Below are positions 1-64,000 of a stretch of DNA of 64,000 bases, piece by piece. Source of the DNA: Octopus vulgaris (lineage: Eukaryota); NCBI GenBank assembly GCA_951406725.2, contig OX597816.1, positions 155,372,001 to 155,436,000 on the forward strand, written 5' to 3'. Under the pieces are notes generated by a model that saw only the letters and a list, made by a program, of their open reading frames with translations, searched no databases and was not told the origin of the DNA. Position numbers and translations under genes: made by a program. Positions within the stretch are counted from its first letter, which is position 1. Every line of letters begins with the position of its first letter.

Positions 1-27
1 ATATATATAGGCTTATGTATGCATGCA

Positions 28-735
28 CGAGGGTGGGCTCAAAAGTTCATAGTCTGACCACAATGCAATGGTCGAGCTTGAGCAAATGGGTTTTATTTTT
101 CGATATAGTCTCCCCTGCGGTCCATACACTTCTTCCATCGGTGTTGCAGCGATTGGATTCCCGTAGTATAGAAGCTCTCCTCCTGACATTCGAAAAAGTC
201 TTCAGCAGTAGATATAATCCTATCATCAGTCCGATACTGCTTTCCAGCCAAGTGTCTTTTCATGTTGAAGAGCAGAAAATAATCAGATTGTGACAAATCA
301 GGAGAATATGGAGGGTGATCCACAAGTTCAAAGCCACAGTGGCGTACAGCAGCCATTGCAACCACAGACTTGTGTGCAGGAACATTTTCCTGGTGAAGCA
401 GAACCCCCTTCGTCAGTTTTTCAGGCCGTTTTGACTTGATTACCTTTCGCAGCTGCCACAACAAGTTGGCATAGTATTCTCCATTGATAGTATGGCCTTT
501 CCGAAAGTAGTCAATGAGTACATTGCCTTTTGTATCCCAGAAGACGAAGACCATCACTTTCCCTGCCGATGACACCATATTGACCTTCTTTGGTGGGGGA
601 AAAGACGGAATTTTCCACTGCATGGACTGCCGTGTGATCTCTGGCTTAAAGTGGTGAACCCAACATTCATCTTTGTTAAGGAAACGTTCGAGAAAACCGG
701 CTGGATTTGCTTTAAAAAGTGCTACGTTCGCCTGC
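28..735 (-). mobile_element. 5'-truncated mariner (DD34D, Himar1/irritans-like) transposon with 3' TIR
   Basis: ORF 93..776(-) has DECWVHHF, GKVMVFVFWD, HQENVPAH (second catalytic D changed to E) and HPPYSPDLSQSDY. A mariner-type end CGAGGGTGGGCTCAAAAGTT starts at ~28. Confidence 0.9.
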
Positions 736-1406
736 GGGTCTATTTCTAGCAGTACTAGTGTTGTAACATTCAGCACCCTTATTATAATTTATATATATAT
801 ATTTAATATAAATTATAATAAGTGTGCTGAATATTACAACACCAGTACTGCTAGAAGGAGATCCCAAATGGTCTATGAACCACTTAGATTATTACTCCAC
901 TTACGCGCGCGCGCGTGTGTATGTATGTGTGTATGTGTGTATGTATGTATGTAACTGCTTTCTCGTATACGAGCAAAGCCATTGTTAGAAAGAATTGTTG
1001 AAATGAGTAATTGATGATGCAATGTGAGGCCCTTGTATGCCTCTTGAGCCCAGCCAAAGATTTGCACATTCTATTGCACAATGCACTATTGCTCTTTGAC
1101 ATGACTTTTCAATCCTCCAACCGAAAGTTACTGCTTTTCATAGACATGTTGCACATGTTGTGAACAATACCCGTATCAAAGTGTGCTTCCCAGCCTTGAT
1201 AACATCCTGCTGGTTGGGCATGTAAGCCAACATTCCATCTGAATGGGACGCCAGCACAATTCAGTATTCATTTGAAGTTGACTGGACTTGATTAACATGA
1301 AATAAAGTGTTTTGTTCAAGAACACAACGCCGCAACCGGTTGGGGAATCGAAAGTCTGATCGCAAGATCCTCAGTGCCATACCCTATCCACTAGACTCCT
1401 CACCTT

Positions 1407-1473
<67 letters not shown>

Positions 1474-2949
1474 GTGTTTGTGTGTGTGTGTTAAAACTAC
1501 ATATTTATTTCTACTGAGAGCATCGGATTCTTTAAGAAATTTTCATATGGTTTTAATGTATCTGTATTTATGTTTAAAAATCTATACATGAATATATATG
1601 AATACACGTATTTGTGTGCATTATAATTAACTATTACGCCAGCTGTGTGTGGATTTTTTGCATTGTTATATTTATAGAGAGAGGCAAAACGTAGATATCC
1701 TCTAAGCATTTTAATATAGAAGTTGTAAATGCTAATTAGAAGATAACACTTGTGTTATTTTAAAAACCTCCGAAATGTTATATCTAGCTCTAAGTGATAT
1801 ATTTGTATGAAAGTAATAATATACTATGGTATTAATTGATATGGCATATGTATACTCATATATATGCGAAAGCATTTATATATATATATGTATGCGTGAG
1901 TTTGCGTACATCAGAAACCTAAATATAATTAATTTACGAAAAAATTTGATATCGTACAGTATGATACAGCCTTCTGTCTGTTTGATATTTAGATGTCTGA
2001 AACAATGTATCCGATAGTTTGCAGACGATGTAAAATTATTTCTAAGTATATATTTATAGATTATTATTTAAATTGTTGGGAGTAATCGAGGAATTTATTT
2101 TAAGTTGAACGATGTTCACACGCACACGCATGCACACGCGCACAAACACACATAAGTATTGAGACACATTCGCAAACAAACTGAAAATATTTATTTAGGA
2201 ATCATCATGTCCTGAGATTTTAGGTAGAATTGAAAAGAGTCAGTTACATATAGATGGAATTTCCAAACGCACAATCTCACCCATAAACATATAATTATGG
2301 TGTTGCGCCCATATGCATTTGTATAGGTATATGTATATATATGTATCTGTTTTTGTGTATTTGTTATATGCGTGTGTGTTTATTATATGTGTGTGTAGTT
2401 GTGTAGGTGCATGAATACGAGACGTGGTCAATATTTCCATATGTAACTAAATAGTTCTTAAATCTAATATAATAGCCAAATGTTTCTTATCGAAACCACT
2501 TCTGATCTGCTTGGAAGCAGAAGTTGATTTTGTTTCACAAAAGTTTCCCTACTATTAATCACTAGCAGTTTATTTACATCCTTTGACAGAAGTAAATTCA
2601 GAATGGTAAATACATGGCGCCATGTTCCAATTTGAAAGGGTTGTCTTCGGATATTGGTAGAAGATCATTTACGCTGTTTCAACCTCTGCACTACAGCACC
2701 GTTATAGTTACTATAGTTGAGTGTTTATTTACACATAGAGCTGCAATTATATGTATGTACGTACGTATGTATGTATGTTTGTATGTATGTATGTATATAG
2801 GTATGTATATATGTATGCATGTATCTCATTGTTCAGTTTTATTTCAAGATTTCTTGCCAATAGAGAAAGAGCCGATTTCTAACCTAGATTCAAGGCTCCT
2901 TCATTGAAGTTCCAATATTAACTGGCTATTTTTGTATGTACGTATGTAT

Positions 2950-3776
2950 AACAACTGGAATGTTTCCATCAGATGTGCCTCAGACGGATCTATGGCATTA
3001 AGTGGAAGTACCGCATCAGTGATCTTAAAATATTGGAAGGCTCTCGGTGTGAAAGTATAGAAGCTCTTGTGTTAAAGCAAAGGCTCAGATGGAGTGGTCA
3101 TCTGGTCAGGATGAAGGATTCAAGGATGCCAAAACAACTCTTTTATGGAGAGTTTGGTAAAGGAGAACGACCTCCACATAAACCAAAAAAGAGGTATAAG
3201 GACTTGCTGAAGGCTTCCTTAAGAGATGCTTGCATCTCTCCTGACACATGGGAAGGCATAGCTATTGATCGTAGCAGGTGGAGAAGGAATGTGCATGAGG
3301 GGACAGCCACTTTTGAGAAATCTCGAGTTGCACATGAGAAAGTACGGAGGGATGTTAGGAAGGGCGTCGCTGTTACACTTCCAGAAGGGAAGGGTCTTCC
3401 TTTGATGCTGACATGCAATGTCTGTGCAAGACCCTGTCTCAGTAAAGCTGGACTCAAGAGTCATCTTCGTAGTCATAAAGCGAGACAGATGAGTGACAAC
3501 CTGGCCACTGGTGGTGGTGTAACACACCATACTAATCATATCCGTCGGGCATGTGGAAGATAGTGTAATTGGGTAGGAGGACTTAAACGACATGCAAAGA
3601 TACATGAAGCCCAGTTACAACTACAGCCGGCTATTACCAGTAAAGGTTTTAGTTGCCAATTTTGTACAAGACATTGTAGATCTTTTTATTGGGCTAAAAA
3701 GTCACATTCGATCACAGCACCAGTAACAGTTAAGCTTCGTGCAATGGCCATACTCGATAACGAGGGGACAGCCATA
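2950..3776 (+). mobile_element. RTE-clade LINE 3' fragment with C-terminal C2H2 zinc fingers, inserted in (TATG)n
   Basis: CLRRIYGIKW...RLRWSGHLVRMKDSRMPKQLFYGE is the typical RTE RT C-terminus. It is followed by CNVCARPCLSKAGLKSHLRSH and two decayed fingers, with TATG repeats on both sides. Confidence 0.85.
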
Positions 3777-4589
3777 ATGCATATATGTATGAAAGTATGT
3801 ATGTATGTATGAACGTATGTACGTATGTATGCATGTATGTATGCATATGTGCAGATTTGTATGTTTTGCCTTATGTATGTATTCTCATGTATATAGTTGC
3901 ATGCCTAGACAAGCTCATATAAAAGCTCGGAAGCTTTTACAGATTTTTTACAGTTTCAGCGATGGATTGGATCTGTAGTCTTCGAATTAGTTTTCTCCTC
4001 TCTGCTTTTGAGAAGCTTAATTTCTTAAGATTGGCGTTTAGGCAGTGTGTTACATATCCCAGCCCATTTCAGTATTGCAGGGTTATTCATTTGAAGTTGA
4101 CTGGACTTGATCAACATAAATTAAAGTGTTTTGTTGAAGAACACAACGCAGCAGCCAGTCTTGAGTTAGCACTCCACCCTATCCACTAGACCATGCATAT
4201 ATAATATACTGAAATAAGTAGTTCTGTATGTTAAAACTACGTATGTATGCGTGTGTGTATGTATGTATGTATGTATGTATGTATGTATGTATGTATGTAT
4301 GTATGTATGTATGCATGTATGTATGTATGTATGTATGTATGTATGTATGTACGTATGCATGCAAGCACGCATATATATATATATATATAATTAATCCAAA
4401 TACGAGATAATTAATCCAAATAGGCTGTGATTTCGTTGTTTTCTTTCTCTTTGCCATATAGGGGTTGCAAATTCTGTTTGTTTGTGGAGACTTTTTTACT
4501 AGTAGGAGAAATGGTGACCTATTTGGCTGCCATTTCTAATATTTTCGGTATGTGGTTTTGAGCAACTTGTTGCAATTAATCCTTTATTA

Positions 4590-4655
<66 letters not shown>

Positions 4656-4681
4656 GGAACTGAAGGAGAGGTAGAGGGAGA

Positions 4682-4726
<45 letters not shown>

Positions 4727-4989
4727 TGTGTGTGTGTGTGTGTGTGTGCGTGTACATAGACATGCACATACAAATACACAACCATAGCCGTATAGTAACA
4801 TATGCATATATACATGCATACAAATATACACTAATATATAACTGATTCTCCGTCGGCTCCAACGATGAGGATTTAATTATTTCATCAGTTAAATTATTTG
4901 CTCATTCATTTAATGTGATAGTTGTTAACTGAGCATTCTAGATATATATATACGCCACACAGACACATACATATGTATGTGTGTATACG

Positions 4990-5025
<36 letters not shown>

Positions 5026-5030
<5 letters not shown>

Positions 5031-5165
5031 AAATTTAGAGGAATGACCACTAAAGTAGACACCTTTCTGCTAAACATAGACGTCAAATCACCATTAATGG
5101 CGATTTGACGTCTATGTTTAGCAGAAAGGGTGTCCACTTAGTGGTCATTCCTCTAAATTTTGTAT
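5026..5165. repeat. 140-bp near-perfect palindrome abutting (TA)n
   Basis: ATACAAAATTTAGAGGAATGACCACT...CCATTAATGG...AGTGGTCATTCCTCTAAATTTTGTAT. Confidence 0.9.
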
Positions 5166-5894
5166 GTAACACAATTTTTAATTTCCGTTTTTTTTTAAAA
5201 ATATGCTAAGCCACTGGTTTTAATTGATTAATATAAATTTCTACTCTTATTATTTAATTATATATATATGTATATATATATATATAATTATTATATATAT
5301 ATATATATATATAATTATTTTTTGTTTAGCGTTAACATGGAAAATTCAATAAACAGTTACCAGGATAGCAAAATTCACGCAAGTAACACGGATGAAACGA
5401 CCTATTCAAAGGTAGAAACTCCGGGTTAATGTGTAGTAATTTGTGTAGTATAAGTAAATAAATGGAGATGAACGCAGATATTATTAAAATTCTTTTACTT
5501 TCGACATATGATTCGAAGACAACATGGTTTTATTCCAAAGGAATAAACTGTGTAAAATGCAATCTTCTCATCAGGAAAGAAAGAGAGCCTCTCTCAACAA
5601 AACATTATAACAATTACGATGACTGCCTAAATGATAAACAGAACGTTATTAAGTATTTTTAAAAAACCGTTAGTAGATTCGACGTCAAAGGCAGATACTA
5701 GAAAGAGAAGGGTTAAAGAAATAATAAGTAGAGAACAAATAAAGAGGGATACGTTGGTTGAAAAAAATGTTCAAAGGCTTGGAAGTAGATTTCTCTATTG
5801 AAGTAAAGTGCAAGTTAAACTAACTGTTCAAACTATAAAGACTGGCAAAATCACTTAACTTGCACTTTACTTCAATAGAGAAATCTACGTCTAA

Positions 5895-6310
5895 GCTAGG
5901 CAGGGTGCATCTTCGGGATAAAGGATTATTGCCTGCCCAAGGTGATATTGTATGACGAACTTTCCACCGGCTATTGCGAGAGAGGGGCACGCCAAAGAAA
6001 CAATACAAGGATTGTTTTAAAAACTTCCTTGGTGCCTGTCTCATCAACCATCGATAGTGGTCCACTCTAGCCAAGTACAGTGACGCATGGTATCTCACTA
6101 TCAACCATACTGCCTCCTTCGAAAATCCCTACCGAGCCACTCTCTAGGACAACTGGTGCAGGAGGAAAATAGCAACGGGACATCTTCAAACCCTGACCAA
6201 ACAGTCAGCGATAGTGCCTACCTGTGCTACAGTGGCCTTCTTTCAGCTATCAGCGTGCCAACAATCAACATGGACAAGCCTCTTAATATTCGCTCGCGAA
6301 GTCAATTTAA
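5895..6310 (+). mobile_element. Decayed RTE-clade LINE 3' fragment
   Basis: Frameshifted 'AGCIFGIKDYCLPKVILYDEL...RGTPKKQYKDCFK...WSTLA' resembles the RTE C-terminus. It ends before (TATC)n. Confidence 0.65.
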
Positions 6311-6317
6311 TATCAGT

Positions 6318-6373
<56 letters not shown>

Positions 6374-6854
6374 ATATCTATCTATCTATCTATCTATCTA
6401 TCTACACGTACATACATATGCACATAAACACATATGTGTGTGTTTGAGTGTGCGTGCGTGTGTGAGTATTTGTGTGTATTTTTATGCGTGACTGAATCCA
6501 TTGTACTTTTATTTTACATTCAGTCGTATCCAGTTGGTAGCTGTTCGTTTGTATGTACGTTATACATTCTAGAACATGTGCTTGTATGTATAATTAATCT
6601 ACATAATACAGTGTTGACTAATCAGACACAAAATACAAGCTAAATCTGCTTATGAATATGAAATCCTACCGTTTATATGAAATTAGTGAAATTATTAGAA
6701 AATCAATTAGGAACGAATTATGCCCTTAAATGTTACACGGAAATCCTTTACTTTCTTCTTTGATTGAGTGTACAATACACACTCAATGATAATTTGGTAC
6801 ATTACTGCACAAACGTCAATTAAAGAAAAAGCGAAAAGTAACATAGAATATACT

Positions 6855-7228
6855 GTGGCACTCTGTTGCTTACAACGACGAGGGTTCCAGTTGATCCGAT
6901 CAACGCAATAGCCTGCTCGTTAAATTAACGTGCAAGTGGTTGAGCACTTCACAGACACATGTGGCCTTAACGTAGTTCTCGGAGAGATTCAGCGTAACAC
7001 AGAGTGCCAAAAGGCTGACCCTTTGAAATACAGATACAACAGAAACAAGAAGAAACATTGTGAGAAAGTTGTTGTAAAAGCATACACCAGGGTTCGCCAC
7101 CACACCCTACCGGATCCTCGTAGAGCTTTAGGTGTTTTCGCTCAATAAACATTCACAATGCCCGGTCTGGGAATCGAAACACGATCCTACGATCGAACAC
7201 GTACTCTTAACCACTGCGCCATATGCCC
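6855..7228 (-). mobile_element. tRNA-derived SINE (family with GAGGGTTCCAGTTGATCCGATC tail)
   Basis: Same body as 43140-43530. B-box GTTTCGATTCC on the - strand at ~7170-7180. Confidence 0.8.
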
Positions 7229-7230
7229 GT

Positions 7231-7301
7231 GGGCATATGGCGTAGTGATCAAGAGCGCGGGCTACTAACCCCAAGACTCCGAGTTCGATTCCAGGCAGTG
7301 A

Positions 7302-7373
<72 letters not shown>

Positions 7374-7431
7374 CAACAATAATAATAGTAATAATAATAA
7401 TAATAATAACAACAACAACAACAACAACAAC

Positions 7432-7529
<98 letters not shown>

Positions 7530-7665
7530 AAATAATAATATTAACAATAACAACAACAACAACAACAGCGAAAAATACCTTAGGGAAATTTCACAAAGAT
7601 ACCTGATGAAGGCTGGAGGGTATATCAGCCGAAATGTGTTAACAATAAACAAGACGAGGACAGAT
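7231..7665 (+). mobile_element. Penelope pLTR fragment: tRNA-like head + (AAT)n + minimal hammerhead
   Basis: 73-nt tRNA-like head at 7231-7303 (A box TGGCGTAGTGA, B box GAGTTCGATTCC), then an expanded (AAT/AAC)n tract, then CTGATGA..GAAA. Colinear with 46116-46333(-), which is attached to a Penelope GIY-YIG ORF. Confidence 0.8.
7598..7640 (+). ncRNA. Minimal type I hammerhead ribozyme, decayed (CGT lost after GAAA)
   Basis: GATAC-CTGATGA-A-GGCTG(GAGGGTATAT)CAGCC-GAAA-T-GTGTT. Stems I and II pair, but the cleavage triplet region is deleted relative to the 46-kb copy. Confidence 0.7.
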
Positions 7666-9375
7666 AGTTTACTTTAAAAGGCAGAAACTACGGGAACAGT
7701 AATTGGTAAGTACTAGGTGTCCAATATCTTGTCAGGACAGTATAACATGAGCCTATATGCGTTTACAAGGATAAAAGAAGTCGTGAAATATAAAGAAATA
7801 TATTAATTTATAGAACTTTTTAACTGATATACATTTATTAAGAAGTTGCTTTTGGTGCTCACAGGACAGTTGAGTCTTTTTTCCCGGGAATCTTTAATAT
7901 TTGTCCTTCTTATTATATGTAAAAATAATATAGTCATTTTGTTGTATAGCCTTGAATTTTCGGATTATTTTCTGACATCACTTTGATATTTCCGGTAGGT
8001 GGCAGTGTAGTTGGATAGAAGCGGGGATTTCTTTTGTCAATATAAATTTTTTTTTCTGTCATTGTTTTCTCCGCTAACGCGGAGAATATTTAAGGCAACC
8101 GGTTTAGAAACATGGTGCTATCTGCATAATTAACAACAGCGAGATGTGACATACGCATTTTTTTCTTCACTTCCGTGTTTCGACTCCAGAGTGCACATGC
8201 ACATTGCGTATTCATATTTCTTCTTCCGGTTCCTACTCAAAACTGTTTACAAATCTCAACCATATCGCGGATCTCCGGTGGTGAGAAGCGCTTCGCTCTT
8301 CGATGGTTGTGAAAATCGTTTTGGGACCGCTGGCCTACAAGTTCTCAGAGCTTTGGTTCTTTGACAGCGTTGACCATCACTACTTTTATACGAGTTTTAT
8401 TTCAGTTTTGTTTATTTAATTCCTAAAAAAAAACAAATAGAAAGAAACAGTGAGAGTAATAGAGATCGAATCCAATGGATGTATACGGCTATCCTTCATT
8501 GCTTCACTCTACTCTGACGAGCAAGCACATGGTATTACTTGGAAATATATTTCCGATTGTCTAGTGTCCTGCCCTGGAATACTGAAGGTGATTTGACTGT
8601 AATCAGCTTGAGGAAACTGCTGTTGAGCAATTATAGTGATGGTCTTTGCGATCTGTGAAAAGGTTAAATTTCTTCTTTAACATGATAACTTGAAGATGAT
8701 TGCTATGATATAATCATTAGACAATGAGCGCGCATTTTCTTCGGAGAATCAGAGACTTACAAGAAGAAAAGCATAAGGTAACATACTATTAGGGAATGTT
8801 TGACTCACGTATATCCATGTGATGGTATTAAGCAGCGTGACGGCTTAATACCATCACATATCATTGCGCTAACTTTTATTAACCCATTAATATATATATA
8901 TAATTTGGGAAAACAAATTTCCAAATCAATCAGGTGCAACCCTTCAGCGTTATATGCATCTACATATCGTACTTTGGAATCATATTTATCGTATATTTAT
9001 ATATTTATCTATAAATATACAAAGTATCAGATAAAATTCAATATTAAATCAATTTTGGGGGATTAATCGATATGCGGGTATTTTATTTCAGATAATACAA
9101 AAATAACCTAATAAGTATATATCTGACAGTAAACTCATGATATCAGTTTGCACATCATGAAATAATACTTAAAGGATATAGCCAAAATTTCCAGCAGGGT
9201 ATATAATATACTTCGTTAATTATATCCTACTTTAGTTAATACTTATATTTATTAAATATTTATTGAAAATAAGTATAAATATCGATTAATCCCCCAAAAT
9301 TATGTGACCGCGTGTGTATCGTTGGTGATTTTTTTCCCTCCGTCTTCCTTTCCTTGGATCTTTCCTTTTTCCTAT

Positions 9376-9410
9376 GTTTCTGACGAAGAGCTCCGCTCAA
9401 AACGTTAAAT
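9376..9410 (+). ncRNA. Minimal hammerhead-like motif, probably inactive, in a PLE-derived repeat (~9305-9510)
   Basis: GTTT-CTGACGA-A-GAGC(TCC)GCTC-AAAA-CG-TT-AAAT. The conserved GAAA reads AAAA. The repeat ends in (TA)n. Confidence 0.6.
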
Positions 9411-9507
9411 CCTCCTTCTTTCTTTCCTTTCCTGAGCGTCCAATAACACTATACTTGTTCCACGTCCTCGCGTTGTTGTGTTTTCTCTTTGTGTTTTCAT
9501 GTTTGGA

Positions 9508-9542
<35 letters not shown>

Positions 9543-9553
9543 TATATATATAT

Positions 9554-9788
9554 ATTGGGTTGGCCAGAAGTTACCTGAAAGTAAATAAAAAACATTTAAT
9601 TCCAAGATTTATTTATGTTTAACACTGAGTGAATTTAATAAAAGCATCTAAATATGAAATATTATGAAAATGGTTAAAACGGAAGTCGTTCTTGGGCGAC
9701 ACATTTTGCCATTCGAATCAATACTGAATTGCAGAGAGTATCTATGAAATTTTGATTTACCGTCGGGTGACATTTGGCCGACCCTGTA
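9554..9788. mobile_element. Short mariner-derived non-autonomous element (MITE) in a TA site
   Basis: Diverged TIRs TTGGGTTGGCCAGAAGTTACCTGA and TCGGGTGACATTTGGCCGACCCTG with TA flanks. Confidence 0.5.
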
Positions 9789-9943
9789 TAATATACATCT
9801 GTTTGGAGAGACTAAATTTGTGTGTGAGCGTGCGTGTTTGTTTGTGCGTAAACATGTTTCGTAGAAGGAATATGTTATTGCTATTTTATCAGTGATTTTT
9901 CACTCGTATAACTCGTATAATATTTCCTTATTTTTTATTCTAG

Positions 9944-10078
9944 GGCCTATGGTATCACATTGTGGGAGATATTTTCAATGGCCAGCGATCCATATCCTGG
10001 AAAAGTAAACCAAGAAGTCATGCAATTTGTCTTAGATGGGGGAAGATTGCCTGCACCCGAGAATTGTCCTTTGTCTAT
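9944..10078 (+). CDS. ALK: ALK/LTK-type receptor tyrosine kinase, kinase-domain exon (subdomains IX-X)
   Basis: Pyrimidine tract + TAG acceptor and GTAAGC donor; 135 nt, phase 2/2. Encodes (W)AYGITLWEIFSMASDPYPGKVNQEVMQFVLDGGRLPAPENCPLS(I), compared with human ALK [46 protein letters not shown] (recalled). Confidence 0.9.
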
Positions 10079-10194
10079 GTAAGCAATGATTGCCTCTCAT
10101 ATATGTTATTAGGTTGTGACAGACATTTAACATTTAAACATGTACGTACACATGGACAAATAACACACCAGACATATACGTATGTGTGTACACA

Positions 10195-10261
<67 letters not shown>

Positions 10262-10412
10262 TCAAAAAGCAATAAAGATTCAAGTTAATTTAAATGAATT
10301 TACTTGAATATGGTACCTAACTTAGATGCACCAAAAAAAAACTATACTGATTTAACAATACAGTAATGTGGGGTGATTATAAGCGAGAATGAAGCAACAC
10401 GAATGGATAGGT

Positions 10413-10503
10413 TTTTAGTACAATCGTTTCATACAAGGACAGGTTTTATTAAAAGTTGCAAAAATTACAGCATATAAACGTGTCCCGTACTCATCAGCTA
10501 AAA
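10413..10503 (-). ncRNA. Type I hammerhead ribozyme in the 3' pLTR (element sense)
   Basis: Reverse complement of 13861-13951, with the same core and stems. Confidence 0.85.
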
Positions 10504-11971
10504 TACATGTGAGTTCTCTAGACATCCTAGTGGTTGAGGCTATACTCATGAAGTAATGTAGATAATTAAGTAACATAAACAGATTTCAAAAGTTCATTAA
10601 AGTTCTTTAAAGATGATGTACAGTCTTATCACAGAATTTTAAAAAAAGTCTTAATAGCATCACAGAGGAGGTGACCTAATCCATAGTGCACATATGAATT
10701 TCCAGAGATATGATGAGGGATTACATACTCACAGAAGACAAATTTATCCATTGTTAATTACAACGAGGTGGGTTTCAATTCCTGCTTATTAGCATTACAG
10801 AGAGGGTGAATTAATCCTTTGTATAGATGCACAATTTCTAATGGTGTAGATGTAAATTTCCAAGGAATTTCATATTCACAGGCGATAAATTTATCAATGG
10901 TTGAACACAATGAGGTAGGTATCAATTCTTGTTATATGATTAGGTATTTGCCACATTAATCACATTACTGCTATTTACAAGAGGCTGTAGCTATTTAACT
11001 TTTAAAGGCTGAAGGGCTTTCTAGAGCTGTATAGAATAGAAAAGGGAAGGGAATAGAAGAAAAGAGAGAAAATAAAGGAGGAGGGAGCAAAAAGGGGGGG
11101 GGAGGGGGACTCAAAGAGAAGAGAAAAGGAAAAAGAGAATAAGAAGAAGAAAAAGAAAAAAGAGAAAAGAGAAAGAAATAGGGAAGGAAGGGAAAAAAGA
11201 AAAAAGAGGAAAGAAGAAAGAAAAAGAAAAAAAAGAGGGGTCTAGTTATACAGAAGAATTAGTAGACGGCAAGTCTGGTTTTAATTAACAGGCATCTAGG
11301 AATTATAGGAGAATATTATTCTTTGACCAGTAAAACAGCTAATTTATTGCTGTTGGAATCAGCTATGAAATTAAAGAGAATCTAAAGAGATAACACAGTT
11401 AGGGGTTTAGAGGTCAGATGCTAAAATCACCAGAAAATACATTAGGAAAAACTAGGTATAATCTTATCAAAAAGTCATTAAAATTTACTTATTTAATTTA
11501 TTCATTTTATTGTCTTAAGGAGTTGCCGTTATTATTCATACATTGACGGACTACAGGTCAAATCTTAGAAGATCATTTAAAAGGTGTTAGGGGATTGTCT
11601 ATCATAATGAAGATAATCATATTATCACCGAGGGAATAGCCTTATTTATTTAATTTTGAAATAGAATTATGGGTCTATAGTAACTCAATTTAATTAATTA
11701 GAGTTATGCTAATTTAATTAGATTGAGTTAGGAATTAAAATTAAAAATTACAATTAAGATTTAAAATTAAGAATTTAAAAATTGTGAGTTTGAAATTAAA
11801 TAAAGCCTCAATTAAGCAGCGAATGAGTGCTATTCATTTCCCTGTTCTCAAAAAACTGATGCAGATATAAGGAAAAAGATAACTGTAGTGTGAGAACTCT
11901 TAGTTATCTAAAGCAGTGCTATACCAGTAGAAATCAAGTTATATCTATCTATCTAGTTAAGAATATTCTAA

Positions 11972-13537
11972 TCATTTAAAATATTTTAAAGTCTTCAATT
12001 TAGCGTGGACACAAACTTGACCTAGTTCGATATGGTTATTCAATAGGTTTCTATGTTTTCTATGCTTTAGAATTTCATATGTCTCCATGGAGCATAGTTG
12101 ACAACCAACCCTACTATTTTTATACGGAATTGCTCTCCTAACTATTTCCCAATTAAGGTTATAATTTTTATTATTATTTTTGAGTTCCCAGATTTTGTTT
12201 GAAAGTGTGGTGGTACCAGCTTTATGACGTAATTTAAAAGTCGAGATGTGATTTCTAACTCTAGCTAAAAAATTAATTGTACATCCAATGTAACAATATT
12301 TGTTATTCTCCGTGGATATGGTACATTTATAGATTACATTATTTTCCCCACATAGACTAGGTGCCGGGCATTTTGATTTTATTCTACACTTACACACAGG
12401 AGGAACACCTTCAGGATTTGGATTATTCTTGGGTAGATGTTTTAGGTTCCTATTATTTTGATTATCATTTCTATAGTTGGTGCTGATATCTAAAGTATTG
12501 CTATTATTTCTTGATCCTTCTGTTTCATCATTTAGCTCTAAAGTCCTACCATGATTTCTTATATTATTGGTAATGTTAATATTATTGCTAGTCTTTTTAT
12601 CCGACTGCATATTGTTGTTATAGATATCACTAATATTTTCATTCTCCTTATTTTCTCTATTATCCCTATTTCTATTATTTCTATTATTAACATTATTACT
12701 TCTATTAATATCGGCATTGCTATTATTACTATTAATGTTAATGTTATTAGTCATTCTGTGGTTACTAATTTCACCTATGTTTTGATTGTTACTATTGCTG
12801 TTTTTATTGTTGGTAGTATTATTACAATTGCTATTGGTATTCATGCTGATATTATTATTTTTATTTCTATCTTTCCTGGCTAGTTTAATGTTGTTATTAT
12901 TAATCTTAGCGGTATTCATGCTGATATTATTATTTTTATTTCTATCTTTCCTGGCTAGTTTAATGTTGTTATTATTAATCTTAGCTATTAAAGTGGACAT
13001 ATTTGGGAGGGTTGAATAAGAAATCCTAACTGTTTTCCTAGAAATAATTCTATGATATCTATGAGAGATAGGGAAATTTTTTTCCAGAATCACTTTGAAT
13101 TTGTTCTGTATATCCGATTGTATCGCACAGTTGAAAGGAATATTCAGCCATAATATATCTTTTTTATTAAATTTAGGGTTCGTAGAATTATTACTATTCA
13201 TCTCACCGGAGTTATTGTATTTATTACCATTATTTTTATCTTTATTTGTGTGCATCTTAGGTTTATCTACTTCAATATTATCCGAGTTACCTATGTTCTG
13301 GTCAATGTTTCTATTTGAATTGTTGGGCCTGTACGCTAGATTAGCGTTTACCGTTAGTTTAATTCTACTTTTATTTCGGGCTTGGTCTTTATTGCTGCTT
13401 ACATGATTATTGATAACTTCATTATTAGGAATACGTGAGTTCCCCTTATCAACTAATGTAATCTTTTGGTTGTATTTATCGCCTGTGAATATGAAATTCC
13501 TTGGAAATTTACATCTACACCATTGGAAATTGTGCAT
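11972..13537 (-). CDS. Penelope-like element ORF remnant: linker + GIY-YIG endonuclease, RT absent
   Basis: Motifs ILWLNIPF...RISYSTLPNM, CKCRIKSKCP..LC, VIYKC..CYIGCT..ARVRNH, LSNKIWELK, CQLCSME, LLN..CVH. The first ~21 codons, including the ATG, come from the inverted arm. Confidence 0.85.
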   Translation of the reverse strand: MHNFQWCRCKFPRNFIFTGDKYNQKITLVDKGNSRIPNNEVINNHVSSNKDQARNKSRIKLTVNANLAYRPNNSNRNIDQNIGNSDNIEVDKPKMHTNKDKNNGNKYNNSGEMNSNNSTNPKFNKKDILWLNIPFNCAIQSDIQNKFKVILEKNFPISHRYHRIISRKTVRISYSTLPNMSTLIAKINNNNIKLARKDRNKNNNISMNTAKINNNNIKLARKDRNKNNNISMNTNSNCNNTTNNKNSNSNNQNIGEISNHRMTNNININSNNSNADINRSNNVNNRNNRNRDNRENKENENISDIYNNNMQSDKKTSNNINITNNIRNHGRTLELNDETEGSRNNSNTLDISTNYRNDNQNNRNLKHLPKNNPNPEGVPPVCKCRIKSKCPAPSLCGENNVIYKCTISTENNKYCYIGCTINFLARVRNHISTFKLRHKAGTTTLSNKIWELKNNNKNYNLNWEIVRRAIPYKNSRVGCQLCSMETYEILKHRKHRNLLNNHIELGQVCVHAKLKTLKYFK

Positions 13538-13860
13538 CTATACAAAGGATTAATTCACCCTCTCTGTAATGCTAATAAGCAGGAATTGAAACCCACCTCG
13601 TTGTAATTAACAATGGATAAATTTGTCTTCTGTGAGTATGTAATCCCTCATCATATCTCTGGAAATTCATATGTGCACTATGGATTAGGTCACCTCCTCT
13701 GTGATGCTATTAAGACTTTTTTTAAAATTCTGTGATAAGACTGTACATCATCTTTAAAGAACTTTAATGAACTTTTGAAATCTGTTTATGTTACTTAATT
13801 ATCTACATTACTTCATGAGTATAGCCTCAACCACTAGGATGTCTAGAGAACTCACATGTA

Positions 13861-13951
13861 TTTTAGCTGATGAGTACGGGACACGTTTATATGCTGTAAT
13901 TTTTGCAACTTTTAATAAAACCTGTCCTTGTATGAAACGATTGTACTAAAA
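13861..13951 (+). ncRNA. Type I hammerhead ribozyme in the inverted pLTR (host pre-mRNA sense)
   Basis: Stem I TTTTAG/CTAAAA; core CTGATGA at 13867-13873; stem II GTACGGGAC/GTCCTTGTAT with one bulge; GAAA at 13934-13937; short stem III AC(GATT)GT; cleavage triplet GTA ending at 13945. Confidence 0.85.
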
Positions 13952-14307
13952 ACCTATCCATTCTTGTTGCTTCATTCTCGCGTATATATATATATATATA
14001 TAGTGGATGCAGACATACGGAATTTTTACACGTTCACAAAATTCAACCTCTTTCAGTCATTATCAGTTAAGACTTGTCGCTTCAACAAGTAGCAAGATGA
14101 TTTCTAATAATTCAAACTTCCTGTAACGACAGTTTCAGTTTCTAGAAATTATATCAATCGAACATATATATTTGATAAATATATTGTCCGTGCATCGTTA
14201 ACAGTCAAGCAATCACTTCTACCATAAATAGTCTTGCATTTTTCTTTACATGGCGTGTCTATGATAAAACCCATATTTATCTTTTAATCTACTGAATTCT
14301 CTTACAG

Positions 14308-14398
14308 ATCTTACATAATGACTTGCACTTGGGACTCTAATCCAGATGCACGACCGTCGTTCGCAACCATCGTTCAGAAACTCCAATACTGCTATGAG
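14308..14398 (+). CDS. ALK: ALK/LTK-type RTK, kinase-domain exon (subdomain XI)
   Basis: CTTACAG acceptor and GTAATC donor; 91 nt, phase 2/0, compatible with both neighbouring exons. Encodes (I)SYIMTCTWDSNPDARPSFATIVQKLQYCYE, compared with human ALK [31 protein letters not shown] (recalled). Confidence 0.9.
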
Positions 14399-14911
14399 GT
14401 AATCAAGAAAAATTATTGATTAATAAACTTCCTATAGTGATATAATTTTGTCTGTATAGTATTAAATATTTTTCAAGTTTTAGCCCAACCAAATCGATCT
14501 GAGAGCCACCTATTATATATTTTTCAGTTAATTTAGTTTTTAGAAATTTTTATATTTGTTTTGATACTATCTTCGAACATTTGATAGAAAGTTTAGTTTC
14601 GCGAACTAAATTCTTTAACTTTTATCTATCTACGTTCGGAGTTCAAAAGATACAAATGATAAATGATGTGATGTTTGAAAAATCCTCTGAAAATAGAAAA
14701 GAATATATTGCATTCCCTCACACAGGTTGTTTTAATGAAGCTATAATATTTCGGGAAAGATTCCCTCGTTCAGATAGGAGAATGAAAATAAGAGTTTAAA
14801 GAAATGTGCTCTTACCGGCAGGCCATTCTAGTGTTAAAAATGTACGCACACACGCACGCGCGCACACACACACACACACATACACAAACACACACACAAA
14901 CACACACACAC

Positions 14912-14954
<43 letters not shown>

Positions 14955-15301
14955 TATATATATATATATGTATGTAACAGAGAGAGCGTGTGTATGTGTG
15001 TATATGTGCGTGTTTTCGTGTATGTGTGTGTGTATTACTATAGCATGGGAGATATCGATGAAGATGATCACTGTTGCTTGGTAATCTGTAATTCCAATAG
15101 TACTCGAAAGTATTCGATGTTGAAACGAACTTTTAAGCGTGGCGTGAAAAATATAAAAACAGACGAATGGGTTACTTTGTATTGCTACAGTTTGATGTAG
15201 CTAGTTAATACAGTTAGTTAAATTGTGTAATATGTTACGCAATCCACATCAGACAATCTGATAAAACAGGTGACCAACTTGTTGATTCATGGTGCGGGAT
15301 T

Positions 15302-15354
<53 letters not shown>

Positions 15355-15554
15355 GAAGGATAAAATTTATTAATTAATTAATCAATTAACTAATAATTTT
15401 ACCAAGTAGATCGGTACGTTAAAATGACCTTTATAGGTAAAATTGTCCACATAATTATAATAGGGTTCAGCTAATTGCTTTACCACATACAGAATTTAGA
15501 AATAGGAGTTTAAAATTCCTTTTCTGCTACTATAAGAATATCCATGACTGTAAC

Positions 15555-15990
15555 TCTTATCTTTACTCTTTTACTCTTTTACTCTTTTACTTGTTTCAGT
15601 CATTTGACTGCGGCCATGCTGGAGCACCACCTTTAGTCGAGCAACTCGACCCCGGGACTTATTCTTTGTAAGCCTAGTACTTATTCTATCGGTCTCTTTT
15701 GCTGAACCGCTAAGTGACGGGGACCTAAATACACCAACATCGGTTGTCAAGCAATGCTAGGGGGACAAACACAGACACAAACATACACACACACAAACAT
15801 ACACACACACATATATATATACATATATACGACGGGCCTCTTTCAGTTTCCGTCTACTAAATCCACTCACAAGGCTTTGGTCGGCCCGAGGCTATAGTAG
15901 AAGACACTTGCCCAAGATGCCACGCAGTGGGACTGAACCCGGGACCATGTGGTTGGTAAGCAAGCTACTTACCACACAGCCACTCCTGCG
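15555..15990 (-). mobile_element. tRNA-derived SINE with CORE-like CTTGGGCAAGT segment, inserted in a palindromic repeat
   Basis: Head GCAGGAGTGGCTGTGTGGTAAG..GGTTCAGTCCC on the - strand. Homologous copies at 35383-35740 and 57060-57470; partial copies at 39570-39830, 42830-43090 and 54660-54815. Confidence 0.85.
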
Positions 15991-18639
15991 CATATTTTTT
16001 TTAGGAAGGCAAAGAGAAAAACAATGAATCAACAAATATTGTTTTTCTCTTTGCCTTCGTAAAAAAGTATGTTACCGTCATGGAGATTCTTATAGTAGCA
16101 GCAAAGGAATTTTAACTCCTATTTCTAAATTCGGTATGTGGTGAAGCAATTAGCTGAACCCCAATTATATTTATATAAATATATATCTCAATGACAATTC
16201 CAAATTCAACTTCTCCATTCCACCGTTGGCTATTCAGAAACATTCAGAAGTATTAGCAGAGATAAGGATCCCTAGCAATCGAATTGCTAGGGATCCTTAA
16301 AGGATTTAGTCATATCAAAGTGAAGCAAACCACTGATTGGTTAGACAGAATTACGCAAACCGCACAGTCAAATAATCCATTATCATAGCATGGAAGGCAT
16401 CGATGAAAGGCGATCGCTGTTGCTACGTTGTCTGAAATTGTAATACTATCCGAAAGTATCCAACGTAGCTTCTCTTTCCCTTTCACTCTAAAAGTATTAA
16501 TAACGTACTTCCATATTTTCCAGCAAAAAAGTCGAACTTTTCAGACCAGAATTTACAAGCCAAAACCTAGGTCGATTTATACACCAAGAAATGATATATA
16601 AAGCGTGATTTAGGAAAATAATGACGTTGTTTAGATCTTGACACATGTTTACACTATATACTACATCGATTTTTATGACGGGAAAAACGTTAATTATTAC
16701 TGTTTTTTAGCACAAAGTTGGTGCTAATCGATTTGACATGTTTGTGACTTTAGATTGCAATTTGTGAGATCGTTACTGATTAATATTTCCAGTAGATCGA
16801 GAGTATAGAAAATACATTGTTGGATTGATAAAATGCTTATAATACGCTGCAGGTAATACCTCATTTACAACAATTGGGCATTAAGGAGAAATCAATACAT
16901 AAAATCCACAGTTCCTTTCTTTTCTTTTTGTTTCTTTTAAAACATCCAACGTCATTATAAAACGTTTTCAACGTCAGACTCTTAATTATAAAGTATTCTT
17001 AACGCACAAACAACTCGTTCGGCGTATTTATGAATTAATTTAAAGTTTCCTTTGAAATTTTTTAATTTGTAACGAAAATCTCTAGAAGAGATAAAATGCA
17101 AACTCATATGTGATTTTCTTGAACGATTTTTAATCAATATTTAAATATCTTCTTCAAACGAAATTCAATCGGTCCCCGAGATTCTAGACTTCTGCTCATT
17201 TTAACAGAATTAGAGACCTGAAAAGCAAAATCGATCCACGCTACGAGATATCAAATGAGATATCATAAACCATTATTGGGGTGGTGGTGGTGCAATTTTA
17301 TGCCAACCATGTTAACTGCAACTGGATAATTTTCAATATTTCTTTTTTCTTTTTTTTTTCCTAATTTATCAAAGGCAAAACAGAAACATGTAACATTTTT
17401 AACAATGCAGTTTTGAAATTATTAAAGAAATAAAATGTAATAGTTAGTTGTTTTTTTTATTGATTTATTGAAACTATTAAGGCATTTAACTCGTGATTTC
17501 ATTATGATATATTCTAATTAGAGAAAACTGTTTTACTTTACGAGGCAAAACTAAATTTAAATTAGGAGCTTCAAGCAGTTAACACATGTTATTCTCAGGA
17601 TCTAAAGGATTACGTAGAGTAAGTTCGCAGTAGCACATTGATACAAATAATTATTGCTGATATAATATTAGTTTCCTGTTCAGGCACAAGACCAGCAATT
17701 TTTAGAGGAGAGGTTAAGTCGATACTATCAACCCCAGTTGACTGGTACTTTATTTTATTGACCCCAAAGAGAAGGAAGGCAAAGTTGATCTCGGTGAGAT
17801 TTGAACACAAGAATTAAAGAATCGGACAAATGCTGCTAGACATTTTTTCGACGCTGAACCGATTCTATCAATGCGAGTGGATTATTATCGAAAGGGCACC
17901 ACTATATTCACCCGGCACCCCCTAACTACCAGATATTCCTCCGCGAAAAACTCCTTATCGTCTACCAATCCACAGTATCCATCAACAAGAAATATGAGAT
18001 ACTGTATGGCTGCCACCAGAAGTACAACCTTCTGGTAAATTTCAAGCCACTGGCTGGCGACAACCCGGGTATACCATCTTAGTACCAGCCACCCCTAGCA
18101 TTGCTTGCATCAAGGTCACCGTGACAAACTTCATGCCTGGGCACACGCATACTCTCACCCTTTGTACATCACTCCTTGCACATGACCATTCGACTGCACG
18201 TGCGCGCGCATGTGCATGAGAGCTCATATGCACCTGCTCACCGTATGCATGCACACGGATGTGTGTGCGCGGGCGTACATGTACGCCCGTGCGCACTCAT
18301 ATACATGTGCCCCCGTACGTGTGCATGTGTGCATATGTACATGGAGATACAGGTATGTATGCGTGTGTATATGTGTCTGTGTGTGTATGTGTGCGCGTGT
18401 GTGTGGCCGTGTGTGCCATCGTATGTGTGTTACTGTGCGTTTGAGTGCGTGTGTGCACGCACGCGCAGCTGTGTGAATGTACACCTAAGCACACATACAC
18501 ACTCGTATAAGTACGGATGCATGCATGCAGGTATATGGGTATATACATGTACATATATACACCCTCATCTATCGCTCCTTCCTACTTCCCCCAACCACGC
18601 CACTGATGTCTTGTCCACCATGCGGTCGATTTCCTGTTC

Positions 18640-19305
18640 ACCATGCTGTATTCGTTGTCACTAAAAAAACAACATCAAACCGCTATACCACGAGACATTT
18701 CTCGACCAATCACAGGCCCACGTCCAGTAATAAGCATTGACTCTCTTCAATCCAACTCTCATTCAGACTCCAATGGCCGAATACTAGCCACACGCTGGAA
18801 ACTTAAATGGTGTGCGGTTGGCTTTGTAGATTACAGCCCTTGAGATGCAGCTGGTACAGCCCTCCTAGAGTGTAGCTTCTAGGATCTCAGCACCACAGGT
18901 TGAGGTTGGATGTTATGCGGGGGTATGTTTACTTCTGTTGTAGCGTGCAGTGTTAAAAGTGATATTGTCTAAACAGGAATAGCTCAGTTTATCGTTATGG
19001 GAATCGAAAATCTTATAGTTTTTATGGCCCTCGTGGAAATGCATCTTAATCAATTGACAGGAGCACCTAGTTATGTTGGAAGAAACCTCTACGTTAAATG
19101 GATGGTTGATCCTGATTACTGCGTGAATGGAAGTTGGAGGTCCTCCATATACGCTAGCTTCTCGTAAAATCTGCTCCTCGTCAATGCATCATTGTAGTTG
19201 GGGGAGGCTCTGTTGAAGATTTCCTTATCTCATAATCTTAGATATTCCACTGCTAACACCTAAAACTAAATTTCTAATTAGATCGAAGATGGAAACTTGA
19301 GCTTC
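18640..19305 (-). mobile_element. Old, rearranged Naiad-type Penelope fragment
   Basis: The - strand reads LIRNLVLGVS..IS / IFNRASP..YNDALTRS and CISRAVIYKA across frameshifts. 18640-18800 looks like an inverted piece of the endonuclease C-terminus. Confidence 0.5.
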
Positions 19306-19316
19306 TATGTTGTATG

Positions 19317-19350
<34 letters not shown>

Positions 19351-19408
19351 TGTATGTATGTATGTATGTATGTATGTATGTATGTATGTATGTATGTATG
19401 TATGTATG

Positions 19409-19439
<31 letters not shown>

Positions 19440-20238
19440 GTATGTATGTATATAGGTATGTATGTATATATGTATGTTTGTACGCATGTATGTATCCATG
19501 TATGTATGTATGTATGTATCCATGTATGTATGTATGTATGAATGTATGTATGTAAGTATGCATGTATGTATATATGTATCCATGTATGTATGTATGTATC
19601 CATGTATGTATGTATGTATGTATGTATGTATGTATCCATGTATGTATGTATGTATGTATATATGTATGTATGTATGCATGTATGTATGTATGTATCCATG
19701 CATGTATGTATGTATGTATGTATGTATGTATGTATGTATGTATATAGGTATGTATGTAAGTATGTATGTATGTATATATATATGTATGTATGCATGTATG
19801 TATGTATCCATGTATGTATGTATATAGGTATGCATGTAAGTATGTATGTATATGTATGTATGTACACATGTATGTATGTATTCATGTATGTATGTATCCA
19901 TGTATGTATGTATGTATGTAAGTATGTAAGTATGTATGTATATGTGTATCCATGTATGTATGTATGTATGTATGTATGTATGTATGTATCCATGTATGTA
20001 TGCATGTATGTATGTATGTAAGTATGCATGTATGTATGTATGTGTGTAAGTATGCATGTATGTATGTAAGTATGTATGTATGTATGTATGTATGTATGTA
20101 TGTATGTATGTATGTATGTATGCATGTATGTATGTATGTATGTATGTATATATGTATGTTTGTATGTATGTATGTAAGAATGTATGTATGTATGTATGTA
20201 TGTATGTATGCATGCATGTATGTATGTATGTATGTATG

Positions 20239-20269
<31 letters not shown>

Positions 20270-20370
20270 GTATGTATGTATATAGGTATGTATGTATATA
20301 TGTATGTTTGTACGCATGTATGTATCCATGTATGTATGTATGTATGTATCCATGTATGTATGTATGTATG

Positions 20371-20401
<31 letters not shown>

Positions 20402-21150
20402 GTATGTATGTATGTATATATGTATCCATGTATGTATGTATGTATCCATGTATGTATGTATGTATGTATGTATGTATCCATGTATGTATGTATGTATGTA
20501 TATATGTATGTATGTATGCATGTATGTATGTATGTATCCATGCATGTATGTATGTATGTATGTATGTATGTATGTATGTATGTATATAGGTATGTATGTA
20601 AGTATGTATGTATGTATATATATATGTATGTATGCATGTATGTATGTATCCATGTATGTATGTAAGTGTGTATGTATGTATATAGGTATGCATGTAAGTA
20701 TGTATGTATATATGTATGTATGTACACATGTATGTATGTATTCATGTATGTATGTATCCATGTATGTATGTATGTATGTAAGTATGTAAGTATGTATGTA
20801 TGTATATGTGTATCCATGTATGTATGTATGTATGTATGTATGTATCCATGTATGTATGCATGTATGTATGTATGTAAGTATGCATGTATGTATGTGTGTA
20901 AGTATGCATGTATGTATGTAAGTATGTATGTATGTATGTATGTATGTATGTATGTATGTATGTATGTATGTATGTATGTATGTATGCATGTATCCATGTA
21001 TGTATGTATGTATGTATATATGTATGTTTGTATGTATGTATGTAAGAATGTATGTATGTATGTATGTATGTATGTATGCATGCATGTATGTATGTATGTA
21101 TGTATGTATGTATGTATGTATGTATGCATGCATGCATGTATGTTTGTTTG
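19305..21150. repeat. 1.85-kb (TATG)n satellite with a ~0.85-kb higher-order duplication
   Basis: Rare variant words recur at a regular spacing: TTTGTACGCATG at ~19477/20307, TGTACACATG at 19861/20721, TGTAAGAATG at ~20173/21041. Confidence 0.9.
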
Positions 21151-21213
21151 TTTGTTTTTTATGTATATAATGTAATGTATAGTTTGTTAAATGTATTCAT
21201 TCTTTCAATTCAG

Positions 21214-22386
21214 GACCCGAACACGGCAACTTATACTTTACCGACGTTCACATACAACCTTTCAAAAGAAACTTTTGTTGAGCTTCCCGATCTACAAGAG
21301 AACTCCCTTTCTAAAAGAGACACTAAGAAATGTTCTCATCCTTCTTTGTTTTCTGAATCACTTTCTGAAATATCCGAACAACATTCATCGAACAGACAGA
21401 TTAACAATGACAGTAACGAACTCAGTTCTTGCTCGGATGACAACTACAAGAATTCTACTAAAGAGGCCCACCAAGATATTAACGCAGAACAATGTAATCA
21501 TAAAGGTAACCGCCATGTTCCTGGAATACGTTCTTATATCAATTATTTGTACATGAACCAAGAATTACCAGACCCTAAGAATGAGAATATCTCACAGTTT
21601 GACTCCAGAGAAAATACTACTGAAAACCAAGCAGATAAGAATTCTGATAACAACCTTCTTCACAGTCAGCATAATCATAATCATCATCCTACGACTACTT
21701 CTTTTCCATCTCCTACTCCTACCCCTCATACTGATAATCATCATTATCATCTCCAACCGCAACTACAAGACAGTCCACGTCAATCAAATCCACAAAGCCA
21801 GCAACAAAGCCGCACTAGAAGCAGTAGCAGTAGCAGCAGCAGTAGTAACAACATTAACAATCACAATAACAACAGTCACTATCAACAACAACAACCAAAT
21901 ATGCTGGAGTTAATGCAACATGATAGTCTTACTAAAACGTCCGATTTTCAAAATGAGGAAGATAAAACAAACTGTCGGAAACAACAACAAATACAACCGC
22001 AGCAACAGCAACAACAACAACAACAACAACAACAACAGGAGTTACAGCTACAGCAGCAGCTGCAAAACTTAATTGGCCAAGAAGACGATTTGAATAATAA
22101 ACAACAAAATAAAGAACCACCCCAACAACAGCTTGAACAACTTGAAGAAACTGAAGAATATGACCGTTATAATGATGATTCTTTCTCTTTGTCACCTACA
22201 AAGGTACCATTGCTTTCATCCACAGACTCTGATGTAAGTAATTATGAAAACGATAGCTTTCCTAAGAATTCACGCTGCAAAAGTCTCCGAAAATCATCGC
22301 AAAATTCAAACTATATTCCGATGAGAAAGATACAGGATAGCCCAACCGAATCAAAGTACAGCAATTTTGATACAAACTCTATTTAA
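21214..22386 (+). CDS. ALK: Terminal coding exon of the ALK/LTK-type RTK: 390-aa low-complexity C-terminal tail
   Basis: TTCTTTCAATTCAG acceptor, phase 0. Starts DPNTATYTLP (human ALK DPDVINTALP, recalled) and is open for 390 codons to TAA. Contains polyQ, polyS and His/Asn tracts. Confidence 0.85.
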   Translation, partial: DPNTATYTLPTFTYNLSKETFVELPDLQENSLSKRDTKKCSHPSLFSESLSEISEQHSSNRQINNDSNELSSCSDDNYKNSTKEAHQDINAEQCNHKGNRHVPGIRSYINYLYMNQELPDPKNENISQFDSRENTTENQADKNSDNNLLHSQHNHNHHPTTTSFPSPTPTPHTDNHHYHLQPQLQDSPRQSNPQSQQQSRTRSSSSSSSSSNNINNHNNNSHYQQQQPNMLELMQHDSLTKTSDFQNEEDKTNCRKQQQIQPQQQQQQQQQQQQQELQLQQQLQNLIGQEDDLNNKQQNKEPPQQQLEQLEETEEYDRYNDDSFSLSPTKVPLLSSTDSDVSNYENDSFPKNSRCKSLRKSSQNSNYIPMRKIQDSPTESKYSNFDTNSI

Positions 22387-23059
22387 TTAATCAAGTCGTA
22401 GATAAAAGCGATTCTAGCAGTTCAAACTGAAATAACTGCATTGATTAGAAATCGGTTTATCAACGAAATATATTACAACTGGGTGTCATTTCTAAAAACA
22501 AGGAAAAGAAAAAGAAAGAAAAAAAGCTGAAAAAATTAAAGACTTTTAAAGCGGCGGGGAATATAGTATTGTTGTTGTTATTGTTATTACTATGACCATG
22601 TTAGAAATTAATATTTTATGTATTGTTAAAAAATCAATATTATTGTTATTAATACATGATTACATCTTTTTGTTAAAAAAGCGAAACGTGTCCACTAATG
22701 AAAAGATAACAATCAATGAAAGAAATCGAAAGTGAGATAAAAAGCCGGAAACACAAATCACATTTCTTCATTGAAAGCTCAAAGTAATAACCAATCTATT
22801 GTGTGTTCTCAACAAGCATATACCTCCTACGTCAGCATCTTCATTCCAGTATGCATCAAACTTTATGAAACCGTTTTGTATCCTAACCATTCGTGACTTG
22901 CCTCTATTTTGCTTCGGCTTTAATTAGTTCTAACACAATGATGAGTCTAGTGATCTTCAGCCACGTCAGTCATGTCACTTTAAAGAAACCTATCTGTAGT
23001 TTATTTTATGATCTATAATCAACAAATTAAATTGTATTATTATCATTGCTATTATTGTT

Positions 23060-23520
23060 GTTATTACTATTCTGTAATGTTTTGGTTTTGCTTTAATTCA
23101 AACGAGTTGTACCAAAGTCTCAACCAGAGACGTCAAAGGACAATACGGTTTTGCATCTGAAACTGCTAACAAGTGAGGTGCTATGCAACTAAAAAGGCTG
23201 ATGCGTGTGGAAGAGAAAAAAAATCAGAGTGAGTAAGGTTTCATTGACATGGGGAGGAATTTACTTAGAATATGTGAAGTAGCTATAACTATGATATTTT
23301 GCAATTTGTTTCTTTTGGGGCTGCCAGGAATTTGGTCAAGATACTTGTTTGCTCATCTTGATATCACCCCAAGTGTCCCATTAATAATAGGGAACCTTGT
23401 TTTGAGACCGGAGCATAACAGCTACAGATGAATAAGAGCTTGACCTACACTAATTTTGGGCGATGCATACAGTGCACCGTCACCAGCTTTGGTATTTTGA
23501 CACACTTCACAGAAGGACCA
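23060..23520 (-). mobile_element. Decayed R4/Dong-clade LINE 3' end
   Basis: PIINGTLGVIS..NKYLDQIPGSPKRNKLQNIIVIATSHILSKFL on the - strand, bounded by TTA-rich tracts. Confidence 0.65.
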
Positions 23521-23549
23521 GTTTTTAATATTGAAGCTGTATTATTATC

Positions 23550-23888
23550 ATTTTCTCTTTATCACAGACTTTTCTGGAGCTCCTGGAGCGTTACATGCGT
23601 AGCGGGTTTATAACCTGCAGTCTACAGTACCGTGATATTCGTTCTTTCCAGTTATCTAATACCTCCCTGATTATTTTGGCCGTGCAAAAGGTGCAAACCT
23701 TTTGTAGCAGTTTTACTGGACACTCTATTCCAATTTTCTTTATATTCCTCTTGATACCTTCTAATACTGTTCCCAAGCACCCAACAATAATTGGCACTAT
23801 CTTCACCTTCTTCAATTTCCATTGCCGGACTGTTTCATACATAAGAGATTTATCTATCTTTTCGCCTTGCTACTTGCCTATTCGTGTA
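23550..23888 (-). mobile_element. R4/Dong-clade LINE 3' fragment
   Basis: WKLKKVKIVPIIVGCLG...LQKVC..CTAKIIREVL is the REL endonuclease C-terminus. It abuts (TTA)n at 23890-23945. Confidence 0.75.
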
Positions 23889-23946
<58 letters not shown>

Positions 23947-23950
<4 letters not shown>

Positions 23951-24755
23951 TAGTTTTATTTTTATAGCGTGCTTTCACTTCACTACCGAAAGCAGCTCTG
24001 TGTGCCTTAGGTATGTGCTGTGATTTGTTGTGATGCTTTGATGGTTATTGTATGGAAAGTGTTCTGCGTAGGATGTGTGCAGTGCCTAGTAGTGCAATTT
24101 TCTGTATGTTATATGTGTTTGTAAGTCCTGGTGTTTTTGTTATGTATTTGTCTGAATATTTTTTTTATCATGCCTAATGCACCTACTATGATAGGAATTG
24201 TTTCTGTTTTTAGATTCCACTTTCTGGTTACCTCTATTTCCAGGTCTTTGTATTTTGAGAGTTTCTCCATTTCTTTTAGAGACACGTTGTCATCTGCGGG
24301 TATCGATACATCAATTAGAAAGCATTTTTTTCTTCATGATCTCTAACAACTATATCTGGTATGTTGGCCTTAATTTCTCTATCTGTGTGTATCGGCATAT
24401 CCCAGAGTATGGTTGCTTTCTCGTTTTCTGTGACCTTTTCTGGTGTGTGCCTATACCATCTTTTTTCTGTTGTTATTCCATAATGTTGGCATAGGTTCCA
24501 GTGTATGTAGGTCCCAACTCTGTCATGTCTGTGAATATATTCCTTCTTAGCCAGGACTGGGCAGCCAGAGATAAAATGATTTATTGTTTCTTGTCCATCT
24601 CCACATATTCTGCAGTTACTTGTTATATTTCTTTTTATTACATGTTTTTGGTAATTTCTGGTGGGGAGGCTTTGGTCTTGTGCTGCAATTAAAAATCCCT
24701 CTGTCTCTGCTTTGAGTCCTGAGCTTCTCAACCATTGCTGGGATTTTTCTTTGTC

Positions 24756-24756
<1 letters not shown>
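23947..24756 (-). mobile_element. R4/Dong-clade LINE 3' fragment
   Basis: LKAETEGFLIAAQDQ..CRIC..ETINHFISGC..RHD..PDIVV (CCHC knuckle + REL), with (TTA)n on both sides. Confidence 0.9.
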
Positions 24757-24790
<34 letters not shown>

Positions 24791-24791
<1 letters not shown>

Positions 24792-27700
24792 TTTTTTTCT
24801 TCTTTCAAATTTGCTTCCATTTCTTGCCGAGTGTCTTCCCGACTCCTAGGGCAAAGAAACTCATAGTATACATTGGTAGGCCATTAAATAAAACTCAATA
24901 GTTCGTTCATTTTTTTTTTTTTTAAGTTAAATTAAAATACATGAGCAGCAACAGTTCTCACATCGACAATGCTCTTCTCAATACGTGTGATGTACCAGTT
25001 AAGACAATCTTTTTGCACTTCTTGCAGGGATGGTAAGCCAGGGATCATTCTCATATAATTTTCGGTTCCCTTCTTGATCATTCCTAGTGCTCCTACGATC
25101 ACTGGTATTGTAACTGCCTTGAGATGCCACATTTTCTCAATTTCAATGAGTAGGTCTTTATATTTTCTGAGCTTGTCAAACTCTTTCGCTGAGATATTAT
25201 GATCACAGGGGATGCTCATGTCGATCAATAAGCAAACTTTATTGTTTTGGTCTTTCACAACAATATCTGGTTTATTGGCCTTGATGGTTCGGTCTGTATG
25301 TACTGGAAAGTCCCACAGAATGGTTACATTTTCTCCTTCAGTTACAGCCTCAGGGTGGTGATTATACCACTTGTCGGCAGTTTTGATATTGTAATGCCGG
25401 CTTATTAGCCAGTGTAGATATTGGCCAACTCTGTCATGTCTTAATTTATACTCCACTGGTGCTAAGACTTTACATCCAGAGATTAGGTGGTCCACTGTTT
25501 CAATCATGTCGTTGCAGAATCGGCATTTTGGGTCTGCTCCATTTTTCATCACATTGGCCTGGTAGTTCCGGGTTAATAGGCTTTGATCTTGAGCAGCCAG
25601 GATGAAACCTTCACTCTCTGCTTTTAGCCCTGAGCTCCGTAGCCACTGATGGGTTTGCTTCTGGTCAACATCAGCTAGTTTGCTGCGGGCCACATATTTG
25701 CCGTGCAGAGGTTTCTCCTCCCATCTATCAGCCAATTGCTCGTGCGCTTTTTTCGTTGCCATTATTTTCACCTTCCTTGCAACAATAGTTGCCGTACTTC
25801 CCTCGGGTTGTTCAGTTTGGGTATCCTGCGCGAGATCAATAGCAAATTTTTTGCTTTCCTTTATGATAGAATGAAGCTTCTTTCGTCTCTCGTGATTTTC
25901 CACGAGCTTTAGCATCCAGTCATTCGTTATTTCGAGATATTTAGCCAGTCCAATTGTGGTTGTTTTGTAAGCTAGTTCAAATTGGATCAGGCCTCGACCT
26001 CCTTGGGCTCTGGGAAGGTAAAGGCGATCTACGTCTGCCTTTGGGTGGTGCATCCTATTACAACTCAGCAGCTTGCGTATTTTCCTATCTATATTCTTTA
26101 CTTCACTCATATTCCAGTTCAACACATTGTAGCTATAAGTAACAACTGGAACTGCTAAGGAATTTATAGCTAACACCTTGTTACGTGCATGTAGTTCAGA
26201 TTTCAGGACTGCACGAACTCTCCTATAACATTTCCTTCCTGATCTTCTCTTTCATGCTTGCATGCTGAATACCAGAGCCTTAATTTATCCCTAAATATTT
26301 GTATGTTTGTTCTTGCTCAAGCTCTCTTATGACTGTGTCAACATCTACACGACTGAATTTGTGGTCTTCACTTTCCCTTTCTGGAAAGTGGCCTTGGCAC
26401 ACTTCTCAAGTCCAAACTCCATCCCGATGTCATCGCTGAATGTTTTCACAGTGCGCAATAGGCCTTCAAGTTCATTATTGTCTTTACCATAAAGTTTTAA
26501 GTCATCCATATAAAATAGTTGGCTTATTTTTTTATTGGCAATTTTATACCCATACCCTGTTCTGTTTAATTCACTTGTAAGGGGTATTAGGGCTATGCAG
26601 AATATTAAAGGTGAAAGTGAGTCACCTTGAAAAATTCCTCAGTTGATGTTTATATTTTCTGAGGCAAGTACTCCATTAGAGTGGTATAACTGGAGATTCG
26701 TATTCCACAACGACATATTGTGCTTCAGGAAGTTTGAAATCACAGGGGAAATTTTGAGATGTCCAGCGATCTCAAGATCCATGGATGCGGTATACTGTCG
26801 AAGGCCTTTTTATAGTCAATCCATGCGGAGCTAAGATTTCTGCGCTTGTTGTGATAGTTCTCGAGGATCATACGATTAAGTAGCAGTTGATCTTTGCATC
26901 CGTAAGAGCCTCGGCGGCACCCTTTTTGTTCAATGGGGAAAATATCGTTCTTCTCCATGAATGCATATGTTTTCTCCGCCAGGATAGATGTTAGGATTTT
27001 ATACGTGGTGGATAGACAGGTTATAGGCCGATAGTTTTTTGGAAGGTTGGTTTCGTTATTCTTTGGGAGTAGGTAAGTAATACCACGTGCTAACCATTCA
27101 GGTGTTTTCTTTGGGTCTCTCATAATTCCATTGAGCAGCTGAACTAGCTTACCGTGTGCGCATGGGAGCGATGCGAGCCAGAAATTCGGCACCCTGTCTT
27201 TACCGGGGGATTTCCAATTATGGGCCTTCGTGAGTGCCTTTCTTAGGTCTGCTATTGTGATGTCTTCCCATGCTTGTTGTTGTAAATTTTGGTAGGATCC
27301 TTCAGTTTGTATAATCCAGTCTGCATTTATGTTGTACGTCTTCTTGTCACTCCAAATCCTTTTCCAAAGTTTTGAACTTCTTCCATGGTTACTTTAACGG
27401 TTTACTTTCTCCTTCCCTATTTCTCTGTAGAATTTTTTGGCATTGGATGTGAACAGCTTATTTTGCTTGTAAAACTTGTTTCTCTTCTCAAATCTTCGTA
27501 TTCTTTGGGCTTTTGCTTGGACTTTTTGTTTCAGCGTTTCTTTTATTGATATCAGTTCTTCTCTTGGTGAGGATCCAAATTTTCTCTTCATCTTTCTTCC
27601 TGTTCTGGATCTTACATCATTTCCACATATTAGTTCATTTAATATTGATATTTCCCCTCTCATAAATTCAATCTCTTTTTCAATTTTACTTCTCCAGGTT

Positions 27701-30470
27701 TGATTTCTTCCCAGGTTTTGTTTTCTTTGTTTTTTCGGGGGCATACAGCTGGTTTCAATTGCCCTAGCAGCAGCGTAAATAATTTCATTTAACTCAGTAA
27801 AATCAGGTTTTAATTCTTGTATTATTTCATTTGTTACATAGTTGCCAATTTGGATTTGTTTTTTATTTTGGTTTGTATTTGAGAGTTTATGAAGTGGTTC
27901 TCTATCATTCATACTTGTATGTCTTACAACTTCAAGCGTATTCAGGATTTTCTGCCTCATTTCTGCCATAGACTCTCTGTGTTCTTCAGCAAATGCGAGT
28001 ACTTCAGTTACTATTGTTTTATCGTTTCCCTGGCTATCTTTAACATGAACAATAGAATTTCTTGTATCTTCAGGCCTTTGCGTACTTTGGTCAGATGGCA
28101 GGCTTTCAATTAAGCCTCGTGGCGGGCTATACTGTTCATCTGATTCTTCGTTTCCTTTGTGTCTTATATTTATGTCATTTTCCGTTGCGTGCTTGATCGC
28201 GCTTATTTCACTGTCTGTGAGTCTGTTATTTCTAAGGATATCCCTCCTCACATTTGCTAATTTGTTCTCGTCCAAATAGGGCCTACTGTCTTGATTCCGT
28301 GTTCTCCATATACTGTAAGAGTTTGCGGTGTGTCTCTCTTGAGATGGCCTACCTAATGCATAGTAATAAGCGTATATTACTTCTTTATACTCTTCTCGGG
28401 TCCATTTGTTCCGCTTACATTTTTCTTTCTGTCGTGGTTTTGGTGGTGAACTTGGAGGGCTCGAGTTGGGGGATTTCCCGTTCAAGTGACCATCCATGTC
28501 CGTATTCGGAGAAGAGTTTGTGCCAGTTGATGACTTTTCGATCCCAGGCTGGCTCTTCCCTGGGGGACGCGCTTCCAGATTAACCATAGGACAAGCGATT
28601 TGGTAAACTGATTTAGTTTTCCTTTTAGTTTCCAAAAACATTTTGGTGCTACGATAATGTTATCATTTTTGAGTTTTGATTGGCTCGTGGGGAGACGGCC
28701 ATCATTGCCGTTACAATTATAATCGTACCATTATAGCAGCCGTAGTCGGCTTATTATTGTTATTATCATCACCATTATTATCACTATCATCATTATCACC
28801 ACCTTTACTGTCATCATTATCATCATCACCATCACCATCACCACCATCATCACCAATGATATTGTTTTATGTGTAGTCACAACAGTATCTTATTATTGTT
28901 ATTTTTGTTTTTATCATTATCACCATCACAGTAGTGTCTGTCTGTCTCGTTGGCTGGCTTGGTGGTTGGCTGGCTGACTGTCTTCAACGCCAGAGTTCTT
29001 GCCTGTCAAATAATACTTTCATATTTGGTTAACAATAGAGCCGAGGTGAGGTTTGTGTTGGTTGAACTCTTTGAGTGTGTGTGTATGTGTAGATAGATAG
29101 ATAGATTATCAGCACTATTACTATCATTATTATCATCATCACCACCAGTGATTTTTTTTTTTTTAGGCGGGGTCCTATCGGTCAAAAAAAGTTCAAATGT
29201 TTACTACTATTTGAGAGTTTATGAAGTGGTTCTCTATCATTCATACTTGTATGTCTTACAACTTCAAGCGTATTCAGGATTTTCTGCCTCATTTCTGCCA
29301 TAGACTCTCTGTGTTCTTCAGCAAATGCGAGATCTTCAGTTACTGTTGTTTTATCGTTTTCCTGGCTATCTTTAACAGGAACAATAGAATTTCTTAAGAA
29401 AAATTAAGGAAGGGCTGTTCTGTATTGTTTGTGAATAGAGAAGTTGTGTTCGACCAGAGAGAATCTTAGCATCATTATTTTTTTTTCCATGTGCGTTTGT
29501 GTTAATGCAATAAAAAGTGTTTGTATATTTCGTGTAAGGTAATATTGTGGAGGTTGAAGTTGACTTTTCTAGAGATGTTTGTATGTCCAGTTAGAAGAAC
29601 AGGTGTGTTTTTGCAATAAAAAGTATATATTTACATTTATATTTGAATATTCTGGGAGGAAGCAAAGAAAAGTAAGATTTTCATAGAGAGTTTTAGGGTT
29701 TTGTAAGTCCACAAAAAGAAAAGCGTGATGTTTTTAGAGAGAAGAAAAAAAAGGATGTTTACAGAGGCAATTGTGGGTATTAAAGTTTTTAAAACTGGTC
29801 GAATGTATGATTGAAAACTGTAGATATGTAAATTTGTAAATTTCTTAACTTATTTTGAAGGGCTGTTCTGTATTATTTGTGAATAGAGAAGTTGTGTTCG
29901 ACCAGAGAGAATCTTAGCATCATTATTTTTTTCCATGTGCGTTTGTGTTATTGCAATAAAAAGTGTTTGTATATTTCGTGTAAGGTAATATTGTGGAGGT
30001 TGAAGTTGACTTTCCTAGAGATGTTTGTATGTCCAGTTAGAAGAACAGGTGTGTTTTTGCAATAAAAAGTATATATTTACATTTATATTTGAATATTCTG
30101 GGAGGAAGCAAAGAAAAGTCAGATTTTCATAGAAAGTTTTAGGGTTTTGTAAGTCCACAAAAAGAAAAGCGTGATGTTTTTAGAGAGAAGAAAAAAAAAG
30201 GGGTGTTTACAGAGGCAGTTGTGGGTATTAAAGTTTTTAAAGCTGATCGGATGTATGTTTGAAAGCTGTAGATATGTAAATTTGTAAATTTCTTAACTTA
30301 TTTTGAAGAGAATTTTAAATACTCACGAGGTATTGTAGATGTTCCAGTCTTTGAGAGTTATTTTTCCCCGTTGCTAAACTGGGTCATATTAGTGTTTCTA
30401 TGGCTTTCGGCTACTGAATTGTCAGAGCAGTAAGGAATACGTCCAGCCGCTGTCAAGGCTGGTGCTCCTG
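24791..30470 (-). mobile_element. Near full-length R4/Dong-clade non-LTR retrotransposon (RT + REL endonuclease), disrupted
   Basis: ORF pieces 27394-28641 (RNKWTREEY Myb-like N-terminus), 26740-27192 (NYRPITCL, EQKG, WIDYKKAFDS), GIFQGDSLSP and YMDD (26501-26512), and 24932-26176 (CRFC..H..C, RHD, KPDIVV). There are a few frameshifts and one TGA. (TAA)n flanks both ends. The 5' boundary is inferred from the microsatellite. Confidence 0.88.
29409..30304. repeat. Two ~448-bp tandem repeats upstream of the Dong ORF
   Basis: Units start GAAGGGCTGTTCTGTATT at 29409 and 29857 and are colinear with few substitutions. Confidence 0.9.
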
Positions 30471-30622
<152 letters not shown>

Positions 30623-31261
30623 GATGATTATGATTATGATTATCATTATCATTATCATTATCATTATCATCATCATCATCATTGAATGAGAGAGCTACGC
30701 ATGCCATCAAAATGACACTGGGGTACAAATATACGAAGCCCAATATACTCAACATGACTTACCGTCCGAAAAGAGTACATCGGGTATATGCATCACGACC
30801 ACATGTACGCGATATGGTGATCTCATAACAAGATGAACAACACAAGATCTTGCAGGTGGGGCCCAGTTACAATTTTCTTCAGGTCGAGTAGCCCATCCTG
30901 CTGAAAAGGTCCCTGGATAATGCTTGTTTTGAGGATGATGTACAAAACACCAATGTTTCCAGGGGTGAATTATTTAAACCCCAAATAATTCCTCTCAACA
31001 CATGGAAATGATGCTCGTCCACTACTGCTCGTGATCAGAAATGAACATATCGTCAACCATTAAGTGACATACTCAACTGTTTAAATTCAAACAATTCACA
31101 AGCAAATCTATGGTATTGAGCAGAATATTTGCTGTAGCCCGTCTTTTATACCAAAACAAAGCAATGTACATGATAACATTTCCAATCAGTTAAAATCTGA
31201 AGCCATGAGAACCATTGCCTGGTACTGCATCGGGGCATTTATTATCATTATTACTATTATT

Positions 31262-32440
31262 ATTCTATGTTTGACTTTTGCTTTATGTCTGTACAAGTTG
31301 GCTCCAAGTCTCACCCAGAGACCTCAAGAGACAACAGGTTGGAAGTTCTGTGCCATATATTTGGGGGGGGGGGTTGTACTAGTGAATGTCTAATACATAA
31401 AAATAAAATTTAAAAAAAAAAAATAAAATAAAATAAATAAATAAAAAAAGTTTGTTTTAAACCTTGGGATTACATAGAGAGTATTTTGCGTAGGATATGA
31501 GCAGTTCCCATGAGCACTATCTTTTGAATTTCTGCCATTTTGGGGTTTCCTGGTATCTGAGTTAGGTAGCAATTAGTCCCTTTCGCTATCATTCCCAGGG
31601 CACCTATGACAACAGGTATTGTTTTAATCTTCAGCTTCCACATTTTGCTGATTTCTATTTCAAGATCTTTATATTTGCTCACTTTTTGGTAGGTCTTGAC
31701 AGATACGTTTATATCGATTGGGACAGTCATATCAATGAGGAGGCATGTTCTTTGTCTGAAGTCTTTCAATATGATGTCTGGCCTATTTGCATCTATCTTC
31801 CTGTCAGTTTGAATGGTGAAGTTGCAGAGGAGTGAGATGTGGTCATTTTCAAGCACTGGAGGTGGATTGTGTTCCCACCAGTTTTTTTCATGGGGCAAAT
31901 CCAGGTTTTTGCAAATTACCCAGTGAATATATTGTGCAGCTCTATCATGCCTGTTGAGGTACTCTGTAGGCGCTAGAAGACTGCATTTGGAGACAACATG
32001 ATCAATGGTTTCATTTTGTTGTCGGCATACACGACATGTTGGGCTACTGCCGTTCTTTAATATGTTAGTCTGGTAGTTTCTTGTTGGTAGGCATTGATCT
32101 TGAGCTGCTATGATAAACCCCTTCTGTTTCAGATTTTAAGCCAGAGGCCATTAGCCATTGATGGGTCAGGGCTTTGTCAATATCTGCATTATTCGCTCTC
32201 TTTGGGTATTTGCCATAGAGAGGTTTTTCTTGCCATTTATTATTCAGAATATCTAAGGCCGCAGTTTTGGCATGGGTTTTCATGCGCTTAGCTTTTTCGA
32301 CGCTTGTTTCTTGTATGTCTATCTCTAATTCCGAAATTGGTTGTATTCGGAATTCACTTAGATATTCCTTTGCCTGTTTTGTGACTGAGTATGATGCTTT
32401 CTTGTTTTCATGTTTTGAGACAAGTTTTAACATCCAGTCC
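31262..32440 (-). mobile_element. R4/Dong-clade LINE 3' fragment
   Basis: WQEKPLYGKYP..LKSETEG, then NRPDIIL..LLIDMTVP..PVVIGALG. Abuts (TTA)n at 32443-32460. Confidence 0.9.
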
Positions 32441-32461
32441 TCTTATTATTATTATTATTAC

Positions 32462-32735
32462 TCAGTAGTTTTATTTTTATAGCGTGCTTTCACTTCACTA
32501 TCGAGCGCAGCTCTGTGTGGTTTGGGTATATGCTGTGGCTTGCTGTGATGCTCTTATGGTTACTGTATTGAAAGTGTTTTGCGTAGGATGTGTGCAGTGC
32601 CCTGTTGTGCAATTTTCTGTATATTGTATATATTTGTAAATTCTGTTGTTTTTGTTAGGTGTTTGTCTGAATATTTTTTTATCATACCTAATGCGCCTAC
32701 TATGACAGGAATTGTTTCTGTTTTTAGATTCCACA
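32462..32735 (-). mobile_element. R4/Dong LINE extreme 3' end, same subfamily as 23947-24756
   Basis: Shares CAGTAGTTTTATTTTTATAGCGTGCTTTCACTTCACTA and the downstream sequence. Confidence 0.85.
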
Positions 32736-34199
32736 TACAAACAAGAAATCATACTACCTAACAAATAATAATAAGAAGAAGATGAAACAACAAAAGATCT
32801 CAGATGACATTTCTACATGTATAGCAGTTAAGCATTCTCTTCCACACCACCAGTGCCATGACCGCTTCTTCACCGCTGACGGACACAAAATCGAAATACT
32901 CCTGTAGTCTTTCGAGTGAGAATCAACATATTTTCCCTTTCCATCAAAATCTCATCCAATCTACATGTCATTCCTAGTTACCTCAATGCTCCTACCTCTC
33001 CAGGCTGTGCTGCAAAGCTGACGACGAACCAAGTGTCAACTTCATTGCCAACAACCTTCATCGTGGCTCTTGAATTTTGTCGCTTCATATATTGACACTA
33101 GTGTGTGGGCACCAGTACACAGCACAGCAGTGAGCATGGTACCAGTGTATGACGCACCAGTTCGGTTTGCATCTTAGCTCCGCCCTCAAACTTAAAATCT
33201 GAGCATCTTGTCCATTTAGTAATATTTGAAGGTGCATAACATTAGCAAAAAGAGAGGTTATTGTCAATGCGATGCAGTCGTTGCTCTTTTTACGCGTATA
33301 ATTATAGATTTTTTTCCAGTAGGTGAAGGCTTCCCTCTCCTAACACTGCCAAGCGGGGAATTTTGAGAAATTATCCATAATTAATTAGCTCGAATTCCAC
33401 CATAAGTGAGAACTCAGACTTTCTTCATGTACACCCACAATCGCTCCTTGATTATTGTCGCATAAACCTTCAGTTAACCTTGTACAGTATATTAAGTTTG
33501 ACGCTCCACCGATCGCATTGTTCACCTAGTGGAATGCATGAAAATATAATTGCAAGTCAATAGGAGAAAAGTCTAAGAGAAAAAAGTAATAAATTAGGAA
33601 ACGTTGATTATGACTAGAATCTAAAGATTAAAATCGTTAATAGATTTCAAATCGATAGAGAATCTTTTTGCTGTATAATGAAAGATCACTATGATAAAAA
33701 TGTCGATGTTTTTGAAAGAAGTCGTTAACTATTATAGACATACTGACAACAGATGTGAACACCAATATTCTTAGGGTATGTTAAGTAATTTGCTTAATAC
33801 ATGATGGTAGCAGCCGTCGTGAAGGCCTGTGCCTCCTTAATATTTCTTGTTCAAGCTAACACACAAGCAAACATAAGAAACAAGAGAGTAAGACATAGGA
33901 GAAAGGAAAATATTGCAATACGTTAATGAGTTTGGGAATGAAAAAGCAAATATGAAAAAGGAAACAGAAACAAACATTACAGAAATACAATATAGATGAG
34001 CAAAGGAAAATAAAAACAAGAGTGGAAGCTCGTTTGATATGAAAGGTCGTTGTTAAATCGCAAACGCTCGATCGTTATGGAGGCTGGTAGCACTTCTTTA
34101 AATAAAACAATCCACTCATCTCCAAACAAATCAGGATTTTACAAACCTTGCATTGGCAAAAATCAATTTGGAAGCCAACATCAAGGAAAGTGGGATATA

Positions 34200-36660
34200 T
34201 GTGGTTGGTATAAGTACATCGGATTGCTCAAAGAGTAGATGTTAAAAACAAGCGTAGAGCAAATAAAAAATGAAAGAGAAGCTCAGAGGCAAGAAAAAAA
34301 CCCCAAAGAAATAGCTTTAAAACGGTTAAGTATCAAACAAGTGCATTAGTCATGAATGATACCCGAATGATTCGCCGAGAAAAATACATTTTTCTTTGTA
34401 ACTGGCTAAAACATTAAACAACTAAATTTTAGAAGCATAATCATCCTGGTTGCCTCACACATCCTAAGCTTGGGCAGTAATGGTCTTTCAAACGATAAAT
34501 ACCTAAGAAGAGAAAATATAATTCCAGAAGAAAAAAAAATCTTTTCTGGAATGTTGCAAATGTTGGTAGAAATGTAAAGATCAGCTACAGATCAATCAAG
34601 TTATATGTAACTAAAGCCTGTCGTGTGAAAGATAAAGGTTTGAATACGGAATAAATTTGGAGTCTGAAAACATGAACCAGGAAAAAGAGTAAGACGAAAC
34701 AGGTTCATCAAACATAAGTGAACTGAAAACAGTTGTACAGCTCCAAATGGATTGGGAAAATGGAACTACCCTTCATTGTAAATGAATACTCCGAGGAATA
34801 TAATCTGGGTACAAATGCTCTGAGATGACAATCTCCCATCTTCTATATATATGGATGGCATTAAAGTTTACATTGCAGATAATAAGCAACCGAGAAAAGA
34901 CTGTTATATACAGAATACGGACGGGCTGTTAAGGAATTGGCATGGAATTTACTTTGAATGTGCCAAGTCAATAATGAAGAGAGGGAAATTAATGAAAAGC
35001 ATTAATATCATGTTAGAATAAAACAATCACAGATTACTGATACTTAGAAATTAATAGACCACACATTGAAGAAGAATGAACGAAAGGTTTAGGAAAAGTT
35101 ATAATTAGACGTTTTCGGTAAATGATTAAAAACTGAGCTAAATGCCAAAATTAAGGTAATATATAATATTACCGCATCTGTTCCGGTGATAATCTACAGT
35201 TATATCATTCATCAATGGAAATTAAATGAATAAGATCTTGACTAGAAAGCACGGAAAACAATCCAGTTCAAACAGGTCATAAAAAAACTTACAAATCGAG
35301 ATAATTTTGACCAGAAAGTAGGATCTTCTGCAAAACTTATATAAAAGTTTCTGAAAAACTTATATAAAATATTAACTGAATACCTTCTTTCTTTTACCCG
35401 TTTCATGCATTTGACTGCGGCCATGCTGGAGAACCGCCTTTAGTCGAAGAAATCGACCCCAGGTCTCTTTGTCGAACCGCTAGGTTTCTGGGATATAAAC
35501 ACACCAACATCGGTTGTCAAGCGATGGCAGGAGGACAAACACAAACACACATAAATATGTATACATATATATACCTGACGGGCTTCTTTCAGTTTCCGTC
35601 TACCAAATCCACTCACAAAGCTTTGGCCGGTCCGAGGATATAGTAGAAGACACTTGCCCAAGGTGTCACGCAGTGGGAATGAACCCAGAACCATGTGGTT
35701 GGGAAGCAAGCTTCTTACCATACAGCTACGCCTGCGCCTATTTGCACAGCCACACCTGCACCTATATGCTATGAAAATATCTAGTAAAAAATTGATTGAA
35801 CAATTCAAAGTATCTACAAAACATTAAAAAACCGGTTTTCTGCTCAGCAAATATAAAACAAGTTGATATAACACTATGACTGAGGTAGAGAAATAACATC
35901 AGAAATCCTAGTAAACGCAAAACTTGATTGAACATGGAATAACAAAAGGACATGCCAAGATATCACTACATAACATGCAAAAGACGCCTCCACGTGGACG
36001 ATACTTACAACGTTTGATAAAAGCGGAATAAAAACAAAGCTGAGTGCTGGATGATAGGTTCCGATTTCATAGCTAAAGCTAAAGGGCTTTTCAGTGGTTC
36101 AATATCAGATCGTTTGCACTCGGAATTACCAAACATGTTATGAAATGAAATACAGAATACGTAGAGGTTGTGCAGAAACAACCAATCGCGTCAGTTCTGG
36201 CTACTCAGTTTCAACCAAAATTGAGTATATAAACCTAAATGATAAGGTTGGAAACTATACTAGAATTAGGGAATGTTCACAGAAAAACAACTATAGTGAT
36301 ATATACGATAAAGCATCTTAGAGAATGACATACTCGCTAATTTCAGAGATATGCCGTTTCATATCGAGATATTAAGGAACATCCTGCTATTATTCTCAAA
36401 ATCTATCTGAAAGAAATGTCTCTTAATTGATGTATCAAGTTCATTGATGCAAAACTCAGTGAAACTATCCAAATTAAGAAAAAGCATGAACATATAGATA
36501 TTAAGATGTTAGATTTTGAAACTACGAACAATTAGTATTACAGCGTGTTTTGGCAATACTGAAAAGCTGCACACTCGAAATATATATACAAAAATTCAGA
36601 ATTTAATGACCTACTTGCTTTTTCTTTTAACAAGTCTCAGTCACATGCAGAAGATACCCT
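34200..36660 (+). mobile_element. Heavily decayed R4/Dong LINE interrupted by a SINE (35383-35740)
   Basis: Remnants ISHLLY..MDGIKVY (~34830-34870), KTELNAKIK (~35130), TRNYQ (~36120) and HDK-like (~36240). Confidence 0.55.
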
Positions 36661-37295
36661 ACTACAATCCTCCGTGACTGTTTGCACATAGACTTCAGAT
36701 GGAACCTTGAAACAAAGGAGCCATTTCGCTCTCGCTTGACCTGCTATAATAGTAATAATATCTCAGTCAAATTTCTGCTTTTAAGTTTGCAACAAAAGGA
36801 AGAATACATAAATACTATCTTAAATGCACTGTCTAGATGGAAAACAGGATGGCTTCTCCATAAACAACATTTATCGGTTGGCTTTACGGACTTATCTCAA
36901 TTTGTCTGCAGTAAAATAAATTTGATTATTGATGAATTTGTTTAAAAAAACTTGGCCAATACTTCAAACAACCTATTATTAATGGTTTGGAAGAAAATAA
37001 AAAAAACAATTAGTACTTCGATATCGATAGTTTTTCACTACACCGAGCTGTGGAGTAAAAGAGATAGTTCACGGAATGTAAGAACTGTTATGTGGTTTCA
37101 GTTTTATATGGTTTCAGTATTAACTGCCATCGGTAAAAGAATGAACATCACAAATTCCAGTTTAGCCTCCCCTTCAAAACACATGGCTTTTGTACCCAGC
37201 GGGTAAAGCGCAGTTAACTGACTCGATTTTAGTTTGTGGAAACTTGCTCCGGGGCGAGCGCACAACAGGAGAAATCTTCAGAGGAAGAACTTCTT

Positions 37296-37525
37296 ATTTC
37301 TTTACTGCCCACAAGGGGCTACACACAGAGGGGACAAACAAGAACAAAGAAACGGATTAAGTCGATTATATCGAACACAGTGCGTACCTGGTACTTATAT
37401 AATCGATCCTGAAAAGATGAAAGGCAAAGTTGACCTCGGCGGAATTTGAACTCAGAACGTAGCGGCAGACGAAATACCGCTAAGTATTTCGCCCGACGTG
37501 CTAATGTTTCTGCCAGCTCGCCGCC
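37296..37525 (-). mobile_element. Monomeric tRNA-derived SINE (GGCGGCGAGCTGGCAG head) with 19-bp TSD; duplicate at ~40469-40698
   Basis: TSD TTCAGAGGAAGAACTTCTT at 37277-37295 and 37526-37544. The central segment GAGGTCAACTTTGCCTTTCATC resembles the MetaSINE/Sauria-type domain. Confidence 0.85.
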
Positions 37526-37699
37526 TTCAGAGGAAGAACTTCTTTCAAGCAAGTGTTTCTGCTTGTTAGTTTCCGATACACTAAGAAAACAGAGCCCACT
37601 TCGGCCATGACCTCTAGGTATCCTACTCTTTTCGAAATGCACATTTAGTGATGATCGAACTCAGAGCCTTCAGATGATCTTATTTCCTTTGACTTTGGG

Positions 37700-38030
37700 T
37701 GTTTATCGCTTGGCCACAAAACCACCGAAAGAACTTCAAATTGGGTTTCCTTCTTACTGTTTTCTGTTTAGTGGCTCACAATATTCTTTTTCAGTTCAAC
37801 TGTTGTTTCTTTATGTCCATAATTATATTGAACTCTTCTTAGCTGTCTCTGAGAGGCGTTCCGTCATCGCTGTTCTTTTGCGACATTTGATTCTGAGTTA
37901 ACCTGCTAATTGACATATTGAAGTGTGACTAATCCCCGCGTGCCAACCTCCACTGCCTCTATTGTGCAAAGTGCTCTTCCTTTGTTGGCTATTCCACAAG
38001 GTCATCATATTTTCTCATCTACGAATATGC
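37700..38030 (-). mobile_element. HERO-like (R2 superfamily) LINE 3' fragment; duplicate at ~40873-41203
   Basis: RKYDDLVE / CTIEAVEVGTRGLV / ETAKKSSI*LWT*RNNS* matches the EVGxRG...xxWLW C-terminus of this clade. Confidence 0.6.
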
Positions 38031-38534
38031 TTTTGTTTTTGGTGATGTTGTTGTTGTTGTAGTTGCTGTTGCTAGGGTTGCTGCTGCTGCCGTTTTAATC
38101 GTTGTTCTTGTTGATATTGTTGTTGGTTTTGTTGCTGTTGTCTGCTTCTTCTTCTTCTTCTTCTTCTTCTTCTTCTTCTTCTTCTTCTTCTTCTTCTTCT
38201 CCTCCTCCTCCTTTTCTTCTTCTTCTTCTTCTTCTTCCTCCAATCAGGACCCACGCCATTAGCCACAAAGAATAATCTCTAATTCGAGCCTACCCTAAGC
38301 TACTAAGAATGCGTGTGGCAACTTGAAGATCCACCCACCATACGCGATAGACTGACGGTTGCACGGGCTTTTAATGGGTGGAGAGCTGAACCATCCTGGG
38401 GTACTGAGGATTCGCAATCTAGACTAGAGTCAGAAAGTTTACCACAGCATAGTTGGTTACACCATGGTTCCTCTGATTTGTGGCAGAAGTAGGAAGAAAG
38501 AGTGAGAGAAAGTTGTGGTGAAAGTGTACCGCTA

Positions 38535-39480
38535 TTATTGGACGTAAGAAGGTCAGGCTTGTGTAGGATGAAAGATTGCAAAGATAAAGCACTATACAAG
38601 AAATTGAAAGCGAATGATACTGAAAATAGGGAGTAAAGAAAAGAATGCATTGTCAATTTCATAGAGATGTTGAAGATAAGACAGACAGCAGACAGAGAAA
38701 AAAGATGGCTGTGGATGACTAAAATTGATTTAAAACCGGAAACGGAGGCTCTAATCTGTGCTGTCCAAGAGCAAGCACTAAGAACAAACTACATAAAATA
38801 CAGAATAGACAACACAGCAGAAATTGATAAGTACAGAATCTGTGGAAAGAACGGTGAAATCATATGGCATATTACCAGCCAATGTACGCCACTAGCCTAG
38901 AAGGAATATAAGAGATGCCATGACAATAAAGCCAGGTTTGTCCATTGGACACTTTGAAATAAGTATGGACTTGACACAGCAAAGAGTTGGTACGACCACA
39001 AACCTGAAGGCATCGTCGAAAATAGAAATACAAAGATCCTATAGGATTTTATGATTCAGTGCGACCATGAGATAGAAAATAGGAAGCCGGACTTAGTCAT
39101 AATTGAGAAAGAAGACAAACTATGCTGTATCATAGATATAGCATGCCCAACTAACAACAAGGTATGCGATAAGGAAGAAAGAAATGTCGAGAGATATGAC
39201 AGGTTAGCTTAGGAAGTTAAGCAGTTGTGCTCGATGAAAAAGGTAGCAGTACTACCAATAATTGTTGGAGCCCTGGGAACAATGAGAAAAATCTTCGAAA
39301 AGTACGTGGAACAAATAGGGGCTGCAATAAGGGTGGATCACTTGCAGAAAACAACACTGCTTGGAACCGCTCGAATACTCCGGATGGTGCTCGAAAAATA
39401 AGAGGTGTTACCTTAGTTCACTGGTAGTGAACAGCTGATACTGTAGTATCGCTCCAGCGTTAGAAGCTGTGCAAAGTCAA
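38535..39480 (+). mobile_element. R4/Dong LINE 3' fragment ending in (AAT)n; duplicate at ~41720-42665
   Basis: DLKPETEALICAVQEQALRTNYIK..RICG, RKPDLV and PIIVGALG, followed by (AAT)n. Confidence 0.85.
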
Positions 39481-39488
39481 TGATGATG

Positions 39489-39568
<80 letters not shown>

Positions 39569-42500
39569 CTTTTCTACTCTAGAGACAAGGCCCGAAATTT
39601 ATACATATATGTGTGCGTGTCTTTGTGTTTGTAATTGTCCCCCACCCTCATAGGTTGACAACCGTTGTTGGTGTGTTTATGCCATCGTGACCTGGCGGTT
39701 CGGCAAAGACACCGACATAATATGCAGTAGGATTTTAAAAATAAAGTCCTAGGGCCGATTTGTTTAACTAAAGCACTTCAAGGCTGTGCTCCAGCATGTT
39801 CGTAGTCAAATAATTGAAACAAGTAAAAGAATAATATAATACAAGTGTAGCTATCTATCTATGTACGTATGTGTTGCTATGTCTCGTTGTCGTCGGGGCA
39901 CTCGGTCGGTTACGACGACGAGGGTTCCAGTTGATCCGATCAATGGAACAGCTCTTAAGTTTGCAACAAAAGGAAGAATACATAAATACTATCTTAAATG
40001 CACTGTCTAGATGGAAAACAGGATGGCTTCTCCATAAACAACATTTATCGGTTGGCTTTACGGACTTATCTCAATTTGTCTGCAGTAAAATAAATTTGAT
40101 TATTGATGAATTTGTTTAAAAAAACTTGGCCAATACTTCAAACAACCTATTATTAATGGTTTGGAAGAAAATAAAAAAACAATTAGTACTTCGATATCGA
40201 TAGTTTTTCACTACACCGAGCTGTGGAGTAAAAGAGATAGTTCACGGAAAGTAAGAACTGTTATGTGGTTTCAGTTTTATATGGTTTCAGTATTAACTGC
40301 CATCGGTAAAAGAATGAACATCACAAATTCCAGTTTAGCCTCCCCTTCAAAACACATGGCTTTTGTACCCAGCGGGTAAAGCGCAGTTAACTGACTCGAT
40401 TTTAGTTTGTGGAAACTTGCTCCGGGGCGAGCGCACAACAGGAGAAATCTTCAGAGGAAGAACTTCTTATTTCTTTACTGCCCACAAGGGGCTACACACA
40501 GAGGGGACAAACAAGAACAAAGAAACGGATTAAGTCGATTATATCGAACACAGTGCGTACCTGGTACTTATTTAATCGATCCTGAAAAGATGAAAGGCAA
40601 AGTTGACCTCGGCGGAATTTGAACTCAGAACGTAGCGGCAGACGAAATACCGCTAAGTATTTCGCCCGACGTGCTAATGTTTCTGCCAGCTCGCCGCCTT
40701 CAGAGGAAGAACTTCTTTCAAGCAAGTGTTTCTGCTTGTTAGTTTCCGATACACTAAGAAAACAGAGCCCACTTAGGCCATGACCTCTAGGTATCCTACT
40801 CTTTTCGAAATGCACATTTAGTGATGATCGAACTCAGAGCCTTCAGATGATCTTATTTCCTTTGACTTTGGGTGTTTATCGCTTGGCCACAAAACCACCG
40901 AAAGAACTTCAAATTGGGTTTCCTTCTTACTGTTTTCTGTTTAGTGGTTCACAATATTCTTTTTCAGTTCAACTGTTGTTTCTTTATGTCCATAATTATA
41001 TTGAACTCTTCTTAGCTGTCTCTGAGAGGCGTTCCGTCATCGCTGTTCTTTTGCGACATTTGATTCTGAGTTAACCTGCTAATTGACATATTGAAGTGTG
41101 ACTAATCCCCGCGTGCCAACCTCCACTGCCTCTATTGTGCAAAGTGCTCTTCCTTTGTTGGCTATTCCACAAGGTCATCATATTTTCTCATCTACGAATA
41201 TGCTTTTGTTTTTGGTGATGTTGTTGTTGTTGTAGTTGCTGTTGCTAGGGTTGCTGCTGCTGCCGTTTTAATCGTTGTTCTTGTTGATATTGTTGTTGGT
41301 TTTGTTGCTGTTGTCTGCTTCTTCTTCTTCTTCTTCTTCTTCTTCTTCTTCTTCTTCTTCTTCTTCTTCTTCTTCTTCTTCTTCTCCTCCTCCTCCTCCT
41401 TTTCTTCTTCTTCTTCTTCTTCCTCCAATCAGGACCCACGCCATTAGCCACAAAGAATAATCTCTAATTCGAGCCTACCCTAAGCTACTAAGAATGCGTG
41501 TGGCAACTTGAAGATCCACCCACCATACGCGATAGACTGACGGTTGCACGGGCTTTTAATGGGTGTAGAGCTGAACCATCCTGGGGTACTGAGGATTCGC
41601 AATCTAGACTAGAGTCAGAAAGTTTACCACAGCATAGTTGGTTACACCATGGTTCCTCTGATTTGTGGCAGAAGTAGGAAGAAAGAGTGAGAGAAAGTTG
41701 TGGTGAAAGTGTACCGCTATTATTGGACGTAAGAAGGTCAGGCTTGTGTAGGATGAAAGATTGCAAAGATAAAGCACTATACAAGAAATTGAAAGCGAAT
41801 GATACTGAAAATAGGGAGTAAAGAAAAGAATGCATTGTCAATTTCATAGAGATGTTGAAGATAAGACAGACAGCAGACAGAGAAAAAAGATGGCTGTGGA
41901 TGACTAAAATTGATTTAAAACCGGAAACGGAGGCTCTAATCTGTGCTGTCCAAGAGCAAGCACTAAGAACAAACTACATAAAATACAGAATAGACAACAT
42001 AGCAGAAATTGATAAGTACAGAATCTGTGGAAAGAACGGTGAAATCATATGGCATATTACCAGCCAATGTACGCCACTAGCCTAGAAGGAATATAAGAGA
42101 TGCCATGACAATAAAGCCAGGTTTGTCCATTGGACACTTTGAAATAAGTATGGACTTGACACAGCAAAGAGTTGGTACGACCACAAACCTGAAGGCATCG
42201 TCGAAAATAGAAATACAAAGATCCTATAGGATTTTATGATTCAGTGCGACCATGAGATAGAAAATAGGAAGCCGGACTTAGTCATAATTGAGAAAGAAGA
42301 CAAACTATGCTGTATCATAGATATAGCATGCCCAACTAACAACAAGGTATGCGATAAGGAAGAAAGAAATGTCGAGAGATATGACAGGTTAGCTTAGGAA
42401 GTTAAGCAGTTGTGCTCGATGAAAAAGGTAGCAGTACTACCAATAATTGTTGGAGCCCTGGGAACAATGAGAAAAATCTTCGAAAAGTACGTGGAACAAA

Positions 42501-42676
42501 TAGGGGCTACAATAAGGGTGGATCACTTGCAGAAAACAACACTGCTTGGAACCGCTCGAATACTCCGGATGGTGCTCGAAAAATAAGAGGTGTTACCTTA
42601 GTTCACTGGTAGTGAACAGCTGATACTGTAGTATCGCTCCAGCGTTAGAAGCTGTGCAAAGTCAATGATGATGATG

Positions 42677-42828
<152 letters not shown>

Positions 42829-43139
42829 CTTTTCTACTCTAGAGACAAGGCCCGAAATTTATACATATATGTGTGCGTGTCTTTGTGTTTGTAATTGTCC
42901 CCCACCCTCATAGGTTGACAACCGTTGTTGGTGTGTTTATGCCATCGTGACCTGGCGGTTCGGCAAAGACACCGACAGAATATGCAGTAGGATTTTAAAA
43001 ATAAAGTCCTAGGGCCGATTTGTTTAACTAAAGCACTTCAAGGCTGTGCTCCAGCATGTTCGTAGTCAAATAATTGAAACAAGTAAAAGAATAATATAAT
43101 ACAAGTGTAGCTATCTATCTATGTACGTATGTGTTGCTA

Positions 43140-43530
43140 TGTCTCGTTGTCGTCGGGGCACTCGGTCGGTTACGACGACGAGGGTTCCAGTTGATCCGAT
43201 CAATGGAACAGCTCGTGAAATTAACGTGCAATTGGCTGAGCACTCCATAGACACGTATACCCTTAACGTATTTCTTGGGGAGATTCAGTGTGACAAAGAG
43301 TGTGACAAGGCTGGCCCTTCGAAATACAGGTACAACAGAAACAGGAAGAAAGAGTGAAAGAAAGTTGTGGTGAAAAAGTACAGCAGGGTTCGTCATCCCC
43401 TGCCGGAGCGTCGTGGAGCTTTTAGGTGTTTTCGCTCAATAAACACTCACAACGCCCGGTCTGGGAATCGAAACCGTGATTCTACGACCTCGTGTTTGCT
43501 GCTCTAACAACTGGGCCATTTCGCCTCCAC
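43140..43530 (-). mobile_element. Complete tRNA-derived SINE, same family as 6855-7228
   Basis: Head TGGAGGCGAAATGGCCCAGTTGTTAG..GGTTTCGATTCCC on the - strand. The copy at the end of duplication unit 1 is truncated at 39954. Confidence 0.85.
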
Positions 43531-44149
43531 TGTTGCTATGTCTACACCAATATCTAATGCAATTCACTCTAAATTTACGATTGGCGAAGCTAGTATTTAC
43601 GCCCCTAAGCACACCTGTTGTTTTGTCCGTTGCATTTGGGCGATTTACGTGTTCCATAACTGTTTTCGATGTCGGTTATAGTAGTTGTGTAAAAAGGTGT
43701 TGATTAAGTTTTGTGTTAACTTGTTTACTACTTCATAAAATGCTTATGTCTCACTTAAACAAAACTACAAACAAAATCATACTTTCCATTAGATTTATAT
43801 TATTATTGCATATTATCTATTGTTAATTAGTTAATTAGCGACTATCTTTTCAAGATTATTAGCGGCTTCCCTTTCTTCTTGTATTTTTCAATTCATCTAG
43901 TTTTCATGGAAATACTTTGAATTTTCCGAATGAGTCTCCATTGATGATAATGTGTTTGTGATGTTTTGTAATATTAATTTATTTCGTATCAATAATTTTT
44001 AGATACATACAAACACACAAAGACGCAGCCATACATGCACGCGCGCGCACACACACACAGGCACATACGCACACAAGCACAAGCACACATGCACAAACAC
44101 ACAAGCACACATGCATACATGCACAGACTCACAAAGACAAAAAACTCCT

Positions 44150-45270
44150 CCACAAAAGCAGAAATAAAAATCTCGACGAGGAACTTGAAAACAATGAGGA
44201 AATAACAAACAAAGAAGTGAACAAAGGAAGTGCAGTAGTGGTAATGGACACTACAACAATCTAGTCGTACTGTTCGTCATACTGAATAATGACGAACAGT
44301 ACGAAAAAAATCAACAATTATAACCCCAACCCCCAAAAAATAATGGAAAACTTCTTTTCAATAATCCAAACCCACGGAAAAGACCCAACAAAATAAAAAT
44401 AGACTGTTTAACAAACTTTAAATGTAAACTCAGCATTTTCTACGGTCTACCTAAAATTCACAAAAGCCAAACGATAAACGAAACCATCAAAAGATCTCCA
44501 AAGTCATACATACACCAGTACCAGGAGACGTAAAATTACAGTCTATTGTTGCTGGACATGGAGGCACATGGCCTAGTGGTTAGAGCAGCGGACTTGCGGT
44601 CGAGGGATCGGGGGTTCGAATCTCAGACCGGGCGATGTGTGTGTTTATGAGCGAAACACCTAAGCTCCACGCAGCTCCGGCAGAAGGTAATGGCGAAACT
44701 TCTGCTGACTCTTTCGCCACAACTTTCTCTCACTCTTTCCTCCTGCATCTTGCAGCTCACCTGCGACGGACCGGCGTCCCGTCCAGGTGGGGAACCTTCA
44801 CACCAAGAAACCGGGAAACCGGCCCTTATGAGGCAGGCATGGCTCGAGAAGGAACAACCATCCTGTGAAGCACATCGATTAAGTTGCTTCATGGACATTC
44901 TCCTGAAACCATTTCTAAAACATATCAAGAGCCATAGCAGAGATGACTTAGATATGTTCAATCATCCCCCAGAAAGGGTCGAGGAGGAAACAACCATATT
45001 CGATGTGATTATTTTGTACACCAACATACCCCATAGTTATGGAGTAGAAGCAATCCGTTTCTGGCAGGACAAATATCCAGAAGAAATACCAGAATGGATC
45101 AACAAAGACTTCATAATCGAATAAATTAAATTCGTCCTCCAAAACAACCATTTCATGTTTGACACCACGGTTTACCACCAAAAATCTGGAACCAATGCAG
45201 CCCCAACCATTACCAATCTAACAATGGGCTATTTAGAAATTACAATATATCTGGAGTCTTTTTCAAAATT
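44150..45270 (+). mobile_element. Penelope-like RT fragment, interrupted by a SINE at ~44558-44859
   Basis: NKGSAVVVMD, FYGLPKIHKS, SIVAG|PSCEAHRLS, FDVIILYTNIPH, FVLQNNHFMFD and NLTMGYLE are Penelope-type RT motifs. Confidence 0.85.
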
Positions 45271-46149
45271 TTACACAGCACATCTTCACCTTTTCTACAT
45301 ATTGGTTTATTGACGTCCTTGAGATTTAATACAAGTGTCTAGTATCAAATTGCCCTTCAGCAATTGAATGTATTTGACACTATTCAAGTTACCGTCAAAT
45401 TTAACCAACTTTCTTGAACCATCACTTTTTATGTATCCCCAAAGCATCAGACCTTTATCCCCAAACTTCACTGTTTTTGTCGTTTAATGTGGGTAGTTTC
45501 GTTTTCCAATAAGCGAAAATTTGTCAGAAGGCCTACAGGAAAGCGAAAATACCCACGTTACACAACGAAAATAGTGATGTTTGAAGGTTAGAGTTTAACG
45601 CTTTGGGGAATACATAAAAAGTGATGGTTCAAGAAAGCTGAGAGTAACTTGAATAGTGCCAAATACATCCCGTTGTGGAAGGACAATTTGATACCTGACT
45701 TTGATGAAGGTGAGATTTTTCAATACGACGGAGCTGCATGCCACAGATCGCGTGCAAAACCACAGAGTCTGGCTGATGAAAGTATTACTGTATTAACTTA
45801 AATATTATCGAACAAATGTGAACAGAACTAAAGAGAAGAGTTTGTCAGAAGAATCCACCAAATCTTGAAGGGTTGTGGGAGCTCAGCCACAGAGAATGGC
45901 ATCTCATACCTATGAAGATGGTGACGGTTTTGTACGCATCTCTTCCCAGGCACATTGAAGCAATTATTCAAGCTAAAGGACACCACATGAAATATTAACA
46001 ATGTACAATAACTTCTTGAAACTGCTACAAAATATAATGATTAAGTATGGAAATGACTCCAACGGGGCCAATGTTTAATCTGTAAAAAACAGAATGTGAA
46101 ACATCCACATATAATTCGACGGATATTTGTCCTCATCTTGTTTGTTGTT

Positions 46150-46195
46150 AACACAACGTTTCGGCTGATATACCCTCCAGCCTTCTTCATGTGTC
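46150..46195 (-). ncRNA. Minimal type I hammerhead ribozyme with a C3-to-A lesion
   Basis: GACAC-aTGAAGA-A-GGCTG(GAGGGTATAT)CAGCC-GAAA-CG-TT-GTGTT, with palindromic AACGTT in place of stem III. Confidence 0.75.
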
Positions 46196-46260
46196 TTGGG
46201 GAAATTTCGAACCTGGGTTCTCATTGCTAAGGTATTTTTCGATGTTATTATTATTATTCA

Positions 46261-46333
46261 GGTCACTGCTTGGAATCGAACTCGGAATCTTGTGGTTAGT
46301 AGCCCGCGCTCTTAACCACTATACCATATTCCC
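46261..46333 (-). promoter_or_regulatory. tRNA-derived head (Pol III A/B boxes) inside the Penelope 3' pLTR
   Basis: TGGTATAGTGG (A box) and GAGTTCGATTCC (B box); 73 nt; starts 28 nt after the ORF stop. Confidence 0.7.
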
Positions 46334-48309
46334 GTGGGTAATAATGGAGTGAATTTTAGGGCTAAAATTCTAATATTTTTCTATCTTTCCTTAATACCGG
46401 TTCCCATGTGCTGCTCATATCTGCACTCGGTCTGCTTAGAAGGTTGTTGTGTCCTAGCATATGTGCTGCTTCTTTTAGTTTTCGTATTTTCCAGTAGTGT
46501 TCTCTGTCTATTGTTTTAACTTCATTCCACAGGGGGAGGTGATCTCCATTTTTGCATACATGATCAGCTATACCCGATTTATCAATATCTCCTCATGTCA
46601 CAGCTTTACAATGTTAGTCTACCCTTATTTTAAGGGGGCGACATGTTTCGCCTTTGTATAACCTACCACAGCTGCATGGAATGGAGTACACGCAGTCTTT
46701 GGTAATAGTCTCTTCTATTGGTGGTTTTACTCGAAGGAGATATTTGCGAAGTGTTGTATTACTCTTTAATACTGTGCTGATGTCATATGGGCCGCATATC
46801 TTTTGTATCTTTTCGGAGAGGCCTTTCACATAGGGTAAACAAACTGTGGACAGTTTATTGGCCCCATCCTCTCACTTCTTCATAAATGGAGTGGATAGTA
46901 TATATAAGTTGAGGACAAATATCCGTCATGTGTAAATAATGTACATAATTCCTCATCTCTTAAATATAGAACTGTATCCACTTATTAGTTAGCAGTTAGT
47001 AGAAATTTACAGTCGAAAACTTTTGCATGGTACTGAATACTTAACATATGCATATTAATACTCCACTTACACACATACATATTTGTATACATAAATATTG
47101 GTGTATGTGTGTGTGAGCGTGTGTGTGTGGGGGGGCGTGTCTGGATTGAAGTCTATTCACTCGGCAACAGATTTAATAAAATTTCGAATATAAATTTTCG
47201 AAAGACATCAATGTTTACCATCAAATTAATCCAATCAGCAAACAAGCATTATGACTAATTAACCAGACATTGCTAATTTTCTTATTTTTTTACATTTCTG
47301 TCAATAAACTTTTTCTGCTATAAGTATCTGTTTTCCTAGTAAAGAATCAAACAAAATTATAATAGATTCTCACGACATATTTCCTGCCTTTTAAAGTATG
47401 TTTTGTAGTTCAGAAACACATCGAGTGTATTAAGCTGTGGTTGTGATGGTGGTGATGATGGTAATGGTGGCGGTGGTTGTGGTTGTGGTGGAGGGGTTGT
47501 ATCAGTTGTAGTAGTAATGGTGGTGGTAGTAGTGGTAGTTGTGCTAGTTGTTGAAGAAGTAGTAGTGGTAGCACCTTAAAGCTTAAAGTTAGTACCAAAC
47601 TTAGTTCTGTCAATATATTAGACACTACTTTAGACGTCAGTACCCGCAATACCATACATACTGAAAACCGATCGAGGGTTGATGTATATTTTCAAGGGAT
47701 CTAATTTCAGTTATCATTTTGACAAACTTTTAGCAATATAGGAGGAAACATATTTTACATGAAGCGATCTAAATTTACAGTAGTAATATGACTGTGCTGG
47801 GTTTAATGAAAACAAACTTTTTATTGAGGAGCGAGCAATTGCGCAACAGAGCAGCTTGCACACACACAGACACGCCGCTGACACACACACGCACACACAC
47901 ACACACACACACAAACATACACACGCACACACACACACACACACACACACTTTATTGAAGATGGCCTGGTGACCTGTTTACACAGAGCTCTCAGGGCGTG
48001 CCGCTGCCTCTCCAGACAAGACTTGTCTGATGAAATGACAACTTGCCGTGGAAACTTCAGAGTAACATACTAGCTTAGATATATTAGCACACTCAACGTT
48101 TGTATTGAGTACTTCAGAGCGTTACCCAGCAAAAGACAGGCATGAATGTGTGTGTGCGTGTGTGCTTGTGTGCATGAGTGCGTGCGGGGGAGGAGGATCA
48201 CATATATTTACATACGTTGACGGAACACAATTTTATCTGTTTTCCGTTGCACGAAAACTGATTTATTTCAAAATTTTAGCTAACGAAATTATTTGTTAAT
48301 GTTGTCTCC

Positions 48310-48354
<45 letters not shown>

Positions 48355-48459
48355 TCACTCTCCCTTTCTTTCTCTCTCTTTCCCCCCCTCTCTCTCTCTT
48401 TAGATTAACGCACTTACACGGAGAAAATGTTTAGATTAAACAATATAACGAAACAAGAA

Positions 48460-49082
48460 GGCGGCGAGCTGGCAGAAACGTTAGCATGCCGGGTGAAATG
48501 CGTAGCCGTATTTCGTCTGCCGTTACGATTGAGTTCAAATTCCGCAGAGGTCGACTTTGCCTTTCATCCTTTCGGGGTCGATAACTTAAGTACCAGTTAC
48601 GCACTGGGGTCGAGATAGTCGACTTAATCCATTTGTCTGTCCTTGTTCGTCCTCTTTGTGTTTAGCTCATTGTGGGTAGTAAAGAAAGAGGTATTTTGTC
48701 TGCCGCTACGTTCTCAGTTCAAATTCCGCCGAGGTCGACTTTGCCTTTCATCCTTTCGGTGTCGACTAAATAAGTACCAGTTACGCACTGAGGCCGATAT
48801 AATTGACTTCATCCGTTTGATTGTACTTGTTTATCCTCTGTGTTTAGCCCCTTATGGGTAGTAAAGAAATAGGTATTTCGTCTGCCGCTACGTTCTGAGT
48901 TGAAATTCCGCCGAGGTCGACTTTGCCTTTCATCCTTTCGGGGCCGATAAATTAAGTACCAGTTGCGTACTGAGATCGATCTAATCGACTGGCCAAATAA
49001 TTTAGGGCCTTGAGCCTAGAGTAGAAAAGAATTCAACGAAATAAGTAGGCGGTGAGCTGGCAGTATCGTTAGAGTAGAAAAG
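48460..49082 (+). mobile_element. Trimeric tRNA-derived SINE with 18-bp TSD
   Basis: One head and three ~180-bp bodies. TSD AATATAACGAAACAAGAA at 48442-48459 and 49083-49100. Confidence 0.9.
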
Positions 49083-49965
49083 AATATAACGAAACAAGAA
49101 AAACATGTCAAAAACTCATAAGTAAATAAAATGTAGTAGCAGTTAGAAATTGTTGTTGTCTTATTATAATTGCTTATCATGATCACACAATTACACGGAA
49201 AGAAAGAGAGAAGGAAAGATGAAAACAAAAAGCACAAATGCAAAAGTACTATATTCTTTAATCTTTATATTAATCATCATGAGACTGAAAGTAAATTTAG
49301 AAATTATGATTGTTTCATTTGGTAATTTATCATTTGAAAGATCAGAAGATTAAGATAGAAAGACACAGACACACGGATACATACATAGAGAGATGGATGA
49401 AAACACTTGTACAAATATAGAGACAGAAATATTAAAATACAAATATATACACTCCTACATCCGGCAAGTACTCTATAGATGCAACAAAAAAACTGCCAAA
49501 TGTCTCTTCAAAGAGACTACGCCATTTATATTTTCAAAAATGATAAAAATCATTTCAATCACATTTTGTTCATTCTACATAGACAGTGCAACACATAAAT
49601 ATATATTCAATAATTATTTCTATATTAAAAGGCATCGCTGAATATCCCTATATAATAATAAAGATAGTAGCGGTGATGTCAACGAAAACAACGATCCAAA
49701 TGTGTTTCTACGTATATCAGTCATAAGCAAATTTCAGCCCTGAAAACTTACCTTGAATTTGTTTGTAGTTGTCCCGCCTGATGATAAGTCATGTTTCATG
49801 TGGCCTCCTTCATGAGAAAAGTTGCCCACGACTGATCTATAAGGTGGCTTGACTCGCTAGGAATAGAAACCACGAGTCTTTCAAATCGTAATCAAACGTC
49901 TACCAATAATTTTGTGAAGTCGTGTGTTGTTATGCAACCATGTGTATTTACGTAAACGTGATTTA

Positions 49966-51200
49966 CAGTGTCCAAAAATAATGTAAATACACATTGAATG
50001 ATTATAGTTAGTGTTTATAAAAATAGATTTCATTTTCAAAATTTAATTAAATCTAGCAAAGAATCTCTTATTTTCTGAATGCCTGTTTTCAAACTGATGA
50101 CCCTTCTTGTTCAGACTCAGCAGATAACGCGAAGCAATGAAATCGCAATCACCAAGAGACATTTCATTCGGTATCTATGCGCATTCTAGCTCAATGTCTG
50201 CCTTCAATTCGTCGACTATTGCTGCTTTTGTACCGTAATTTTTTATCTTTTAAGAATCTCCATAAAAATGTCCAGTGATGCGAGGTCCGGTGAACGCAAA
50301 AGGGTACTCTACTGAATCTCATCATTCAATCCACCTGTTAAAGCAAAAATCTTATCAAGGTAGTTCCTTACATTACTATAATAGTAAGGGGCTGCTTCAT
50401 ATTGCTGGAAATAAAACTCTGCATCAATCAAGTCCTCTTGAATGCTTGGTATGATAGATTGTTGCACCGAGTTCAAGTAATTTGGATCAGTAACGGTACC
50501 ATAGAAAAATAGAAAGGTCCATTTAATCCTTTTGATGATAAGACACGATATATTGTAACTCCTCTTAAATTAACATCATGTTCATTTGTAATATGCGGAT
50601 TCTCAAGTACCCACCCAATAATTACAACTGAGGTAGTTAATTGGACCATTTAATATAAACGTCGTCTCCAACAATTTTTGCTGTAAAGTGTGTATCTTCT
50701 ACACTTCTTCTCAAGTATCACTTTGAAAATCTCCCCCTCTTGGTCCGGATTATCTTCAATGAGAGCATGAACTTTTTTAACACTTCCAATGACAGCTCTT
50801 CAAAATGCGATGGACGCTTGATTTGAAATACTTATCTCACGATTAACTTACCGCACAGATTTTCTTGAATTCTATAACATATTTCTAGAACCCTTTCTTG
50901 CCTTGTGGGGCTCGTCGATAGCTGCGGTCTTCCGGACCGTATCCTATGGACGTTCTGAACTGATCCATCTGCTAAAAACTTCTTTCTAATTAAAGTGATG
51001 ATAAGTCGCGTGGGTGGATCTGTTCGAAATAACCTTCTAAACTGTCTTCGACAGCATTTTCAAACTCTCAAGTACTCTTTAGGGCAAGCTTTCTTTGTTC
51101 AAAACGTAGTCTAACTTTCTTTATTCTTTCCAATGGGTTAAATCACTTTCTCACGGAAGATCAAAAGCTGTCACGATTGAATGCGTGTCATGAATTGAAA
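49966..51200 (-). mobile_element. Decayed Tc1/mariner-superfamily transposon (DUF4817-type N-terminus)
   Basis: The - strand has [37 protein letters not shown] and SPDLASLD. TA-CAGTGTCC terminus at 49964. Confidence 0.7.
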
Positions 51201-52624
51201 GAACAGTTGGAAGTTGTTTTGGACCTTTTTTCGAAGGCCGTCACTGGTGACGAAAGCTACGGAACTTGCAGATGTGGAAGAGGAGAAGAAAAAATTCGAC
51301 GGAAGCGTTAAAAGGCAACACTTCGCAAGAGTTCCAACACTACTTCAAACAGTGGAAAACACATTTGGAGTAATGCATTGCTTCAAATGGAGAATACTTT
51401 GAATGCAATAAAAGTGTAAACATGTAAAAATAATATTGCAAAATTTGGGATACCTGCTCGTAAATACTACCATACACACACACACACACACACACATACA
51501 CACACACACACATGTATATATATATATTACACACCTGACTGGATTGGCGTGTATGGGATTGAGTATTTCACAAACACGTGTACCCTTAATGTATTTCACA
51601 TGCGAAATCAGCGCGACACAGTGTGAATCATAAGTGCAATACATCCAATGAGATTCTCCATATTTTCCGTCCAGCCAATATGATCTAATCGAGGGTATAG
51701 AAAACGGTGCTTGCTCAGGATGTCATGCAATAGGATAGAACCCGAGACGTATTGATTGTGAGGTGAATTCCTTGACCAGTCAACCATGCTGTGTTTACAA
51801 CACTAATATTCCCACAAAATATCATCACAACCATAAAAATACCAACAACACAATAACCGGCTGAACATTTTCAATATACACATCTGCCCTGTTAGAAATA
51901 GCAGCTAAATCTCCATCGAATTACTGTCATTAGAAATTAAAGACAGATTGGACAATCATTGAAGGCCTAGATATACTACAATATTTTGATCAGAATTAGC
52001 ATAGTCATTCGACCTGCAAGAAGTAGCAGGCAAATCTCCATCAAATCACAACCTTTTGAAACGAAGGACGACTTGGTTAATCATTGGAAACCTAGATACA
52101 CAACAATGCGTGTGTGTAAACAACAACAATAAGAACAACGAAAATGTCTTTTGCGTCGGAATTTTACAGAAATTCTTTGAACAATATCTAATCATTGAAC
52201 AATGGAGTTAATTCAAATTTAGAGCAACAATACTTTGAGAAACCTCATGCAATGTAAATAGATCAATTTAATAGGATTAGAAGTTAATAAAAACTCATTA
52301 GAACAGCGAAATATAAATTAGTTTCTGTATACTGTTGGATTTCTTTTTATGCTCAGAAAGCGTTTATATTCTTAGTATATTAATCTTAGCATATTAATTT
52401 CCGAGTAAGCAAACCAACAAAATATTCAAGATAATGCCAATATACTTAATTTATCGTGGGGAAGCTAACTAATTAGCTAATAAGATCGAAGTGTAGAAGA
52501 AAATGTTTCATCAACAATGATTAATAATTTAATATCATCTAAGCAGGTAAGAATTTAACCTCACCTTATTTTTCCTTGCCTTCTTCCTTAAGATTTCTAG
52601 TCTAGAAACACATGCAGAACGTTT

Positions 52625-52676
<52 letters not shown>

Positions 52677-52919
52677 CAGCAGTAGTAGTAGTAGTAGTAG
52701 GTGGAGGAGGAGGAGGAGGGGGGATGGCCAAAATGTCCGTTCCGTTATTGTCGGCGTAAAACTTGAAACACTCTATTAAGCAGCTAACTTTAGTTCGTCT
52801 CTTGCGCATCGACACTCGTGAGATACTTGTCATTTCATCATAGTTCAACTCGAGCTTGCAAAGAGACGGGTTGTATTTTCTGTGATTGGGATCTCCTTGA
52901 AAATGGTGAACCAAAACAA

Positions 52920-53760
52920 ATATTATTGGTACATCAAACATTTTTTTGTTTTTAGGAAAGGCAAGAAAGCAGCGGTAACTTGTACAAAATATGCACTGTA
53001 TACGGAGAAGATGTTGTTACAGAACATGTGTCAGAAGGTTTTTTAGAGATTTCGATCAGAAAATTTCTCAACTCAAGAAGCACCTCGCTCTGGAGAGACA
53101 ACTGAGATACACAGCGACACTAACACCCTTTTTGCAGTTAAGATAATCGGTGATATTTTTCAAATAACCAAATCGAGTGTTGAAAACCATTTGCATCAAC
53201 TTGATTACATCAGCCAGCCCGCAGTTTGAGTCTCACATCGATTGAATGAGGATAATCTCGCTCAATGATACATGAAAACGATGCTTTTTTTTCTTTCTTT
53301 TTTGTTGTTGAAGGAAGTGGTAACAGAGTACGAATAGTGGATTGTCTATAAGCATGTGAAGTGTAAGCGGTCATGGGGTAAGTAAGGTAACTAACACAAG
53401 CAGACTCCAAAAAAGGACTTCATGTGAAGAAGGTTATGCTTTCAATTTCGAGGGATTGGAAGTGTTTTGTCTTTTACGAGCTTTTTCTTATGACCAGGAC
53501 CATCAGCTCGGGTGTATACCGTGTTCAGTTGGACAAATTACATGCAGTGATCCATTAGAGGTGTCATCCAGTACTTGCTAATCATAAGGGCATTACCTTC
53601 CATCATGACAATTCCAGACAGATCATTTCTTTGCAGACACTTCATGAGCTACTGTGACCCGGCTTGAAGGTTTCACAGCACCCTCCATATTCGCATGACC
53701 TTGCGCCTTCACATTTCCACCTGTTTCGGTCTCTTCGAAATTCATTGAGTGGGCAGATCT
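52920..53760 (+). mobile_element. Decayed mariner transposase (Mos1/Hsmar1-like)
   Basis: FRKGKKAA..VYGEDVV..EAPRSG, KKVMLSI, FHHDNSR and HPPYSHDLAPSHFHLFRSL. Confidence 0.85.
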
Positions 53761-53773
53761 TCATCTGTAAAAC

Positions 53774-54657
53774 GCATCAGACCCTTACCCCCAAACTTCA
53801 CTGTTTTCGTCGTGTAACGTGGGTAGTTTCGCTTTCTCGTAAGCGAGAATTTATCAGAAGGCCTCCAGGAAAGCAAAACGACCCTCGTTACACGATGAAA
53901 ACAGTTACGTTTGGGGGTTAGAGTCTGATGCTTTGGGGATATATAAAAAGTGATGGTTCAAGAAAGTTGGTTTGCATTACAATAACTTGAACAGTGTCAA
54001 ATACATCCGATTGCTGAAGGGCAATTTGATACCAGACTTCGATGAAAGTGAGATTTTTCAGCATGTCGGAGCTCCATGCCACAGATCATGTGCAACACAA
54101 CAGAGTCTGGCTGATGAAGGTGTTACCTTATTGAAAGATTGGTCAGCTCAGAACCGTGACTTAAATATCATCAAGCAAATATGGATAAAAATCCATGCAA
54201 TCTCGAAGGGTTGTGGGGGATCAGCCACAGAGAATGGCATTTCATACCTGTGAAGATGGTGAAAGATGTGTACGCATCTCTCCCCAGGCGCATTGAAGCA
54301 ATTATTGAAGCTATGGGAAGCCGCACGAAATATTAACAATGTACAATAACTTTTTGAGATGAACATTACGTAATAAATTTTCATTATAGAAATTTTACCG
54401 TTATGAAACGTTGTATCTTGATTGGTTTATGTGAGGTGACCGAAAACTTTTGCATGGCAATTTTTGGTGGCCGTCTCGCATATCATACTCTCATTCAGAA
54501 CCGCTACAATAAAATATAGTGATTAGGTGTGGAAATGACACCAACAGGGCCAATGTTTCATTTGTAAGAAACGCAATGCAAAACATCCATTTGTAAGTTG
54601 GCAATTAGTAGAAATTTACAATAGTTTAAAGTGACCGAAGACTTTTGCACGGTACTG
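53774..54657 (+). mobile_element. Fold-back Tc1-like element with an IR/DR-type right end
   Basis: REFIRRPPG..KTVTFGG, LNSVKYIRLL, EIFQHVGAPCH and DLNII. GTGACCGAA(A/G)ACTTTTGCA occurs at 54436 and 54631, and the element ends GGTACTG-TA. Confidence 0.85.
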
Positions 54658-55689
54658 TATACACGGCAGGTTTCTTTCCGTTTCCGTCTACCAAATCCTC
54701 TGATAAGGCTTTAGTCGGCCCAGGGCTATAGTAGAAGACATTTACCCAACATGCTACGAAATGAGACTGAACCCAGATCATGAAATTGGGAAACAAACTC
54801 TTAACTACACAGTCGTCTATGTTATTTAACCCAAAGTCAAGTCTGATTGAACAGCCGATCAGATGCGACGCACACGTTTATTTTTCAAACAAAATCTTTC
54901 TAGGACTACATTACTTTCTCACACACATACACCTTTTTTCAGTATTTAATGTGTGTTTTAGATGGATTTGGCTGCTATATCTAGTAGGTTGAGTAACTTG
55001 TAGCCGCTTCCTTGGCTTATTCGCAATTACATTTCACGATGTTTGTAATTTTGTTCAATATTCTTTTATTTTTCTTACAACAGATTTTATTTTTCCTGAG
55101 AGGAAAATTAAAGATATTTTATAGGTGAATCTTGAATGAATAAATTCCATTAAATATACTCATACTTCAATACATTTTTCTATTACATGTTCTGCGCTTT
55201 ATTAAAATTCTATTGAAACGGTTTTGATAGCAGTACGACGGGGAAACGGAGCTGGCAGTTGCGGTGGTGGTAGCGGCAGCATCCGTTGTCGTTGTCGATG
55301 TTGCTAGTTGTTATAGCATAAAATATACTGAATATTCAATGGGTAGTTTGTCAAAGACACACATACTCATACGTCATATAGCTTAGAATTGCCAGATAAA
55401 ACAATTTTTAAAAAAACCGGTGTATGTATCATATTTAGCACCTGATCATTTATGAATGACAAGATTTAGAAGCCAAAACGTTCCTGTTTGACGTGTAACG
55501 AACTTATTGTATACAGCGCTCTCGCTAATCTTCACATTGTACAAGAGAAGGATAACAATGTTGTCCCTTTCAACAGCAAAACGCACCTTCATTATACATT
55601 TCTTAGGTAGATTTAACAGGTGCCCTTTTTAACATTATAATACATGTTCATAAGGCGGCGAGCTGGCTGAATCGTTCGTGTGTTTGTAC

Positions 55690-55815
55690 TGGTTTTAGCT
55701 TTAAGGTTTTAGGGTTAGTGTTAGGGTTTTAGGGTTAGGGTTGGGGTTTTAGGGTTAGGGTTAGAGTTTTAGAGTTAGGGTTAGGGTTGGGGTTGGGGTT
55801 TTAGGGTTAGAGTTA
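55690..55815 (+). repeat. Degenerate TTAGGG-like interstitial repeat
   Basis: Mixed TTAGGG, TTTTAGGG, TTGGGG and TTAGAG units over ~125 bp. Confidence 0.8.
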
Positions 55816-56039
55816 CGGAAAAAAATGAAAAATGAAGGAATTGAAGGGGTAGGGGTAGGGGCAAAAAAGTCATTCCGAAAATAGTAGCTGAAAAAAAGGA
55901 AAAAAACCCAATAAAAGTAGTAGAAATGCACGAATGATTATGATAGTGCCATGAAGTAAACATGCTTCAGATACACTCGTGTATTCATACAAACGTAACT
56001 GAGATGAAATATGTCATAATAGTAGTAGTAAGATTCAAC

Positions 56040-56370
56040 GGCGCTTAAAGTGGTTCGGTCATGCGGCCCGGTGTCCAGAGGGTGAGCTGATTCGCGATGT
56101 CCTTCTCCCACCTCCACTTCCCAAGTGGCGCAAACGAACGGGCGGATGGCTGAAGACCTGGGCAACGACGATAAAGGAGGACCTCTCCGAACTCTCAGGT
56201 CCGCAGGTGGTCGGTCTGCGCAGATGGAACCACGAATGGCTCGCCATCTCTAGTGACCTCGCACAGGACCGTCAAGCGTGGGCCGCCATGGTTAGTGATG
56301 CCGTCAGGACCAGAGAAGAAGCCGGCTCAATTCGCCGTGGGTGAACGCCGTCACAAGTACAACTATGTCA
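56040..56370 (+). mobile_element. RTE-clade LINE 3' end
   Basis: WEVAQTNG..LKTWATTIKEDL..DLAQDRQAWAAMVSDAV; GC-rich relative to the flanks. Confidence 0.7.
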
Positions 56371-56878
56371 TAATTAACAGTGACAAACGAAATATACACC
56401 GCCGGAAGTTGATGTTGACAAACAACAGCAGTAATTATATTCAGCTGAATACACATCATTGATTGGTTGAAATTACCGAAATACGACAACTTTAAGACGA
56501 AATAACTTCGTAAATATATAAAGTTTTCTCAAAAACTCTAGCAGTAAAAGATGGTTTATATGACACATTCTACCAGTATACGATGTTTGAATATATTTAG
56601 TTACAAAAACTTATTTTCTAAATTTGCAGGTCAAAAGGTAAAGATTCGAACTATCACCAAATCATGAAACAGTCCGTCAGAAGAAAGCATAAAAAGAATG
56701 CATTTAATTTCTGGTGTAGTTCATTATCTCTAAAGTTTTCTCGCATGAAAGCGAAAAGATGTTGCTCAGGCACATAACTCTGCGTGCACTGCTTCTTATA
56801 GCATCAAGAACTGTAAGCTAATGAAATGATTATGTGATCTCTGTATTCTTATCAGTCAGTCATTCATACATGCGCGCG

Positions 56879-56913
<35 letters not shown>

Positions 56914-58353
56914 ATATATACACACACATACATATGTAAATATCCAGCTGCTACAGGCTTATATAGAATTAAGTCGGAAGCATTTAATGCTTTATGGATA
57001 AAAGATAAGTTATTTTGGTTGCTTGCATTTGGATCATTTCATATAAGTTATTTGTTATTCTTTTATCCTTTCACTCTTTTACTTGTTTCAGTCATTTGAC
57101 TGTGGCCATGCTGGAGCACCGCCTTTAGTCGAGCAAATCGATCCCAGGACTTATTTTTTGTAAGCCTAGTACTTATTTTATCGGCCCATTTTGGGAACTT
57201 AGACACACCAGCATCGGTTGTCAAGCGATGTTGGGGGGGGGGGGGCAAACACAGACAAACATATAGACACACACACACAGATATATATATATATATATAT
57301 ACATACATATATACGACGAGCTTCTTTCAGTTTCCATCTACCAAATCCACTCACAAGGCTATAGTCGGCCCGAGGCTATAATAGAAGACACTTGTCTAAT
57401 GTACCATGCAGTGGGACTGAATCCGAACCATGTGGTTGGTAAGCAAGCTACTTACCACACAGCCACTCCGCCTATGTTATATCTATGTTATTTTATGTTT
57501 CATATTATTTACAAGTCTTTTAATCAGGAATTTATTCGATTTTCTAGAATTAGATTTATATGTAATAGATATTGTTCTATTGAGATGGTTGAAAGGTATA
57601 TTGTTCTGCTAACTTTACATTTTGTTTTTGTTTTTGTTTTTGTTACGTGTTTTTGTAGTTTGGAATATGTTATAAAGTGGAAAGCAGTATTTCTATTGGT
57701 CTATATTCGTTAGTTAATCTATGTTTGAAGTTCTAGGTTGATTTTTCTTTTGGTTATTATTATTTTTCATAGTGTGTATCGGTGGTTCAGTAGATCTTCA
57801 TTACGCTTAGTTAGCTAGCTCTATTTTGTTCTGTAATGTTTGAAGTACTTTATGAATATATTTCTTTGTTTCATAGATACTATGTTTTCAATTTCTATGC
57901 TTTGTAGCTAAAGCTTAAATAAAATTTTGTTTATTTCCGATGTATTTTTTATAAATAGTAGGATGGATATATTGTGCTAATGTTTCACTTCTGTTAATGG
58001 ACTATTAATTCCCAGACAGCGTTTGTTTGCACTTTTTTAAACGCTATTAACACCGCCAGATCGAATGGTACTGCTAAGGCGTCGAAACCATTGAAATATC
58101 CGTCAGACAGTTGATGATGGTAATAAATGTTTGATATATTTGTTATATGTGAATCATTTATAGATTGAGGTTTCGTTATTCTGAGTTGTCCTTCATTCTC
58201 GTGAGATTGAACTTGTTAAAGGGTTCATGGATTATGGTGATTTTGCTATTTGTATTACTACACAGATTGATATTGTGTGAAATGCTTCATTAACGGATTC
58301 TAAGTTTGGGAGTTTCTGTGGCATACATACGTACATGTGTGTATATATATATA

Positions 58354-58402
<49 letters not shown>

Positions 58403-58982
58403 ATGTATTTATCTGTAGATAATGCAATGCAAGCATAATGTCTAACAGAATTGCAGTTCTGTGTCTCTATTATATTTCAATGCAAGAACAAAAGTAGACA
58501 GAATCGTAAACCACTGACCCAGATGCCTGTCAGCATTGAGTTTAAAAATCATCGAAGCCAATTTTACTTTCCATTCTTACTGGAACGATAAAATGATTAT
58601 TAGTCAACTTCAACTGACTATTAAAAATGTGTAACTTTTTAGCGATCCTAGAAATGCATATGATGAAATATTGCCAAAAGCTGTGGAGCACCGGGCAAAA
58701 TGCCTTATGGTCCAACTTCACGAAGTCAACTTTGCATTTCAGCCTTATTTAGTCGATAAAATAAAATATCAGTTAATTATTGTGCTTACTATAATCAACC
58801 AACTCTACTCGCTATCCCTAAATATGCGTTCTCATATGATGACAACGATGTGGAGGAGGAGGGAAAAGTGGAAGTTGTTGAAGAAGGGTTATGATCGTGA
58901 GGCTTCGATTGTAATGACTATAGTGATGGTGTTGATCGGCATGATGTCCCAATGTGTGTGTGCAGCCATGGATGTGCGCTTG

Positions 58983-59016
<34 letters not shown>

Positions 59017-61906
59017 GTCTGGGGAGAGTCATTCTCTTTTAGTACCTTATTATTTAACACACTCATCGGTTCGATTTCCACTCATTTACTTATTTTTCCT
59101 AAACATTTTCGTTGCGTCTTGCAACGTTTTCAGTAGTCGTTGACTCTGTCCATTATCAGAGCTGCGATTTTTGTTTGTTTTTTTTTTTGCTTGTTTGTGC
59201 GCATGTGTGTGTGTCAGTGTGCATGTGTACACACATATGTAAGTATGTAAGTGTGTATATGCATGTGTGTGTGTATGCATATATATGTATATTGTATATG
59301 CATGCATGTGTGTACGTTTGTATGTATGTATTCTGCATATTCATGTGTTTGTGTATTCATGTTTGTATGTGTGTGTGTGTGTGTGTGTGTATTCGTATGT
59401 GTACCTCTGTCGCCTTGTGTGTGCATGTTTGAGTGTGTTTATGTGGATGGGTTTGTGTGACTATGTACTTGTGACTGTTATGTATGGATGTGTGTCTACA
59501 TATGTGTCCTTGCGTGTAAGGACACATAGACACACTCAAACATGCACACACAGATGGAGACAGAGGTACATACACAAATACACACACACACGTCTTTATA
59601 TACGCTCGCATTGATTATTTGTGAATTGATTATCCAATTCATACATCAATTTAGTATATAAAACGGCTTTTTACTGTATTAGTTGATTTTATTTCGCATA
59701 TTATATCAATCCCGTAATGTATAACAATTGAATAGTGCGAACATTTGAAAAGTGAAATAATAATTACTTCTTCGCTGCATTTTTATTGTCTTTCTCTCGC
59801 AAAGAAAATCGAAATATGAGAGTTTTTAATATTCTAAGTCGGTGCAATACAGGAAGCTTTCATTGAAAGGAAGAATTGAAAACATATTTAACAATATTGC
59901 AAGAAGCAGGCAGACGATAATATTAAAGAAAAATCGTCAATATCCTTCTCATTCTTATTTTTACCCCTTATAATTTTTGTAAATAATTCTATAAAATACA
60001 ATAAATCGTTATTATTGAGGAAAGTTTATTAAATAAAAGATTATTATATTAAGTGCGGTGAAGGAAGATTATGTTGAATTGCTTTTCTTCACTTTTTGGT
60101 CTCTTATTTATTTAATGTCATTGCAAGATTTCATAGATGACTGCCGCAACTAGCAGAAAACGGGATAAACTCCCAACTGTATAATCTGAGAAAATTTAGC
60201 GCTGCTGAGGAAGGAGCCGTAAAATAAGAGACATGACATAATTTCCCACTCTAATTCTGCTAAAAAATTAAAAAAAAAACTATTTTAGCATGACAACAAG
60301 TCGCGACTAGCCCTAACTCTAGTGAGACTTTAATCAATTTTAATCAGTAATTCAAAGTATTTGCCCGGGTCTATCATTGATTTCCGTCGGTTGTTGTAAA
60401 CACAATTTGTTTTTGTTTCTGTCTTCAGCGTCTGGATTGCTACAAAGATCAACGACATTTTTTCGGTAAGCAATTTAAATAGACAATATTTTACATCAGC
60501 AAGTCTACATTGTCGATGCATACCATTTTGAAGCACCAGATACATTCGTCTCTTTTTAGTTCGTAATCTTTCTACTTCAGCGCTCAGACCATCTCTAAAA
60601 CGGTTTCCTAAGTGTTTCCCCCAGGCATACATAATATGTGCGCAGGTGTCGATCTCATTAGTTAGGGATGTGGCTTGAAAACTAATAAGCACCACTCCAA
60701 ATCCTTTGACTAATCAATTCAAGAAATGTATGTGGATTTCTCTAAAGATACGTGCATTTGTGGTGAAATTCTGGAGACGGATAATGCGTGGAAGGTAACA
60801 AACATTTGGCGCAGAAGTCGGTATTACGTAACCTATATAAATTCTACGTAAAATAAATGACTCACCGATACAGAAAAATATAGAGGAACTTTGCCAGCAA
60901 ACTAATATAATTCAATTAAGCACCAAGATTTTACAAACGTCAGTCCAGATCTAACGCAGCGTACACATTTTTCGGCAATAACAAACTAAAAATAAAAAAA
61001 TCAATATTGTGATAGGAAAATCATGTTATAGTTATGCATTTTGGTGAGTTGCTATAAAGGTTTAAAAGACAGTACAGTGAAATGTTCGTCATCATATTTT
61101 GGTGAGTGGCTATACAGGTATATACAGTTCAAAACTTTTTATACATATGGATGAAATAACATTTTTGTAAAAATGGACTGAGAGCAATGTGTGCATTAGG
61201 CTTGCATTGGTGGAGAAAAGGCATCTCAGAGCTATTTGTTATTTTTGCTTAAAAAACACAACTAAATTCAGCTGGAAAATGAGCTCGATTGTATCACATG
61301 ACAGTGTCCCTACATACATCACATGTCTAAATTTCTGTACAAAGTCTCTAACTCCATTTGAATTTCAAATCATGAAGGGAAGATTTGGCTAAATCTGGAA
61401 GTAGATATGTCTCATATGACAACACGTGCTTATATAATAAACGTGGTGATTCTTAGATCAATGTTCTTGAGTTACGACAATAATACAACCAACTATATAA
61501 TGAACGACAAAATATGTAAAACCTGTCGAAGAACAAGAAACGCTTGACAACCAAAGACCAACGTATATTTATAACAGAACAGTGAGAAGATAGGAAAAAC
61601 AAATAGGGAAATAGTCTAAAGTAAGAAAAAGAAATAGCGTCATATAATTAAGAAATCAAATTAAAATGACAGTTATTTTAGAAAAAACGTCACGTGATAA
61701 AATGTGTAGGAATTAAATAAGAACTAATAGATGGAGAGAGGAAAATAAGCCTTACAGAATAACATGACAAACAAATTTAAAGATAGATCGAGTGGGGAAT
61801 AGCAGTGTGAAAATAGTCTTAAAGAATGATTTAAATAATAAATTGAGCTATAAACGAGATTACAAAAAATGTTATAGCTAATTACATACGTAATAAAATA
61901 CGAATC

Positions 61907-62488
61907 AAGGCAACGAGCTGGCAGAAACGTTAGCATGCCGGGCGAAATGCGTAGCCGTATTTCGTCTGCCGCTACGTTCTGAGTTCAAATTCCGCCGAGG
62001 TCGACTTTGCCTTTCATCCTTTCGGGGTCGATTAAATAAGTACCAGTTACGCACTGGGGTCGATATAATCGACTCGGTCCGTTTGTCTGTCCTTGTTTGT
62101 CCTCTCTGTGTTTAGCCCCTTGTGGGTAGTAAAGAAAGAGGTATTTCGTCTGCCACTACGTTCTGAGTTCAAATTCTGCCGAGGTCGACTTTGCCTTTCA
62201 TCCTTTCGGGGTCGATTAAATAAGTACCAGTTACGCACTGGGGTCAATATAATCGACTTAATCCGTTTGTCTGTCATTGTTTGTCCTCTCTGTGTTTAGC
62301 CCCTTGTGGGTTGTAAAGAAATAGGTATTTCGTCTGCCACTACGTTCTGAGTTGAAATTCCGCCGAGGTCGACTTTGTCTTTCATCGTTTTGGGGTCGAT
62401 AAATTTAGTACCAGTTGCATGCTGGGTTCGATCTAATCGACTGGCCCCCTCCCCCAAAATTTCGGGCCATGCGCCTAGAGTAGAAAAG
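61907..62488 (+). mobile_element. Trimeric tRNA-derived SINE with 15-bp TSD
   Basis: Same head-body-body-body layout as 48460-49082. TSD AAT(A/C)AAATACGAATC at 61892-61906 and 62489-62503. Confidence 0.9.
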
Positions 62489-62964
62489 AATCAAATACGA
62501 ATCTATACAGCAATAAGAAAGATAATAACCGAATAATAAGTAACTATAAACTCTCAGAATATGCCCACAAATATAAATGCATGCAAACAATTATCAAAGT
62601 AGCAGATTCTCAAATCAACAATTAATGAAATTATAGCAAATATTATAGCAAATATTATAGCAAATACTATTATAGCAAATATTATAGCAAATATTGCATT
62701 ATCACTTTTTATTAAAATAGCACTTTTAATTCACGAAGCGATTGATTAAATCAATAAAATATATTGGGATTTTGTAATTCATCATATGAGTTTTTTCATC
62801 ATTTCCTGAATACACTAATATTGATATCTATAGAAAATTGTTCATAACGAGAGATTGTAACATTAAAATTTTAAAAAATGTCGAATTTCTAATTTTTTCC
62901 CGCAATAAAATATTAGCATCATTTTCAATTGACACAATTACTACAAAATTGGAAGCATTTATAA

Positions 62965-63335
62965 TCTATATATATAAAGCTGAAGTTGTCTGTGTATGGC
63001 AGGTTTGGTAGCCTTCAACTAACACTATCTCCTCCGAGACCCTGCGGCGCAAGTTGACCAAAATTGAGAGTATGGTAGAAGAAGGCTTGCTCTTCCTTCC
63101 GTAGAAGAAAAAATTCAAAACGGACCATGTTAACACCAAGGTGCTTTTTTTTCTATGAAAATCCCTATTTTTACGATTTTTTGACTGCTGTGTCGCCATT
63201 TTTCGGTGTATTTCAACCAGAAAAGTGTTCACTTAAAGAGAATAACAAGCTACATAATGCTAAATTTTTACTTTTCAAAAATTCCAATTCTAAAGGGTCG
63301 AAACAAACCCGAGCAACACCGGGCGATACTGCTAG
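62965..63335 (+). mobile_element. Non-autonomous Helitron (371 bp)
   Basis: A|TC 5' end, subterminal hairpin CCCG(AGCAACAC)CGGG at 63308-63323, CTAG|T 3' end, no TSD. Confidence 0.8.
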
Positions 63336-63829
63336 TAAAGTCCATAAAATAATGATAAATCAGAATTTGGAAGGATTATGATGGTGGGGTAGGATGTCAC
63401 ATGATCATACCATACCCCGGGCCTTTCCGGAGATGAACTTACTTTTCCTGTTCATGAAAACTACTATTGTTGCTCCTATTGTTGCTGTTGTTACACATTT
63501 TCTCTCAACTGCTGAATTTAGTGGAGGGAATCTATTTTCACAATAGCTGCTCCAAGAGCAATCTACCCACTTGATTTGTACAGCCATATAGTATTTTTGT
63601 CATAAAATCATGGAACTTCACAATTTAAAATTCACACTTGCGCCCCTGGAGTGGGTAGTGCGAATATTTCACAAGCCGACTAACTCGTGAGAGTCCTTGC
63701 AGGCCTTTTAACGGGATAGTAACAACAAAAACACAACGTTCTTTAAAACAACAAAATTTGCAAATAACTCAATAGCTCAGTACAGACGTGCTTCGCTTGC
63801 AAGTAGAACAACAACAATAATAATGATGA

Positions 63830-64000
63830 CAATTTCAAATTTTGGCACAAGGCCAGCAATTTCGGGCGAGGGGCTAAATCGATTACATCAACACCAGTGC
63901 TCAACTAGTACTTATTTTATCAACCCTGAAAGGATGAAAGGTAAAGTCGACCTTGGTGGAATTTGAGCTTAAACCGTAAGGACTGACGAAATGCCGCTAA
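63830..64000 (-). mobile_element. tRNA-derived SINE 3' part running off the window; related copy at ~17672-17870
   Basis: AAAGGATGAAAGGTAAAGTCGACC..GGAATTTGAGCT is the reverse complement of the trimeric-SINE body. Confidence 0.7.

Follow-up and report, generated by a model that had tools for sequence, protein, structure and literature searches.

An inverted, hammerhead-bearing Penelope-like element in an intron of a putative ALK/LTK-like kinase gene of Octopus vulgaris

Results

The host gene and its intron

The window, by which we mean the whole 64-kb stretch of DNA that was analysed, contains exons of a putative receptor tyrosine kinase gene. An upstream exon (9944..10078, + strand) encodes part of the kinase C-lobe (PF07714, E 9e-11), shows 98% identity with a protein of Octopus bimaculoides and has ALK among its best solved-structure matches. 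The kinase domain finishes in a downstream exon (14308..14398, + strand). Across an intron of 4,229 nt (10079-14307), with a GT donor at 10079 and an AG acceptor at 14306-14307, the reading frame continues from one exon to the other, and together they encode a tyrosine-kinase C-lobe. The last coding exon of the gene was located by tblastn at 21211..22386 (+ strand, ends approximate), with 88% identity to residues 93-488 of protein P0119. Exon matches to the Argonauta homologue P0120, 12 in number and all + strand, are spread between -112 kb and +14 kb in the 264 kb scanned; the match of P0120 to the glycine-rich domain ALK_LTK_GRD scored 17.2 bits, under the curated cut-off of 24.5. Judging from these similarities, the host is probably an ALK/LTK-like receptor tyrosine kinase gene transcribed from the + strand. 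The initial annotation had placed a pair of inverted arms between two kinase exons of a receptor tyrosine kinase gene; the in-frame join and the PF07714 match agree with the former, and the Octopus bimaculoides and Argonauta matches with the latter.

Contigs from four runs (two guessed to be DNA, one of unknown kind and one guessed to be RNA) were inspected at 9800-11000, and none of those listed spans the left junction of the insertion described below. The lone guessed-RNA contig over the upstream exon reads on into the intron without splicing and could be DNA. Among the sequencing runs on record for this sequence, none is listed as RNA.

Boundaries and parts of the inserted element

The intron carries an insertion of ~3.72 kb (~10260-13982) that begins ~180 nt past the donor. 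The left half of its target is the AT part of an (AC)n(AT)n microsatellite (10190..10261), the right half a (TA)n tract (13983..14002), and the ends of the family in general adjoin (TA)n. Reading from the left, the element starts with a tail (10262..10382, - strand) equivalent to the opening ~121-127 nt of a following tandem unit; it matches the full-length sister copy L049 at unit positions 1-127 with 99%, and alignment to this copy takes the tail leftwards from 10383 to ~10256-10262. Arm 1 (10383..10890, - strand) follows, and was recognised by arm alignment and family comparison as the element's own 3' end (pLTR). Comparison of the arms places a hammerhead in it at 10413-10503 (- strand), antisense to the host pre-mRNA. 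Next come the non-coding 3' region of the element (10891..11971, - strand), as aligned to the full-length unit, and a 5'-truncated ORF (11972..13473, - strand) with 95% identity to the intact 954-aa ORF of the family. This ORF lacks the reverse transcriptase (RT) core and keeps the thumb, an Asn-rich insert, a Cys linker and a GIY-YIG-type endonuclease with CCHH. By alignment, arm 2 (13474..13981, + strand) is an inverted, 5'-truncated second copy of the element 3' end, joined head to head to the body through a 2-nt microhomology. Relative to L049 the intronic copy thus consists of unit positions 1590-4679 (the 3' two-thirds) plus the inverted last 508 nt.

The arms (10383-10890 and 13474-13981) measure 508 nt, are 99.6% complementary and lie 2,583 nt apart. 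They differ at exactly two positions, 10400/13964 and 10839/13525, and both mismatches were assigned to arm 1. The variant C at 13696 is common to both arms, whereas 41 of the 43 aligned family copies have T; that the arms share this family-rare variant points to a single event behind both. On these sequence features the insertion is classified as a recent 5'-truncated copy of a Neptune-like Penelope-like element (PLE) in (TA)n.

The length of the inverted arms and their approximately two differences had been given correctly in the initial annotation. The distances that it reported, ~300 nt from the donor and ~330 nt from the acceptor, hold for the arms (304 and 326 nt), but the insertion itself starts ~180 nt from the donor, as the tail had been missed. 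The proposed growth of a ~0.5-kb intron to 4.2 kb likewise stands once the tail is included: with the corrected boundary the intron measured ~508 nt before the insertion and 4,229 nt after it.

The element family and its protein

A genome search with the 202-nt ribozyme end as query gave 1,135 candidates, 40 of which were scored, yielding 42 matches. All were 100% identical to the ribozyme end and 41 of the 42 were full-length. They represent 29 insertions on 3 contigs; these are the top-scoring young copies, among which two-armed loci may be over-represented. By sequence, then, the PLE family appears young, high-copy and active. Its very young age argues against conservation of the insertion at the orthologous site.

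The sister copy L049 contains an intact single ORF of 954 aa, with an RT followed by a C-terminal GIY-YIG-type endonuclease with CCHH. Its motifs are ADKT, FD, MGS, YRDD and Y-x-x-G, and C912, C915, C942 and H944 are invariant. A protein search with this ORF found 118 homologues, one of which has a precomputed PF00078 match. Direct Pfam and PDB scans with the truncated and the full ORF gave no match, and five of the homologues gave nothing above the cut-off. Within the linker that separates RT from endonuclease, C815, C817, C823 and C829 are invariant across all 11 of the proteins aligned. The provisional label Neptune-like rests on this Cys linker together with motifs of the clade. A Cys-rich linker at this place is a feature of the Neptune clade that Nematis shares; the spacing in the octopus family departs from the CX2-5CxxC written in PMC8557442.

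A partial-tandem pLTR arrangement is present in L049 and L050. The assignment to a PLE with a pLTR hammerhead, already made in the initial annotation, is in keeping with the motif and with the RT-endonuclease ORF of the family. A DNA transposon with terminal inverted repeats was ruled out, since the interior is an RT-endonuclease ORF and the arm length varies from 96 to ~2,590 nt, and a non-coding retrozyme was ruled out by the coding body.

Inverted geometry across the family

An inverted arm was found in 21 of the 29 sampled insertions of the family. All 21 showed the order (-,+), with both 3' ends outward. The tail was present at one end only in 20 of 20 simple inverted loci, and the arm covered the ribozyme in 18 of these 20. 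Arms of the same locus diverged by a median of 0.27% (20 inverted loci), against 0.80% to other copies. The 0.39% divergence at the kinase intron was matched or bettered by 12 of the 20 inverted loci; selection keeping the arms identical was therefore ruled out, the arm identity being typical of sister copies.

The head-to-head arms are the default geometry of the family, which gives no support to a special shield. With the 3' ends facing away from each other, transcription from left or right alike reaches the antisense arm before the sense ribozyme, and this order needs no selection because it is forced by the head-to-head geometry. The view of the initial annotation, in which the arrangement was a special shield and switch, finds no support in the same order in 21/21 inverted insertions, nor in a monomer that is predicted to be nearly inactive (see below). 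The architecture itself (an inverted 5' copy, a one-sided tail and opposite-strand hammerhead pairs) is already published, as far as the available texts of PMC8557442, PMC3846280 and PMC4209133 go.

The flanks of the eight non-inverted copies were also searched: 9 of 144 frames, picked by a crude composition score, had a Pfam match, all to RT or transposase and none to a host gene, in a comparison limited to these eight copies.

The hammerhead motif

Motif scan and folding located, in arm 2 (13861..13951, + strand), a hammerhead motif of type I that reads in the sense of the pre-mRNA. The conserved core CUGAnGA, GAAA and NUH is complete (CUGAUGA at 13867, GAAA at 13934, GUA at 13943-13945), and cleavage is predicted after A13945. 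Stem I has 6 bp, stem II 60 nt and the palindromic stem III (ACGAUUGU) 2 bp; stem III and its loop form a self-complementary octamer. The closing pair of stem II (10.1-11.1) is G-U instead of the G-C of the PLE consensus. A scan of both strands of the 264 kb gave three matches to the motif, all from the PLE family, and because only the motif of this family was found the hammerhead is not a chance occurrence. An Rfam scan of the 64-kb window gave no match at the gathering score. What had been called an intact-looking hammerhead in pre-mRNA sense is thus correct in core and strand, but stem III has only 2 bp and stem II is closed by G-U.

With ViennaRNA, a folding model that leaves out Mg2+ and tertiary contacts and was run without a known-active hammerhead as control, the pair probability of stem III was at most 0.017, and the probability of the three-stem monomer was 3e-3 when 101 nt were folded at 37 C, falling to between 2e-5 and 7e-8 with more flanking sequence or at 18 C. 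As a dimer, the fold reached -31.6 kcal/mol, versus 2 x -12.5 for free monomers. The motif is therefore likely, according to this model, to be of the dimer-dependent type and almost inactive alone. No second sense copy turned up in the 264 kb scanned; at -134 kb, upstream of the mapped exons, there is a lone copy in antisense orientation.

Published assays point to low activity in related motifs. For the Schistosoma mansoni hammerhead, a single motif gave no cleavage and dimers gave little. In the available parts of the respective sources, the Anolis PLE ribozyme cleaved only with protein (PMC11167929) and one of nine Xenopus hammerhead dimers cleaved (10.64898/2026.07.22.740005). The ViennaRNA figures agree with these three sets of assays. 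The octopus motif, with its 2-bp stem III and long stem II, may outperform the minimal motifs assayed in print.

Pairing of the arms and its possible consequences

The duplex between the arms has a predicted energy of -902 kcal/mol. For the ribozyme segment the prediction is -152 kcal/mol, versus -10.5 for the ribozyme fold. The initial annotation was right that the antisense arm is transcribed first, and its pairing with the ribozyme is supported by the strong predicted duplex. All the same, this pairing is probably redundant: the motif is of the dimer type, in the folding model it seldom takes the monomer fold, and the 264 kb offer no other sense copy.

These energies bear on another possible reading, in which the ribozyme has some activity in nascent RNA, a lone or tandem sense copy does slight harm in an intron, and head-to-head copies survive in genes by silencing themselves, with no regulation involved. 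The overwhelming predicted duplex would suit such passive shielding, and so would a geometry that shields whichever orientation is transcribed. The sole lone copy near the host gene is antisense, as this explanation would have it, although this is a single case that lies upstream of the mapped exons. The depletion of hammerhead repeats from Xenopus introns (10.64898/2026.07.22.740005, available text) suits it too. Together with the intronic ribozyme of mouse CPEB3, which tunes its host gene (PMC10274809, available text), this depletion speaks against the by-product reading favoured below, since intronic ribozymes can matter. Against passive shielding stand the dimer-dependent type of the motif, with a monomer fold that is rare in the model, and the inverted form as the default at 21 of 29 loci. 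In addition, reporter introns cut by a hammerhead still splice, whereas a faster HDV ribozyme blocked splicing in them (available text of PMC2995048, the former citing Dye 2006 and Fong 2009). Passive shielding at this locus is accordingly improbable.

The duplex contains 337 adenosines. Editing is plausible, given that in squid the edited sites of introns and UTRs show a tendency to lie over repeats (PMC9068888, in the text available). Simulated random editing of both strands barely altered the pairing energy when inosine was treated as G. With 50% of the adenosines edited and taken as non-pairing, the ribozyme segment still had a mean of -54 kcal/mol (-82 to -34, 30 runs). Core and cut site together contain six adenosines, all of which would remain unedited with a probability of 0.26 at 20% editing and of 0.016 at 50%. 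These six adenosines are required for hammerhead catalysis. Editing should, on this modelling, disable the ribozyme instead of releasing it.

The suggestion of the initial annotation that opening of the duplex by A-to-I editing could release an active ribozyme and so act as a switch on receptor kinase expression is hence very hard to sustain. Every part of such a switch is present and in the right order, and CPEB3 offers a precedent. However, even the weakest of the half-edited duplexes (-34 kcal/mol) was predicted to be far more stable than the ribozyme fold, the catalytic adenosines would seldom all escape, and a dimer partner is absent nearby (264 kb). The copy is moreover very young, with arms kept no better than in sister copies.

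A different effect could come from the duplex itself, if hyper-editing or dicing of it mildly changed how much kinase mRNA the insertion allele yields or how this mRNA is spliced, with a slightly harmful or neutral outcome. A near-perfect duplex of 508 bp, rich in adenosines and 304 nt from the donor, gives some ground for this, as do the squid editing sites in repeats; against it, both arms lie in a single intron and 326 nt remain free ahead of the acceptor. We regard such an effect as quite unlikely. Looping out, which had been proposed to bring the splice sites closer together, would not be needed: the intron is short for this gene, in which 9 of the 12 inter-exon gaps exceed 4.2 kb (some of these gaps may hide exons), and a need for loop-out was ruled out on this basis.

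Discussion

Very probably, the locus represents a recent PLE insertion with the usual head-to-head copy of the 3' end, whose duplex would lock a hammerhead likely to be almost inactive alone, as a by-product and not as a switch. The family identity, the boundaries, the (TA)n target, the geometry and the identity of the arms are all observed. The events behind them would have begun with a PLE protein nicking both strands of the TA tract. Priming of two cDNAs would have followed at two fixed positions in the RNA, 36 nt beyond the ribozyme cut and ~125 nt further on, with the two products joined head to head. A PLE protein described in the accessible portion of PMC11167929 cleaves AT-rich DNA on both strands, extends both, and begins reverse transcription within its own RNA; two-strand cutting and an internal start are, by analogy, the likely explanation of the two fixed ends. 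Both 3' ends being outward, any transcript crossing the insertion would meet the antisense arm first. It is predicted that 387 nt of arm 2 emerge ahead of the ribozyme, so that zipping can begin before the ribozyme folds, and that the arms zip into a 508-bp duplex that locks the hammerhead while the intron is spliced normally. The duplex would be a likely ADAR substrate, in which editing would leave the pairing in place and tend to damage the catalytic adenosines.

In itself the insertion in the kinase intron matters little: the family is active, its copies are many, and this one has the usual configuration. Its value is as an example in which the order 'antisense arm first' is explicable without selection. 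The many inverted and lone copies of this young family are natural material for testing selection against intronic hammerheads. A broader idea is that head-to-head PLEs act as self-silencing cassettes that colonise introns purged of lone or tandem sense copies and seed editable duplexes there. We give it a low probability, but if self-silencing were true genome-wide it would explain the tolerance of ribozyme-bearing elements in genes and would supply further editing substrates in coleoids. A literature search of incomplete coverage, based on titles and the openings of abstracts, found no proposal of antisense shielding for PLE hammerheads, and the idea may be unpublished.

Comparison with known systems

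The CPEB3 ribozyme (PMC10274809, as far as its available text goes) is likewise a self-cleaving motif in an intron that can be blocked by an antisense strand. It is HDV-like, belongs to a single locus and has measured activity and effect, whereas the octopus case is a very young repeat copy with a hammerhead of the dimer type, recognised as a motif only.

A second comparison is with the Poseidon PLE PAc of Anolis (Frangieh et al. 2024, PMC11167929, available part), whose two-strand cleavage and extension at AT-rich DNA and internal RT start fit the octopus ends. PAc belongs to another clade and its ORF begins inside the ribozyme, whereas the ORF of the octopus family begins ~210 nt past the cut.

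The metazoan PLE hammerheads (Cervera and de la Pena 2014, PMC4209133) are of the same type I, lie in the terminal repeat and have a short palindromic stem III; close pairs of motifs on opposite strands are common to them and the octopus element. The octopus motif differs in its stem II of 60 nt, in having G-U for the conserved G10.1-C11.1 and in being without the extra base after A9.

A close match is found in the complex insertions of endonuclease-bearing PLEs (Craig et al. 2021, PMC8557442; Pen2a of Adineta vaga, PMC3846280). In the available parts of these two sources, such insertions have the same 5'-truncated body, inverted 5'-truncated copy and flanking inverted repeats, and also a tail at one end, a head-to-head junction and an Asn-rich ORF insert. 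Targeting of (TA)n, seen in the octopus family, is described for the Naiad clade in the same portion of PMC8557442. The tail is ~121-127 nt in octopus versus 30-40 nt in the insertions described there and, unlike in the published insertions, it ends before the ORF start (unit position 175); host and family also differ.

3' ends and full-length copies of the PLE family

Copies of the Penelope-like element (PLE) family end at two fixed positions, the first 36 nt past the ribozyme cut and the second ~125 nt beyond that, both among the sampled insertions (L032-L060, on contigs C1-C3 of octopus genome G000) and in the window (10262-10382 and 13981). In the simple inverted loci, which have head-to-head arms and the tail at one end only, each insertion contained one of each 3' end (20/20), and both ends abut (TA)n. 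The two fixed 3' ends fit a model of two cDNAs primed from both nicked strands; speculatively, the two templates could be supplied by an RNA dimer made via the ribozyme.

One sampled insertion, L049 (G000:C2, ~37.617-37.628 Mb), is a mirror-image structure of 10.6 kb with two full-length PLE units. The 954-aa ORF is intact in one unit, within L049:2586-5531 (minus strand), and frameshifted in the other. This arrangement with an intact ORF marks the family as recent and perhaps still active.

Surroundings of the window copy

About 134 kb before the window begins is L074, a lone family copy of 510 nt in antisense orientation relative to the kinase gene. Should the kinase transcript include it, this copy would be a further possible pairing partner for arm 2, the plus-strand arm of the window copy. 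The orthologous Octopus bimaculoides fragment P0119, named 'alpha-protein kinase 1' in its source, was identified as the C-terminal portion of an ALK/LTK-like tyrosine kinase; the name is probably a mis-annotation.

Elsewhere in the window, short translated stretches on the minus strand form two near-identical pairs (~27950 and ~29280; ~38400 and ~41600), which suggests two more repeat families, each with two copies in the window.

Sequence features of the window copy

The two arm mismatches (10400 and 10839) are both carried by arm 1, the minus-strand arm, where the bases are unlike those of almost every family copy and sequencing-run contig compared. These variants are private mutations or assembly errors. 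The 3' region also contains a degenerate ~147-nt repeat (13474-13700 and 10660-10930), within which the arm 2 junction is situated.

The truncated ORF contains an exact, in-frame 75-nt tandem duplication (12836-12985) in its Asn-rich insert, a duplication that is absent from the L049 copy. Asn-rich inserts have also been described in rotifer PLEs.
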